Assembly (NCBI GenBank): GCA_964016885.1
Contig: OZ024760.1
Location: 16,430,001 to 16,494,000, forward strand
Reading direction: 5' to 3'
DNA length: 64,000 nt
Source: Eledone cirrhosa
Taxonomy: Eukaryota
In this document: piece by piece, positions 1 through 64,000 of the stretch
How positions within the stretch are numbered: position 1 is the first letter of the stretch
How the letters are laid out: each line of letters starts with the position of its first letter
Position numbers and translations under genes: made by a program
The notes under the pieces: generated by a model
Seen by the model: the letters and a program-made list of their open reading frames with translations, nothing else
Database searches by the model: none
Told to the model about the DNA's origin: nothing

Positions 1-203
1 CTCCATTTTGTATACTTTTGACCCTTTTTTTCAGTCTAGTGGTGAGCTCCTGGAGTTCTGCTTCACCGTTTCCTAAATAGGCCGATATTACCGGCAAAGC
101 GCAGGTAGGAAATAGAGATGTTGGCCCCTTGGAATGTCCCTTGCATGATGTTCTCCATGAAGCTGTTGAAGAGCACTGGAGAGAGGAGACATCCTTGTTG
201 AAC
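1..203 (-). mobile_element. Decayed non-LTR retrotransposon (RTE-like) reverse transcriptase fragment
   Basis: Minus strand reads VQQGCLLSPVLFNSFMENIM...ISYLRFAGNIGL (the QGxxLSPxLFN motif and a degenerate LRFADD), then frameshifts into LGNGEAELQELTTRL. Runs off the window edge. Confidence 0.8.
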
Positions 204-251
204 TAAAATCATAACAAGATATTAAAAGTTATGTTTCAAACACCAGCTTAA

Positions 252-460
252 CGCTTTAGCATTTAAACCGGCTGTATCCAGCCAGAATTCTCTTACCTCT
301 TTCTGTTTAAACCGGCTCTAACTGGCCACTCATATTGTTCTCAAAATAAATAATATCAAAATCTCATAGATTCGATATTACATGAGATAATTATGTGAGG
401 TAAAGCCTTTACTGCAAAAATACAATAGTATATATATAGAGTAATGTAAATGCTAATGGG
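252..460. mobile_element. piggyBac-type non-autonomous MITE (~200 bp)
   Basis: Consensus TIR CCCTTTAGCATTT/AAATGCTAAAGGG, flanked by TTAA on both sides. About 11 copies in the window: 252, 12860, 14946, 29479, 36995, 46087, 48074, 48373 (partial), 49446, 53341, 56668. Confidence 0.8.
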
Positions 461-588
461 TTAATAACAAGAAAGTCAAGTCCCTCTAAATTCTTCACTA
501 TTTACAAACTTATTTGAAAGCCATGGTGAGGCTCTTTTGGTAGAAATATGGCACCAAATGGGTTAGAAATGCTACAATATAATTCAGG

Positions 589-628
<40 letters not shown>

Positions 629-978
629 CTCCCAAAGTATAACAATATATATAATATATATGTATATATATAACAAAATAGTAGGACCATGTGAGCTGCA
701 GATTTCAGAGCTTTATAATATTGCTTCTCAGAAACCATTATGAAGTAGAACAAATACGAATGTCAGAAATTCTTTTGTTTTTATAAATTGCTAACATGTC
801 ACCTCCATGACATAATTATTTATATATCACCATCACCATAATTATCATCATCATCATCATCATCATCATCGACATCATTTAATGTTAATGTTTCCTTGGT
901 AGCAAGGGTTGGATGGGTTGGGGTTGTTACAGACCGAATCAGTACTTAATCTGAACTATTGACCTTATAGGTGTGTGT

Positions 979-1041
<63 letters not shown>

Positions 1042-1169
1042 ATCACTATTTTATATATGTGTATATATGCACATAAATATAAATATGTGTGAGTGTGTAT
1101 GTGATCACTATTTTATATATGTGTATATATGCATATATATAAATATTGTGTATATATATGTACATATAC

Positions 1170-1226
<57 letters not shown>

Positions 1227-1761
1227 TATACATATATATATATATATATATGATAATTATTAATTTAGACACAAGGCCAGCACTTTATGGGAAGGAAAAA
1301 GTCTTATATATCGATTCCAATACTTTACTGGTACTTTATGATATATAATAACACACACACTCACACATAAAAAGGATCGATCGACTATCATCAAATCGGA
1401 CCGAGGAAACAATGTTTCCGTTGGTCTTTCCAGTTGCTAGTACTATCTATCGGTCGCAACTCCAGGTAGAAGGAGCAACGTGAAATAAAGTGTCTTGCTC
1501 AAGGACATAACGCATCGCTCGGTCCAGGAATCAAACTCACAACCTCAAGATTGTGAATTCAACTCTCTAACCACTCAGCCACACGTCTTCACTACACACA
1601 CACACACACACACACGCACATACACACATATATTACCATAACAGAAGTCTGATGAGCTTTTGATTCCAGAGACTGGCCAGATACATAGAGATCAAAACAT
1701 GCATCACACCTCTTTAAATGTAATGAAGATCTAACACTTTGTCCTTTTTATTATTATTAGG

Positions 1762-1792
<31 letters not shown>

Positions 1793-1793
<1 letters not shown>

Positions 1794-2092
1794 TTATCGT
1801 TTTCGGTGTGCCTGGCTGACTGAACTCACTCGATATGCAAATTAGGCTGCTCAGCCGTCAATATGCATAAGGAAAGTATATACTTTCAGACGTTCAACCA
1901 TCTGGCAGGAAGGTATACGATGCTGATGATAGCTAATAAGCTTGAAACTAGTACATCGTTCCTGTGTCAGTGTTGAACAAAAAGGTGACGTGGTTGCCTA
2001 AACACTGTACGGCGTAATTCGGGCTGTTTGTTTGTTTACAAACAAACAGCCCGAATTACGCCATTATAATAAATGTTCGGTAAACCGATACG
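1793..2092 (+). mobile_element. Hammerhead-bearing non-autonomous element (Penelope pLTR/retrozyme-like) in a (TA)n tract
   Basis: Contains octamer ATGCAAAT (1835-1842), a palindromic TATA-like box (1872-1887), a hammerhead (1906-1964) and a 25-bp fold-back (2011-2062). Homologous to 59565-59775 on the minus strand. Confidence 0.65.
1906..1964 (+). ncRNA. Minimal type I hammerhead ribozyme
   Basis: Stem I ACGATG/CATCGT, extended by CAGGA/TCCTG after a bulge. Core CTGATGA (1923-1929). Stem II AGCT-AATA-AGCT. GAAA (1944-1947). Palindromic mini stem III ACTAGT. GUA cleavage triplet (1951-1953). Confidence 0.8.
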
Positions 2093-2691
2093 TGCATGTA
2101 TATATGTGTGCATGCATGTATATATATATACATACTACTGTACGTCTGTATACATATATGTATGTACGTATACATACATACATACATACTTATATATATA
2201 TAATTATATATATTTATGTATATATTTATAAAATATGTTAGATGTACTATTGTTGGTATAAGTGGAAATGTGAGAAGACATGAGAGAGAAAGAGAGAGAG
2301 AGAAAGAGGGGGAGATAGCAACTAAAATACTGAGTGGCAGACTGCAGGTTTTGAACACCTAAATATTTGAAGCTTTAGCACTCTATTATGCTCTATTATG
2401 CTATTATGTGAGGACAATTGCTTTACACAGACACACACACTCTCTCTCTCTCATACACACAGATTTGCAGGCCTTCATAGTACAAAATATAAGGTCTGCT
2501 ACATTATTCATAGAAGGAGGTTGTGTGTATACAATTTAGCAATTTAGAATGGGTACACTGTGGCGTGAGATGTGACCAAAAGGGTTGGTGTCAGGAAGGA
2601 GACTCATCTATAAAACTACATGTATCCAGTTTAGAATAGGTACATTGTAACCCTACATGTCATATGAAACAACCAAAAGGGTTGGTGTCTA

Positions 2692-3435
2692 CCCTTACCG
2701 ATGGTCATGAATCTAGGGTAATAACTGAAAGAATACAATCGCAAATACTAGCAGCCGGCCGAAATGGGTTTTCTCTGAAGGGTCTTTGGAGCAAAGTTCA
2801 TCGATAGGGTGTATAGCTCATAAATCAGAGAGTTGTTCCTGGTAGAGCTGCTACTTCACCAAATCGAGAGATCACAGCTCCAATACTATAGACATGTGGT
2901 TAGAATGTCTCAGGAAAGAATCACTGGACAGATTTTGTAGCTCAGAGATGAAGGAGGTGTTCCAGGTAGAGCTGCTACTTCTCTGAATCAAGAGATCACA
3001 GTTCCAATAAAACGTATATGTGGTTAGAATGTCTCAGGAAAGAATCACTGGACAGATTTTATGGGGCAAAGCCAACCGGCAGGAGATTCAGGGCTAGACC
3101 TCGAGCAAGATAGTTGGATAAACTCCATGAGCTTGGCTGCTCTCGCTTGGGGATCCAGTCAGATCAGTTGGAGATGGTTGCTTATGACAAGACCCACTGG
3201 AAGGAATGTTTGAGGACTCTGCCCCCACGACACCTCTCAGGTCTAAATGAGCATGGGTTTAGAACGCCTAAGGAAAGAATCGCTGGACAGATTTTGTGTG
3301 GCAAAGCCGCCAACCAGCCGGAGACCCAGGGGTAGACCCTCGAGTAAGATGGTTGGATAACATCCATAAGCTCAGTTAGTCTTGCTTGGGGATCAAGCTG
3401 GATCAAGTGGGAAATGGTTGCTTCTGACAAGACAC
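2692..3435 (+). mobile_element. RTE-clade LINE 3' fragment with internal tandem duplications
   Basis: Degenerate C-terminal RT peptides ([49 protein letters not shown]), reconstructed across this and three other copies. Confidence 0.75.
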
Positions 3436-3621
3436 TGATATAGAAAAAAGTTTGATAGTGTAAGGGGTGTCAACAGTCTGCACTAATTGATGAAAGTGTT
3501 ATGTAATTATGCAAATATATCAATTAATATGTTAAAGACAAGAGACATTTAAATAGGAGGAGTAAGAGGATATGTAGTGAGGGAGAGGGAGAGGAGGCTA
3601 ATCAATTAATCCAGCCAGATT

Positions 3622-4132
3622 ATATATAGATACACACACATAAATATATATATACATACACATATACACATATATATACATACACATATATATACATACA
3701 CATATAAATATATATACACATACACATATAAATATACATACACATACACATATATATATACATACACATATACACACATATATATATATACACATATACA
3801 CATATATATATATACACATACATACATATATATATACACATACATATATATATATATATACATACATATATATATATATATATACATACATACATATATA
3901 TATATATACATACATACATACACATACATATATACACATACACACATATACATATATATATACACACATATACATATATATATACACACATATACATATA
4001 TATATACACACATATACAAATACACATACATATATATACATACATATATACACATACAAATACATATATACACATACACACATATACAAATACATATATA
4101 TATATACACACATACCTACACATATACACACA
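3622..4132. repeat. (CA)/(TA) compound microsatellite
   Basis: Direct inspection. Explains ORFs 3598-4162. Confidence 0.95.
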
Positions 4133-4635
4133 TAACCTTGGATACATATTAAGGTGTATCACAAGGAATATAGTAGTTTTTGCTTCTGATATGAACCAGT
4201 TTAAAGTTATTACACATCCAACGACAGGAAAAAAGAAATCCAGTGGGCCAGTCCATTTTGTAATACTGGCCTAGCTTATATATTTATTTAGGTGATGACA
4301 GGACTGGCAAGGTTGATGGGGGTGTAGTGATGGATGGGTGTGAAGCTGAGTCTGAGGCAGGAGCTATCTTTAAAAAACATCCAAGAACTCCTTCACCCAC
4401 AACCCTGACTCCCCCTTACCAGACACAAACCTCACAAGAGGGAGGCCTGCCACCCCTCACACACCCCAACACAGGTGTGATTTATATCAAGAACCTTCCA
4501 GGTGGCGTTTGTCAGCTAAACTGCTGATAATATGGCTGAGGAGAAGCTGGGATGGGGACAGACTGTTGGAGGAACACAACTCACCCCCCCCCCCCTTTTT
4601 TTGTGCTTAAGTGAGACCAAGTTTAGGACTTTAAG

Positions 4636-6010
4636 ACACCCACAGCCACCACTACCACCACAGCCACCACTACCACCACAGCCACCACTACCACCATTAC
4701 CACCACAGCCACCACTACCACCATTACCACCACAGCCACCACTACCACCACAGCCACCACTACCACCATTACCGCCACAGCCACCACTACCACCACAGCC
4801 ACCACTACCACCACAGCCACCACTACCACCACAGCCACCACCGCCACCACTACCACCACTACCACCATTACCGCCACAGCCACCACTACCACTACAGCCA
4901 ACAACTACAACAGAGACACCTTGGAGCATAACTCTCTGATGAAGTGGGGTGGGGAAGTGGAATGGAGTATTGTGGGGTGTACTGGAGGGTAAGTTGGTGG
5001 GATTGAGTGTAGTGCGATGGAGTGTGGTGTTGTATGATGGTGTGTGGTGCAGAGTGGTGGGATGGTGTGTGGTGCAGAGTGGTGGGATGGTGTGTGGTGC
5101 AGTGGGATGGTGTGTGGTGTAGTGAGATGGAGTGTAGTGGGGTGGAGTGAAGTGGAGTGGAGTGTGGGTGGGATGGCATGGAGTGCAGCGTGGTGGGATG
5201 GTGTGTGGTGTTGTGGTGTGGGATCGAGTGTGGTGTGGTATAGTGTGATGGCATGTAGTGTAGTGTGGTGTGGTGGAGCATAGTGAGAGCAAGATGGTGG
5301 GATGGAATGAGGTGGAGTGCAGTTGGATATAGTACAGTGTGGAATGGGGTGGTGTGGGATGTAGTGTGGCGGAGTGTGACATATAGTGCAGTGTTGTGTG
5401 TGGAGTGGAGTGCAGTTGGATGTAATGGAGTGGGACATATAGTGCAGTGTGATGGAGTGTAGTGGTGTGGTGTGGGAAGTAGTAGAACGTATAGTGCAGT
5501 GGTGTGGGAAGTAGTAGAACGTATAGTGCAGTGTGGTGTAGTGGTGTGGGAAGTAGTAGAACGTATAGTGCAGTGTGGTGTAGTGGTGTGGTGTGGGAAG
5601 TAGTAGAACGTATAGTGCAGTGTGGTGTAGTGGTGTTGTGTGGTAAGTAGTAGGACGTATAGTGCAGTGTGGTGTGGTGTAGTGTAGTGTAGTAGTGTGA
5701 TGTAGTGTGGTGTAGTGGAGTGTTGTGTGATGTAGTGTAGTGCAGTGTGATGTAGTGTAGTGTGGTGTAGTGTAGTGCAGTGTGGTGTGGTGTAGTAGTG
5801 TGTGATGTAGTGTGGTGGAGTGTAGTGGAGTGTAGTGTGGTGTAGTGCAGTGTGGTGTAGTGTAGTGGAGTGTGGTGTGGTGTGGGAAGTAGTAGGACGT
5901 ATAGTGTAGTGTAGTAGTGTGTGATGTAGTGTGGTGGAGTGTAGTGTGGTGTAGCGTAGTGCAGTGTGGTGTGGGAAGTAGGACGTATAGTGTAGTGTAG
6001 TGGTGTGATG
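4636..6010. repeat. (CCA)-rich repeat (4636-4910) followed by (GTGTA/GTGTG)n repeat (4945-6010)
   Basis: Direct inspection. Low complexity with opposite strand skews. Confidence 0.9.
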
Positions 6011-7094
6011 GGGTTAAACATTTACAACAACCCCAATATGAGAGTCAGTTAGTTAGACCTACTAGAAATAACAGCGAAAACTCCTTTTAAAAAATATCAA
6101 TCCTTATCGTCTTATATAAGGGATGCCATCAGATAAAGTAGTTCTACACACAGAATACGGGATGGTCACGACTGGAATACCTCCACCACAGTTGATCTCG
6201 TCTCTATGAACAACAAAATCAAATACAGCAGGAAAAAAACAACAACAACAACAAAAAAATCGTAGATTCTCTCCGTTTCTCTGAAATGTAGAGAAAAATC
6301 TGGAAATTTCGATGTGAAAATAACTGCAAGTCAGAGAAATCGTACACCACCACCACCACCACCACTACCACCACCATCACTATCATTGCCAACAGCACCA
6401 CCACCACCACCACCATTGCCAATAGCAGCACCAGCATCATCATCATCAACAACACCACCATCGCCATTGCCAACAGCATCACTGCCACCACCACCACCAT
6501 CGCCAATAACAGCACTAGCATCACCACCAACACCATCAACAACAGTACCATCATCACCATCATCAACAACACAAACACCTACTTATATAGTTAGGGTGTT
6601 GCTGGTAATGGCTGTTGTGATGATGGTGGTTTGCCTGTTTAAAAATTTATTCATTCATATATTGTGGATTAACTTTGATATCTGCAATCTCTCTCTCTCT
6701 CTGTCTCTGTCTACGTGTGTGTGTGTGTGTCTGTGTTTATGTGCGTGTTTACAAGTCTCTCTCTTTGTACATGTGTGTGTTTACAAGTCTCTCTCTCTAA
6801 GTGTGTGTGTATGTGTGTGCCTACAAGTCTCTCTCTCTGTACATGTGTGCCTGTGTGTGTTTGTGTATGTGTGTAGGTGTGTGTGTGTGTGTGTGTGTAG
6901 GTGTGTGTGTGTGTATGTGTGTAGGTGTGTGTCTATCTGCGAGTCTTTCTCTGTCAATCACGTCGTTCTTTTTATAGAATCCTTGATAAGCTATAAAGTC
7001 CATTGTAAAATAAGGTTGTATCCGATGGCAACGGGAAAGTATATACATACATACATCCATATATATTATATATATATATATACACATACATACA

Positions 7095-7130
<36 letters not shown>

Positions 7131-7140
7131 TATACATATA

Positions 7141-7217
7141 CCGGGTGTCCCAAAAATGTATACACACTTCAACAGTATTCTAATAATCAAAGTATGTATA
7201 TAGTTTTTTGGGACACC

Positions 7218-7220
<3 letters not shown>
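7141..7220. mobile_element. Tc1/mariner-type mini-MITE
   Basis: TIRs C(C/A)GGGTGTCCCAAAAA/TTTTTGGGACACCCTG flanked by TA. Related copies at 7508-7609 and 20745-20809. Confidence 0.7.
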
Positions 7221-7272
<52 letters not shown>

Positions 7273-7363
7273 AGAGAGAGAGAGAGGATAAAGCGAGGGA
7301 GGAATTGGCGATATATAATAGAGTGAAGGAGAGGAGGTGATAAGATAGAATATACACACACAC

Positions 7364-7454
<91 letters not shown>

Positions 7455-8449
7455 CAAAGGAATTAGAAATCATGTATTCTCGACAAAAACAATATATATA
7501 AATATACACAAGATGTCCCCCCAAAATGTATACACACTTTGATTACCTGTACAGGCAATATGTATTAGAACGTTCTTGAAATGTGTATACATTTTTGGGG
7601 GACACCCTGTATATGTGTACTTTAAAAACACCCACCGCCTCAGGACTCTGATGTAGAAGTTTCAGCGATAAATAGTAAACATTGGCAACACGATAGATGG
7701 AGAGATCGATAGATAGAGAGATCGATAGATAAGAGAGTTAGATAAGCAGAGAGATGTGTGTGGAGAGTCAACGATATGGGAGGAACGCCGGCTGGTTGTA
7801 TACGGTGCTCACCGAACACGGCTACTAATACATACATACATACATATATACATGCATGCATACAAACATACATACATACATACATACAGACAGACAAATA
7901 CACACAACTACACCAATCTCCATGTAACCACCACCTCTAACACCGCTATCGTCCTCACTCTCACACACCACTCTCTCTCTCTCTATCTTCACACACACAC
8001 ACACACACACACTACTTTGTATTATCACTGCTGCTGCCATTGTTGTTGTTGTTTTTGTTCACAGTGTGGTTCCTTCTGGATGGAGTCTAATAGCCAAATA
8101 TAGTAAGCAGCCTCTCTGTTACTTGCTAAACAGAAACGATAAGATGTCTGTGATGTATGCAGTCTCAGAGCTGTATTCACTGCTGCTGCTGTTGTTGTTG
8201 TTATGCTAGACCACTCACTGTACCTAGCACTACTGAGGGTACTCTACGGTCCCAAATAATGATTTCTAGTGTAGGCTCAAGGCCAGTAATTTGGGGGGGG
8301 GGGGAGTCGATTAAATCGAAATCAGTACGTTACTGGTGCTTTATTTTATCGACCCCCGTAAGGATGAAAGGCAAAGTTAACCTCCGCGGGATTTGAACTC
8401 AGACCGTAAAGGGCCATAACTCTGTGCTGAAAAGTATGGTGCCTGACGC

Positions 8450-8801
8450 TCTTAGGGTCTCAAATAATAGGGGGAGTGTAATAATCAGGGGGTTGGAAAA
8501 GTGGTAATTTTTCTAGGTTGTCTCTTGATATTTTTTTAAAAACCAGAATTAGTCGTTTAGTTTACATATTGAGCTCCCTCCCCCCACAACCCATCCTATT
8601 TATTTTATAACGTATAGGATTTCTAGTAATGTACTTTATTTTTTGTCATGTATAATGTTTTTTAAATGTATAAGAAAATTAAATGTCGCAGGAATGCTGC
8701 CACTTAAAATAAAATTTTGCCATAAATTAAAATAAGCGGGGGCGGAGGTGATCTGAAAAATGAATAAACAGGGCGAGGGTTGATTATTTGAGACCTGAGA
8801 G
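8450..8801. mobile_element. ~350-bp TIR element (MITE)
   Basis: TIR GGTCTCAAATAAT/ATTATTTGAGACC. Related copies at 54674-54998 (inverted), 38204-38375, 26360-26600 and 35563-35610. Confidence 0.65.
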
Positions 8802-8940
8802 TAGCTATAATAGAGGTAAACATGGACTGTATACCTAACTTAGTGGAACACAGATGACACCACTACACTTATTGGCTATATACACACTGTAATCTGTGTA
8901 CATGTGTCTATAGAGGATATATATATATATATATATACAA

Positions 8941-9221
8941 CATCCAGGCCGAAACAAATGAGATCGTGTAGGTGTCACGACAAAAAAACACACAGTCCAC
9001 GCTGTAAATGTGGCCGTGTAGGCAACACGGTAAAAACCTCCCAGCCCCACACTGTAAATGTGGTTGGTGTTAGGAAGGGCATCCAGCCGTAGAAAACCTG
9101 CCAGACAGTCCTATGCGAGCAAGACAACCACTCTTGCCTCAAGTGGGAAAACCCCCGTCCAAACCCATGCAAGCGTGGAACACGGACGTTAAACGTTGAT
9201 GATGATGATGATGATGATGAT
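8941..9221 (+). mobile_element. SINE/LINE-tail element ending in (GAT)n
   Basis: Near-identical to 46377-46652. Shares the GTTGGTGTTAGGAAGGGCATCC...GGACGTTAAA(TGA)n tail with SINE family B. Confidence 0.7.
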
Positions 9222-10789
9222 ATATATATAAGTTTAGCCCAGGTTCAATCAGGGGTAACCACAGTAAGTAAGGTACTCAATACAAAGCCGAGTATGTAGA
9301 GGGTCGGACGCCATGCTTTCCAGCATAGTTACGTCCCTTTACGATCTGAGTTCAAATGCCGCCAAGGTTGACTTTGCCTTTCATCCTTACGGGGTCCATA
9401 AAATAAAGTACCAGTAATGAACTGGGTAATTGCTGGCCTTATGCCTAAAAGTAGAAACAAAAATATTTAATATAGAAAGGCTTCTACAAGGCTAGAACTG
9501 TTTCATTCGGGAGAAATCAACAGGAAGCCTGATGATTTCTCCCGAATGAAACAGTTCTAGTCCTGTAGAAGCCTTTCTATATTAAATATATATATATATG
9601 TATGTATGTATACATATACATACATGGGTTGGACGGGTCCTTCTCAGTACACCATCTCTCCACTTGTCGCATTCCTTTGTCATCTTCTCTGTGAGCTTTA
9701 GCGATATATGAATATATTATTATTTTGGCAGTACTGGCAGAGGGTCGGACATGCTTTCCAGCGTAGTTACGTCCCTTTACGATCTGAGTTCAAATCCCGC
9801 CGAGGTTAACTTTGCCTTTCATCCTTACAGGGTTGATAAAATAAAGTAGCAGTAATGTACAGGAGTTGATTTAATGGACTTTCACTCCATCCAAAATTGT
9901 TGGCTTTGTGCCTAAATCAGAAACCATTATCATAAGATTAATAATATATTTCCTTGAGCAAGACACTTTTTTCACATTGCTCTAGTTAACTCAGCTGTAG
10001 AAATGAGATGATAGGGACTGGGGTCCCTATCATTCCACTGCAAAGTGGTCGTGGAGGTGCCACGGCAAAAAAAAGCACCCAGCACTCACTGTAAAATGAG
10101 GTTGGTGTTAGGAAGGGCATCCAGCTGTAGAAATCAAGCCAGAATCAGTTCCCGTCCCACCCTTGCAAGCAGGGAAACAGCGGACGTAAAATGATGATGA
10201 TGATGATGATATAAGGATGCTGGATTGTTAAAGTTGAACCATTTTCATAGTAAAATGGAAAATTAATCCTCAAAGGACACATCTTGCCACAGAAACAGGT
10301 TTAAGCTTGACCACTGGGCATCGTATTTTATAATAATTGTTTCTACTTTTGGCACAAGGCCAGCAATTACCCCAGTAAGGATGAAAGGCAAAATTAACCT
10401 CGGCGGGATTTGAACTCAGATCATAAAGAGAGGTAACTCTACAAAGCATGGCGTCCGACGCTTTACCGATACTGCCAAATAATAATATCTACACTAGACT
10501 CTTCTGAAGGCTATCTCTCACTAAAGTCTGTCTGAAGCCAGGAGTCTCGTCAGGCAGGTCTTTATCCCAGTTTTGTAGTGTGAAGCGACAGAGAGTACAA
10601 GACACCCCCCCTGGACAGGACGCCAGTTCATCGCTGGGATAAGGTGAGTCTCAAGCCAGAAGGCTCATTTGGCTAGTACTTATCTCAGTTTCATGGCATG
10701 AAGTGACTGAGAGTACAAGACTTTCCCCGGGACTGGATGCCAGTCCAACGCTTGGTTAAACCCCCGGCTAGAGCTGGTACTCATTTTCA

Positions 10790-11648
10790 GCTAAGTATAC
10801 TGGAGCAATGTGGAATGAAGTGTTTTGCTCAAGAACATAACATGCAACACAGCCCAGGAATCGAACCCATGTCATTATGATCTTAAGTCCAACACCCTTA
10901 CCACTAGGCCACAGACCTCCACTGAGTATACTGGAGCAATGTGAAATGAAGTGTTTTGCTCAAGAACATAACATGCAACACAGCCCAGGAATCGAACCCA
11001 TGTCATTATGATCTTAAGTCCAACACCCTTACCACTAGGCCACAGACCTCCACTGAGTATACTGGAGCAATGTGAAATGAAGTGTTTTGCTCAAGAACAT
11101 AACATGCAACACAGCCCAGGAATCGAACCCATGTCATTATGATCTTAAGTCCAACACCCTTACCACTAGGCCACAGACCTCCACTGAGTATACTGGAGCA
11201 ATGTGAAATGAAGTGTTTTGCTCAAGAACATAACATGCAACACAGCCCAGGAATCGAACCCATGTCATTATGATCTTAAGTCCAACACCCTTACCACTAG
11301 GCCACAGACCTCCACTGAGTATACTGGAGCAATGTGAAATGAAGTGTTTTGCTCAAGAAAACAACACACATCCCAGCCCAGGAATCGAACCCATGTCATT
11401 ATGATCTTGAAGGGCGGTGGATTGGCAGTATCGGTAGAGGGTCGGACGCCATGCTTTGGCGCATCGAGTTACGGTCCTTGCCATTCTGAGTTCAAATCCC
11501 GCCGAGGTTAACTTTGCCTTTCATCCTTACGGGGTCGATAAAATAAGGTACCAGTAATGCACTGGGTAATTGCTGGCCTTGTGCCTAAAGTAGAAACAAT
11601 TATAATCTTAAATCCAACACCCTTACCACTTAGCCATGTGCCTCCACT
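10790..11648 (-). repeat. Tandem array of ~5 x 131-bp SINE 5' heads; last unit interrupted by a SINE
   Basis: Period 131 bp (unit starts 10921, 11052, 11183, 11314). Each unit has A-box TGGCCTAGTGG and B-box GGTTCGATTCC on the minus strand. Confidence 0.85.
11409..11599 (+). mobile_element. tRNA-derived SINE family A, full-length, with target-site duplication
   Basis: Head GGATTGGCAGTATCGGTAG, B-box GAGTTCAAATCC, body ACTTTGCCTTTCATCCTTACGGGGTCGATAAAATAA. TSD TTATGATCTT/TTATAATCTT. More than 15 copies or fragments (e.g. 8260, 9296, 9725, 10333, 16725, 29903-30470 x3, 37690, 43538, 58122). Confidence 0.85.
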
Positions 11649-11869
11649 GTATCGAATACAAAATTGAAATAATGGTTTCTCTTGTCTAGTAACATCTTAT
11701 CTCTATATATACACACACATATACACCAATGTATTACACACACAGCGTGGGTGGAAAGATGAATTAAATTGCAATGTTGCTTCTCATAGAACTTACTCTC
11801 TGCCCACACATACATTCATTGGCATCTCCTCAATCTTTCTATTTCTTCTTTAATTTCTCATTCTTTCTT

Positions 11870-11893
11870 CTGATGAAGGACTAGCGTCCGAAA
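11870..11893 (+). ncRNA. Truncated hammerhead core (CTGATGA-A-GGAC-TAGC-GTCC-GAAA)
   Basis: Core and 4-bp stem II are intact; stem III and the 3' strand of stem I are lost here. The sister copy at 57170-57272 (-) supplies GAAACGTT-AAGA (palindrome AACGTT), which would pair with the TCTT just before the core. Confidence 0.55.
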
Positions 11894-12201
11894 ATCTCTT
11901 CCCGCTATTTCAAGCGTTAAACTAATATATTCCTTCCATGTACTGTGCCGTTTGTTTTGTTATTTCTGTTTACCTTTTACACACACACCCATATTTGTAC
12001 ATATATATATATATATACATATGTATATATATATATATATACACATATATATATATATACATACATATCTTCCTCTATATCCATTCTGCTTCTTCTGATG
12101 CATAGAGTACTTCCCTGATTTGTGGTCTGCCTGGTCTCAGCATTGCAGACTATATATATAGTTCATGCTAGCGTGGAAAAATGGACGTAAAACGATGATG
12201 A

Positions 12202-12249
<48 letters not shown>

Positions 12250-12859
12250 TACAGTACAAATTTGGTATAAATTATCCAAGAGTTTAGAACACTTGGTCCA
12301 TAGGACTTAGTTACAATAGTGACATGAACAGGTACTTCAGTTTTGTTGGGTTGTTAACCCCAACTCATTCAGCCTGCCATAAATTTCATTTTCATTTTAT
12401 GACAGGCTGAATGTATGATGTATGTGACGAGAGAGCTCAATATTAGAGAATTTACAGTACAAAATCATTTTATAGGAGTGTAATAGTTTCTTTGTGATGG
12501 TGAATTAGCAGATCCACAGGAACATCAGATAAAATACTTTATAGTATTTGGTCTATCTCTCTCTCTGTGCTCCAAGATCAAATTCTGCTGAGGGCAACTT
12601 TGCTTTTCATCCTTTTAAGGTTGATACATAAAGTACTAGTTAACTACTGGTGTTGAGTCTTCCTCTATATTTCTTTCATTTCCTTTCTGTCATTCTCTAC
12701 CTATGTTTCTTTTGAAGAAATCGGCTGAGTTCAGACCTGAAGAATGACGGGTTCTGCTAGGTTTAAAATGTCTAAGAAATGCTGTATGTTACTATGGCAT
12801 CTCTATGATTCCACCAGGAGTTATGGGTACATACATACAACAGTTTCTTCCCACATTAA

Positions 12860-13077
12860 CCCTTTAACATTTGCATTACCCTATATATACTATTATTATG
12901 TTTTCATGGTAAATACTTTACCTTACATAATTATCTCACATAATATCAAATCTATGAGATTTCGGTATTTATTTTGAGGATAATACTTTATCAGTATGAG
13001 TGGCTAGTTACAGCTGGTTTCAACAGAAAGAGGTAAGAGAATTTTGACCAAACACAGCTGGTTTAAACGCTAAAGGG
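12860..13077. mobile_element. piggyBac-type MITE
   Basis: TTAA-CCCTTT...AAAGGG-TTAA. Confidence 0.8.
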
Positions 13078-13254
13078 TTAAAGCCATTACCTACTGATAA
13101 GAAAGACTCTAAGAGTCCAAATACTGGCTTTGGGGTACAATCAGAGACAGGACAGGTTGGATAACCTTGTTTTGTTCATACATTGCATATTTTAGCATAA
13201 ATTCTACAGCTGGATGTCCTCCCTAGTGCCAACCACTTCACAGAATGTGATGGA

Positions 13255-13550
13255 TGCATTTTATCATGCCACCAGCACTACTACATTACAAAGTATACTG
13301 AGTGCATTTTATTGTGACACCAGCACTACCACTTTACAGAGTGGGCTGGGTGCATTCTATTGTGGCATCAGCATACCACTTTACAGAGTGGGCTGGGTGC
13401 ATTTTATTGTGGAACCAGCACTACCCCTTTACAGAGTATGATGGATGTATTTTATTGTGGAACCAGCACTACCACTTTACAGAGTGGGCTGGGTGCATTT
13501 TATTGTGAAACCAGTAGTACCCTTTTACAGAGTGTGATGGATGGATTTTA
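13255..13550. repeat. ~48-bp SINE-derived minisatellite
   Basis: Units GCATTTTATTGTGGAACCAGCACTACCACTTTACAGAGTGGGCTGGGT. Same family as 32590-34205. Confidence 0.8.
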
Positions 13551-13894
13551 TAAATGACAACAAAAATAGCAGCAAATATTTGAAAGCTGAACAGACACTG
13601 TAATAGGTTTGGTTAATACAGAGAGAGAGAGAGAAAGACAGGGTGGAACAGAATGAGAGAGAGAGAGAGAGACAGGGTGAGACAGAGTGGGGCAGAATGA
13701 GAGAAAGATAGAGAAAGAAAGAGAATGATAGAAAGAGAGAGAAAGATAAATAGAGATTAGTAAATACTTTACATAAAACTGTCTTATCTCCATTTTATAT
13801 CTAAAAAGGAATTTATATGGAATTTATTATTTTGAGGAGTTGTTTTGTTGAAGGTTGAGTGTCATTGTCTATGAGGATTCCAGTCCCTTCCTCC

Positions 13895-14640
13895 CTCACA
13901 GTCCAGAGAGGTCAGTCTTTGTCAATAGCCATTCCTGGATCTTTTCCTCCCTCTCTCACAGTCCAGAAGTCAGTGTCTATCGCTATTCCTGGATCTCTCC
14001 CTCCCCCCTGTCCAGAGAGAGGTCAGTGTGTGTCAATAGCCATTCAAGACTCTCTCCCACCCTGTCCAGAGAGGTCAGTGTGTGTCAATAGCCATTCAAG
14101 ACTCTCTCTCCCACCCTGTCCAGAGAGGTCAGTGTGTGTCAATAGCCATTCAAGACTCTCTCTCCCACCCTGTCCAGAGAGGTCAGTGTGTGTCAATAGC
14201 CATTTAAGACTCTCTCTATCACCCTGTCCAGAGAGGTCAGTTTGTGTCAATAGCCATTTAAGACTCTCTCTCTCCCACCCTGTCCAGAGAGGTCAGTGTG
14301 TGTCAATAGCCATTTAAGACCCTCTCTCTCACCCTGTCCAGAGAGAGGTCAGTCTCTGCCAACAGCCATTCAAGACCCTCTATCCCACCCTGTCCAGAGA
14401 GAGAGGTCAGTCTGTCAATAGTCATTACCAGACTCTCCCTATCTATCCAGAGAGGCCAGTTTGTATTAACACCCATTCACAGACCCTTCTTCCCTGTCCA
14501 GAGAGGTCAGTCTGTATTAACAAGCACGCCTAGACCCTGTCCCCCTGTCCAGAGAGGTCAGTCCATATCAATAGCCATTCCTAAACCCTCCCCCCTGTCC
14601 AGAAGGGCAGTCCATGTCAATAGCCATTCCCAGACACCCC
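13895..14640. repeat. ~52-54-bp minisatellite
   Basis: CCTGTCCAGAGAGGTCAGTGTGTGTCAATAGCCATTCAAGACTCTCTC repeated about 13 times, degenerate at the edges. Confidence 0.9.
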
Positions 14641-14945
14641 TTCTCGCTACCAAGGTTTATTCCTAACATGGATTACAACTAGTTATCATCAAAGCCAACA
14701 GTTTTCTGATATTCCACACTTGCTTTCACTCAATAATTGAGGTAGCACAGAATATCTACTCCTAATGTGAAGGCATGTGGCCTAAGATTTAGGGGATGTT
14801 GGACTCACGATCATAAGGTATGGTTTTGATTGCTGGACCTCATGGTGTGTTGTGTCCTTGAGAGTAAAATACTTCAATTCAAGTTGCTCAAACTATCCAG
14901 GATTTGCGACGACAAGCAGACAATATCAGCAATGGAATCATTTAA

Positions 14946-15139
14946 CCCTTTAACATTTAAACTGGCCATCTCCACTCACCTCTTTCTGTTCAAACCGGCT
15001 GTAGCTGGCCATTCATACTGATGTTAAGGTATTTTTCTCAAAATAAATATCAAAATCTCATAGATTCGATATTATGTGAGGTAAAGACTTGACTGTGAAA
15101 ATATAATAGTAAATATAGAGTAATGTAAATACTAAAGGG
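14946..15139. mobile_element. piggyBac-type MITE
   Basis: TTAA-CCCTTT...AAAGGG-TTAA. Confidence 0.8.
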
Positions 15140-15734
15140 TTAAGGTATTGTATATTTGTTGCAGGTCTGTACTTTCTGAGTTCAAATCCTGCTGAGTTTC
15201 ACTTTACCTCTTTTATCCTTTCAGGGCCGATATAGAAAGTACCAGCTTACTGCTGGTGCAGCCCCTTCTTTTTCCTTCCAGCTGTCACTGCCTTAATGTT
15301 TCACTGGATTGAAGGTCAGGCGAAAGGGTGTCAGTGTGTGCTCACAGCTGCACAGACACCTAAAACCTCCTAGTGAAAGCATGGTATACACTACCAAGTC
15401 ACAACGATGATGATGATAGAGTGAGATAGATAGTGAGGAGGAGGAGACAGCACGTCCATGGATCAGAGGTTGGATTGTGTTTGTGAAAGATTTCATGCTT
15501 ATCAGCTGGATGGCCTTTTGTGGATAGGAAGGCCATGGGAACGATGACTAACACCAGAACTAACCATTAAAAAATATACACACCATGTGAGTATATTTTT
15601 GTATATATCGGTGTGATATATATATATATATATATAATTGTTTCTACTTTTGGCACAAGGCCAGCAATTACCCAGTGTATTACTGGTACTTTATTTTATA
15701 ATATAAGATCTAAAGATGGTTAAAAGAGTTCCAA

Positions 15735-15800
15735 GTATTTTATTATGCGCATTTCAAAAACAAATATCATCCTGGGATGATATCTGCGTTTTCATCAGAT
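15735..15800 (-). ncRNA. Hammerhead core inside a fold-back palindrome
   Basis: Minus strand: CTGATGA (15798-15792), ~16-bp stem II, GAAA, palindromic stem III ATGCGCAT, AUA triplet. Only 2 bp of stem I remain because the inverted arm replaces its 5' strand. Confidence 0.55.
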
Positions 15801-15976
15801 TTGAAATGCGCATAATAAAATACTTGGAACTCTTTTAACCATCTTTTGATCTTATATTATTTATACTCCAGTCCTACAAACTGTAGAGTGCTTCTTATCC
15901 GATATTTGCATTGCTTTATTGTGCTACAATAAAACTCACCTCCTACATATATATATATATATATATACATATATAC

Positions 15977-16008
<32 letters not shown>

Positions 16009-16009
16009 C

Positions 16010-16191
16010 AGATTGGAGGTGGTAGAAACCAGTTAGACTATTACTCACCAGAGTACTCAATACTTGGGGTAGTAGAGTGTGGTAATATGAAAAAATTCAG
16101 GACCCCGACGGCTGAGCTCCATCCGTTTCAACAGCTAGTTCGGATCTAGCTGCTGAAACGGCTGAAGCTCTGCTGTCGGGGTCCTGAATTT

Positions 16192-16199
<8 letters not shown>
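16010..16199 (-). mobile_element. (TA)n-associated hairpin element family
   Basis: ~55-bp inverted arms (16085-16199) plus a ~80-bp tail containing GAGTACTC. Related copies at 58869-59082, 21770-21870 and 46950-47030, all abutting TA-rich microsatellite. Confidence 0.65.
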
Positions 16200-16236
<37 letters not shown>

Positions 16237-16264
16237 TTGTATATGTCGATATGATATCATCATT

Positions 16265-16617
16265 TCATCATCATCATCATCATTTCATTTTACGTCCACT
16301 TTTTCCCTGCTTGCAAGGGTGGGACGGGAACTGATTCTGGCTTGATTTCTACAGCTGGATGCCCTTCCTAACACCAACTTCATCTACAGTGAGTGCTGGG
16401 TGCTTTTTTGCCGTGGCACCTCCACGACCACTTTGCAGTGGAATGATAGGGACTGGGGTCCCTATCATTCCACTCATTTCTACAGCTGAGTAAACTGGAG
16501 CAATGTGAAATAAAGTGTCTTGCTCAAGGAAACAACACATCACCCGGTCTGAGAATTGAACTCACAACCTTTCGATTGCAAGGCCAATGCTCTAACCACT
16601 AAGCCATGTGCCTCCAT
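16265..16617 (-). mobile_element. tRNA-derived SINE family B, full-length
   Basis: Head GGAGGCACATGGCTTAGTGG, B-box GAGTTCAATTC, body CTTGAGCAAGACACTTTATTTCACATTG, (TGA)n tail. Copies at 9950-10210, 35950-36285 and 52040-52388. Confidence 0.85.
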
Positions 16618-17039
16618 GTATATACATCAGGCAGGGCAAGATGCCCTCCCATCTACATACTAATTAGTTTGCCATAAACCAGGTTAATTTCACAACAACT
16701 GTACATTTGTATACATATTATACGTGGATTGGCAGTATCGGTAGGGGGTCAGACACCATGCTTTGCAGCATAGAGTTATGGCCCTTTATGGTCTGAGTTT
16801 AGATCCCACAGAGGTTAACTTTGCCTTTTATCCTTACGGGGTCGATAAAATAAAGTACCAGTAACACGCTGCAATAATTGCTGGCCTTGTGTTAAAAGTA
16901 GAAACAATTATATATATCTGGCCCCATGGAAAAGACATTCACACCACCATAACCTCCACCACCACTTCTATGTAACTGAACCTAATCAATGAAAACAATG
17001 TGAAACCTTGTTTTGTTCATAATATATATATAGTCCACC

Positions 17040-17600
17040 ATGTAAGGTAGTCATATTGGTGTTACAAGAAAAAGCACCCAGTTAACCCTGTAATGCAGTC
17101 ATGCTGGTGTCATGACAAAAAGCACCCAGTTAACCCTGTAATGCAGTCATGCTGGTGTCACGACAAAAAGCACCCAGTTAACCCTGTAAGGCAGTCATGC
17201 TGGTGTCATGACAAAAAACACCCAGTTAACCCTGTAAGGCAACCATGCTGGTGTCATGACAAAAAACACCCAGTTAACCCTGTAATGCAGTCATGCTGGT
17301 GTCATGACAAAAAGCACCCAGTTAACCCTGTAAGGCAGTCATGCTGGTGTCATGACAAAAAGCACCCAGTTAACCCTGTAAGGCAGTCATGCTGGTGTCA
17401 TGACAAAAAGCACCCAGTTAACCCTGTAAGGCAGTCATACTGGTGTCATGACAAAAAGCACCCAGTTAACCCTGTAAGGCAGTCATGCTGGTGTCATGAC
17501 AAAAAGCACCCAGTTAACCCTGTAAGGTGGTTGGCATTAGGAAGGGCCTTGAGTCCCAAAGCAAATGTATGAGCAAGATGTGACAGCCATCTAACCCAGG
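17040..17600. repeat. 48-bp minisatellite (~10 units) running into a SINE tail
   Basis: Unit GTCATGCTGGTGTCATGACAAAAAGCACCCAGTTAACCCTGTAAGGCA. Reverse-complement relative of the 32590-34205 unit. Confidence 0.9.
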
Positions 17601-18584
17601 CAAGCATGGGAAATAAGATTTTAAACAGCAATGATGATTATATATAAATTTATATATATATATACATACACACGTGTTTTCTCCACCCTCTCATCACCTT
17701 GACAAACCCCATCACACCTGTTTTTCACATCCATAGAATTCTTCACCACCACTCTTCCCACACCAAACCTATCACCCCCATCACTTGTCACCTATGATAT
17801 ACCTATCACCCTTCTTACCTTCTCCATCCTATTCCCACCCTAAAACCTCCATAGGATAACAATGGCCCATCAACCATGTCTATGATTGTGCTGGTGCTAC
17901 GAAAAATGCACTTAGTACATCTTGTAAGGTGCTTAGTGATAGGAAGGTCATCCAGCTGTAGAAGCCATGCTGATAAAGGGCCAAGAGGATTTTCCAGTTG
18001 AGTCAAGGGCACAACAACCTCAGTGGTGTTGGTGGTCTATGCGATAAACACACCCAGTAGACTCTGTAAAGTGGTAGGTCATAGGAAAAGCATTCAGCTA
18101 TAGAAACCATTCTGATAAAGGGCCAAGAAGATTCTCTAGTTGAGTCAAGGGCACAACAACCTCACATAGTGTTGGTGGTCTACGCGATAAACACACCCAG
18201 CAGGCTCTGTAAAGTGGTAGGTGATAGGAAAAGCATCCGGAGGTAGAAAATCTGTCAAATAAAGGCTCAGGCGAACTCTTTAGCAGTGTCAAAGACATGA
18301 CAACTTCCCTAGTACCGGTGCCACGATAAAATCTATTCGGCAGAGTGCCGGAACGGTATATAAGCGAGATGCAGGTCACTGACTTATCCGAGAGGTCAGT
18401 ATCTCCGTTTGTGCGACGATTCGTCCAGCTCTTGCTATCAGGGAAAACGGACGTTATGTAATAATATGTGAACCAAATAAGACTGTATTTTTGCATCCCT
18501 GTTTGTTTTGTTTTATTTGTTCAAATATATACATACATACACACACACACACATATATATATATACACACACACTCACACACAT

Positions 18585-18622
<38 letters not shown>

Positions 18623-18888
18623 AAAACGAAAATGTCTATCTCTATGCAAGCGGTGCATTTCCAGTTTCCATCCGATTTTGTTCAAATTTGATACATAGGT
18701 TATTTAGTTTCCGTAGCATGGCATGTCAACATACACTTTAAATCTTGCCCCCCCCCCCCCCCACACCTAAATAGCTGAGTTCTGGGGTTATTTAAAGGCA
18801 GCCACATTGAAATTGAAGAGAGGGGCTGGGGGTCTTTATTTACAGTGGCAAAAGGTGTGCCCGCAACGACGGGTTCTTTTGCTAGTGT

Positions 18889-18960
<72 letters not shown>

Positions 18961-19550
18961 CAGAGAAAGTGTGTGCGTAGGATAAACAGAAGCATATATG
19001 TAGGTAGGTTTGACGAATCCTTGTCAAACCAGCTGGACACCTGAATAACATTTGTCGCAGTTAAATCAGGTCTTTGATCCAACCAACCCTTCGAGGTTTA
19101 CCAAAAACCCACCAGCTCTACCGCAAATATCATCATCGCCAGCTGGCTAAACAAATCTATTCACACCATTATATCTGCATTAGTAATAGTGATGATAATG
19201 ATGATGGTGATGGTGATGGTCACCATCATCACCACCACCACCATCTTGTAGGAATTTAAATAACGTACAGAATGTATGTAGGTATGTATGCAGGCATGTA
19301 TGTATACGAGATGTGTGTGTGTGTGTGTGTGTGTATAGATATATAAATATTTGTGTGTATGAAGTGTAACTACAGGTACCAATATATGGATGTAGACAAT
19401 ATTTTTTATATATATTTCTAGAGTACTTTAAAAAGCCTTTCACATACGAAGTATTTTCTTAGATCTTCTCCTCCCCCAGCATATGTGTATGTATACACAC
19501 ACATTAATAGTTAAAACACACATCCTTCTTATCCATTGATATCAAAATAC

Positions 19551-19584
<34 letters not shown>

Positions 19585-19928
19585 ACACACACATTTCTGA
19601 TAGACACAGGGTGGGACGCGACTGCAGACATTGTATGTTGGTTAATTAAGACTAAAAAAAGGGAAGGAAAAAAAATGTGTGCTTTAATTATGACTAAATT
19701 CATGTGTATGTGAATTAATTAAAATATAACCAATGTCTTTATATATATATATACACACACACACTCTATAGAAGTGTGTGCGTGTGAGTTAATTAACACT
19801 GAAGCAGTGGGTGAAGTGGGGGTTAGCAAATATTACAACATACTAAACCTAAGATGGAGATTTTGAAACCAGTTAAACAACTGATACAGGCCTTCACATA
19901 CACCCATAGATGCTCTCTATCTCTCTCT

Positions 19929-19981
<53 letters not shown>

Positions 19982-20064
19982 ACATTCGTACACATAAAGA
20001 GTGAGTGTTTAAGATAGATACACAACAAAATATATACACAATTAATTGAATTGGATTGTATATA

Positions 20065-20120
<56 letters not shown>

Positions 20121-20136
20121 AACCAGTGTGTGTGTG

Positions 20137-20187
<51 letters not shown>

Positions 20188-20575
20188 TACATACATACAC
20201 ATACACACACTGGTTTCAATCACCAGGCTATGGTTATGCTGGGGCACCGCATTGAAGGGATATATTCAATCAAACGTATCGATCCAAATACTTATTTTAT
20301 CGATCTTCTTTTGTCGAACCGCTACTTTACGAGACCTAACCAACATACACCACCTTTGCTTTGCCCTCAGAGTACGTGATTCTAATTAAAAGCCATCCTG
20401 CCGTCCCCCGCAAAAAGGATAAACGAACAGAATCTACGCCATGAATTATCTAGAGGCAATTTGAAAAAAGTACTCCAGCGTTACATCTTATACCTGTGTG
20501 GTAGACATAGAAGAGGCTTGGGAAGAAATCGAGAATATTCCGTACTAACAGATATGGAAAATACCCTCACAACCG

Positions 20576-20637
<62 letters not shown>

Positions 20638-20690
20638 TCTTTAACATCAGGTGTATACATATATATACACACACTTTCACAATTATATAA

Positions 20691-20729
<39 letters not shown>

Positions 20730-20887
20730 TACATATATGATTGTGAAAGTATATACATATTTATTAGAATGCTGTTGAAGTGTGTATACATTTTTTGGGG
20801 GACACTCTGTATATATTTTATACACACACGCACCTTCACAAGCAAACAGGGAGAAGCGGATGTAAAATGATGATTATGATCGTGAAA

Positions 20888-20921
<34 letters not shown>

Positions 20922-21513
20922 TCACCTTTACAATCATATATATGATTGTGCAAGTGTATACATATATATTTCCCGGAATAAGACTCAGCCGATTTTATAA
21001 GTACCTATACAGTTCAACCATATTTTTCTGTAAGGGAAAATACTAAATTACTAAATTTAAAATTTAGTTTTTATCCAAGTCACATCCTAAACTAGATCCC
21101 CAATAATTATATTAAGATATTTAACACGGCCTGTTATTACGCCGAGGTTAACTTTGCCTTTCATCCTTACGGGGTCGATAAAATAAAGTACCAGTAACGT
21201 ACTGGGGTCGATTGCTGGCCTTGTGCTAAAAGTAGAAACAATTATTATTATTTTTTAAAATCCCAGTTAGGTTTATTTAACTAAATAGCAGAAAGCAACT
21301 AATACAAGTTGATTAATTATTTATAATTAGGGCAAGAGGACCAAATAAAAAATAATGCACATTTTTAAACACTTTTTTTTTCAGTCAAATCTTTTTCAAT
21401 ATGGTAATTCTGCTATTGGAAGATTCTGTGATTCTTTGATTACCATTTCTCTTGGTGCTACAAACACGTGTTTATATTGTTTAATTGTTAATTCAATATT
21501 GTATGTATATATG

Positions 21514-21547
<34 letters not shown>

Positions 21548-21676
21548 ACTCGCAGTGTTTTGAGAGGTAGCTGTGATATAATACCCAGGAGACTGTATGT
21601 TTATCATATATAAATATATTATTTATTGGTTTATACGCACATATATATATACATATATATTCCAATATGTATATAG

Positions 21677-21709
<33 letters not shown>

Positions 21710-22026
21710 AGTATACCTATTTCTTTCTATATATATACAGAGGGCGTATATAGATAGATGTGTGTGTTAGTCGGGGGTCATACTTTTTCCTATTACCCAC
21801 TCTACTACTCTAAGTATTGAGTACTCTAGTGCGTTATGGTCCATCTGGTTTCTTACCACAACTCCTTCGTTATATATATATATTATATATATATATATAT
21901 ATATACATAGATAGATAAGTAAATATGTGTGAGTGTAAATATATATATATAGGTAGATATATATGTGAGTGTAAAATATATATAGGTAGATATATATATA
22001 TTTTTTTTTTACACTCATATCTATCT

Positions 22027-22029
<3 letters not shown>

Positions 22030-22078
<49 letters not shown>

Positions 22079-22836
22079 AGATAGATATGAGTGTTGTGTG
22101 TGTGTAGATAGATGTGAGTGTAAAATATAAATAGGTAGATATATATATATATATATATGTGTAGATAGATGTGAGTGTAAAATATATATAGGTAGATATA
22201 ACCAAGGAAAATATAGGTAGACATATATATATGTGTGTGTGTGTGTAGATAGATAGTGTAAACATATATATAGGTAGATATATATATATATATGTGTGTG
22301 TGTGTAGATAGATAGTGTAAACATATATATAGGTAGATATATATATATATATGTGTGTGTGTGTGTAGATAGATAGTGTAAACATATATATAGGTAGATA
22401 TATATATATATATGTGTGTGTGTGTAGATAGATAGTGTAAACATATATATAGGTAGACATATATATATATATGTGTGTGTGTGTGTAGATAGATAGTGTA
22501 AACATATATATAGGTAGATATATATATATATATGTGTGTGTGTGTGTAGATAGATAGTGTAAACATATATATAGGTAGACATATATATATATATATGTGT
22601 GTGTGTGTAGATAGATAGTGTAAAATATATATAGGTAGATATATATATATATGTGTGTGTGTGTGTAGATAGATAGTGTAAACATATATATAGGTAGATA
22701 TATATATATATATATATATGTATATATGTGTGTGTGTGTAGATAGATAGTGTAAACATATATATAGGTAGATATATATAGATATATATATTTATGTGTGT
22801 GTGTGTGTAGATAGATAGTGTAAACATATATATAGG

Positions 22837-22880
<44 letters not shown>

Positions 22881-22911
22881 AGATAGATAGTGTAAACATA
22901 TATATAGGTAG

Positions 22912-22947
<36 letters not shown>

Positions 22948-23055
22948 AGATAGATAGTGTAAACATATATATAGGTAGACATATATATATATATATGTGT
23001 GTGTGTGTAGATAGATAGTGTAAACATATATATAGGTATGTGTGTGTGTGTGTGT
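22030..23055. repeat. ~60-bp compound (TA)(TG)(GATA) tandem repeat
   Basis: Unit ATAGGTAGA(TA)n(TG)nTAGATAGATAGTGTAAACAT repeated about 14 times, at the start of the BAG3-like intron. Confidence 0.95.
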
Positions 23056-23088
23056 AAAAATATGAAAAATTAAAGTATTCTCACTCAC

Positions 23089-23367
23089 CGATTGCGTTAA
23101 TAACCTGGGATCCTGCCAAGTTGTTTGTTTTGTGTTATGGTCAATGTAATAAGGCCAACCAGTACTGGGGTCTATTCTTCGTTCCCATCCTACGGGTAGT
23201 TCTCCAAGGGACGGGCCACCCGTCGCCGCCGCCGTGTCCGAGTTACCATTGTTGTTGTTGTTCGTGTTGTGATGAGGGTGTTGTTGATACTGTTGTTGTG
23301 GGTTGTTGTTATTGTTGTTGTGTAGTTGTTGCTGCTGTGCATGCGACATATGTCCCATCCCAGACAT
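23089..23367 (-). CDS. BAG3: First coding exon of a BAG3-like co-chaperone (N-terminal WW domain); remaining exons not confidently found
   Basis: [13 protein letters not shown]...[39 protein letters not shown]|GTGAGT. 93 codons, phase-0 donor. The IDPxTGWP WW signature matches BAG3, and heat-shock elements lie upstream. Confidence 0.7.
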
Positions 23368-24241
23368 ACTTCCTGCAATTACACACACACACAGCTGAGC
23401 TGCTGACTACGGCTTCTTTTTCTTCTTCTTCTTCTTCTTCCTCCTCTCCTCCCCTTCTTCCTCTCACTGCAGCCCCGCTTCCCTCTCTCTTTGATGATAA
23501 TACTAACACTACACCCTCTCTGCTTTTTCCTTCTTCTTTGCCTCTCTCTGTTGCACCTGGTACTCTGCCTCTTCCTCTCTTTTTTTTTTATCTATTACTG
23601 TCAATTCTCCTCTCACTGCACCTCCACTTTTCTCTGATAATAAATAACACACCTCTCTCTTTATCTATCTAGCACTACTCTTCCTCCTCCTCCCTCTATT
23701 ACACCTGCTACTCCGCCTCCGCTTGTTTAATGACGATGCTCCAAAACCTCTCTCTAATTACACTCCTCCTTTCTCTCTCTCTCCCTCTCTCTATCTATTA
23801 CTACTCCTACTTCTCTTCCTCCTCTCCCTGTTACACCCAGGGCTGCTGCTGCTGCTGTTGTTGCTGATGCTGGTAGGTGAGAACTTTCGGATGGAGATAA
23901 AAGTTTCTAAAAATTTAAATAATTAAAACAAATATTAAAAAAGTTATAACAACTGAAATTAAAAAAAAAATGTCAATCAAATTAAAATAAATTAAATTAA
24001 ATTAAATTTCTCTATGAAAATATTGAAAATATTTAAATCATAGATTTTTTTTTTTACAAATAAATTAGTTTTTTTTTTCTTTTTTAAAAGTAAATAAATA
24101 TTTTGAAAAATAAATTAAGTTTTTAGATAATATTTGTTTTCAAATTTCTCCATCCTGCACCAGCTACCCTCCTTAAGAAAGTAGATTTTCTCTCTATCTA
24201 CTTAAAATAAATTAAATAAATATATGAAACAAGGAAATAAC

Positions 24242-24256
24242 AGAATCTTCTAGAAA
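24242..24256. promoter_or_regulatory. Perfect 3-unit heat-shock element
   Basis: aGAAtcTTCtaGAAa, ~0.9 kb 5' of the BAG3-like ATG. Confidence 0.6.
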
Positions 24257-24673
24257 GACGATGCAAAATGGTAATTCCAAATAATCTTCAGAAAATTATT
24301 AAATAATTCCTATTTTCCGGGTAAGTTCGTTGCTGATAGTTTTTGTAGGGTTCTGTGTGTAAGTTGTTTATTTAAGAAGAAAGGTTACACAGGTTTACAC
24401 AGTATGTCTCCTCTATAGAGAGCCGGTGGGTTTTCTTTTACTGTAAATGGCCTGTAGGAATTTTTACTATGTCTGTCCCTTAAATAAAAGGTCACAGGTT
24501 TTTTAAATATATATATATATATTATATATACATATTATATATATATAGTATATGGAATTTACATAAAAAGAGGGTGTTTTTTTTGCAGTATGTGACCCTT
24601 AAATTATGTGGTTATACGGAATCAGTAGGGTTTCTGACCCTTAATACAGAGAGTCGGTGAGGGTTTCGTAACA

Positions 24674-24707
<34 letters not shown>

Positions 24708-25339
24708 ACAAAAGGGTTTTACACTAAGTGGGCTTTAAATTCGGGATCGGTAAAGTTTACAGTATATAGCGGCCCTTATTCGTTTGAAAATGGGTGTTTT
24801 GCTTTTAAAACTCGCAACAGTTGAAATAATAACATTTTTGATCTTCGTTTGATTCTCGTTTGTTTGTTTTCTTTCTTTTCTTCGGTTTTATATTATATAC
24901 ATATATATTATATATTCATTATATTTGATATGTGTTTGATATATGTTTTTGTATATATATTCATAGTTTGGTGGTGATGGTAAGTTCCTTGTAGAAATAA
25001 CCAGTAGTCTTTTAAACTACTGAAATAAACAATACACGAGGAAAAATATACTCTGCTTTCAGAGTCTATTTATACATGACTATATGTGTATATATATAGA
25101 TAGATAGAGAGAAAGGTGGGAGAGAGATGCGGAGGTTATGGGAAGATATAGACGTAAACAAAGAAAGAGGAACGCGAGAGGAGTAGTGAGAGGGAGATAT
25201 ACAGAAAGAGACAGACAGGGGGAGGAGGGGGGATGGAAAAATACTGACGGAACAGAGAGAGGGTGAACAAGTAAGTGGTAAGGGTGGTGGGCGGAAGGGG
25301 AGATCAGATGATGTTGATTGTGATGTTTTTTTTACTTAC

Positions 25340-25367
25340 AGAACATTCTTCTAGAATATTATAGAAC
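25340..25367. promoter_or_regulatory. Heat-shock element cluster
   Basis: aGAAcaTTC immediately followed by TTCtaGAAtaTTataGAA. Confidence 0.5.
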
Positions 25368-25749
25368 AAACTCTGGAATGATCTGGTAGCTTCACTGAGA
25401 CACCTAGCGGCGGTCGGCAAAAATAAAAAAAAAACACATAACACAATTACCTTCTCTTGCCCTCCTCGCTACCTTCCCCTCTCTCTCTTCCAACCTATTG
25501 TATCCTCTTCCTAACTTGCCCTGCCTTACCAGCAGTCAACGGCAGATAATTAACAGCTGGAGGTACAAGTTCTCTAGAACAATCCAGATAAAGGCAGTCC
25601 ACCCTCTATCGTTATCGTGATATATAGACTTGTTCACACGCATACACGTGAGCTGGCATTCCTACCATAACCACCACGCCTTATTTTAATCAATTTAAAA
25701 GGCGGCCGTATAGAGCTAGTAAGCGATGACAGGCTATGAGAGGTATCTA

Positions 25750-26360
25750 ATACCTATATATAGTTGGCAAGCCCTGACAGACTAGAAGTCTCTAATAGTC
25801 CTTCTATATAGCTGGTAAGCCCTGACAGACTAGAAGTCTCTAATAGTCCTTCTATATAGCTGGTAAGCCCTGACAGACTAGAAGTCTCTAATAGTCCTTC
25901 TATATAGCTGGTAAGCCCTGACAGACTAGAAGTCTCTAATAGTCCTTCTATATAGCTGGTAAGCCCTGACACACTAGAAGTCTCTAATAGTCCTTCTATA
26001 TAGCTGGTAAGCCCTGACAGACTAGAAGTCTCTAATAGTCCTTCTATATAGCTGGTAAGCCCTGACAGACTAGAAGTCTCTAATAGTCCTTCTATATAGC
26101 TGGTAAGCCCTGACACACTAGAAGTCTCTAATAGTCCTTCTATATAGCTGGTAAGCCCTGACAGACTAGAAGTCTCTAATAGTCCTTCTATATAGCTGGT
26201 AAGCCCTGACAGACTAGAAGTCTCTATTAGCCCTTATATATAGTTGGTAAGCCCTGACAGACTAGAAGTCTCTAATAGCCCTTATATATAGTTGGTAAGC
26301 CCTGACAGACTAGAAGTCTCTATTAGCCCTTATATATCAGTTTGATAAGCTCTGACAGAG
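25750..26360. repeat. 48-bp minisatellite (~12 units)
   Basis: Unit CTATATAGCTGGTAAGCCCTGACAGACTAGAAGTCTCTAATAGTCCTT. Confidence 0.95.
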
Positions 26361-27039
26361 CTGGTAAAATTTTTAGGTTGACTCGACTGCTTTTTTTTAA
26401 AAAAGACACAATTAGTCGTTTAGTTCACATATTGAGACCCCCCCAACCCATCCTATTTATTTTATAATGTATGGGAATTTCTAGTAATGTACTTTTTTTT
26501 GTCATTTATAATGTGTTTTAATGTCTAAAGAAAATTGTCACAGGAATGCTACCACTTAAAATAAAATACCGCCAGAGATAGATTAGCAAAATTTAATAAG
26601 CAAGGTGTGCTGTTGGAATAAGAGTGAAGTGTGCTGTTGGAATAAGAGTGAAGTGGTGGTGATTTCTCAAGATCTGAGATTACTTGACTCTCAGAATGAT
26701 AAAAGATAAAAAAAAAAATCAACCTTGTTAGTATCTGATGTAGTTTATGGTCGCCTGTGAGAGTTTAAAGGAGGAGACCTAGGTTTTTTTAATCTAATTT
26801 TTAACTCTCAATGTCCTCCTGTACCACATGAAACCACATTAGCAAGATATTCTTGAAAAGTACCAAACAGCACTATAACTTCATCAGATCAATAATTAAA
26901 GACTTTAGTTGATTAAAAATGTTCACAATGGTCTGTATAGTGATAAAGATGCTATAAACATTTGAATCAACAAACTTGTAAAGGTCTGGTATGAAGGTCA
27001 GTGGTCAGCTTATTGTCTAATGTCTAGAGTAGATTGACT

Positions 27040-27460
27040 TGGTCAGCTTATTGTGTGATATCAAGAGTAGATTGCCTTGGTCAGGCTTTTGTGTGATATT
27101 CGGTAATATCGCTATGGGGCATATAGATCACACTGGCCATTCTATTATGTGATATCCAGTAATATTACTAGATCACCCTGGTCATCCTATTGTATAATAT
27201 CGAATAATATAACTAGATCCCCCTGGTCATCCTATTGTGTGATATCCAGTAACATTGTTAGATCACCCTGGTGATTCTATTTTGTGATATCCAGTAAGTA
27301 ATATTACTAGATAACCCTGGTCACCCTATTGTGTGATATCCAGTAACATTACTAGATAATCCTTGTCATTCTATCATGTGATATTCTATTGTGTGATAGC
27401 CAGTAATATCACTATGGGGCTTGTAAATAACCCTGGTCAACATATTGTGTGATGGCCCTG
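27040..27460. repeat. Degenerate ~42-bp minisatellite
   Basis: Recurrent CTATTGTGTGATATCCAGTAACATTACTAGATCACCCTGGTCAT. Confidence 0.75.
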
Positions 27461-27750
27461 GTGAACCCATTGAATTACTGGTATATCTCCAGTCATCTCA
27501 GCCAACCTTATCATTACTGTAACCCTAAAAAAAAAACAAAAAAAAAACCCACACCATTTTTTACACCTTTCACAATGCTTCAATCAAACAACAACATCCA
27601 ATTAACAAAAGGTATTTATCCCAGCATATTTATTCCTTTCATCTACTCCATTGCCTTTGTACACACAGGTAAATCAATAACTTATTAACAAAGAGAAAAG
27701 AAAAAAAAATTTAATAAAGTCTGTATTTCTCTTTAAATATTCCAGTTTCG

Positions 27751-27828
27751 TCATGGAAATTCCTCAGGTAATTTGTCAGTCTTTTTCTCTCTGTCTTGGT
27801 TTGATATCCACCTTGTGACAAACATTTC
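27751..27828 (-). CDS. TSEN2: TSEN2 coding exon 9 (last)
   Basis: ctccag|[31 protein letters not shown] on the minus strand at 27634-27629. Confidence 0.88.
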   Translation of the reverse strand, partial: EMFVTRWISNQDREKKTDKLPEEFP

Positions 27829-30800
27829 CTGGAGATAGATAAATAGATAAACAGATGAGATATCTATATGAATAGATAAACAGATAAGATAGATAAATAG
27901 ATAGACAGATAGATTGGTAGTTAGATAGAAAGAATGGTTAACAGATTGGTAGATAGATAGATAGATAGAGAGGCAGACAGATAGAGTGGTAGATAGATAG
28001 TGTGGTAGATAGATAGAATGACAGATAGATAGATAAGCAGATGGATTGGTAGATCAAAGAATAGAGTGATAGACAGGGATATAGTGGTAGACGGATAGAT
28101 AAACAGGTAGAGAGTGAGGACTATTTCCTGGAGATAGATAAATATAGATGATTATTGGAGCTGTAAGACAAACATTGAGTTACACAAACACACAAGCACC
28201 CAGCCCACACTGTAAAGTGGTCGTGTAGGTGTCACGACAGAAAGTGCCCAGCCCATACTGTAAGGTTGTCATGTAGATGTCATGACAAAAAGCACCTAAT
28301 ACACACTGTAAATGTGGTTGGTGTTAGGAAGGGCATCCAGCAATAGAAACCAAGCCCAAATCAGTTCAGTATGAACAAGACACGGTCATCTGACCTGGCT
28401 TGTCTCACAACGGGACAACTCGTCTAACCCATGCTAGCGTGGAAAATGGATGTGTGGTGAGGATGTTGATGATACACACCTGGATTTTAAATCTGGAGAT
28501 ACAGTTTGGTGAGAGAAGTTCATTTTCTGTTATATTTTTAGGTTTTATCACATAACAAAACATCAGTTGCTGGAAAAACAACAAAAATAGAACATATTTT
28601 AATGTTTATTTAAGGAAGAGCAAATAGTTTGGTGTGAGAGGAATTCAAATACATAAAGATACACACACAAACAGTTCTGTGTGAGCAAGACACGGTCACC
28701 TGACCCAACTTGCCTCAAATGAGACAACCCGTCTAACCCATGCTAGTGTGGAAAAATGAATGTAGAGATCAGAGCTCCGATACTATGGGGATGTGGTTAG
28801 AATGTCTCAGTAAAGAATCACTGGATAGTTTTTACAGGCAAAACAAACCAGCAAGAGACCCAGGGGCAGACCCCAAGCAAGATGGTTGGATAACATCCAT
28901 GAACTTGGCTGGTCTCGCTTAGGGATCCAGCCAAATCAGTTAAAGATGATTGCTTTTGACAGGACCCGCTAGACGGAGTGCTTCAGGACTCTGCCCCCAT
29001 GACCCTCTCAGGAAGAACTGGGTGAAGTTGAATGAGTTTAAATATACACACACACACGAGTGTCTGGAGTATGAGGACCGAGAAGACCACGAACCAGAGT
29101 AGAAGAAGCTTGAAGAGGCCACAAGGTGAAACCGCTTGAACTTGCAGTCGAATCTTAACCCCATTAATAGCATCCAGACATAGACACCAAGCCAGAAACA
29201 TTTCTGTATGAGCAAGACACGGTCATCTGACCTGACTTGTCTCAAATGTGGCGCTTATGGGCTTTCAAGTGGCACAAAAGGTGGAAGACAATCCTAGGAA
29301 TGGAAAGCCTTTAATGAGCATGACTGAGGCTAATGTTGAGCACGTGAGGCAGGTGGTGTGTGGCAATTGTCGGCAGACTGTTCGACTGATCACAAATGAG
29401 CTGGGCATGAACCGCAACAGCATTTGGAAAGTTATCACTGAAGATCTGCATAAAGATGTATAGATGTTTGCTTGTTAATCTTTTTGCATTTACATTACAC
29501 TATATTTACTAATGTATTTTCATGGTAAACACTTTATTTCACATAATTATTTCACATATCAAAGCTTTGAGATTTTGATATTATTTATTTTGAGAACAAT
29601 ACCTTAACATCAGTAAGAGTGGCCGGTTATGACCAGTTTGAATAGAAAGAGATGAGAGAATTCTGGCCAAATACAGTCAGTTTAAATGCTAAAGAGTTAA
29701 AGTGTTAAAAGATGACCACTTACTTTACTGACATGTTCATTCATGCGGTCAAGCCCAGCCAGTGTGATCCAGTCCATATTTCGGACAGTCCTTTGGTGGT
29801 CTTCTTCCAGTGATCCTTCTTCCACCATAAATACTAGCACAGAGTAAGTGGCATGGTAGAATAACTGACCTTCTTTGTACAAGACTGAAACAGAATCATG
29901 TAATAATTATTTCTACTTTTGGCACAAGGCCGGCAATTACCCAGTGCATTACTGGTACTTTATTTTATCGACCCCGTAAGGATGAAAAGCAAAGTTAACC
30001 TCAGCGGGATTTGAACTCAGACCATGAAGGGCGGTAACTCTTTGCTGCAAAGCATGGTGTCCGCCCCTCTACCGATACTGCCAATCCACCGCCCTTTCAT
30101 GTAATAATAATAATAATAATAATAATGGTTTATGATTTAGGCACAAGGCCAGCAATTATGGGGGAGGGGAAAGTCAATTAAATCGACCCCAGTGCGTGAC
30201 TGGTACTTTATTTTATCGACCCCCGTAAGGATGAAAGGCAAAGTTAACCTCGGCGAGATTTGAACTCAGGACATAAAGGGCCATAACTCTATGCTGCAAA
30301 GCATGGTGTCTGATGCTCTACCAATTCTGTCAATAACAATAATAATTGTTTCTACATTTTGGCACAAAGCCAGCAAATAACCCAGTACGTTACTGGTACT
30401 TTATTTTATCGACTCCGCAAAGGGCCATAAGTCTATGCTGCAAAGTATGGCGTCCGACCCTCTACCAATCATAATGATTTGTTTTATTTGCTACATGACC
30501 ATTGGGAGGAGACATCATATAGGGATAGTTTATATAGAAATGAGAAAAAGGGGTAACATGTTTATGATTATATGAGGCATTCAGTCCTCCTGGTACTGAG
30601 AGCTGAACACAAACTATTTCTATATTAAGGACAGCACAGGATGATGTGTAAAAATATATGAAAACTTACTGTATTCAGATCCATATTTTATTCCTGGTTT
30701 TGGGATCCACCCTTGACTTCTGTAATAATGGTAGGCAATATATTTGGCAAGAAAGTCAGATCTCCATTGGTAAAATGTTTTCCACAATTCAGAAATTTTC

Positions 30801-33800
30801 AGTGGATTCTAAAAAAACAGTACATAAAATGAATTAATAAATAATTAGTAAAGAATTTAAATAATGAATTATATTTCTGTCAAAGGTCGGAGATCAGAGA
30901 GTCACACCAGGTAGAGCTGCTACTTCTCCGATTTGAGAGATCACAGCTCCAATACTATGGGTGTGTGGTTAGAATATCTCAGGAATGAATCACTGGATAG
31001 ACTTGTAGCTTGGAGATCAGAGAGTCACTCCAAGTAGAGCCGCTACTTGTCTGAATTGAGAGATCACAGCTCCGATACTATGGGTGTGTGGTTAGAATGT
31101 CTGAGGAATGAATCACTGGACAGACTTGTAGCTTGGAGATCAGAGAGTCACTCCAAGTAGAGCCGCTACTTGTCTGAATTGAGAGATCACAGCTCAGATA
31201 CTATGAGCATGTGGTTAGAATGTCTCAGGAAAGAATTGCTGGAGAGTCACTTCAGGTAGAGCCGCTACTTCTCCAAATTCAGGGATCACAGCTAATGTCT
31301 CAGGAAAGAATCGCTGGACAGATTTTATGGGCAAAAGCAATTGGCAGGAGACCCAGAGCAAGTTGGTTGGATAACATCCATGAGCTTGGTTGGTCTCGCT
31401 TGGGGATTCTGCCTCCTACGACCCTCTGTGACTAATTTGTTATTTTGTGTATCTCCTTTGTTCTGTCCCACACCATCTTGTTTTTGACAGTTTTTGTATG
31501 GAAAATAATACGAAAAATAAAAAAAAGGGTTTTTACTTACACCTTGACTATCTTTGATGAGCAAACAACCAAGGCCATAAGCCAGAAAGAAAGCCTGAAG
31601 AATGAAATACAAAAATAGGGTTATTAGAATTATTACGAGCAAAACCAACCGGCAGGAGACCCAGGGGTAGACCTGGAGCAAGATGGTTGGATAACATCCA
31701 TGAACTTGGCTGGTCTCACTTGGGGATCCAGCCGGACCAGTTAGAGGTGGTTACTTCTAACAGGACCCACTGGCGGGAGTGTTTGAGGATTCTGTGCCCA
31801 TCAGGAATAAGTGGGTGAAGAAAAGAAGAGCAGACATAAAACTAAAATATTCATACATACTAACAACAGACACCACATACACAGAACCACACAATTGACA
31901 CATACATCACATACACATGCACATAGTGCTAATACATGCTCTGTGTGTATATGGGACCTCAGTTAGTTGCACCCTTAGTATAGTTCTCAGGGAGATTCAG
32001 CATGACACAGGGAGTGCAACTCATTTGTTTCCAGCTGAGCTGACCGGCACAATGTGAAATAAAATATCTGGCTCAAGAACAAAATACATCACCGGGAATC
32101 GAATACTTCACCTTATGATTGCAAGTTAAACACCCTAACCACTAAGCCACAGGCCTTCACACAAACACATCCACACATACAAGGTATATATTTCCCCTCT
32201 AGATGGCAGTAGTAAACACATTATTGTTATTTTTTCTATGTACCTCTTCATATGTCAGCAGAAGTGCCTCCTCCACAGAATATGGATCTTTTTTCAGACT
32301 GGGCAGCCACTGGGTGGATTGTCTGGAGTTGTCTTCTGTATTTTCAGATTCCAGTTGACGTCGATCCACCACAAAAGTATCAGCAGCATCTTCATCAATT
32401 TTACACATTGAATGTAAAGAAATCTTCTTTATCTAGAACAACAGCAAAATTAATAATAATAGTTTCTACTTTTGGCACAAGGCCAGCAATTTGAAGTTAT
32501 CCTCCTCCAATCTACATGTGTATACTCAGAGTAGGCCTGTTTATTCGAACCATGCTAACTACTCTTATCTCGCACAGCCACTTTATATGATGGTCGACTG
32601 GGTGTTTTTTTATCGTGGGACAAGCTCTGTCACTTTACAAGGTGGACTGGGTGATATTTATCTTGACACCAACACTGCTTCTTTACAAGGTGGACTGGAT
32701 GCTTTTATCATGGCATCAAGCACGACTTCATTATAAGGTGGACTGGGTGCTTTTTATCATGACACCAGCACTACCACTTTACAAGGTGGACTGGGAACTT
32801 TTTATCATGACACCAGCACTACCACTTTAAAAGGTGGACTGGGTGCTTTTTATGACACCAGCACTACCACTTTACAAGGTGGACTGGGTGCTTTGTATCA
32901 TGACACCAGCACTACCACTTTAAAAGGTGGACTGGGAGCTTTTTATCATGACACCAGCACTACCACTTTACAAGGAGGACTGGATTGCTTTTTATCATGA
33001 CACCAGCACTACTACATAACAGGGTGGATTGGGAGCTTTTTATCAAGACACAAGCACTACCACTTTACAAGGTGGACTGGGAACTTTTTATCATGACACC
33101 AGCACTACCACATAACAGGGTGGATTGGGAGCTTTTTATCATGACACCAGCACTACCACTTTACAAGGTGGACTGGGTGCTTTTTATCATGACACCAGCA
33201 CTACCACTTTACAAGGTGGACTGGGAACTTTTTATCATGACACCAGCACTACTACATAACAGGGTGGATTGGGAGCTTTTTATCAAGACACCAGCACTAC
33301 CACTTTACAAGGTGGACTGGGTGCTTTTTATCATGACACCAGCACTACCACTTTACAAGGTGGACTGGGAACTTTTTATCATGACACCAGCACTACCACT
33401 TTAAAAGGTGGACTGGGTGCTTTTTATGACACCAGCACTACCACTTTACAAGGTGGACTGGGTGCTTTGTATCATGACACCAGCACTACCACTTTAAAAG
33501 GTGGACTGGGAGCTTTTTATCATGACACCAGCACTACCACTTTACAAGGAGGACTGGATTGCTTTTTATCATGACACCAGCACTACCACTTTACAAGGTG
33601 GACTGGGTGCTTTTTATCATGACACCAGCACTACCACTTTACAAGGTGGACTGGGAACTTTTTATCATGACACCAGCACTACCACTTTACAAGGTGGACT
33701 GGGTGCTTTTTATCATGACACCAGCACTACCACATAACAGGGTGGATTGGGAGCTTTTTATCAAGACACCAGCACTACCTCTTTACAAGGTGGACTGGGA

Positions 33801-35457
33801 ACTTTTTATCATGACACCAGCACTACCACATAACAGGGTGGATTGGGAGCTTTTTATCATGACACCAGCACTACCACTTTACAAGGTGGACTGGGAACTT
33901 TTTATCATGACACCAGCACTACCACTTTACAAGGTGGACTGGGTACTTTTATTATGGCACCCTCACTACCACTTTACAAGGTGGACCGGGTGCTTTTATT
34001 ATGGCACCAGCAGTGCCACTTTATAAGGTGAACGGGTGCTTTTCATTGTGGCACCAGCACTGCCACATTACAGGGTGGACTGGGTGCTCTTTATTGTAGG
34101 GCCAGCTCTGCCACTTTACAAGGTGGACTGGGTACTTTTCATCAATGCATCAACAATTACATGATTAACAGGGTGGACCGGGTGCTTTTTATTGTGGTAC
34201 CAGCAATTACACATCTCTTCCGATGTTAAAAGACATTTCTACTTACTTGCTTCAATGGATTTGTGTCTTTAGAATGTTCTAGAGTAGATTCTTGTGTTTT
34301 TGTCCCATCATTGGACTGGGTCTGGGACAGTACTTCAGGGAGGACTTCATTCTCAACATCACAGCCATCAGCAGCAGTATGATCCTTCTTATCACCATCA
34401 TCATCATCATCACCTCCATCATTAACAGCACCACTGTCACCATCATCATCATGACCAACATCAACATCTGCAGCAGTGTGGTTGGCCCCACCCCCACCAC
34501 CGCCATCATCACTATTGTCATCATCATCATGACCAACATCAACAACATCTGCAGCAGTATGGTTGTCCCCACCCCCACCAGCACCACCATCATCATCACT
34601 ATTGTCACCAACATCATCATGACCAACATCAACAACATCTGCAGCAGTATGGTTGTCCCCACCCCCACCAGCACCACCATCATCATCACTATTGTCACCA
34701 ACATCATCATGACCAACATCAACAACATCTGCAGCAGTATGGTTGTCCCCACCCCCACCAGCACCACCATCATCATCACTATTGTCACCAACATCATCAT
34801 GACCAACATCAACAACATCTGCAGCAGTATGGTTGTCCCCACCCCCACCAGCACCACCATCATCATCACTATTGTCACCAACATCATCATCATCATCCAA
34901 CAGGGACAAGTCATCAGTTAAAGCACATTTTTTCCATTTATGGTGAGTGAAATACCTAGGACAATTAGAAATATATGCTTTGTAAATATATATATACACA
35001 TGTATGTTTACACACACACACACACACATATATATATAAGGGTATGTCAATATTTATTTATAAAACTAACCTATATTATATTTTATCTGATGAAAGCGCA
35101 CCATAGTTTGCTCTGGTGGCCCTTGAAATATGTATAATGAAATAAATATGGTTTTATAAATATAGTTTCCATTTGTTAATATATTGTATATATATATATA
35201 TATATACACATACATATATATACATATACATACATATATATATATATATACATGTATATATATATATACATGTATATATATATACATACATATATATATA
35301 TATATATACATACATATATACATACATATATATATATATATACATATATACATACACTATACATATGTATATATATACACTATACATATATATATATATA
35401 TACATACACTATACATATATACACGTACATATATATACATACACTATACATATATAC

Positions 35458-35488
<31 letters not shown>

Positions 35489-36952
35489 CACATATACATA
35501 CATATATATATATACATATATACATACACATATATATATACACTATACATATATATATACACACTCTAGGGTCTCGAATAACCCCCCCCCCCCCCCCCGC
35601 TTATTAAATTTCAGAACCACAATTTAAAAAAATCTTTTTTAGAGAAGGACCTCAAATTTTATATAGCTTTGGGCATCAACAGGTGAAAGTCTGGCCCAGT
35701 CTATACCGTTAGGACAACAACAACAACACCAATAACAACAACAATTATGATATCTATTTTTTTACCTGCCGAGTTTCATAATCTTGAGTTGGATCAGTTT
35801 GTTGTCTTTTGGAATGTGAATAACTGGTTGAAGGTTCTGGAATTCAGGTAAACTCCGAGACATGGTTCCTTTGCCAAAACATCCCTGGAATATATAAAAT
35901 ATTTCTTACAGTGAAATACGGAATTAATGAGATTTAAAAGAAGTACTAATGGAGGCACATGGCTTAGTGGCTAGAGCATTGGCCTTGCAATCGAAAGGTT
36001 GTGAGTTCAATTCTCAGACCGGGTGATGTGTTGTTTCCTTGAGCAAGACACTTTATTTCACATTGCCCCAGTTTACTCAGCTGTAGAAATGAGATGATAG
36101 GGACTGGGGTCCCTATCATTCCACTGCAAAGTGGTCGTGGAGGTGCCACGGCAAAAAAGCACCCAGCACTCACTGTAAATGAGGTTGGTGTTAGGAAGGG
36201 CATCCAGCTGTAGAGATCAAGCCAGAATCAGTTCCCCGTCCCACCCTTGCAAGCAGGGAAAAGCGGACGTAAAATGAAATGATGACTGTATTTCCCGGCG
36301 CCGAAGACGCTTCATCCTCGAGGACAGACCCTAATCTTGATAACCAAAAATTTGAAAAAAAAATAATAAACAACCTTCGGCCTCCAGGATGCATGGTAGA
36401 TTTTTGAGACTTACTTTAGGGAAAAACGTAGCGCTTTCTATGCCGGGAAATATGGTATATTAATCTATGACATGTTCTATCCGACAGGCTGAGGCCATGC
36501 TGGGGCACCACTATTATATATATATATATATATATATATATTTTTATTTATGTAATAAACAACACAATACAAAGGCAAAGTTAACCCCCGGCGGGATTTG
36601 AACTCAGATCATAAAGGGACGTAACTCTATGCTTCAAAGCATGGTGTCCGACTCTCTAATGATGATGATGATGATGATGACAGTGATGATGATGGTGATG
36701 ACAATACTGTCAATAATGATGACAGTGATGATCGTGATAGATGAAAAGGGTTAGTTAGCAAACCTTTGTATATAGATCATAGGCATCCCCGGAATATTCC
36801 ACAATCACATGGTTGCCCTGGAGTTTTCCACTGTAGTAAGACCACTTCCTGGACTTAGAAGTTGGGAGAGGAAATGGTGCAAAACTATGTTCCGTTCGTC
36901 GACGTTTCTTCCTCCGAGGAACTGGAAACTTCACTGCCAAAGTCTGCGACAT
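27751..36952 (-). CDS. TSEN2: tRNA-splicing endonuclease subunit Sen2, 9 coding exons, 575 aa
   Basis: Exons 36952-36764, 35884-35766, 34955-34247, 32432-32244, 31594-31541, 30808-30670, 29884-29724, 28569-28480, 27828-27751. All introns are GT-AG with consistent phases; 1728 nt total. Motifs [41 protein letters not shown], the catalytic Tyr/His in [13 protein letters not shown] and the catalytic Lys in VSK. Confidence 0.93.
28480..28569 (-). CDS. TSEN2: TSEN2 coding exon 8
   Basis: [30 protein letters not shown]|gtgtgt. Confidence 0.9.
28765..29030 (+). mobile_element. RTE-LINE 3' fragment
   Basis: Homologous to 2692-3435. Confidence 0.7.
29248..29455 (+). mobile_element. Mariner transposase fragment (second HTH region)
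   Basis: [10 protein letters not shown]...[37 protein letters not shown] resembles the mariner D..RSGRP...DRRLTVR.IA.ELG...V..IL.EDL region. Confidence 0.75.
29479..29696. mobile_element. piggyBac-type MITE
   Basis: TTAA-flanked; same body as the other copies. Confidence 0.75.
29724..29884 (-). CDS. TSEN2: TSEN2 coding exon 7 (catalytic Y, H, K)
   Basis: (I)[17 protein letters not shown]...[16 protein letters not shown]|gtaagt. Confidence 0.93.
30670..30808 (-). CDS. TSEN2: TSEN2 coding exon 6
   Basis: [46 protein letters not shown]|gtaagt. Confidence 0.93.
30888..31830 (+). mobile_element. RTE-LINE 3' fragments with ~124-bp internal tandem duplications, on both sides of TSEN2 exon 5
   Basis: 30888-31432 and 31638-31830 are homologous to 2692-3435. 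Confidence 0.7.
31541..31594 (-). CDS. TSEN2: TSEN2 coding exon 5
   Basis: cttcag|[18 protein letters not shown]|gtaagt. Confidence 0.9.
32244..32432 (-). CDS. TSEN2: TSEN2 coding exon 4
   Basis: ttctag|[15 protein letters not shown]...[15 protein letters not shown]|gtacat. Confidence 0.85.
32590..34205. repeat. 48-bp minisatellite (~33 units) filling most of TSEN2 intron 3
   Basis: Unit GGTGGACTGGGTGCTTTTTATCATGACACCAGCACTACCACTTTACAA. Confidence 0.95.
34247..34955 (-). CDS. TSEN2: TSEN2 coding exon 3, with a 90-bp coding tandem repeat
   Basis: cctag|(R)YFTHHKWKK...([30 protein letters not shown])x4...NPLKQ|gtaagt. Phases 2/0 fit the neighbouring exons. Confidence 0.82.
35185..35562. repeat. 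(TA)/(CA) microsatellite
   Basis: Direct inspection. Confidence 0.95.
35766..35884 (-). CDS. TSEN2: TSEN2 coding exon 2
   Basis: ttccag|[20 protein letters not shown]...MKLG(R)|gtaaa. Confidence 0.92.
35950..36285 (+). mobile_element. tRNA-derived SINE family B
   Basis: Full head, body and tail as at 16265-16617. Confidence 0.85.
36286..36455. mobile_element. pogo/Tigger-type MITE
   Basis: TIR CTGTATTTCCCGGC/GCCGGGAAATATGG. Partial relative at 20965-21145. Confidence 0.6.
36764..36952 (-). CDS. TSEN2: TSEN2 first coding exon
   Basis: cattag|aata[21 protein letters not shown]...PFPLP...[18 protein letters not shown]|gtttgc. The acceptor at 36957 implies an upstream non-coding exon. Confidence 0.9.
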
Positions 36953-36994
36953 TATTCTAATGATGAGGAAGAAAATAAAATAATAGTCTTTTAA

Positions 36995-37202
36995 TCCTTT
37001 AGCATTTAAACTGGCCATATCTGGCTAGAATTCTCTCACCTCTTTCTGTTCAAACCGACTGTAACCAGCCACTCATACTGATGTTAAGGTATTGTTCTCA
37101 AAATAAATAATATAAAAATCTCATAAATTCAATATTATGTGAGATAAAGCCTTTACTGTGAAAATACAATAGTAAATATACAGTAATGTAAATACTAAAG
37201 GG
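36995..37202. mobile_element. piggyBac-type MITE
   Basis: TTAA-flanked; TIRs present. Confidence 0.8.
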
Positions 37203-39361
37203 TTAATAAATCTTTCTTCAATGTACTGCTAATTCTCCCACAGATTAAAGGCCTAATGGTTACGGTGTTAGACATAATGTCATTGGTTCGATTCCTGGAC
37301 AAGGTGCTGCCTTGTGTTCTTGAACAAAACATTTATTTCGCGTTGTTCTAGTACACTCAGTTGAAAGTCACTACCAGCAGTAGCTGGGGAGTTAAACCTG
37401 CAATAGACCGACGTCCTTTCCAGGGGAAGTCTTGTACTCTCAGTCACTTCACCCCAAGGAAACCAGGGATAAGCAACGACCTGATGGGCCTTCGGTTCGG
37501 TCTAGAACACACACAGATTCAGCTTTAAGGGATAGCTCAACAGAACAGAGGAGTTCCCAAGCCACATCAGTTTTAAACTCCTCCGTAATGGCTTGAAGGA
37601 GACTGGTAAACAGAGGTGGGCTGATGACTGATCCTTACTTGTTGTGCTCTGCACAACCCTCACAACCTATTTGTCTACATTATTTACAAAGCATGCTTTG
37701 ATGTATAGAGTTACGGCCCTTGCCATTCTGAGTTCAAATCCCGCCAAGGTTAACTTTGCCTTTCATCCTTACGGGGTCGATAAAATAAAGTACCAGTAAT
37801 GCACTGGGTATTTGCTGGCCTTGTGCCTAACGTAGAAACAATTATTTACAAAGCATGTAAATAAATTTACAGTAGAATAACATAGCAAATATGTTTTAAA
37901 TATATACATAAATAACATTACAAATGCTTAGATAACATTATAAATTGCTCGCGATTCTTTCAGAAGGATATATTCTTTTAATGTTGCAATATTAAAGAAA
38001 ATGTAAAGGAAGGGGTGAACAACCGAGACAGCACCAGAGCAAAAGACAGCAGCGTTGCCTCGGGTGATGGCGAGGCTAATGCGCTCGAACCGAGGTTGAC
38101 TTTGCCTTTCATCCTTACGGGGTCGATAAAATAAAGTACCAGTAATGCACTGGATAATTGCTGGCCTTGTGCCTAAAGTAGAAACAATTATTTCTCATGG
38201 CATATTCTCGGGTCCTCAATAAGAGGGTGGACTTGGAACAAGCGGAGGTGGTGGTGGAAAATCGGTAAAAGTTGTCTCCGTTGATTAAAAAAAACAAAAA
38301 AACAGAATTAGTTGTTTAGTTTACATATTGAAACCCCTAACCACCCTTTCTATTTTATAACTTATGGGATTTCAGCTAGTGTGTGTTAAGGCACGTCGTT
38401 TAGTTTAGCGTGAGTTCGATTCCAGGACCGTATTTGTATATACATGTATGTGTGTATGAATATATGCATATACATGTATGTATGTGTCTATGTATATATA
38501 TAATGTTAGTGTTGTTGGATCTCCGTCGTTTCCGACGACGAGTGAAATTCACGTGTAACTGACAGCATTCCACAGACACGCGTACTTTTAACACACATAC
38601 ATATACATACATACACATACATAAAAGGAGCATGCGAAGTGAATCCTCTGATCGAGCGTGATATTTTCATTTTCTTATTTCAGACACAACCTCCCCCCAC
38701 AAATATTCATAACACCCCAACAAAATCGATATTTTACGAAAGATAAACAATAATAGGACCTGTGTTTTATGATTGGTTTCTCCCTTCAGATAATAAATAT
38801 TGTGTATTAGACTTTCAGGAAACTAGTAGTGGTTGGTTCGTGTCAGGATAACATAGTTAATAAATGACATTAGTAAATTTATAATTATAGATTGGGGTTT
38901 CGCAACGAGAGAGCCAGGGAAAGGCGAGTTTTAAGGTTTTTACAAGCAAGATTCCTCTTTAAACAAGTCTATATATAATATTCAATGAGCACATGTTTAT
39001 CTGAGACACCGGTTAAAAACATTTTAAGCAGAGCTACCTGACATTTAGATATTTATTTTCGTATGATTTTAAAAAAGATTTCAAATTAATTTATTTTACT
39101 TTTAATCGAAGTTTTCTCTCTTTTTTTTTTTTCTTTTACATATACACAGGTTCGATTTAAGGAGACAAAAATAGAAATTTATCAAAAAGTATTTCTGACT
39201 TAAGAATAATTATATAGTTATAGGAAAAGTGAGAAATCAAAAATCAATTAATTGATAAAAAATAGAATATATTTCAAATTGTTTGATTCTATCATTAGTT
39301 TTTATAAAAATTAACAAAAATTTGAAAGTGATTAAAAAACCCCCATCATTAGTAGAAATAA

Positions 39362-39493
39362 CAGTGGTAGTGGTTGTGGTAGTAATGGTGGTGGTGGTAG
39401 TAGTAGTAGTGGTAATGGTGGTGGTGGTGGTAGCAGTAGTAGTAGTGGTGGTAGTAGTAGTAGTGGTAATGGTGGTGGTAGAAGTAGTAGTAA

Positions 39494-39525
<32 letters not shown>

Positions 39526-40588
39526 ATGGTGGTAGTGGTAGTAGTAGTAGTAGTAGTAGTAGTAATGGTAGTAGTACTAGTAGTGGTGGTGGTAGTAATG
39601 GTGTAGGTAGTGGTAGTAGTATCTGTGTTGGTAGTGGTAGTAGTAGTGGTGGAGGTGGTAGTAGTAAAGGTGGTGATGGTAGTAGTAGTGGTCATCGTGG
39701 TAGAAGTAGTAGTAGTAATAGTGGTAGTAGTAGCGGTGGTGGTAGTGGTAGTAATAGCGGTGGTGGTAGTATTAGTAATGGTAATAGTAGAGGTGGTGGT
39801 AGTGGTACCACCAGCAGCATGAATAGCAATAGTGTAAAAAAAACATCATCATCACCATGAACAATCAAAACAGTTGTTGTTGTAGTTAAAGAACTCATTG
39901 TTGTTTAAAGAACTTCATTGATTCAAGAGAATCAGGCTTTGTTGATTTAATGGAATCTAAAGACTTGAAAATGGAGAAAGGTGGATTTTAATATCATCAC
40001 CACCATCACCAACACCACCACCACTAACACCAACAGCACCACTAGCAGCAACACCAACAGCAACATCAACACCTCCAAAACACCATCACCACCACCACCA
40101 ACACCAACACCTCCAAAACACCATCACCACCACCACTAACACCAACAGCACCACCTCCAAAACACCATCACCACCACCACCACCACTAACATCAACACCT
40201 CCAAAACACCACCACCACCACCACTAACATCAAGAGCATCACCAACATACCACCAGTATCAATGCCAACAGCATCATCAACATCAACACCACCTCTACTA
40301 CTTCCTGCACTACAACTACTACTAACACCACTACAACTACCCCCAACACCACTATAACTACCACCAACACTACAACCAACACCACTACAACTACCACCAC
40401 CCCCACTACAACTACCACCAACACTACAACTACCACCACCCCTACTACAACTACCACCAACACCACAACTACTACCACCACCACCACTACAACTACCACC
40501 AACACCACAACTACTACCACCACCACCACTACAACTACCACCACTACAACTACCACCACCACCACTACAACCACCACCACCACTACAA
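39362..40588. repeat. (GTA/GTG)n tract (39362-39810) and (CAC/TAC/AAC)n tract (39995-40588)
   Basis: Direct inspection. Confidence 0.9.
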
Positions 40589-41338
40589 CGAGTGTAATAA
40601 GGATGTAGAGGAATTTTTACTCGACTTTTCGTATCGAACAAAGTTAAGAAAAATTGATGGAAAAAGTTAATTTGAAGTACAGCAGCAGCAGCAGTACTAA
40701 CAAAACGATGACGATGATGATGATGATGATGATAATTGTGACTGAATAGCAAACTTTACCACATATATTAAAGGAACCCACCACACACAGAAAATGCAAG
40801 ATCGGGGGTTCGAATTCAAAACTTACTACTACTACTACTAATGTGACCTAAATTAGTTTAAGGTTTAAGGGATAACCAAACACAACTTATTAAAATACGC
40901 TTTTACCCCAATCATAATTTAATTAAGAAAATATTTTGGAAATAACAATACTGTACATATATATATATATGTGTATGTATATATTTGGGGTGAAATTTTT
41001 AATTACAAATGCTTAGATAACATAAATTGTTCGCGATTCTTCGAGCAGGATATAATCTTTTAATGTTGCAATATTAAATGTAAAGGAAGGGGTGAACAAC
41101 CGAGCAAAAGACAGCAGCGAGAGAGGCATTCAATACTTCACATCCCCTTAACTGTATCTTGTGGGAGTTTGTTGTTTATTTTTACCCCCAAATAGCAAAT
41201 TAAAAATCTTATATAATATATATATATGATATAATATACAGATATATATATATACATTTTTCTTTTTATATAACGTTGAATGAGTTGGGGTGTATAACCT
41301 AACGAAACTTAAGTACCTGTATATATCACTGTTGTAGC

Positions 41339-41410
<72 letters not shown>

Positions 41411-41535
41411 TATATATAAGTAGAAGGAGTATTAATTTGCTGAAAGTCCGACAAATATAAATTATATATATATATAATCATTTTATTAAGTCCAAACCTC
41501 GGTATTGAGTACTCTCACCCATCAACCACATACGG

Positions 41536-41580
<45 letters not shown>

Positions 41581-42280
41581 TGATCGAGTATCGAAAAATC
41601 GGCGCACGAGTTCACGATAAACAAAATTGGAAATGAGCGTCCACACATACATACACGGTCATCTTAAACTTGATCTAAATAGTTATAGTGCAGTGATGAA
41701 GTTTGATCCGATGGTATGTGATGTGCGTGTGTGTCTGTCTGCTAGAATAACTTTGTCAAAGTTATATAAACTGGAAAAATTACGGCTTTATTTTTGCTTC
41801 TGGTTGTGGAATTACCTTAAAAAGTTGACCAGTTTGGATTTGATAAACTTTTAAAATTTAAACATTCACAAAATAAAAAAAAAAAGAAGTAAAATATGAT
41901 TCATCATCGTTCCTCTACCCGAAATATAAGTCAAAGAACAAAATTATATTAATTTAAATAATTAAATGCTTATAAAATTAAAATGGATTTTTAATAAACG
42001 ATAAATAAAAGTTATATTTATTATAACACAAAACGAAAATTAATTGTTGAAGAAAAAAAAAAAATCTTCGTTTGATAATAAACCCGACCAACTTCGAAAT
42101 ACTTAATAAGTATAAAAAAAAAATTAAGAAAAAAGGGGAAAAGAACTTTAATTCCTCTTCCGGTTTATTTGTAAACTTTGAGGAGTTCGGTAACTCCCTA
42201 ACGCTTTCCCCATTTCATTTTACCCGATTAACAAAAAAAGACGAAAAAAACCCTCTTCAAACTTTAACCAACCGGTTATC

Positions 42281-42316
42281 ATGTGGTTAGAACTTCTGCC
42301 CAACGTTAAGATATGA
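42281..42316 (+). promoter_or_regulatory. Out-of-frame uORF overlapping the Smoothened start codon
   Basis: ATG at 42281 gives [11 protein letters not shown]. Its TGA (42314-42316) overlaps both Smo ATGs (ATGATG at 42313-42318). Confidence 0.5.
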
Positions 42317-42765
42317 TGAATAAGTTGATAGTTTTCGAAGTTATATTTCTTTCGTGTATGGTAGTTTCTTTGATTAACCCCACTTCTGTCGCACCTGCTT
42401 GCAAGTTGCACGTCAACTCGTGCGAACCTTTGAAAAGCAACGTTTGTTTGGGGGCCCAGGTAGATTTTACACACACTTCCACCGTATTTCTGGGCGACGG
42501 CGTCACACAAGAAGACATCCAACAGAAGTTAAAACTATGGAAAGGACTGCAGAACTTCCACAAATGTTGGTCAGTGGTGCAACATCTCTTGTGTTCTGTC
42601 TATCTACCGAAATGCAATCCGAAAACGGCTGAAGTTGAATATCCGAGTCGAGAATGGTGCCAAAGTGCCGAAAAACAATGTAGAGTTGTGGAAACGTTTA
42701 ACCAGAAGCAGGGCTGGCCATCTTTTCTAAGATGTAATGCCAGTCATTTTAAGGAATCGTGTAAA
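42313..42765 (+). CDS. SMO: Smoothened exon 1 (signal peptide and CRD)
   Basis: [11 protein letters not shown]...[27 protein letters not shown]...GWPSFLRC...CK|gtaagt. Confidence 0.96.
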
Positions 42766-45213
42766 GTAAGTTTGTTTATATTTTATTGTTCTGCATAGTT
42801 GTACAAGTATTGGAAAGTTTCACTTACTTATCTGCCTACCTAAATTTCTATCTGTTTGTTTGTCTACCCATCCATCCATCCATCTATCTATTTATCTTGT
42901 CTAAAATCCCGGCATGTCTTTGTATTGTCCCCTTTTCTTGTGCGCCCTTGTGGCTAATAAAGAAATATATCTATATATCTTGTCTGTCTATCTATATATA
43001 TCTATCTGCCTATCTATCTATCTATCTATTGTTATTGCCTCCTCCTTATTGAGGACGCCTTTTTGTGTAAACTCCCCCCTTGTACTTGTCCCACTTTTGA
43101 TGCCCTGGTGGCAAATAAAAGAAACATATCTATCTATCTATCTATCTATCTGGCAGTTAGTCAATCTATCTATCTATTTGTCTATCAGTCAGTCAATATG
43201 TATCTATTTATCTATCTGCCTTTCTGTGTGTGTGTGTGTGTGTGTGTTTGCCTCAGTGTGTGTCTGTGTATCTGCTTCTGTGTGTGTTTGTGTACATCAA
43301 CCCACCCCTCACATTATACCACACACATAACTATGTGTGTGTGTGGTATCCCAGATGACAAAGATATGTCTATCTTATCTGTGAGATATTGCTATACCCC
43401 AGTGATATCTATGAAGGAAGAAGACACCCAGTTAAACACTACATACAGTTTGTTACGTTATCATCGACAGGATGCTTGTTGTTGTTGTTGATGATGTTAG
43501 AACAATTGTTTACTGTTTTCTCTGAATATATCTTGTTGGTGTGGATTGGCAGAATTGGTAGAGCGTCAGACACCATGCTTTGCAGTATGGAGTTATAGCC
43601 CTTTACGATCTGAGTTCAAATCCCGCCGAGGTTAACTTTGCCTTTCATCCTTACAGGGTCGATAAAATAAAGTACCAGTAATGCACTGGAGTCGATTGCT
43701 GGCCTTGTGCCAAATGTAGAAACAATTGTATCTTGTTGGTGTTGGCTTGCCATGTACCACCAACCTACTGATGTTGGTGTAGTACCTGCAGTCAGGGCCT
43801 CCCAATTTTGCAAGGTGGTACAAGATTCCTTTGGGGCCTGAAGCAGGCAAAGATTTTTCTCAAAATGGATGTTACATGGTTGCTCTGGGGCTTTCTTAGC
43901 TCTTGGGTCCCAGAACAAAGTACTGGCTGGAGTCCCCTCCCCTCTCATATGCCCTGGATTTGAACTGAGAACGTAAAGAGCCATAACTCTATGCCGACGT
44001 TCTAATGGTTTCTATTTAGGCACAAGGCTGGCAATTTTGGGTGAGATGTCTGAATGTCACTCTGTAATTGTTGTAATGTTATTGTTGTAATGTTATTGTT
44101 GCAATGTTGTTATTGTTGCAATGTTGTTATTGTTGTAATGTTGTTATTGTTGCAATGTTGTTATTGTTGCAATGTTGTTATTGTTGCAATGTTGTTATTG
44201 TTGTAATGTTGTTATTGTTGTAATGTTGTTATTGTTGCAATGTTGTTATTGTTGCAATGTTGTTATTGTTGTAATGTTGTTATTGTTGCAATGTTGTTAT
44301 TGTTGCAATGTTGTTATTGTTGCAATGTTGTTATTGTTGCAATGTTGTTATTGTTGTAATGTTGTTATTGTTGCAATGTTGTTATTGTTGTAATGTTATT
44401 GTTGCAATGTTGTTATTGTTGCAATGTTGTTATTGTTGCAATGTTGTTATTGTTGCAATGTTGTTATTGTTGCAATGTTGTTATTGTTGTAATGTTGTTA
44501 TTGTTGCAATGTTGTTATTGTTGCAATGTTGTTATTGTTGCAATGTTGTTATTGTTGCAATGTTGTTATTGTTGCAATGTTGTTATTGTTGCAATGTTGT
44601 TATTGTTGCAATGTTGTTATTGTTGTAATGTTGTTATTGTTGCAATGTTGTTATTGTTGCAATGTTGTTGTTATTGCTACAATGTTGCTGTTGTTATTGT
44701 AATTTTACTGTTATAGTTGTAATGTTGTTGTTGTTATAGTTGTTGTTAATATATCTTTTTTCCAGAACACTGGTTACCAGAAAGTGAGCTTCAACAGTAC
44801 TGGGGAGTGTAGCTGGCCCCTGGTGCCGACCAATAACTCAGCCAGTTGGTATGGTGATATGGAAGGATGTGGTCTCCAGTGTAAGAACCCCCTCTATACA
44901 GATCAACAACATTATGAGGTCCACGTGTTTATTGCCATCTTGGGGACTCTTTCTCTATTGTCTTCCTTGTTTACTGTGGTGAGTCGTTGTATTTACATAT
45001 TTACTTACTACTACTACTACTACTACTACTGCTGCTGCTTCTACTACTACTACTGTTACTACTATTACCACTACTAACTATACTACTACTACTGTCCCTT
45101 TCCTGTTGAGCCACCTACTCCAAACTACAATTATATACAACCCATGTTAGCATGGAAAGTGGACGTTAAATGATTATATGTATATATGTATATATATATA
45201 TATATATATGTAT

Positions 45214-45247
<34 letters not shown>

Positions 45248-47170
45248 GTGTGTTAAGTATTTCTGTGGAAAAGGTAAAGGAAAGCAGAGTGCTCTATGTA
45301 TTGTACAGAGCTATTTAATTATGTAATATAACAACCCAATATAAATATTCCATTACTCAAGGTTTCACGAAGTTAGACGATTGTAACAGAAACGCCTGAT
45401 ATCGTCCATCAGAAGGAATCTTGGTTATGACATCAAAGATCAAAGGATACGGGAAACCACGTGTCTGTACGGAAATCGGAAATTTTCCGGAAAATAATTA
45501 AAATTGTAATCGCTTTATTAAATTTTTAATAACGATATCAGGCGTTTCTTGGGTAATGGAATAATTATATCGTGTTGTTTATTATATAATTATATATATA
45601 TATAGCAGTGATTCTTCCTCTATATCTCCCTATAACTTCCTCCTTCTATTGCTCTCTCTCTCTTTTTCTCTTTCTCTGTCTCCCCCTCTATCCCTTCCCT
45701 TCTCTCTCTGTCTCCCTCTATATGCCTCCCTCTCTCTCAAATAGTCATCATCATTGTCATCACCACAGTTTTTCCATGTTTGATGAGTTGGATGGGTTCT
45801 TTTCCAGCACAGCATCCTTCCACTCATTGCATTCCTTTGTCACCTCCTCTTTGAACTTCAGCAACGTGGGATCAGCTCCCACAATTTCTGCCCAAATCTT
45901 CCTTGGTCACCAACTACTGTAGTTTCCTTCCACTGAAATTTCTTGGCACTTCACCCAATAATCACCATCCATACACCTCACATGTCCATATCAGCTCAGC
46001 CCTCTATCCTGCACACTACATCTGATTCCTCTTATACCCAGTTTTTCCTTTCAGTTCATCCATGCTTCATTGTTCACACATATTAACCCTTTAGCATTTA
46101 AACTGGCCATATCCGGCCAGAATTATCTCACCCCTTTCTGTTCAAACTGGCCATAACTGACTGCTCATAGTAATGTTAAGGTATTGTTCTCAAAATGAAT
46201 AATATCAAAATCTCATAGATTCAATATTATGTGAGATAATCATAAGATAAAGCCTTTACAACAAAAATACAATAGTATATATAGGCATCTCTAACAAAAT
46301 ACACCCCGTCCCACCACCACCACCCCCACCCCATCCACACCACCCCGTTCTATGTAAAGTTATGTTGGTGCCGCGCCATCCAGGCCGAAACAAATGAGAT
46401 CGTGTAGGTGTCACGACAAAAAACACACAGTCCACGCTGTAATGTGGCCGTGTAGGCAACACGGTAAAAACCTCCCAGACCCACACTGTAAATGTGGTTG
46501 GTGTTAGGAAGGGCATCCAACTGTAGAAAACCTGCCAGACAGTCCTATGCGAGCAAGACAATCACTCTTGCCTCAAGTGGGACTACCCCCGTCCAAACCT
46601 ATGCAAGCGTGGAACACGGACGTTAAACGTTGATGATGATGATGATGATGATAGTAATGTAAATGCTAAAGGGTTAACATCACTCTTCTATTTCTTCTTT
46701 CATTCAGCTGACCTTCTTGATTGACTGGAAGAATGCCAGTCGCTATCCTGCCCTCATCCTGTTTTTCATCAACATTTGTTTCGTAATGGGCAGTATTGGA
46801 TGGTTGGCCCAGTTTGCAGGAAATGCTCGAGAGGATATTGTATGTAATGCAGACAAAACAGTACGGATAGGAGAACCACAACCAGGGTATGTTATCATTA
46901 TTATACAGTTTCTTGTTTATTCCAATCTTGGCTGTGATATGTTTATGCTGGGGACCCAGCCCTGGCTGTTTCGGATCTAGCTGTCGAAAGCGGCTGGAGT
47001 TCAGCCGTCAGGGTCCTGAATCTTTTCATATATATATGAATCTTTTCATATATATATATGAATCTTTTCATATATATATATATATATATATTCATATATA
47101 TATATATATAGAAGATCCTGTTAAGGGTGAAAGCAGCGATTCTTTGCTTAAACTTTAATCTGTTATTTTA

Positions 47171-47264
<94 letters not shown>

Positions 47265-47403
47265 AAAGTAGCATAGAAAATATTTTTTAGGTTCTGTTTT
47301 TTTTTTTCCGTTCATTGATTCATCAAAGTGACATTATTGAAAAAATGAGAGGGACAATTCCTTCAAAAAAGAGTTTTATAATGTATTTAAAGTATAACCG
47401 GTT

Positions 47404-47460
<57 letters not shown>

Positions 47461-49867
47461 CTAATACTGTTATTGTCATTTTGTTATTATTTTCCAGTTC
47501 TGGTGAAAGTGCCTCTTGCAGTATCATATTTCTTCTCATTTACTATTTCACAATGGCTGGTGTGGTTTGGTTTGTCATGCTTTCCTATGCCTGGCACACA
47601 ACATTTAAAGCTCTTGGTACACCCCGTGATATACTGAGTGGGAAAACTGCATATTTTCACATCATCTCATGGTGTGTTCCCCTGGTACTTTCTATTACTT
47701 GTCTCGCATCTTCTGAAGTAAGTCTGGCTGTTGTTTGATATGTTTTTTTGACTGTTTTTTTATGGTTGGTGGTTTTTATGCAATAGCATAAAATACTCTG
47801 AGACTTTTTTCTTTGGGGTTGGGTAAAGGAGCAAGTCTACTCTACCAAACAAGAAGGATGGGAAACTGTGTTAAACTTGAGGCGGATTATTTCAAAGGGA
47901 AAAACTTGTAGTTTGCATTTGAAATATTTTTTTTTTGCGACCTCAGTCCTGTTTCTTTTTTGACACAACTCATATACATTCACTGAAACCTGTAATATTA
48001 CAATATTAGGGATTATATACCCTGTGAAATGTGAGATGTTACATTACTAGGGGTTACTTACTAGAAAAAGTTTGCTTTAGCATTTATATTACTCTATATA
48101 TACTATTGTATTTTCACGGTAAAGACTTTACCTCACATAATTATCTCACATAATATAGAATTTATGAGATTTTGATATTTTTTTATTTTAAGAACAATTC
48201 CTTAACATCAGTATGAGTGGCCAGTTACAGCTGATTTGAACAGAAAGAGGCAAGAGAATTCTGGTTGGATATGGCCGGTTTAAATGCTAAAGGGTTAAAT
48301 CTTATATATAACTCTTGAGATGCTGTAATGACTTAGCAAATGTATCCCTGCCTATTGAAAGAAGCAACTTAACCATTTAACATTTCCATTACTCTATATA
48401 TACTATTGTATTTTCACGGTAAAATCTTTACCTCACATAATTATCTCACATGCTGGAGTCATGATAAAATGCATTCAGTCTATTCTGTAAGACATAGTAG
48501 AATGTTCCTAATGTTTGTTGTAATGTGAGTAGCATTAGAAAGGGCATCCACGAGCGAAATATAGTAGACGGAAGCTGTATAGAAGTCCGTTTAATGTGTA
48601 CATGTGTAGTTTGTACAAATTGGCAATGGATGGCAGCAGATTGTGTAAACAGCAAATGGAATATCATGTAGTTTGGTTCATTTACAAGTTACCTCCCTTT
48701 ATTCTCAGTTCATAAAGGGATCTAACCCGTGTTTAATTGCTTATCAAAACAAACAGCAACAATTTCTTCTCACCTCCCTCGATACATACACTTCCAAACT
48801 ATTATTAGTTATCTATTAACAATTATCATTGATTGATTTTTTAAAGACTTTAAAACTTTGATTTTACAGATAGATGGTGACTATATATCTGGTATATGTT
48901 TTGTTGGCTACGTCAACCATGGTGTACGTGCAGGGTTTGTTCTCGTACCAGTTGGTATAGTTCTTATTTTAGGACTCAACTTTATGGTCAGAAGTAAGTC
49001 TTTTACCATTTTATATTTTATAATAGTCAATCCCATCAATTTAACATAGAAAAAATAGTTTTAAAAATGTTTCAACTTTGCCTTCCATCCATTCAGTGTC
49101 TAAAAAAGTACCATACTAAAAGAAAGTATCAGTCAAATACTGGGGTCGATTCTTTCCCTATATCTCTTTCTCATTTCCATTCTCTCACTCCCTCTATCTT
49201 TCTCTGGAAGAAATCTGCTATATTCAGACCTCAAGAGGATTGAACTCTAGAAATGCTGTATATATATAGGGTTCCCCTACAACTCCCTCAGAAGTTACAA
49301 GTCCATGCTTAATTAGCATAAAGAATTGGACAGCAGCCATTACTGATAGAAAACTGTGTCTTTATTTCTAGGTCTGTATAATAAAGGGACACTATAGAAT
49401 ATTGGTGCGAAGCTGTACCTTTATTTCTAGGTCTGTGTTCATTAAGCCTTTAGCATTTACATTATCCTATGTTTACTATTATATTTTCATGGTAAAGGCT
49501 TTATCTCACATAACATCGAATCTATGAGATTTTGATATTATTTATTTTGAGAACAATACCTTAACATCAGTATGAGTTGCCAGTTATGGTGGCTGGTTTG
49601 AACAGAAAGAGGTGAGAGAATTTTGACTGGAGACAGCTGGTTTAAATGCTAAAGGGTTAAGGGGTTATTATAGTATATTGGTGAAACTTGTACCTCTATA
49701 TCTAGATCTGTGTATATAAGGGGACACTAAGATACATTTGGTGACAAATTGTACCTTTATTTCCAGGTCTGTGTACGTTAATTGGTGTCAAGAAGGAGAC
49801 ACCAGACTTTATTGGTGACAAAGCCACTGCCAAAATTCAGGAGACTATCATCAGAATTGGTCAGTAT

Positions 49868-49949
<82 letters not shown>

Positions 49950-50235
49950 GAGACATTACAAAACAATAATTTTACTTCACTATACACCACTTTAGCTTGT
50001 GTCAGACGCTGTGACACACACACTACACACATATATATTTGTCTGCTGGGCACACAAGAAGGAGGACGTGTGTTTTGCCAGCAGCATATCACAAAATCGA
50101 ATTTTCATCTGGAGATACCGTTCTCATAACAACAACAAATGCATAAATTACATCATGGATTGCATAAGGGAACCGTTGAAATAATTATTATGAATAAACG
50201 ATTTGTGTAACATCACCATCTTTCTTAATATTATT

Positions 50236-50283
<48 letters not shown>

Positions 50284-52457
50284 TATATATATCTTTTTCT
50301 CTCTCTCCTATTCCAGGGATGTTCTCAGGCCTTGCTGTTCTGTTTGTCTGTGTCACCTTCTGTGTCCACACCTACATATTTGTCTGGGAAGATGACTGGA
50401 GACAGAATCTCAAGAATTATCTCATGTAAGGCACCCATTTATATATATGTATATACATTAATTAGGATTTTATAAGGTTGTCACAATCAATCGAAATATT
50501 TGATAAAACTGAAATTTATTCTATTATTACCAAATATAGAAAGGTCAAAGAAAAAGAGATTCTTTATATATATTTCTATACATTTCCACTTATTTTTTTC
50601 CAATAATCTTCAGTTTGTATGGAATTTTACTCCATACAAACTCTGAATACTGACCGACGAGGAGATCTCCCACCCTCCTTGAGGGTAAGTGAGAGAAGTC
50701 TTCTCTTGTGGAAATGGATATAGCTTTCATTATGTAAAATTTCCATATTTTTCCTTATTTCTCTCCATTTTTTGGGCACTTTTTTCCATGGTACTTCCAT
50801 TTGGATTTTTAGAAGTTGGCAGATCTAAACGAACACATGCACACACATACAAACACATACAAACACACAAACAAACAAATAAACACACAAACACACACAC
50901 AAACAAACACACACATATATTTACATATACAGTTGCAGTTCTAAGTGTGTTGTCTCTCCATCTTCCCTGACAGGTGTAAAGTAGAAGCTACAGTGACCAA
51001 CTTGACTACATCAGTCTGTGATTCCTTCTTTGAAAATAGACCCAACCTTATTGCTACTGAGATTCACATCTTCTCTTACTTTGGTGCTGGAATTGTGATG
51101 AGTTCTTGGTCTTGGAATAAAGCATCTCTCTCAGCCTGGGAACGATTCCTACGCAAGTATGGCTTCTTTTATTGTATCTATGTTTTTATATTGTATCTGT
51201 ACTATTTCTATATTGTTTTTATATTGTATCTGTACTATTTCTATATTGTTTTTATATTGCATATTGTATATATTTTGTCTCTATATTATCTCTACATTGT
51301 ATTTGTACTGTCTCTATATTGTATCTATATGGTCTCTATATTATTTCAATATTGTATCTATATAACATTCTGGCTTTGGGACTGCGTGGCTGTGTAAACT
51401 TATAGTATTATGACCATGTGACTATTTGACCTTGCAGTATTATGACCTTGTGGCTATTTAACCTTGTAGTATTATGACCATGTGGCTATTTAACCTTGTA
51501 GTATTATGACCATGTGGCTATTTAACCTTGTAGTATTATGACCATGTGGCTATTTAACCTTGTAGTATTATGACCATATGACTATTTGACCTTATAGTAT
51601 TATGACCATGTGGCTATTTGATCTTGTAGTATCATGACCATGTGGCTATTTGACCTTGTGTTATGATCTCGTGGCTATTTGACCATGCAGTATTATGACC
51701 TTGTGGCTATTTGACCCTGTAGTATTATGACCTCGTGGCTATTTGACCCTGTAGTATTATGACCTCTTCGCTATTTGACCTTGTAGTACTATGACCTCTT
51801 CGCTATTTGACCTTGTGGTTGCTTGAACTTGTGGGTTGTTTTACCATGTCTGTAGGAGAGGTCAGTAAACACACTGCTTCCATTGTAGGGTGTTCCGGAA
51901 ACCGTCCAGTCGTACAGTGAAGTTAAAAAGACACAAGATGATTGCCAAGGCATTTGCTAAAAGGAAGGAAATAAACAGCGGCCGTATCTCCATCAGTTTC
52001 TACAGCACACACGATGACCCACTAGGTAACCTATATCATCATTCATCATCATCATCATTTCATTTTACGTCCACTTTTCCCTGCTTGCAAAGGTGGGACG
52101 GGAACTGTTTCTGGCTTGATTTCTACAGCTGGATGCCCTTCCTAACACCAACCTCATTTACAGTGAGTGCTGGGTGCTTTTTTTGCCGTGGCACCTCCAC
52201 CACCACTTTGCAGTGGAATGATAGGGACTGGGGTCCCTATCATCTCATTTCTACAGCTGAGTAAACTGGAGCAATGTGAAATAAAGTTTCTTGCTCAAGG
52301 AAACAACACATCAACCGGTCTGAGAATTGAACTCACAACCTTTCGATTGCAAGGCCAATGCTCTAACCACTAAGCCATGTGCCTCCATATATATACTCTT
52401 TTACTCTTTTACCTGTTTCAGCCATCCGGTTGAGGCCATGCTGGGGCACCGCCCTTG

Positions 52458-52490
<33 letters not shown>

Positions 52491-52894
52491 CGGTGTGAGA
52501 ATTGAACTCACAACCTTTTGATTGCAAGGCCAATGCTCTAACCACTAAGCCATGTGCCTCCATATATATACTCTTTTACTCTTTTACCTGTTTCAGCCAT
52601 CCGGTTGAGGCCATGCTGGGGCACCGCCCTTGATATATATATACACACACACACACACACACCCGGTGTGAGAATTGAACTCACAACCTTTTGATTGCAA
52701 GGCCAATGCTCTAACCACTAAGCCATGTGCCTCCATATATATACTCTTTTACTCTTTTACCTGTTTCAGCCATCCGGTTGAGGCCATGCTGGGGCACCGC
52801 CCTTGATATATATATACACACACACACACACACACCCGGTGTGAGAATTGAACTCACAATCTTTCGATTGCAAGGCCAATGCTCTAACCACTAA

Positions 52895-52928
<34 letters not shown>

Positions 52929-54337
52929 TGGGGTCAATATAATAGGCTTTCTCCCACCACTCCCCAATAATTTCTGACCTTGTGCCAACATTAGATATCA
53001 TTATCATTTAACGGGGTCGATAAAATAAAGTACCAGTAATACACTGGGTAATTGCTGGCCTTGTGCCAAAAGCAGAAACAATTACCATTTATGTTTGTAT
53101 ATCTTTCAGGAATGAAGTTTGATTTAAACAGTATCAGCTCAAGAGATGTTTCGTCTGAGTTTGCTGCTAATATGCCAAAATTGGTCCGTAGACGTGGTGG
53201 CATGTTCCAACCCATGGCTGGAACCTTAAGAAGATATTCAGATTCTGGTGTGTATTTTCGTCTTCACACTTCTTCCTAATTCTTCTCACTTGTTATTTAA
53301 AACAAAATTTTGAATATATCACCTCTCTTTTGTTGTTTAACCCTTTAACATTTAAACCTGCCATATCCAGCCAGAATTCTCTCACCTCTTTCTATTCAAA
53401 CCTTCTGTGACCGGCTGCTCATATTGATGTTAATGTATTGTTCTCAAAATAAATACTATCAAAATCTCATAGATTTGATATTATGTGAGATAAAGCCTTT
53501 ACCGTGAAAATACAATAGTAAATATAGAGTAATGTAAATGCTAAAGGGTTAACTCCTGTTTAGTTTTGATCCAGCAGACAGATCTATGATCAACGATGTT
53601 CTATCTGTGATCATCCCATCTTTTACTCAGACATGGTGTATCCAGGACTACATTATTTAATGTGCCTTTTCTCTGAACTGACAATAGAAATACACGAATT
53701 TATTTTTATTTATTCTTTCAAAATAATGATTGTACGAATCTCTCTGTTTATACCAGACATTGGATCGGTGACATCTCGTATATTCTCCATGGAAAATAGC
53801 GACGGTGAGAGGATAGATGATGGCAATGACCCCAAACATAAGAAGAAGAAGAAGAAAAAGAAACGCGCTATGGCTAATAACCGTATTAAACCCCAGTTGA
53901 CCCCTCTGGTCCTAGCCATGCAGAGAGGGGCTCAAGAGTTCCTTCGTAATAGCAAGAGGCACAAACGCCGCGGTAGTGACACATCAGGCATTAGTCGGGC
54001 ATCTGCACAGAGTATCCATTTCTCCATAGACAGAAACAGCAGCGCTGATGCTCTGTCTATTTCGTCAATGAAACCAAACCCTGAAGTACACTTTCAAAAG
54101 AAGACAGAATCAAAACCTAAAAGGGTCACAAATTTTGCTATTTTCACTGCAAATTCTTTATTGCCAGGATCTGTGCAAGACACTGATGGCCCCCAAGGGA
54201 CAAATTTAGCCATGGCTGAAATGACCACTGGTCATTCTTCCTGTACACAGTGTGGTAGTCAAGGTGTATTCCCACCAGAAATAGCCATTTTTAACATCGA
54301 AGATGAAACCTCATCAACCACATCATCATCTTGTTGA
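42313..54337 (+). CDS. SMO: Smoothened (class F GPCR, Hedgehog transducer), 11 exons, 809 aa
   Basis: Exons 42313-42765, 44766-44978, 46708-46886, 47498-47717, 48870-48993, 49767-49859, 50317-50425, 50974-51156, 51889-52025, 53110-53247, 53757-54337. All introns are GT-AG with consistent phases; 2430 nt total. Signal peptide, [49 protein letters not shown]. Confidence 0.97.
44065..44745. repeat. 17-bp minisatellite
   Basis: Unit AATGTTGTTATTGTTG(C/T) repeated about 35 times, directly before Smo exon 2. Confidence 0.95.
44766..44978 (+). CDS. SMO: Smoothened exon 2 (linker, TM1)
   Basis: ttccag|[15 protein letters not shown]...LFTV|gtgagt. Confidence 0.95.
45317..45591. mobile_element. Fold-back element with long imperfect TIRs near (TA)n
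   Basis: AGAAACGCCTGATATCGT (45388) / ACGATATCAGGCGTTTCT (45532), plus outer ~43-bp imperfect inverted arms. Confidence 0.55.
46087..46673. mobile_element. piggyBac-type MITE with a nested SINE-tail insertion (~46284-46652)
   Basis: TTAA-CCCTTTAGC... resumes as AGTAATGTAAATGCTAAAGGG-TTAA after the insert. Confidence 0.75.
46708..46886 (+). CDS. SMO: Smoothened exon 3
   Basis: ttcag|[18 protein letters not shown]...GEPQPG|gtatgt. Confidence 0.95.
47498..47717 (+). CDS. SMO: Smoothened exon 4
   Basis: ttccag|[11 protein letters not shown]...MAGVVWFV...CLASSE|gtaagt. Confidence 0.95.
48074..48294. mobile_element. piggyBac-type MITE, opposite orientation to the 46087 copy
   Basis: Same body reversed; ends AAATGCTAAAGGG-TTAA. 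Confidence 0.75.
48870..48993 (+). CDS. SMO: Smoothened exon 5
   Basis: ttacag|[27 protein letters not shown]...MVR|gtaagt. Confidence 0.95.
49446..49656. mobile_element. piggyBac-type MITE
   Basis: TTAA-flanked; TIRs present. Confidence 0.8.
49767..49859 (+). CDS. SMO: Smoothened exon 6
   Basis: ttccag|(S)[30 protein letters not shown](G)|gtcagt. Confidence 0.93.
50317..50425 (+). CDS. SMO: Smoothened exon 7 (TM6)
   Basis: ttccag|(G)[35 protein letters not shown](M)|gtaagg. Confidence 0.93.
50974..51156 (+). CDS. SMO: Smoothened exon 8 (TM7, helix 8)
   Basis: gacag|CKVEAT...[40 protein letters not shown](K)|gtatgg. Confidence 0.95.
51385..51820. repeat. 32-bp minisatellite
   Basis: Unit GACCATGTGGCTATTTAACCTTGTAGTATTAT repeated about 13 times. 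Confidence 0.9.
51889..52025 (+). CDS. SMO: Smoothened exon 9
   Basis: ttgtag|[25 protein letters not shown]...HDDPL(G)|gtaacc. Confidence 0.94.
52040..52900 (-). mobile_element. SINE family B with a ~173-bp tandem triplication of its head plus flank
   Basis: CCGGT(C/G)TGAGAATTGAACTCACA recurs at 52315, 52490, 52663 and 52836. Confidence 0.8.
53110..53247 (+). CDS. SMO: Smoothened exon 10
   Basis: tttcag|[32 protein letters not shown]...RRYSDS|gtgtgt. Confidence 0.93.
53341..53548. mobile_element. piggyBac-type MITE
   Basis: TTAA-CCCTTT...AAAGGG-TTAA. Confidence 0.8.
53757..54337 (+). CDS. SMO: Smoothened exon 11 (C-terminal tail)
   Basis: accag|(D)[10 protein letters not shown]...[11 protein letters not shown]...KRRGSDTS...SSSC*. 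Phase fits exon 10. Confidence 0.85.
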
Positions 54338-54494
54338 CTGTAAATTCTTTATTGCCAGGATCTGTGCAAGACAATGGCAGCTCCTAAGGGACAAATTTAG
54401 CCATGGCTGAAATGACTCCTGGTTATTCTTCCTGTACACAGTGTGGGAGTCAAGGTGTATAACCTAAACCTCATCAACTCCATCATCTTGCTGA
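54146..54494 (+). repeat. Tandem duplication of the last ~190 nt of the Smo CDS into the 3' UTR
   Basis: 54146-54337 repeats at 54337-54494 with substitutions and a ~30-nt deletion. Confidence 0.9.
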
Positions 54495-54510
54495 TCTCCG
54501 TCCAAACATC

Positions 54511-54590
54511 TATTGGGTCGTCAAGTATGAAATTTGTAGGGAAAAAAAAAAAAAAAAATTTCTACAAATTTCATACTTGACGACCCAATA
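54511..54590. repeat. Perfect 29-bp inverted repeat (80-nt hairpin) downstream of the Smo stop
   Basis: TATTGGGTCGTCAAGTATGAAATTTGTAG / CTACAAATTTCATACTTGACGACCCAATA around an A-rich loop. Confidence 0.9.
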
Positions 54591-55819
54591 TTTCACCAAC
54601 TACATATTTCTTTCATTTCATTATTGATAAAATTTCATCTTTTAAAACATTAAAACATTTTACAAACAGTCGGTACCCTCGGGTCTCGAATAATCGTCCG
54701 TCCTCTCCATGCATATTAAATTTTGCTAATCTGTCTCCAGCCAAATTTTATTTTAAGTGGCAGCACTCCTGCAACAATTAATTTTCTTTATACATTAAAA
54801 AAACATTGTACATGACAAAAAAATAAATTTTATTACTAGAAATCCCATATTTTATAAAAATAAATAAGATGTGATGGGGTCTCAATATGTAAACTAAATG
54901 ACTAATTCTGTTGTTTTATTTTTAAATCGATGGAGACAGCCTAGAAAAATTACCGATTTTATAAGCTCACTACCCTATTATTTGGGACCCGAAAATACAC
55001 AAGATCAATCTCTAATCTCCCCCTACAGCTAGAAGTTGATGGTTTTTTTTTTAGAAAGATTTTTTGGGGTTGGGTGGTATTATGTTCTCTAGATCTGCCA
55101 AACTTGTTCCTAAACTGAACATGGTTTCAATACTTTCCCCACATGGTTTCAATACTCATACAAACTTCACTCCTTGCATCTAACCAACATTTCAGACAAC
55201 TGTCTCAGATTATTTTTATGTAACCTAAATTCATTTTAATTTAACACCCAACAACACAACCACTGAGAAAAAATATAAACTTGTAGTGCAAGTTTGGACA
55301 ATAAAAAATAACAACATCTATCTCTGTGTTTGTTATCTATCTATCTACCTATTTGTTTGTTTGTTCATCTATCATCATCATGTTTGTTTGTTCATCTATC
55401 ATCATCATGTTTGTTTGTTCATCTATCATCATCATGCTTGTTTGTTCATCTATCACCATCATCACCGTTTTACCTCCATTCTTCCATGCTAGCAGGGGTT
55501 AGACGGGTTGCCCTTTTGTGGGCAATGCCAGGTCAGGTAACCATTTGTATTCTCAAGCACACAATCACAGAGTTTTAGTAGTATATAGATTGAAATATAA
55601 AAGCGAAATGATTTCTACTAAAAATGTTAATTTAATTGAAAGAACTTAATGTATTATTCAGTAAATATCTACAACATTAATCTTTGCCAAGCAAAATATC
55701 TTCATGTGTTTAAAACTCAATGTATATATAAACTTTTAAAACTCTAATGAATAGGCTATGTATCCAGTAAACCCTAAAGGGACGCAACACATCGTTATAG
55801 CATTTCAACAGCTCCATCT

Positions 55820-56197
55820 GTTGTCTGTATCCGTTATGTATTTACGTGTAGATATGTGTGTATTTGCACTTCTGTTGTCTATCTGTTTATGTATTTGTGT
55901 GTGTATGTGTGGGTTTGCACTTCTGTTGTCTATCTGTTTATGTATTTGTGTGTGTATGTGTGGGTTTGCACTTCTGTTGTCTATCTGTTTATGTATTTGT
56001 GTGTGTATGTGTGGGTTTGCACTTCTGTTGTCTATCTGTTTATGTATTTACGTGTAGATGTGTGTGTATGTGTGGATTTGCACTTTTGTTGTCTATATCT
56101 GTTTATGTATTTACGTGTAGATATGTGTGTGTGTCTGGGTTTGCACTTCTGTTGTCTATCTGTTTATATATTTACATGTAGATTTGTGTGTATGTAA
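55820..56197. repeat. ~54-bp minisatellite
   Basis: TTTGCACTTCTGTTGTCTATCTGTTTATGTATTT... repeated about 6 times. Confidence 0.9.
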
Positions 56198-56667
56198 CTA
56201 AAGCGTAACGTACGTTAAGAATGGACGACTAAATGATTTTAACTTTTTTAACAATTGATGGTGGAAAAAATTTCAAATTGTCTTAACTCGGGCCGCAACT
56301 CATGGTGTCTGACACTCTTACCGGCTACATAGCCTCTTCCAAACTATTAAACTCATTATGCCGTCAGTGAATTTCCAAAAGACGTTTAAAAAATGTTTCG
56401 TTTTTTTTTCTTCTGTTTCTTTATGTCCTATAACTTAGTAGTTCGAAGAAAAGAGATCGAAAAAGTAAGTATTAAGAGGCAACAAAATCTCTTCAAAGCG
56501 GTGCCCCAGTATGATCGTAGTTAATTGAATGTAACTATTGATATTAAAGGAATAAACAAAAGCTAATCGTAATATACCAGAATAATCAGGGACAATAACT
56601 CGTACATTTCTGCACTTAAGAATACTCAGTTATCTTTCTTATATTTATCATGACGCCATATTCCTTA

Positions 56668-56867
56668 ACCCTTTAGCATTCTCATTACTCTGTATATACT
56701 ATTACATTTTCATGGTAAAGGCTTTGCCTCACATAATATCGAATCTATGAGATTTTGAAAGTATTTATTTTGAGAACAATAGCTTAACATCAGTTTGAGT
56801 GACCAGTTACAGCCAGTTTCAACAGAAAGAGGTGAGAGAATTTTGGCCGGTTTGAACACTTAAAGGG
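56668..56867. mobile_element. piggyBac-type MITE
   Basis: TTAA-CCCTTTAGCATT...; right end degenerate. Confidence 0.7.
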
Positions 56868-57128
56868 CAAGCTTTTGTAGTGTACAGGCCACATTGCTAT
56901 GCAGTGTCTCGATAAAAATAATATTTTGACAATATATTTCTAGGATATAATTATATGACATACAGGGTTAAATATATGAGTAACATTGAAAAAAATAATT
57001 ATTTATACGGACAAATGTAAGGTTAGAACCCAGGCCTTGGGATCGGAAAGCCAACTTATTGTAGCAACATGATTGAGACAGGAAATGCATTGTGTGTCTG
57101 TGCGTGTGAAAACTTTAAAGTTAAAGCT

Positions 57129-57163
<35 letters not shown>

Positions 57164-57273
57164 TGTGTGTGTGTATAAAAGGTAAACAAAAATAACAAAT
57201 GTAACACAGTACATGGAAGGAATATATTAGTTTAACGCTTGAAATAGCAGGAAAAGGGTCTTAACGTTTCGGC

Positions 57274-57387
57274 GGGGTGCTGAAAAGTTCCTTCCTTTGG
57301 GTAGAAGATACGGGAGGATCAGTTAATTATGATTGTATTAAACATATCCCCCCCCCCCCCGATTCACACAATTATTAAAACGGTCCT
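57274..57387 (+). mobile_element. Mariner-like terminal fragment
   Basis: GGGGTGCTGAAAAGTTC resembles mariner-family TIR starts (recognised from memory). Confidence 0.45.
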
Positions 57388-57847
57388 AGATTCCCTAAGG
57401 TAACAGGAACTTTTCAGCTCCCCTCTGTATGGCAAAAAAATAATAAACTCGCCAATATTATAATATCACTCGCGATGCCTTTTCTTTCCCTCTTACTTGC
57501 CTTTTTGTCACGTAGTTTCGTCTTGGTCTCTCTCCCCCTCCACATTTTTTTCGTGCCACTTAGAACCTTCCAAATTTTTTTTTCTCCAGGCGTCACCGTT
57601 TCCTGTGTTTGTTTGTGTGCGACTTTATCTCCGGGTCTTATACGCTTCTTTAGATATGTATTATATCACAACCGTCGTACATCTATTTCTCCGTAGGTAA
57701 GTTTATTCATTTTTTATTTTTATTGACTTGATACTTCTAGAACAATATTTGACTATTTTAAAAGACCCTGACCCTCGACTGACCAACAGTACCGTCAGTA
57801 AGGGGTCTAAATTGTACGCGTCCATTTTTGACGGCCGATACCCATAG

Positions 57848-57985
57848 CAGACCTGTCAACTCTCCCCGTTGCGGTGAGTGAGAGATGTCTTCTCTTTTGA
57901 AAATGGGTATAGCTTTCATTATGTAAAATCTCCTCAGTTTTGCCTCATTTCTCTCTGTCTGGGTTTTTAGAGGTTGGCAGGTCTG
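57848..57985. mobile_element. MITE with 13-bp TIRs
   Basis: CAGACCTGTCAAC/GTTGGCAGGTCTG. Related copy at ~50662-50826. Confidence 0.65.
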
Positions 57986-58656
57986 TCATAAAGTTTATTA
58001 TTGAATATTTTTTATATTTTATTGCCAATATCATAGCGTCATTCACAACGCACGCCTTTTCTCTCCTCTACTTTCGTTAAGTTGCATATACGCTGTGTTA
58101 TTATTAGTCTATTTTAGTCTAAGGGCGGTGGATTGGCAGTATCAGTAGAGCGTCGGACACCATGCTTAGCAGCATAGAGTTGCGCCCCTTTATGTTCTGA
58201 GTTCAAATCCCACCGAGGTTAAACTTTGCCTTTCATCCTTACGGGGTCGATAAAATAAAGTACCAGTAATGCACTGGGGTAATTGCTGGCTTTGTACCAA
58301 AAAGTAGAAACAATTATTAGTCTATTTTTCTGTATTCCACTTTCAAATTCCACCGCCGTTTTCTAATCACGTGATGTTTACATACACACATATATCCTTT
58401 TCTTTCCATTCTCTTAACCACCACCTCCTATCTCTCCTCTTCCTTACCTCCTCCCCCCACTCCTTCAATTCAGTACTTGTTATCTGCCCATTAAAATAAG
58501 CCCCCCCCCCCCCCCCATCCACCACCACTATTACCACCGCCAACCACCAGGAAACCCAGGAATATCAACGACTTACTGTGTCGCCTGGCATACCTGCTGA
58601 TTTCATACAAATTAAAGAGTTCTAGTCCTTTAGAAACCATTTCTATACTAAATATG

Positions 58657-58689
<33 letters not shown>

Positions 58690-58868
58690 GCTTAGAGTTT
58701 AGACTCAGAGAGGTAATTTATATATATATATATACACTTCTTATTCTATATATATAGATACATAAAAGTAAGTATGCACACACGCACACACACATATATA
58801 TATATACTTCTTATTCTATATATATAGATACATAAAAGTAAGTATGCATACGTACACACACACATATA

Positions 58869-59075
58869 TATGAAAAGAGTCAGGACCCCAACGGCTGAGC
58901 TCCGGCCGTTTCGACAGCTTGACCCGAGCGGTTCTAGCAGTTCGGATCTAGCTGTCGAAACGGCCGGAGCTCAGCCGTCGGGGTCCTGACTCTTTTCCTA
59001 TTACCCACTCTACTACCCTAAGTATCGAGTACTCTGGTGCGTTATGGTCCATCTGGTATCTTACCACCCCTTCTT

Positions 59076-59082
<7 letters not shown>
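58869..59082 (+). mobile_element. (TA)n-associated hairpin element
   Basis: ~58-bp inverted arms (58872-58997) plus a tail homologous to 16010-16090 and 21780-21870. Confidence 0.65.
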
Positions 59083-59124
<42 letters not shown>

Positions 59125-59147
59125 CTCTCTGTATTTATATTTATTTG

Positions 59148-59210
<63 letters not shown>

Positions 59211-59213
59211 TTG

Positions 59214-59305
<92 letters not shown>

Positions 59306-59328
59306 CTCTCTGTATTTATATTTATTTG

Positions 59329-59368
<40 letters not shown>

Positions 59369-59422
59369 CTCTCTGTATTTATATTTATTTATATATATAT
59401 ATATATCTCCTCTCTGTATTTA

Positions 59423-59464
<42 letters not shown>

Positions 59465-59477
59465 CTCTCTGTATTTA

Positions 59478-59522
<45 letters not shown>

Positions 59523-59525
59523 ACA
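59081..59525. repeat. (TA)n compound repeat
   Basis: (TA)n interleaved with TCTCCTCTCTGTATTTATATTTATTT. Confidence 0.95.
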
Positions 59526-59564
59526 CACATGGGTTATGGGAACATTAATAATAATGTTTGATTC

Positions 59565-59775
59565 GTTTGTAAACAAACGGCCCCATTTGAAGCTGTGCCG
59601 TCCCTGTGACCGGTCGTCGCCTGTTTGTTCAACACTGGCTTTGAGGAGCAACCAACATGTTCCTGGGTCATCACCCTTTATCAGGACTGTATTCCTCTCT
59701 GCCAATGTGTTGAACGCTTGAAAATATATAGTATTTTCTAAAGTATACATCGGCTGAGTCACTTCATTTGCATAC
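59565..59775 (-). mobile_element. Diverged homolog of the 1793-2092 element with a decayed hammerhead (59649-59689)
   Basis: Same order of blocks: TATGCAAAT, CTCAGCCG, TATA palindrome, CGTTCAAC, TGGCAG, hammerhead, CAGTGTTGAACAAA, GTTTGTTTACAAAC. Confidence 0.65.
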
Positions 59776-59835
59776 CACGCAATAAGAATTTTATTTCTCG
59801 CTCTAGCACAGCTGATACATAAAAGTAAGCAAGCA

Positions 59836-59886
<51 letters not shown>

Positions 59887-60269
59887 CACACATACACATA
59901 CACACCACACCACACATACACACACACACACACATACACACACCACACCACACCACACGTACACGTACACACATACACATACACATACACACACACATAC
60001 ACATACACACACACAAACACATATATATATATACTTTATATGTAGTAGTAATGATGGTGGTAGTAGTAGTAGAAGTAATAATAATGGTGGTAGTAGTAGT
60101 AGTAATAATGGGTGTAATAGTAATAATAGTAGTTATGGTGGTAGTAGTAGTAGTAGTAGTAATGATGGCGGTGGTGGTAGTTGTATAGTTGGTAGTATTA
60201 GGGCAGTGTTAACTAACAGTACCATTGCCACTACACCTACAACCATGTTGTTGGCAATATATCAACAAA

Positions 60270-60385
60270 AGCAGTCCTGGAATCTGGCCAACCATTCTTC
60301 ATCCGGGTATTATCCATCTTCCTTCATATTTCTGGCTTAAATTTTCTCCGCTTTTTCACATAACCTTGACTAATTGATGTAGCCA
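60270..60385 (-). mobile_element. Possible decayed pogo/Tigger transposase (CENP-B HTH) fragment
   Basis: LCEKAEKI*ARNM ... EEWLARFQ resembles the CENP-B-type EKA...GWL.RF motif. Contains stops and frameshifts. Confidence 0.35.
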
Positions 60386-60400
60386 CAAGTATCACACACA

Positions 60401-60432
<32 letters not shown>

Positions 60433-60490
60433 CACGCACGCACGCACGCACGCACGCACAGTGAGAGAGCGCGAGATATATGTGTGTGTA

Positions 60491-60527
<37 letters not shown>

Positions 60528-60614
60528 AAACAGATAACAAAGGACTACAATGAAGAAAAATATATATAGAGGGAGGGAGAGCGAGAGATATGTAGATATG
60601 TGTATTCTCCTCCT

Positions 60615-60731
<117 letters not shown>

Positions 60732-61189
60732 CAAATATTTATACTCTGCTACGTATTGAGTACCTTACTTACTGTGGTTATCCTCGATTGAACCCGGGGT
60801 ACACACGCACATATATGTTCTATCTAGAAAATAAATCTCGACACTACTCACCAGTATTGTGTTCATTCAGTTAATGTTTGAATGTTTTAAATACAAAAGC
60901 ATTTAAAAATCTCTCTCACACACACACACACTATGATATTAACTGAACAAATTGCACCACCACCACCACACCATTGATAACACTGTAACACATTACCACT
61001 CCACAATACAACCATACCATCACTCCACCACACAACCATACCATCATACCACCACACTACCATACCATCATCATAGTACTGACGATGTTACTATGGCTTG
61101 TAATTTAAACACAAAACCAGCAGCAAGTTTTGTTGAGAAGTAAAGTCGATGCTCCAAGTTCCAGTCCTCAAGGTTTTCTCCATTCCAAA

Positions 61190-62035
61190 CTCACTAGCTT
61201 CCATTCGGTATTTGTGTAAACCCTTACCTACGGTCATGAACCTTGAGTAATGACCGAAAGAAGACGATCGCAAATACAAGCAGCCGAAATGGGATTCCTC
61301 TGAAGGGTCTTTGAAGTAATGTTACTTGTTAGAGTCTGTAGCTCGGAGATCAAAGAGTCACTCCAGGTAGAGCCGCTACTTTTCCGAATTAAGAGGTCAC
61401 AGCTCTGATACTATGAGTATGTGGTTAGAATGTCTCAGGAAAGAATCGCTGACATATTTGTAGCTCAGAGATCAGAGAGTCACTCCATGTAGAGCTGCTA
61501 CTTTTCCAAATTGAGTAATCACAGCTCTGATATTATGGACATGTGGTTAGAATGCCTCAGGAAAGAATCGCTGGGCATATTTGTAGCTCAGAGATCAGTG
61601 TCATTCCAGGTTGAGCTGCTACTTCTCCGAATTGAGAGATCACTGCTCCGATATTATGGACATGTGGTTAGAATGCTTCAGGAAAGAATCGCTGGACAGA
61701 TTTGTAGCTCAGAGATCAGTGTCATTCCAGGTTGAGCTGCTGCTACTTCTCCAAATTGAGTAATCACAGCTCTGATATTATGGACATGTGGTTAGAATGC
61801 CTCAAGAAAGAATCGCTGGACAGATTTTACGGGTAAAAACCAACCGGCAGGAGACCCAGAAGCAAACCCTGAGCAAGATGATTAGATAACATCCATGAGC
61901 TTGGCTGCTCTCGCTTGGAGAATCCAGCCGGATTAATTGGAGTCGGTTGCTTCTGACAGGACCCGATGGAAGGTGTGTTTGAGGATTATACTCCCTACTA
62001 CGACCTTCTCAGGAATAAGTGGACGAAGAAGAAGA
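61190..62035 (+). mobile_element. RTE-LINE 3' fragment with ~120-bp internal tandem repeats
   Basis: Homologous to 2692-3435; ends ...RPSQE* then GAAGAAGAAG. Confidence 0.78.
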
Positions 62036-62534
62036 AGGGAAAGACCATTATATTGACCCTATTACTTTCCTGAAAATTTATATTATCAATCAACTCGTAA
62101 AAGATGAAAGGCAAAGTTGACCTCGGCGGGATTCGAACACTGAACGTAAAGGGCCGGAACAAACCCCGCTCCGTCTTTGAACAACTTTTTAATGATGACG
62201 ATATTAATGGCAACCATACTTTAATAAAGATTATAGGGCAGAATCTCTGATCTATAGAAGAAGATCAATGACTGATTAACTAACTCGCCCTTGCTGCCAC
62301 AGATCGATAATCTATAAATATTCAGTTCGATATCACAAGAACATATATGAAACATTTAAAACGTGAGAAACAGAGGCCAAGATTGTTAAAGTGAAGGATG
62401 GAAAGGAGGAGGTGATAACATGAAAGTGTTGGAGGGGGAGGAGGAGCTGTGACTGTGTGGGAGGAGGTGGTGACTGACTGAGTGAGAGTAGGAGGAGCTA
62501 GAGAATGTCTGGGAGGGGGTGAATGTGTGAGAGT

Positions 62535-63425
62535 AGGAGGTGGTGGCGTTGGTGTTGTTGTTGTTGGTGGTGGCGTTGTTGTAGGTGGTGGTGGTGTTGT
62601 CGTCGTTGTCTTGGTGGTGGCGTTGTTGTCGTTGTCGTCGTCGTCATTTTGGTGGTGGTGGCGGCGTTGTTGTCGTTGTCGTCGTTGTTTTGGTGGTGGT
62701 GGCGGCGTTGTCTTGGTGGTGGCGTTGTTGACGTTGTCGTCGTCGTCGTTTTGGTGGCGGTGGCGGCGTTGTTGTCGTTGTCGTCGTTGTTTTGGTGGTG
62801 GTGGTGGCGTTGTTGTCGTTGTCGTCGTCGTCGTTTTGGTGGTGGTGGCGGCGTTGTCTTGGTGGTGGCGTTGTTGACGTTGTCGTCGTCGTCGTTTTGG
62901 TGGCGGCGTTGTTGTCGTTGTCGTCGTCGTTGTTTTGGTGGTGATGGCGGCGTTGTCTTGGTGGTGGCGTTGTTGACGTTGTCGTCGTCGTCGTTTTGGT
63001 GGCGGCGTTGTTGTCGTTGTCGTCGTTGTTTTGGTGGTGATGGCGGCGTTGTAGGTGGTGGTGGTGGTGTTGTCGTTGTCTTGGTGGTGGCGTTGTTGAC
63101 GTCGTCGTCGTCGTCATTTTGGTGGTGGAGGTGGTGGTGGCGTTGTTGTCGTCGTCGTTTTGGTGGCGGTGGTGGTGGTGGCGTTGTTGTCGTCGTCGTT
63201 TTGGTGGCGGTGGTGGTGGTGGCGTTGTTGTCGTCGTCGTTTTGGTGGCGGTGGTGGTGGTGGCGTTGTTGTCGTCGTCGTTTTGGTGGTGGTGGCGTTG
63301 TTGTCGTTGTCGTTTTGGTGGTGGAGGAGGTGGTGGCGTTGTTGTCGTTGTCGTTTTGGTGGTGGAGGAGGTGGTGGCGTTGTTGTCGTCGTCGTTTTGG
63401 TGGCGGAGGTAGGTGGTGGTGGAGG
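62535..63425. repeat. (GGT/GTC/GTT/GGC) complex trinucleotide repeat
   Basis: Direct inspection. Explains ORFs 62482-63514. Confidence 0.9.
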
Positions 63426-63596
63426 GGTGGCACACAGCTAAACCCATGAATTAACGTTTTAGCAACAGAGTTGACAGATTCCTGTAAATTAAATTTATGA
63501 CGTAGTTTAAACATGAGATCAAAGACTTTGGAGCGGAACGGCGTGTGATCGGGTGGAGGACATTCGATTATCGATCAGAAGCTGGATTTAACAAAC

Positions 63597-63958
63597 ATGT
63601 TATTTATTTACGCTAGATAATGTTATTTAGTGACGTTACGTAATGTTATTTAGTGACGTTACGTAATGGTTACGTAATATTATTTATTGACGCTAGATAA
63701 TGTTATTTGGTGACGTTACATAATGTTATTTATTGACGCTAGATAATGTTATTTGGTGACATTACAATGTTATTTATTGACGCTGGAAAATGCTATTTGG
63801 TGACGTTACATAATGTTATTTATTGACGCTAGATAATGTTATTTGGTGACATTACAATGTTATTTATTGACGCTGGAAAATGCTATTTGGTGACGTTACA
63901 TAATGTTATTTATTGACGCTAGCTAATGCTATTTATTAACACTATTTAGTGACGTAAA
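63597..63958. repeat. ~23-bp minisatellite with higher-order periodicity
   Basis: Alternating ATGTTATTTATTGACGCTAGATA and ATGTTATTTGGTGACGTTACATA. Confidence 0.9.
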
Positions 63959-64000
63959 ATAATTGTTTCTACTTTTGGCACAAGGCCAACAATTACCCAG

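Follow-up and report, generated by a model that had tools for sequence, protein, structure and literature searches.

Two copies of a real, high-copy and coherent superfamily of non-coding repeats lie in the 64,000-nucleotide stretch of the Eledone cirrhosa genome analysed here (the window). Our preferred reading, to which we assign a probability of about 0.6, is that these repeats are tandem-unit hammerhead retrozymes with an internal snRNA-type promoter, that they are read through by Pol II, self-cleave as dimers and circularise, and that they are inserted into (TA)n by Penelope-like elements (PLEs). The core of this reading, a retrozyme dependent on PLEs, is common to the Pol III and host read-through alternatives considered below and is highly probable.

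According to the preferred reading, Pol II would start near position 1907 and read through T-runs into the next unit, with the promoter travelling inside the RNA. Two hammerheads would pair via their palindromic stem III and cut at NUH to give unit-length RNA, which a host ligase would close into a circle. A PLE protein supplied in trans (an RT-endonuclease) would nick (TA)n and allow reverse transcription from one of two internal sites, and copying of more than one unit would rebuild the tandems. More tentative, and close to but short of an even chance in our estimate, is the specific proposal that a chimeric promoter, combining a Pol III-class block with a Pol II-class snRNA element, was assembled and has been kept across at least five lineages, drives the read-through concatemers, rides the RNA circle and uses Neptune-type PLE proteins at two start sites. 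If that proposal is true, the family, with its tens of thousands of copies, would be a self-promoting, viroid-like genomic parasite and would offer a natural test of how snRNA polymerases are chosen.

Two points have remained open for animal retrozymes, namely which machinery transcribes them and which inserts them. Retrozymes seem to lack promoters according to a 2020 review (PMC7761336), and the available text of a 2026 preprint (bioRxiv 10.64898/2026.07.22.740005) argues PLE dependence from co-distribution and phylogeny only. The family described here bears on both points through direct genomic signatures: promoter motifs matched to the host's snRNA genes and, in an element that encodes no protein, the tail expected from two PLE start sites. 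Novelty lies in this direct tail signature and in the hybrid promoter with its native-matched motifs; the retrozyme kind itself is already known. The element also provides precise positions, with a predicted start near 1907, a predicted cut after 1953 and two priming sites.

Repeat unit, lineages and the copies in the window

The features of the two copies are as follows.

1768..1791, no strand: (TA)n target on the 5' side of copy 1
1792..2192, +: copy 1, lineage A, a single 5'-truncated arm ending at the "short" 3' site (3' end at about 2192)
1834..1846, +: octamer-containing block of copy 1, matching the block of the genome's U6, U6atac and RNase MRP promoters
1835-1842, +: octamer within this block, ATGCAAAT
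1850..1857, +: TCAG-containing motif, at -56 relative to the predicted start, where U1/U2/U4/U5 promoters have their conserved motif
1872..1887, +: TATA palindrome, in most lineages still a hairpin despite altered sequence
1892..1978, +: extended helix that closes the ribozyme, 1892-1898 pairing with 1972-1978
1907, +: predicted transcription start, 30 nt downstream of the beginning of the TATA, the native snRNA gene spacing
1917..1959, +: type I minimal hammerhead, predicted cut at GUA, 3' of A1953
1917-1922/1954-1959, +: stem I, 6 bp
1923-1929, +: CUGAUGA core
1930-1943, +: stem II, 4 bp under a U.U mismatch
1944-1947, +: GAAA
1947-1952, +: palindromic stem III
2011..2062, +: perfect 52-bp palindrome, in copy 1 only, likely a fold-back during copying
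2093..2189, +: TA/TATG tract inside the repeat unit of copy 1
2193..2231, no strand: (TA)n-like target on the 3' side of copy 1
59524..59842, -: copy 2, lineage B, which has lost about 35 nt upstream of its promoter block
59720..59774, -: promoter-like region of copy 2
59774-59762, -: promoter block
59758-59751, -: TCAG motif
59738-59720, -: TATA hairpin
59649..59689, -: hammerhead of copy 2, with two copy-specific core changes and a predicted GUU cut between 59654 and 59653
59684-59678, -: core CTGATAA of copy 2, with GGAA as the second core segment

The octamer, the TATA palindrome and the hammerhead of both copies lie where a preliminary description of this DNA had placed them, and stems I, II and III of copy 2 pair as it had given them. 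Its account of a solo 300-bp insert has to be revised. Copy 1 measures about 400 bp (1792 to about 2192), since its unit is 446 bp long and includes the TA/TATG tract that follows 2092; it covers approximately unit positions 1-390 of 446 (L001 1500-1897). The unit, at about 450 bp, is tandem: units are joined head to tail, and one array holds at least six. Unit length is 446 bp in lineage A, 430 bp in its variant A3, 456-502 bp in its variant A2 and about 410-427 bp in lineage B. The TA/TATG tract is internal to the unit in lineages A, B and D and is missing from lineage C. GC content in four units is 0.35-0.39, and the units are non-coding, the longest stop-free frame in an element dimer measuring 83 aa.

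The family is large, with at least 19,800 copies. In the 3.0-Gb host genome, a pattern combining the octamer block with the hammerhead core has 19,802 exact matches and its reversed control has none, so that the combination of promoter and hammerhead motifs occurs far beyond chance. A first genome search gave about 2,650-2,800 candidates for each window copy; over 300 bp, the 40 that were scored for copy 1 share 95-96% identity with it, and identity to copy 2 is 78-90% in its scored set. A profile search returned 8 matches in 5 of 40 random 10-kb stretches, which extrapolates from these 40 stretches to about 60,000 units genome-wide (95% range 26,000-118,000). Five or more lineages can be distinguished (A with its variants A2 and A3, B, C, D and E), about 65% identical to each other, with D and E each known from one full promoter-plus-ribozyme copy. 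Related pieces also occur in DNA contigs from sequencing runs labelled as two other organisms. One possible RNA run gave no match to lineage A or B stretches, an outcome that carries no information on expression.

At the DNA level the element has the composition of a non-LTR retrozyme: tandem units of about 150-450 bp (slightly longer in A2), a type I hammerhead, no coding capacity and a GC content under 45-50%. With the metazoan non-LTR retrozymes (PMC7229834; bioRxiv 10.64898/2026.07.22.740005) it shares non-coding tandem units of a few hundred bp with low GC, one type I hammerhead per unit and co-occurrence with PLEs. It differs from those described there by its motifs matching host snRNA promoters, by a minimal hammerhead of the PLE kind with palindromic stem III and a mismatch under stem II, by the TA microsatellite in the unit (A, B, D), and by insertions that directly show a two-start-site tail and inverted arms. 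No prior description of the family was found in the literature searched, so that it may be new to the catalogues; the main text of PMC7229834, in the portions available, does not mention octopus or cephalopods, and the available text of the preprint includes no molluscs in its sampling.

The hammerhead ribozyme

Rfam gives the 300-bp stretch a weak match to Hammerhead_HH9 with 20.4 bits (E 0.01), below the gathering score of 52; for the whole window, the 150 listed of 156 matches include no hammerhead. The covarying stems proposed in the preliminary description hold across lineages: across 17 aligned sequences, both partners have changed in 8 of 12 hammerhead pairs, and 88% of alignment cells are paired, compared with 19-45% when the alignment is slid, a level reached by 0/500 shuffles; these sequences are related, so the counts are not independent events and the shuffle result is not a probability. 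The rows of lineage C are out of register for stems I and III in this alignment, and that lineage was scored separately; for lineage E, known from one decayed copy, the score of stem I in the per-lineage tally is not correct. Stem III is fully self-complementary in all seven lineage representatives, stem I has 6-8 bp, stem II has 4-5 bp, and the cut triplets are GUA, GUU or GUC. The core CTGANGA is kept in 153 of 172 full-length matches (overlapping loci counted more than once). Copy 2 does have the CTGATAA/GGAA core that had been taken as a sign of decay, but the decay is specific to this copy, and most lineage B copies keep CTGATGA...GAAA.

These stem lengths, together with the self-complementary stem III, fit cleavage as dimers, as reported for minimal PLE hammerheads with palindromic stem III (PMC4209133). 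A dimer fold is predicted for lineage B; for copy 1, the dimer is not the minimum-energy fold. The lineage A unit has a strong predicted fold as a circle (z -7.9), due in part to the TA tract. The element RNA likely self-cleaves. Several points weigh against the preferred reading here. Lineage D has the G10.1-C11.1 pair described as highly conserved in PLE minimal hammerheads (PMC4209133), whereas A, B and C have mismatched U.U or A.A in its place; an autonomous PLE family of this genome carries the same U.U mismatch. Minimal PLE hammerheads are reported to cleave poorly in vitro (PMC4209133), 8 of 9 Xenopus hammerhead dimers did not cleave (bioRxiv 2026.07.22.740005), and insertion of an anole PLE does not require cleavage (PMC11167929).

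Other hammerheads are present as well. A third, unrelated type I hammerhead at 35030-35190 (+) of the window, with its core at 35087, ends in (TA)n and has relatives in loci L146, L147, L194, L198 and L218; it probably represents a terminal repeat from a different PLE family. A survey of 400 kb of random sequence (L183-L222) gave 21 hammerhead descriptor matches, including the family studied here, and several further minimal hammerhead families, often as inverted pairs. Inverted hammerhead pairs in L142 and L214 have one long and one short end each.

Insertion pattern and Penelope-like elements

The 3' ends of lineage A cluster at unit positions 3-5 and 381-394, which places two 3' start sites about 55 nt apart, and A2, A3, B, C and D end at sites homologous to these. 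Most of the 40 lineage A 3' ends run into (TA)n and two into (TC)n, in line with the (TA)n targeting proposed earlier; target duplications are unreadable within (TA)n. The 5' ends are scattered, and of 50 arm ends none coincides exactly with the cut site or with the predicted start. Inverted arm pairs number 16 in the 45 loci compared, and all 32 of their 3' ends fall within two windows that make up 17% of the unit; 12 of the 16 pairs combine one long and one short end (p 0.03).

PLE insertions are reported to show partial tandems, inverted 5'-truncated arms, an optional tail and a microsatellite bias (PMC8557442), and the PLE tail corresponds to the sequence between two RT start sites (PMC11167929). 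The 3' ends confined to two windows and the long-plus-short pairs match this two-start-site tail and these inverted arms. The element thus combines 5' truncation, partial tandems, an inverted 5'-truncated arm, a two-start-site tail and microsatellite bias, and the retrozyme/Penelope link suggested in the preliminary description now extends genome-wide through scattered 5' truncation, inverted arms and two fixed 3' ends. Likewise, PLE terminal repeats and Neptune-type PLEs (PMC4209133) resemble the element in their minimal type I hammerhead with palindromic stem III, (TA)n bias, 5' truncation, inverted arms and optional tail. Their tail, however, is 30-40 nt long compared with about 55 nt here, and the element has no ORF.

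Candidate sources of the insertion machinery are present in this genome. It holds 10,598 GIY-YIG candidates and RT+GIY-YIG PLE ORFs of 844-1096 aa; one PLE family has six ORFs that are about 97% identical, and young RT+GIY-YIG elements are present. Most PLE families sampled carry a CX4CXXC linker, a Neptune-type feature (PMC8557442). An autonomous element sharing sequence with the family was not found: in 0 of 36 PLE loci, a small sample of the 10,598 candidates, does the element bound an RT+GIY-YIG ORF as its terminal repeat, which counts against the preferred reading. Element copies near PLEs in L145, L147, L148 and L149 were considered as signs of an autonomous partner and rejected, as they are separate insertions parted by (TA)n. 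Downstream of the ORF in L150 and L140, a stretch of about 20 nt, AT-rich and located in a Neptune-type terminal repeat, resembles the lineage A long-end site and is a weak lead to a partner.

The repeats could instead be the orphaned terminal repeats of an unsampled autonomous PLE, or a DNA element of the rolling-circle type (Helentron/DINE-like) that contains a microsatellite. Units of DINE-1 contain internal microsatellites and hairpins, as do those of the element, and most PLE insertions are 5'-truncated to terminal repeats (bioRxiv 2026.07.22.740005). Against this alternative, the units are joined head to tail without an ORF, the longest stop-free frame being that of 83 aa. PLE protein matches occur in 3 of 91 element-bearing sequences compared with 4 of 40 random loci, and target-primed reverse transcription would account for 3' ends that are fixed, 5' ends that are scattered and arms that are inverted. 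We regard this alternative as very improbable.

Promoter motifs and the choice of polymerase

The snRNA promoters of this genome follow two different grammars. In 3 of 11 U6 loci, 1 of 4 U6atac loci and the single RNase MRP locus, the octamer block is found at -76 to -78; the remaining U6 and U6atac loci have no promoter pattern and look like promoterless retrocopies. It is absent from all 27 upstream 110-mers of U1/U2/U4/U5/U3 loci. These loci have a TATA-like box near -30, and TCAG is found at -55 to -58 in 11 of 14 U1/U2/U4 loci and in 7 of 7 U5 loci when CCAG is counted, the U3 form being TCAT. Put together, native Pol III genes (L061, L062, L063, L095, L223) show the octamer block at -77 and TATA at -30, and native Pol II snRNA genes (L073-L100, L224-L237) show AATTA near -90, TCAG near -57 and a TATA-like box near -30. 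Insects also have two snRNA promoter classes, which differ in PSE sequence and downstream element (PMC1761439). With both classes of this genome defined, its native U6-type promoter is usable for guide-RNA expression.

The element draws on both grammars and matches neither native class exactly. With the start predicted 30 nt after TATA, both window copies would begin at the A that follows TGGC; relative to it, TCAG stands at -56 and the block at -72. In a 15-position Pol II snRNA matrix, the TCAG site ranks first in six and second in two of nine element promoters. In lineages A, B and C, and weakly in E, the TATA-like box is preceded at a distance of 25-29 nt by a TCAG-type motif; no such motif is found in D, whose TCAG site ranks only 12 in the matrix and counts against the preferred reading. 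Lineage C carries three tandem 33-bp modules of block plus TCAG. The idea of a promoter, already part of the preliminary description, gains strength from this agreement with the genome's own snRNA-class promoters, and the motifs suggest that the element likely carries its own snRNA-type promoter and transcribes itself. Two further observations are counted against the preferred reading: AATTA near -90, found in 18 of 18 native Pol II promoters checked, is not evident in the two element sequences compared, and the block-to-TATA spacing is 42-45 in 9 of 9 element promoters as opposed to 46-48 in native Pol III promoters. Visual comparison of the downstream sequence with the Pol II snRNA 3' box gave no consistent match.

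The same retrozyme/PLE route could also be served by an internal Pol III type 3 (U6-like) promoter, with rare read-through of T-runs giving the templates. The 13-14 nt block was otherwise seen in this genome only in Pol III type 3 promoters, the majority block of lineage B equals the MRP block at 14 of 14 bases, and the block and TATA are kept in all lineages while TCAG is not. The spacing in 5 of 5 native promoters, however, exceeds that of the element by 2-5 nt. Moreover, sense-strand runs of T5-T8 lie inside the copied arms of lineages A2, A3, B, C and D, and native U6 and MRP genes end at T5-T10. Since the copied arms cross T-runs as long as the U6/MRP terminators, Pol II is favoured for the mobilised RNA, and we consider the Pol III version unlikely.

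The motifs might alternatively be relics or RNA-structure signals in a PLE-mobilised repeat that is transcribed by host read-through, with the hammerhead as a passenger. The TATA palindrome is conserved across lineages as a hairpin, with covariation, and RNA structure may account for part of its conservation; the view of retrozymes as promoterless in the 2020 review and the lack of lineage A 5' arm ends exactly at the cut site or predicted start point the same way. Against this, the block stays at a fixed distance from TATA across lineages with about 65% identity and is triplicated in lineage C, and the hammerhead stems still pair through many substitutions. This explanation is, in our judgement, quite unlikely.

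Internal promoters are described in other hammerhead repeats. Schistosomes harbour a hammerhead satellite named SM-alpha. That repeat has an internal promoter, which is described as Pol III (PMC2220036), whereas the element motifs are of the upstream snRNA type. The closest precedent, by analogy, is satellite 2 of newts and axolotl, a tandem hammerhead repeat that needs dimers (PMC7229834) and whose internal snRNA-type promoter is used by Pol II in newts (PMC2220036, citing Coats 1994). Satellite 2 differs from the element in sequence and lineage; the proposed element promoter instead joins a block specific to the host's Pol III type 3 genes, a Pol II-class TCAG and a TATA hairpin, and its copies are mostly dispersed insertions of 1-6 units in (TA)n.

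Some candidate explanations and tests were set aside. An internal A-box/B-box promoter was dropped after inspection by eye, and a link to the U1 gene array was discarded, as a lineage D copy adjoins the first array unit only. A Fisher test on the promoters (5/5 versus 0/24) carries no weight, the promoters being paralogous and the promoterless U6 copies having been left out.

Promoterless U6/U6atac copies (L107, L108, L111, L112, L096, L097) often stand directly after TA-rich or (TA)n tracts, which suggests that they were retrocopied into the same targets as the element. In some U6 array units (L067, L072) a SINE is inserted between the promoter block and the gene, and at 52230-52900 (-) of the window a tRNA-derived SINE head is repeated four times with a 173-bp period and internal (TG)n.
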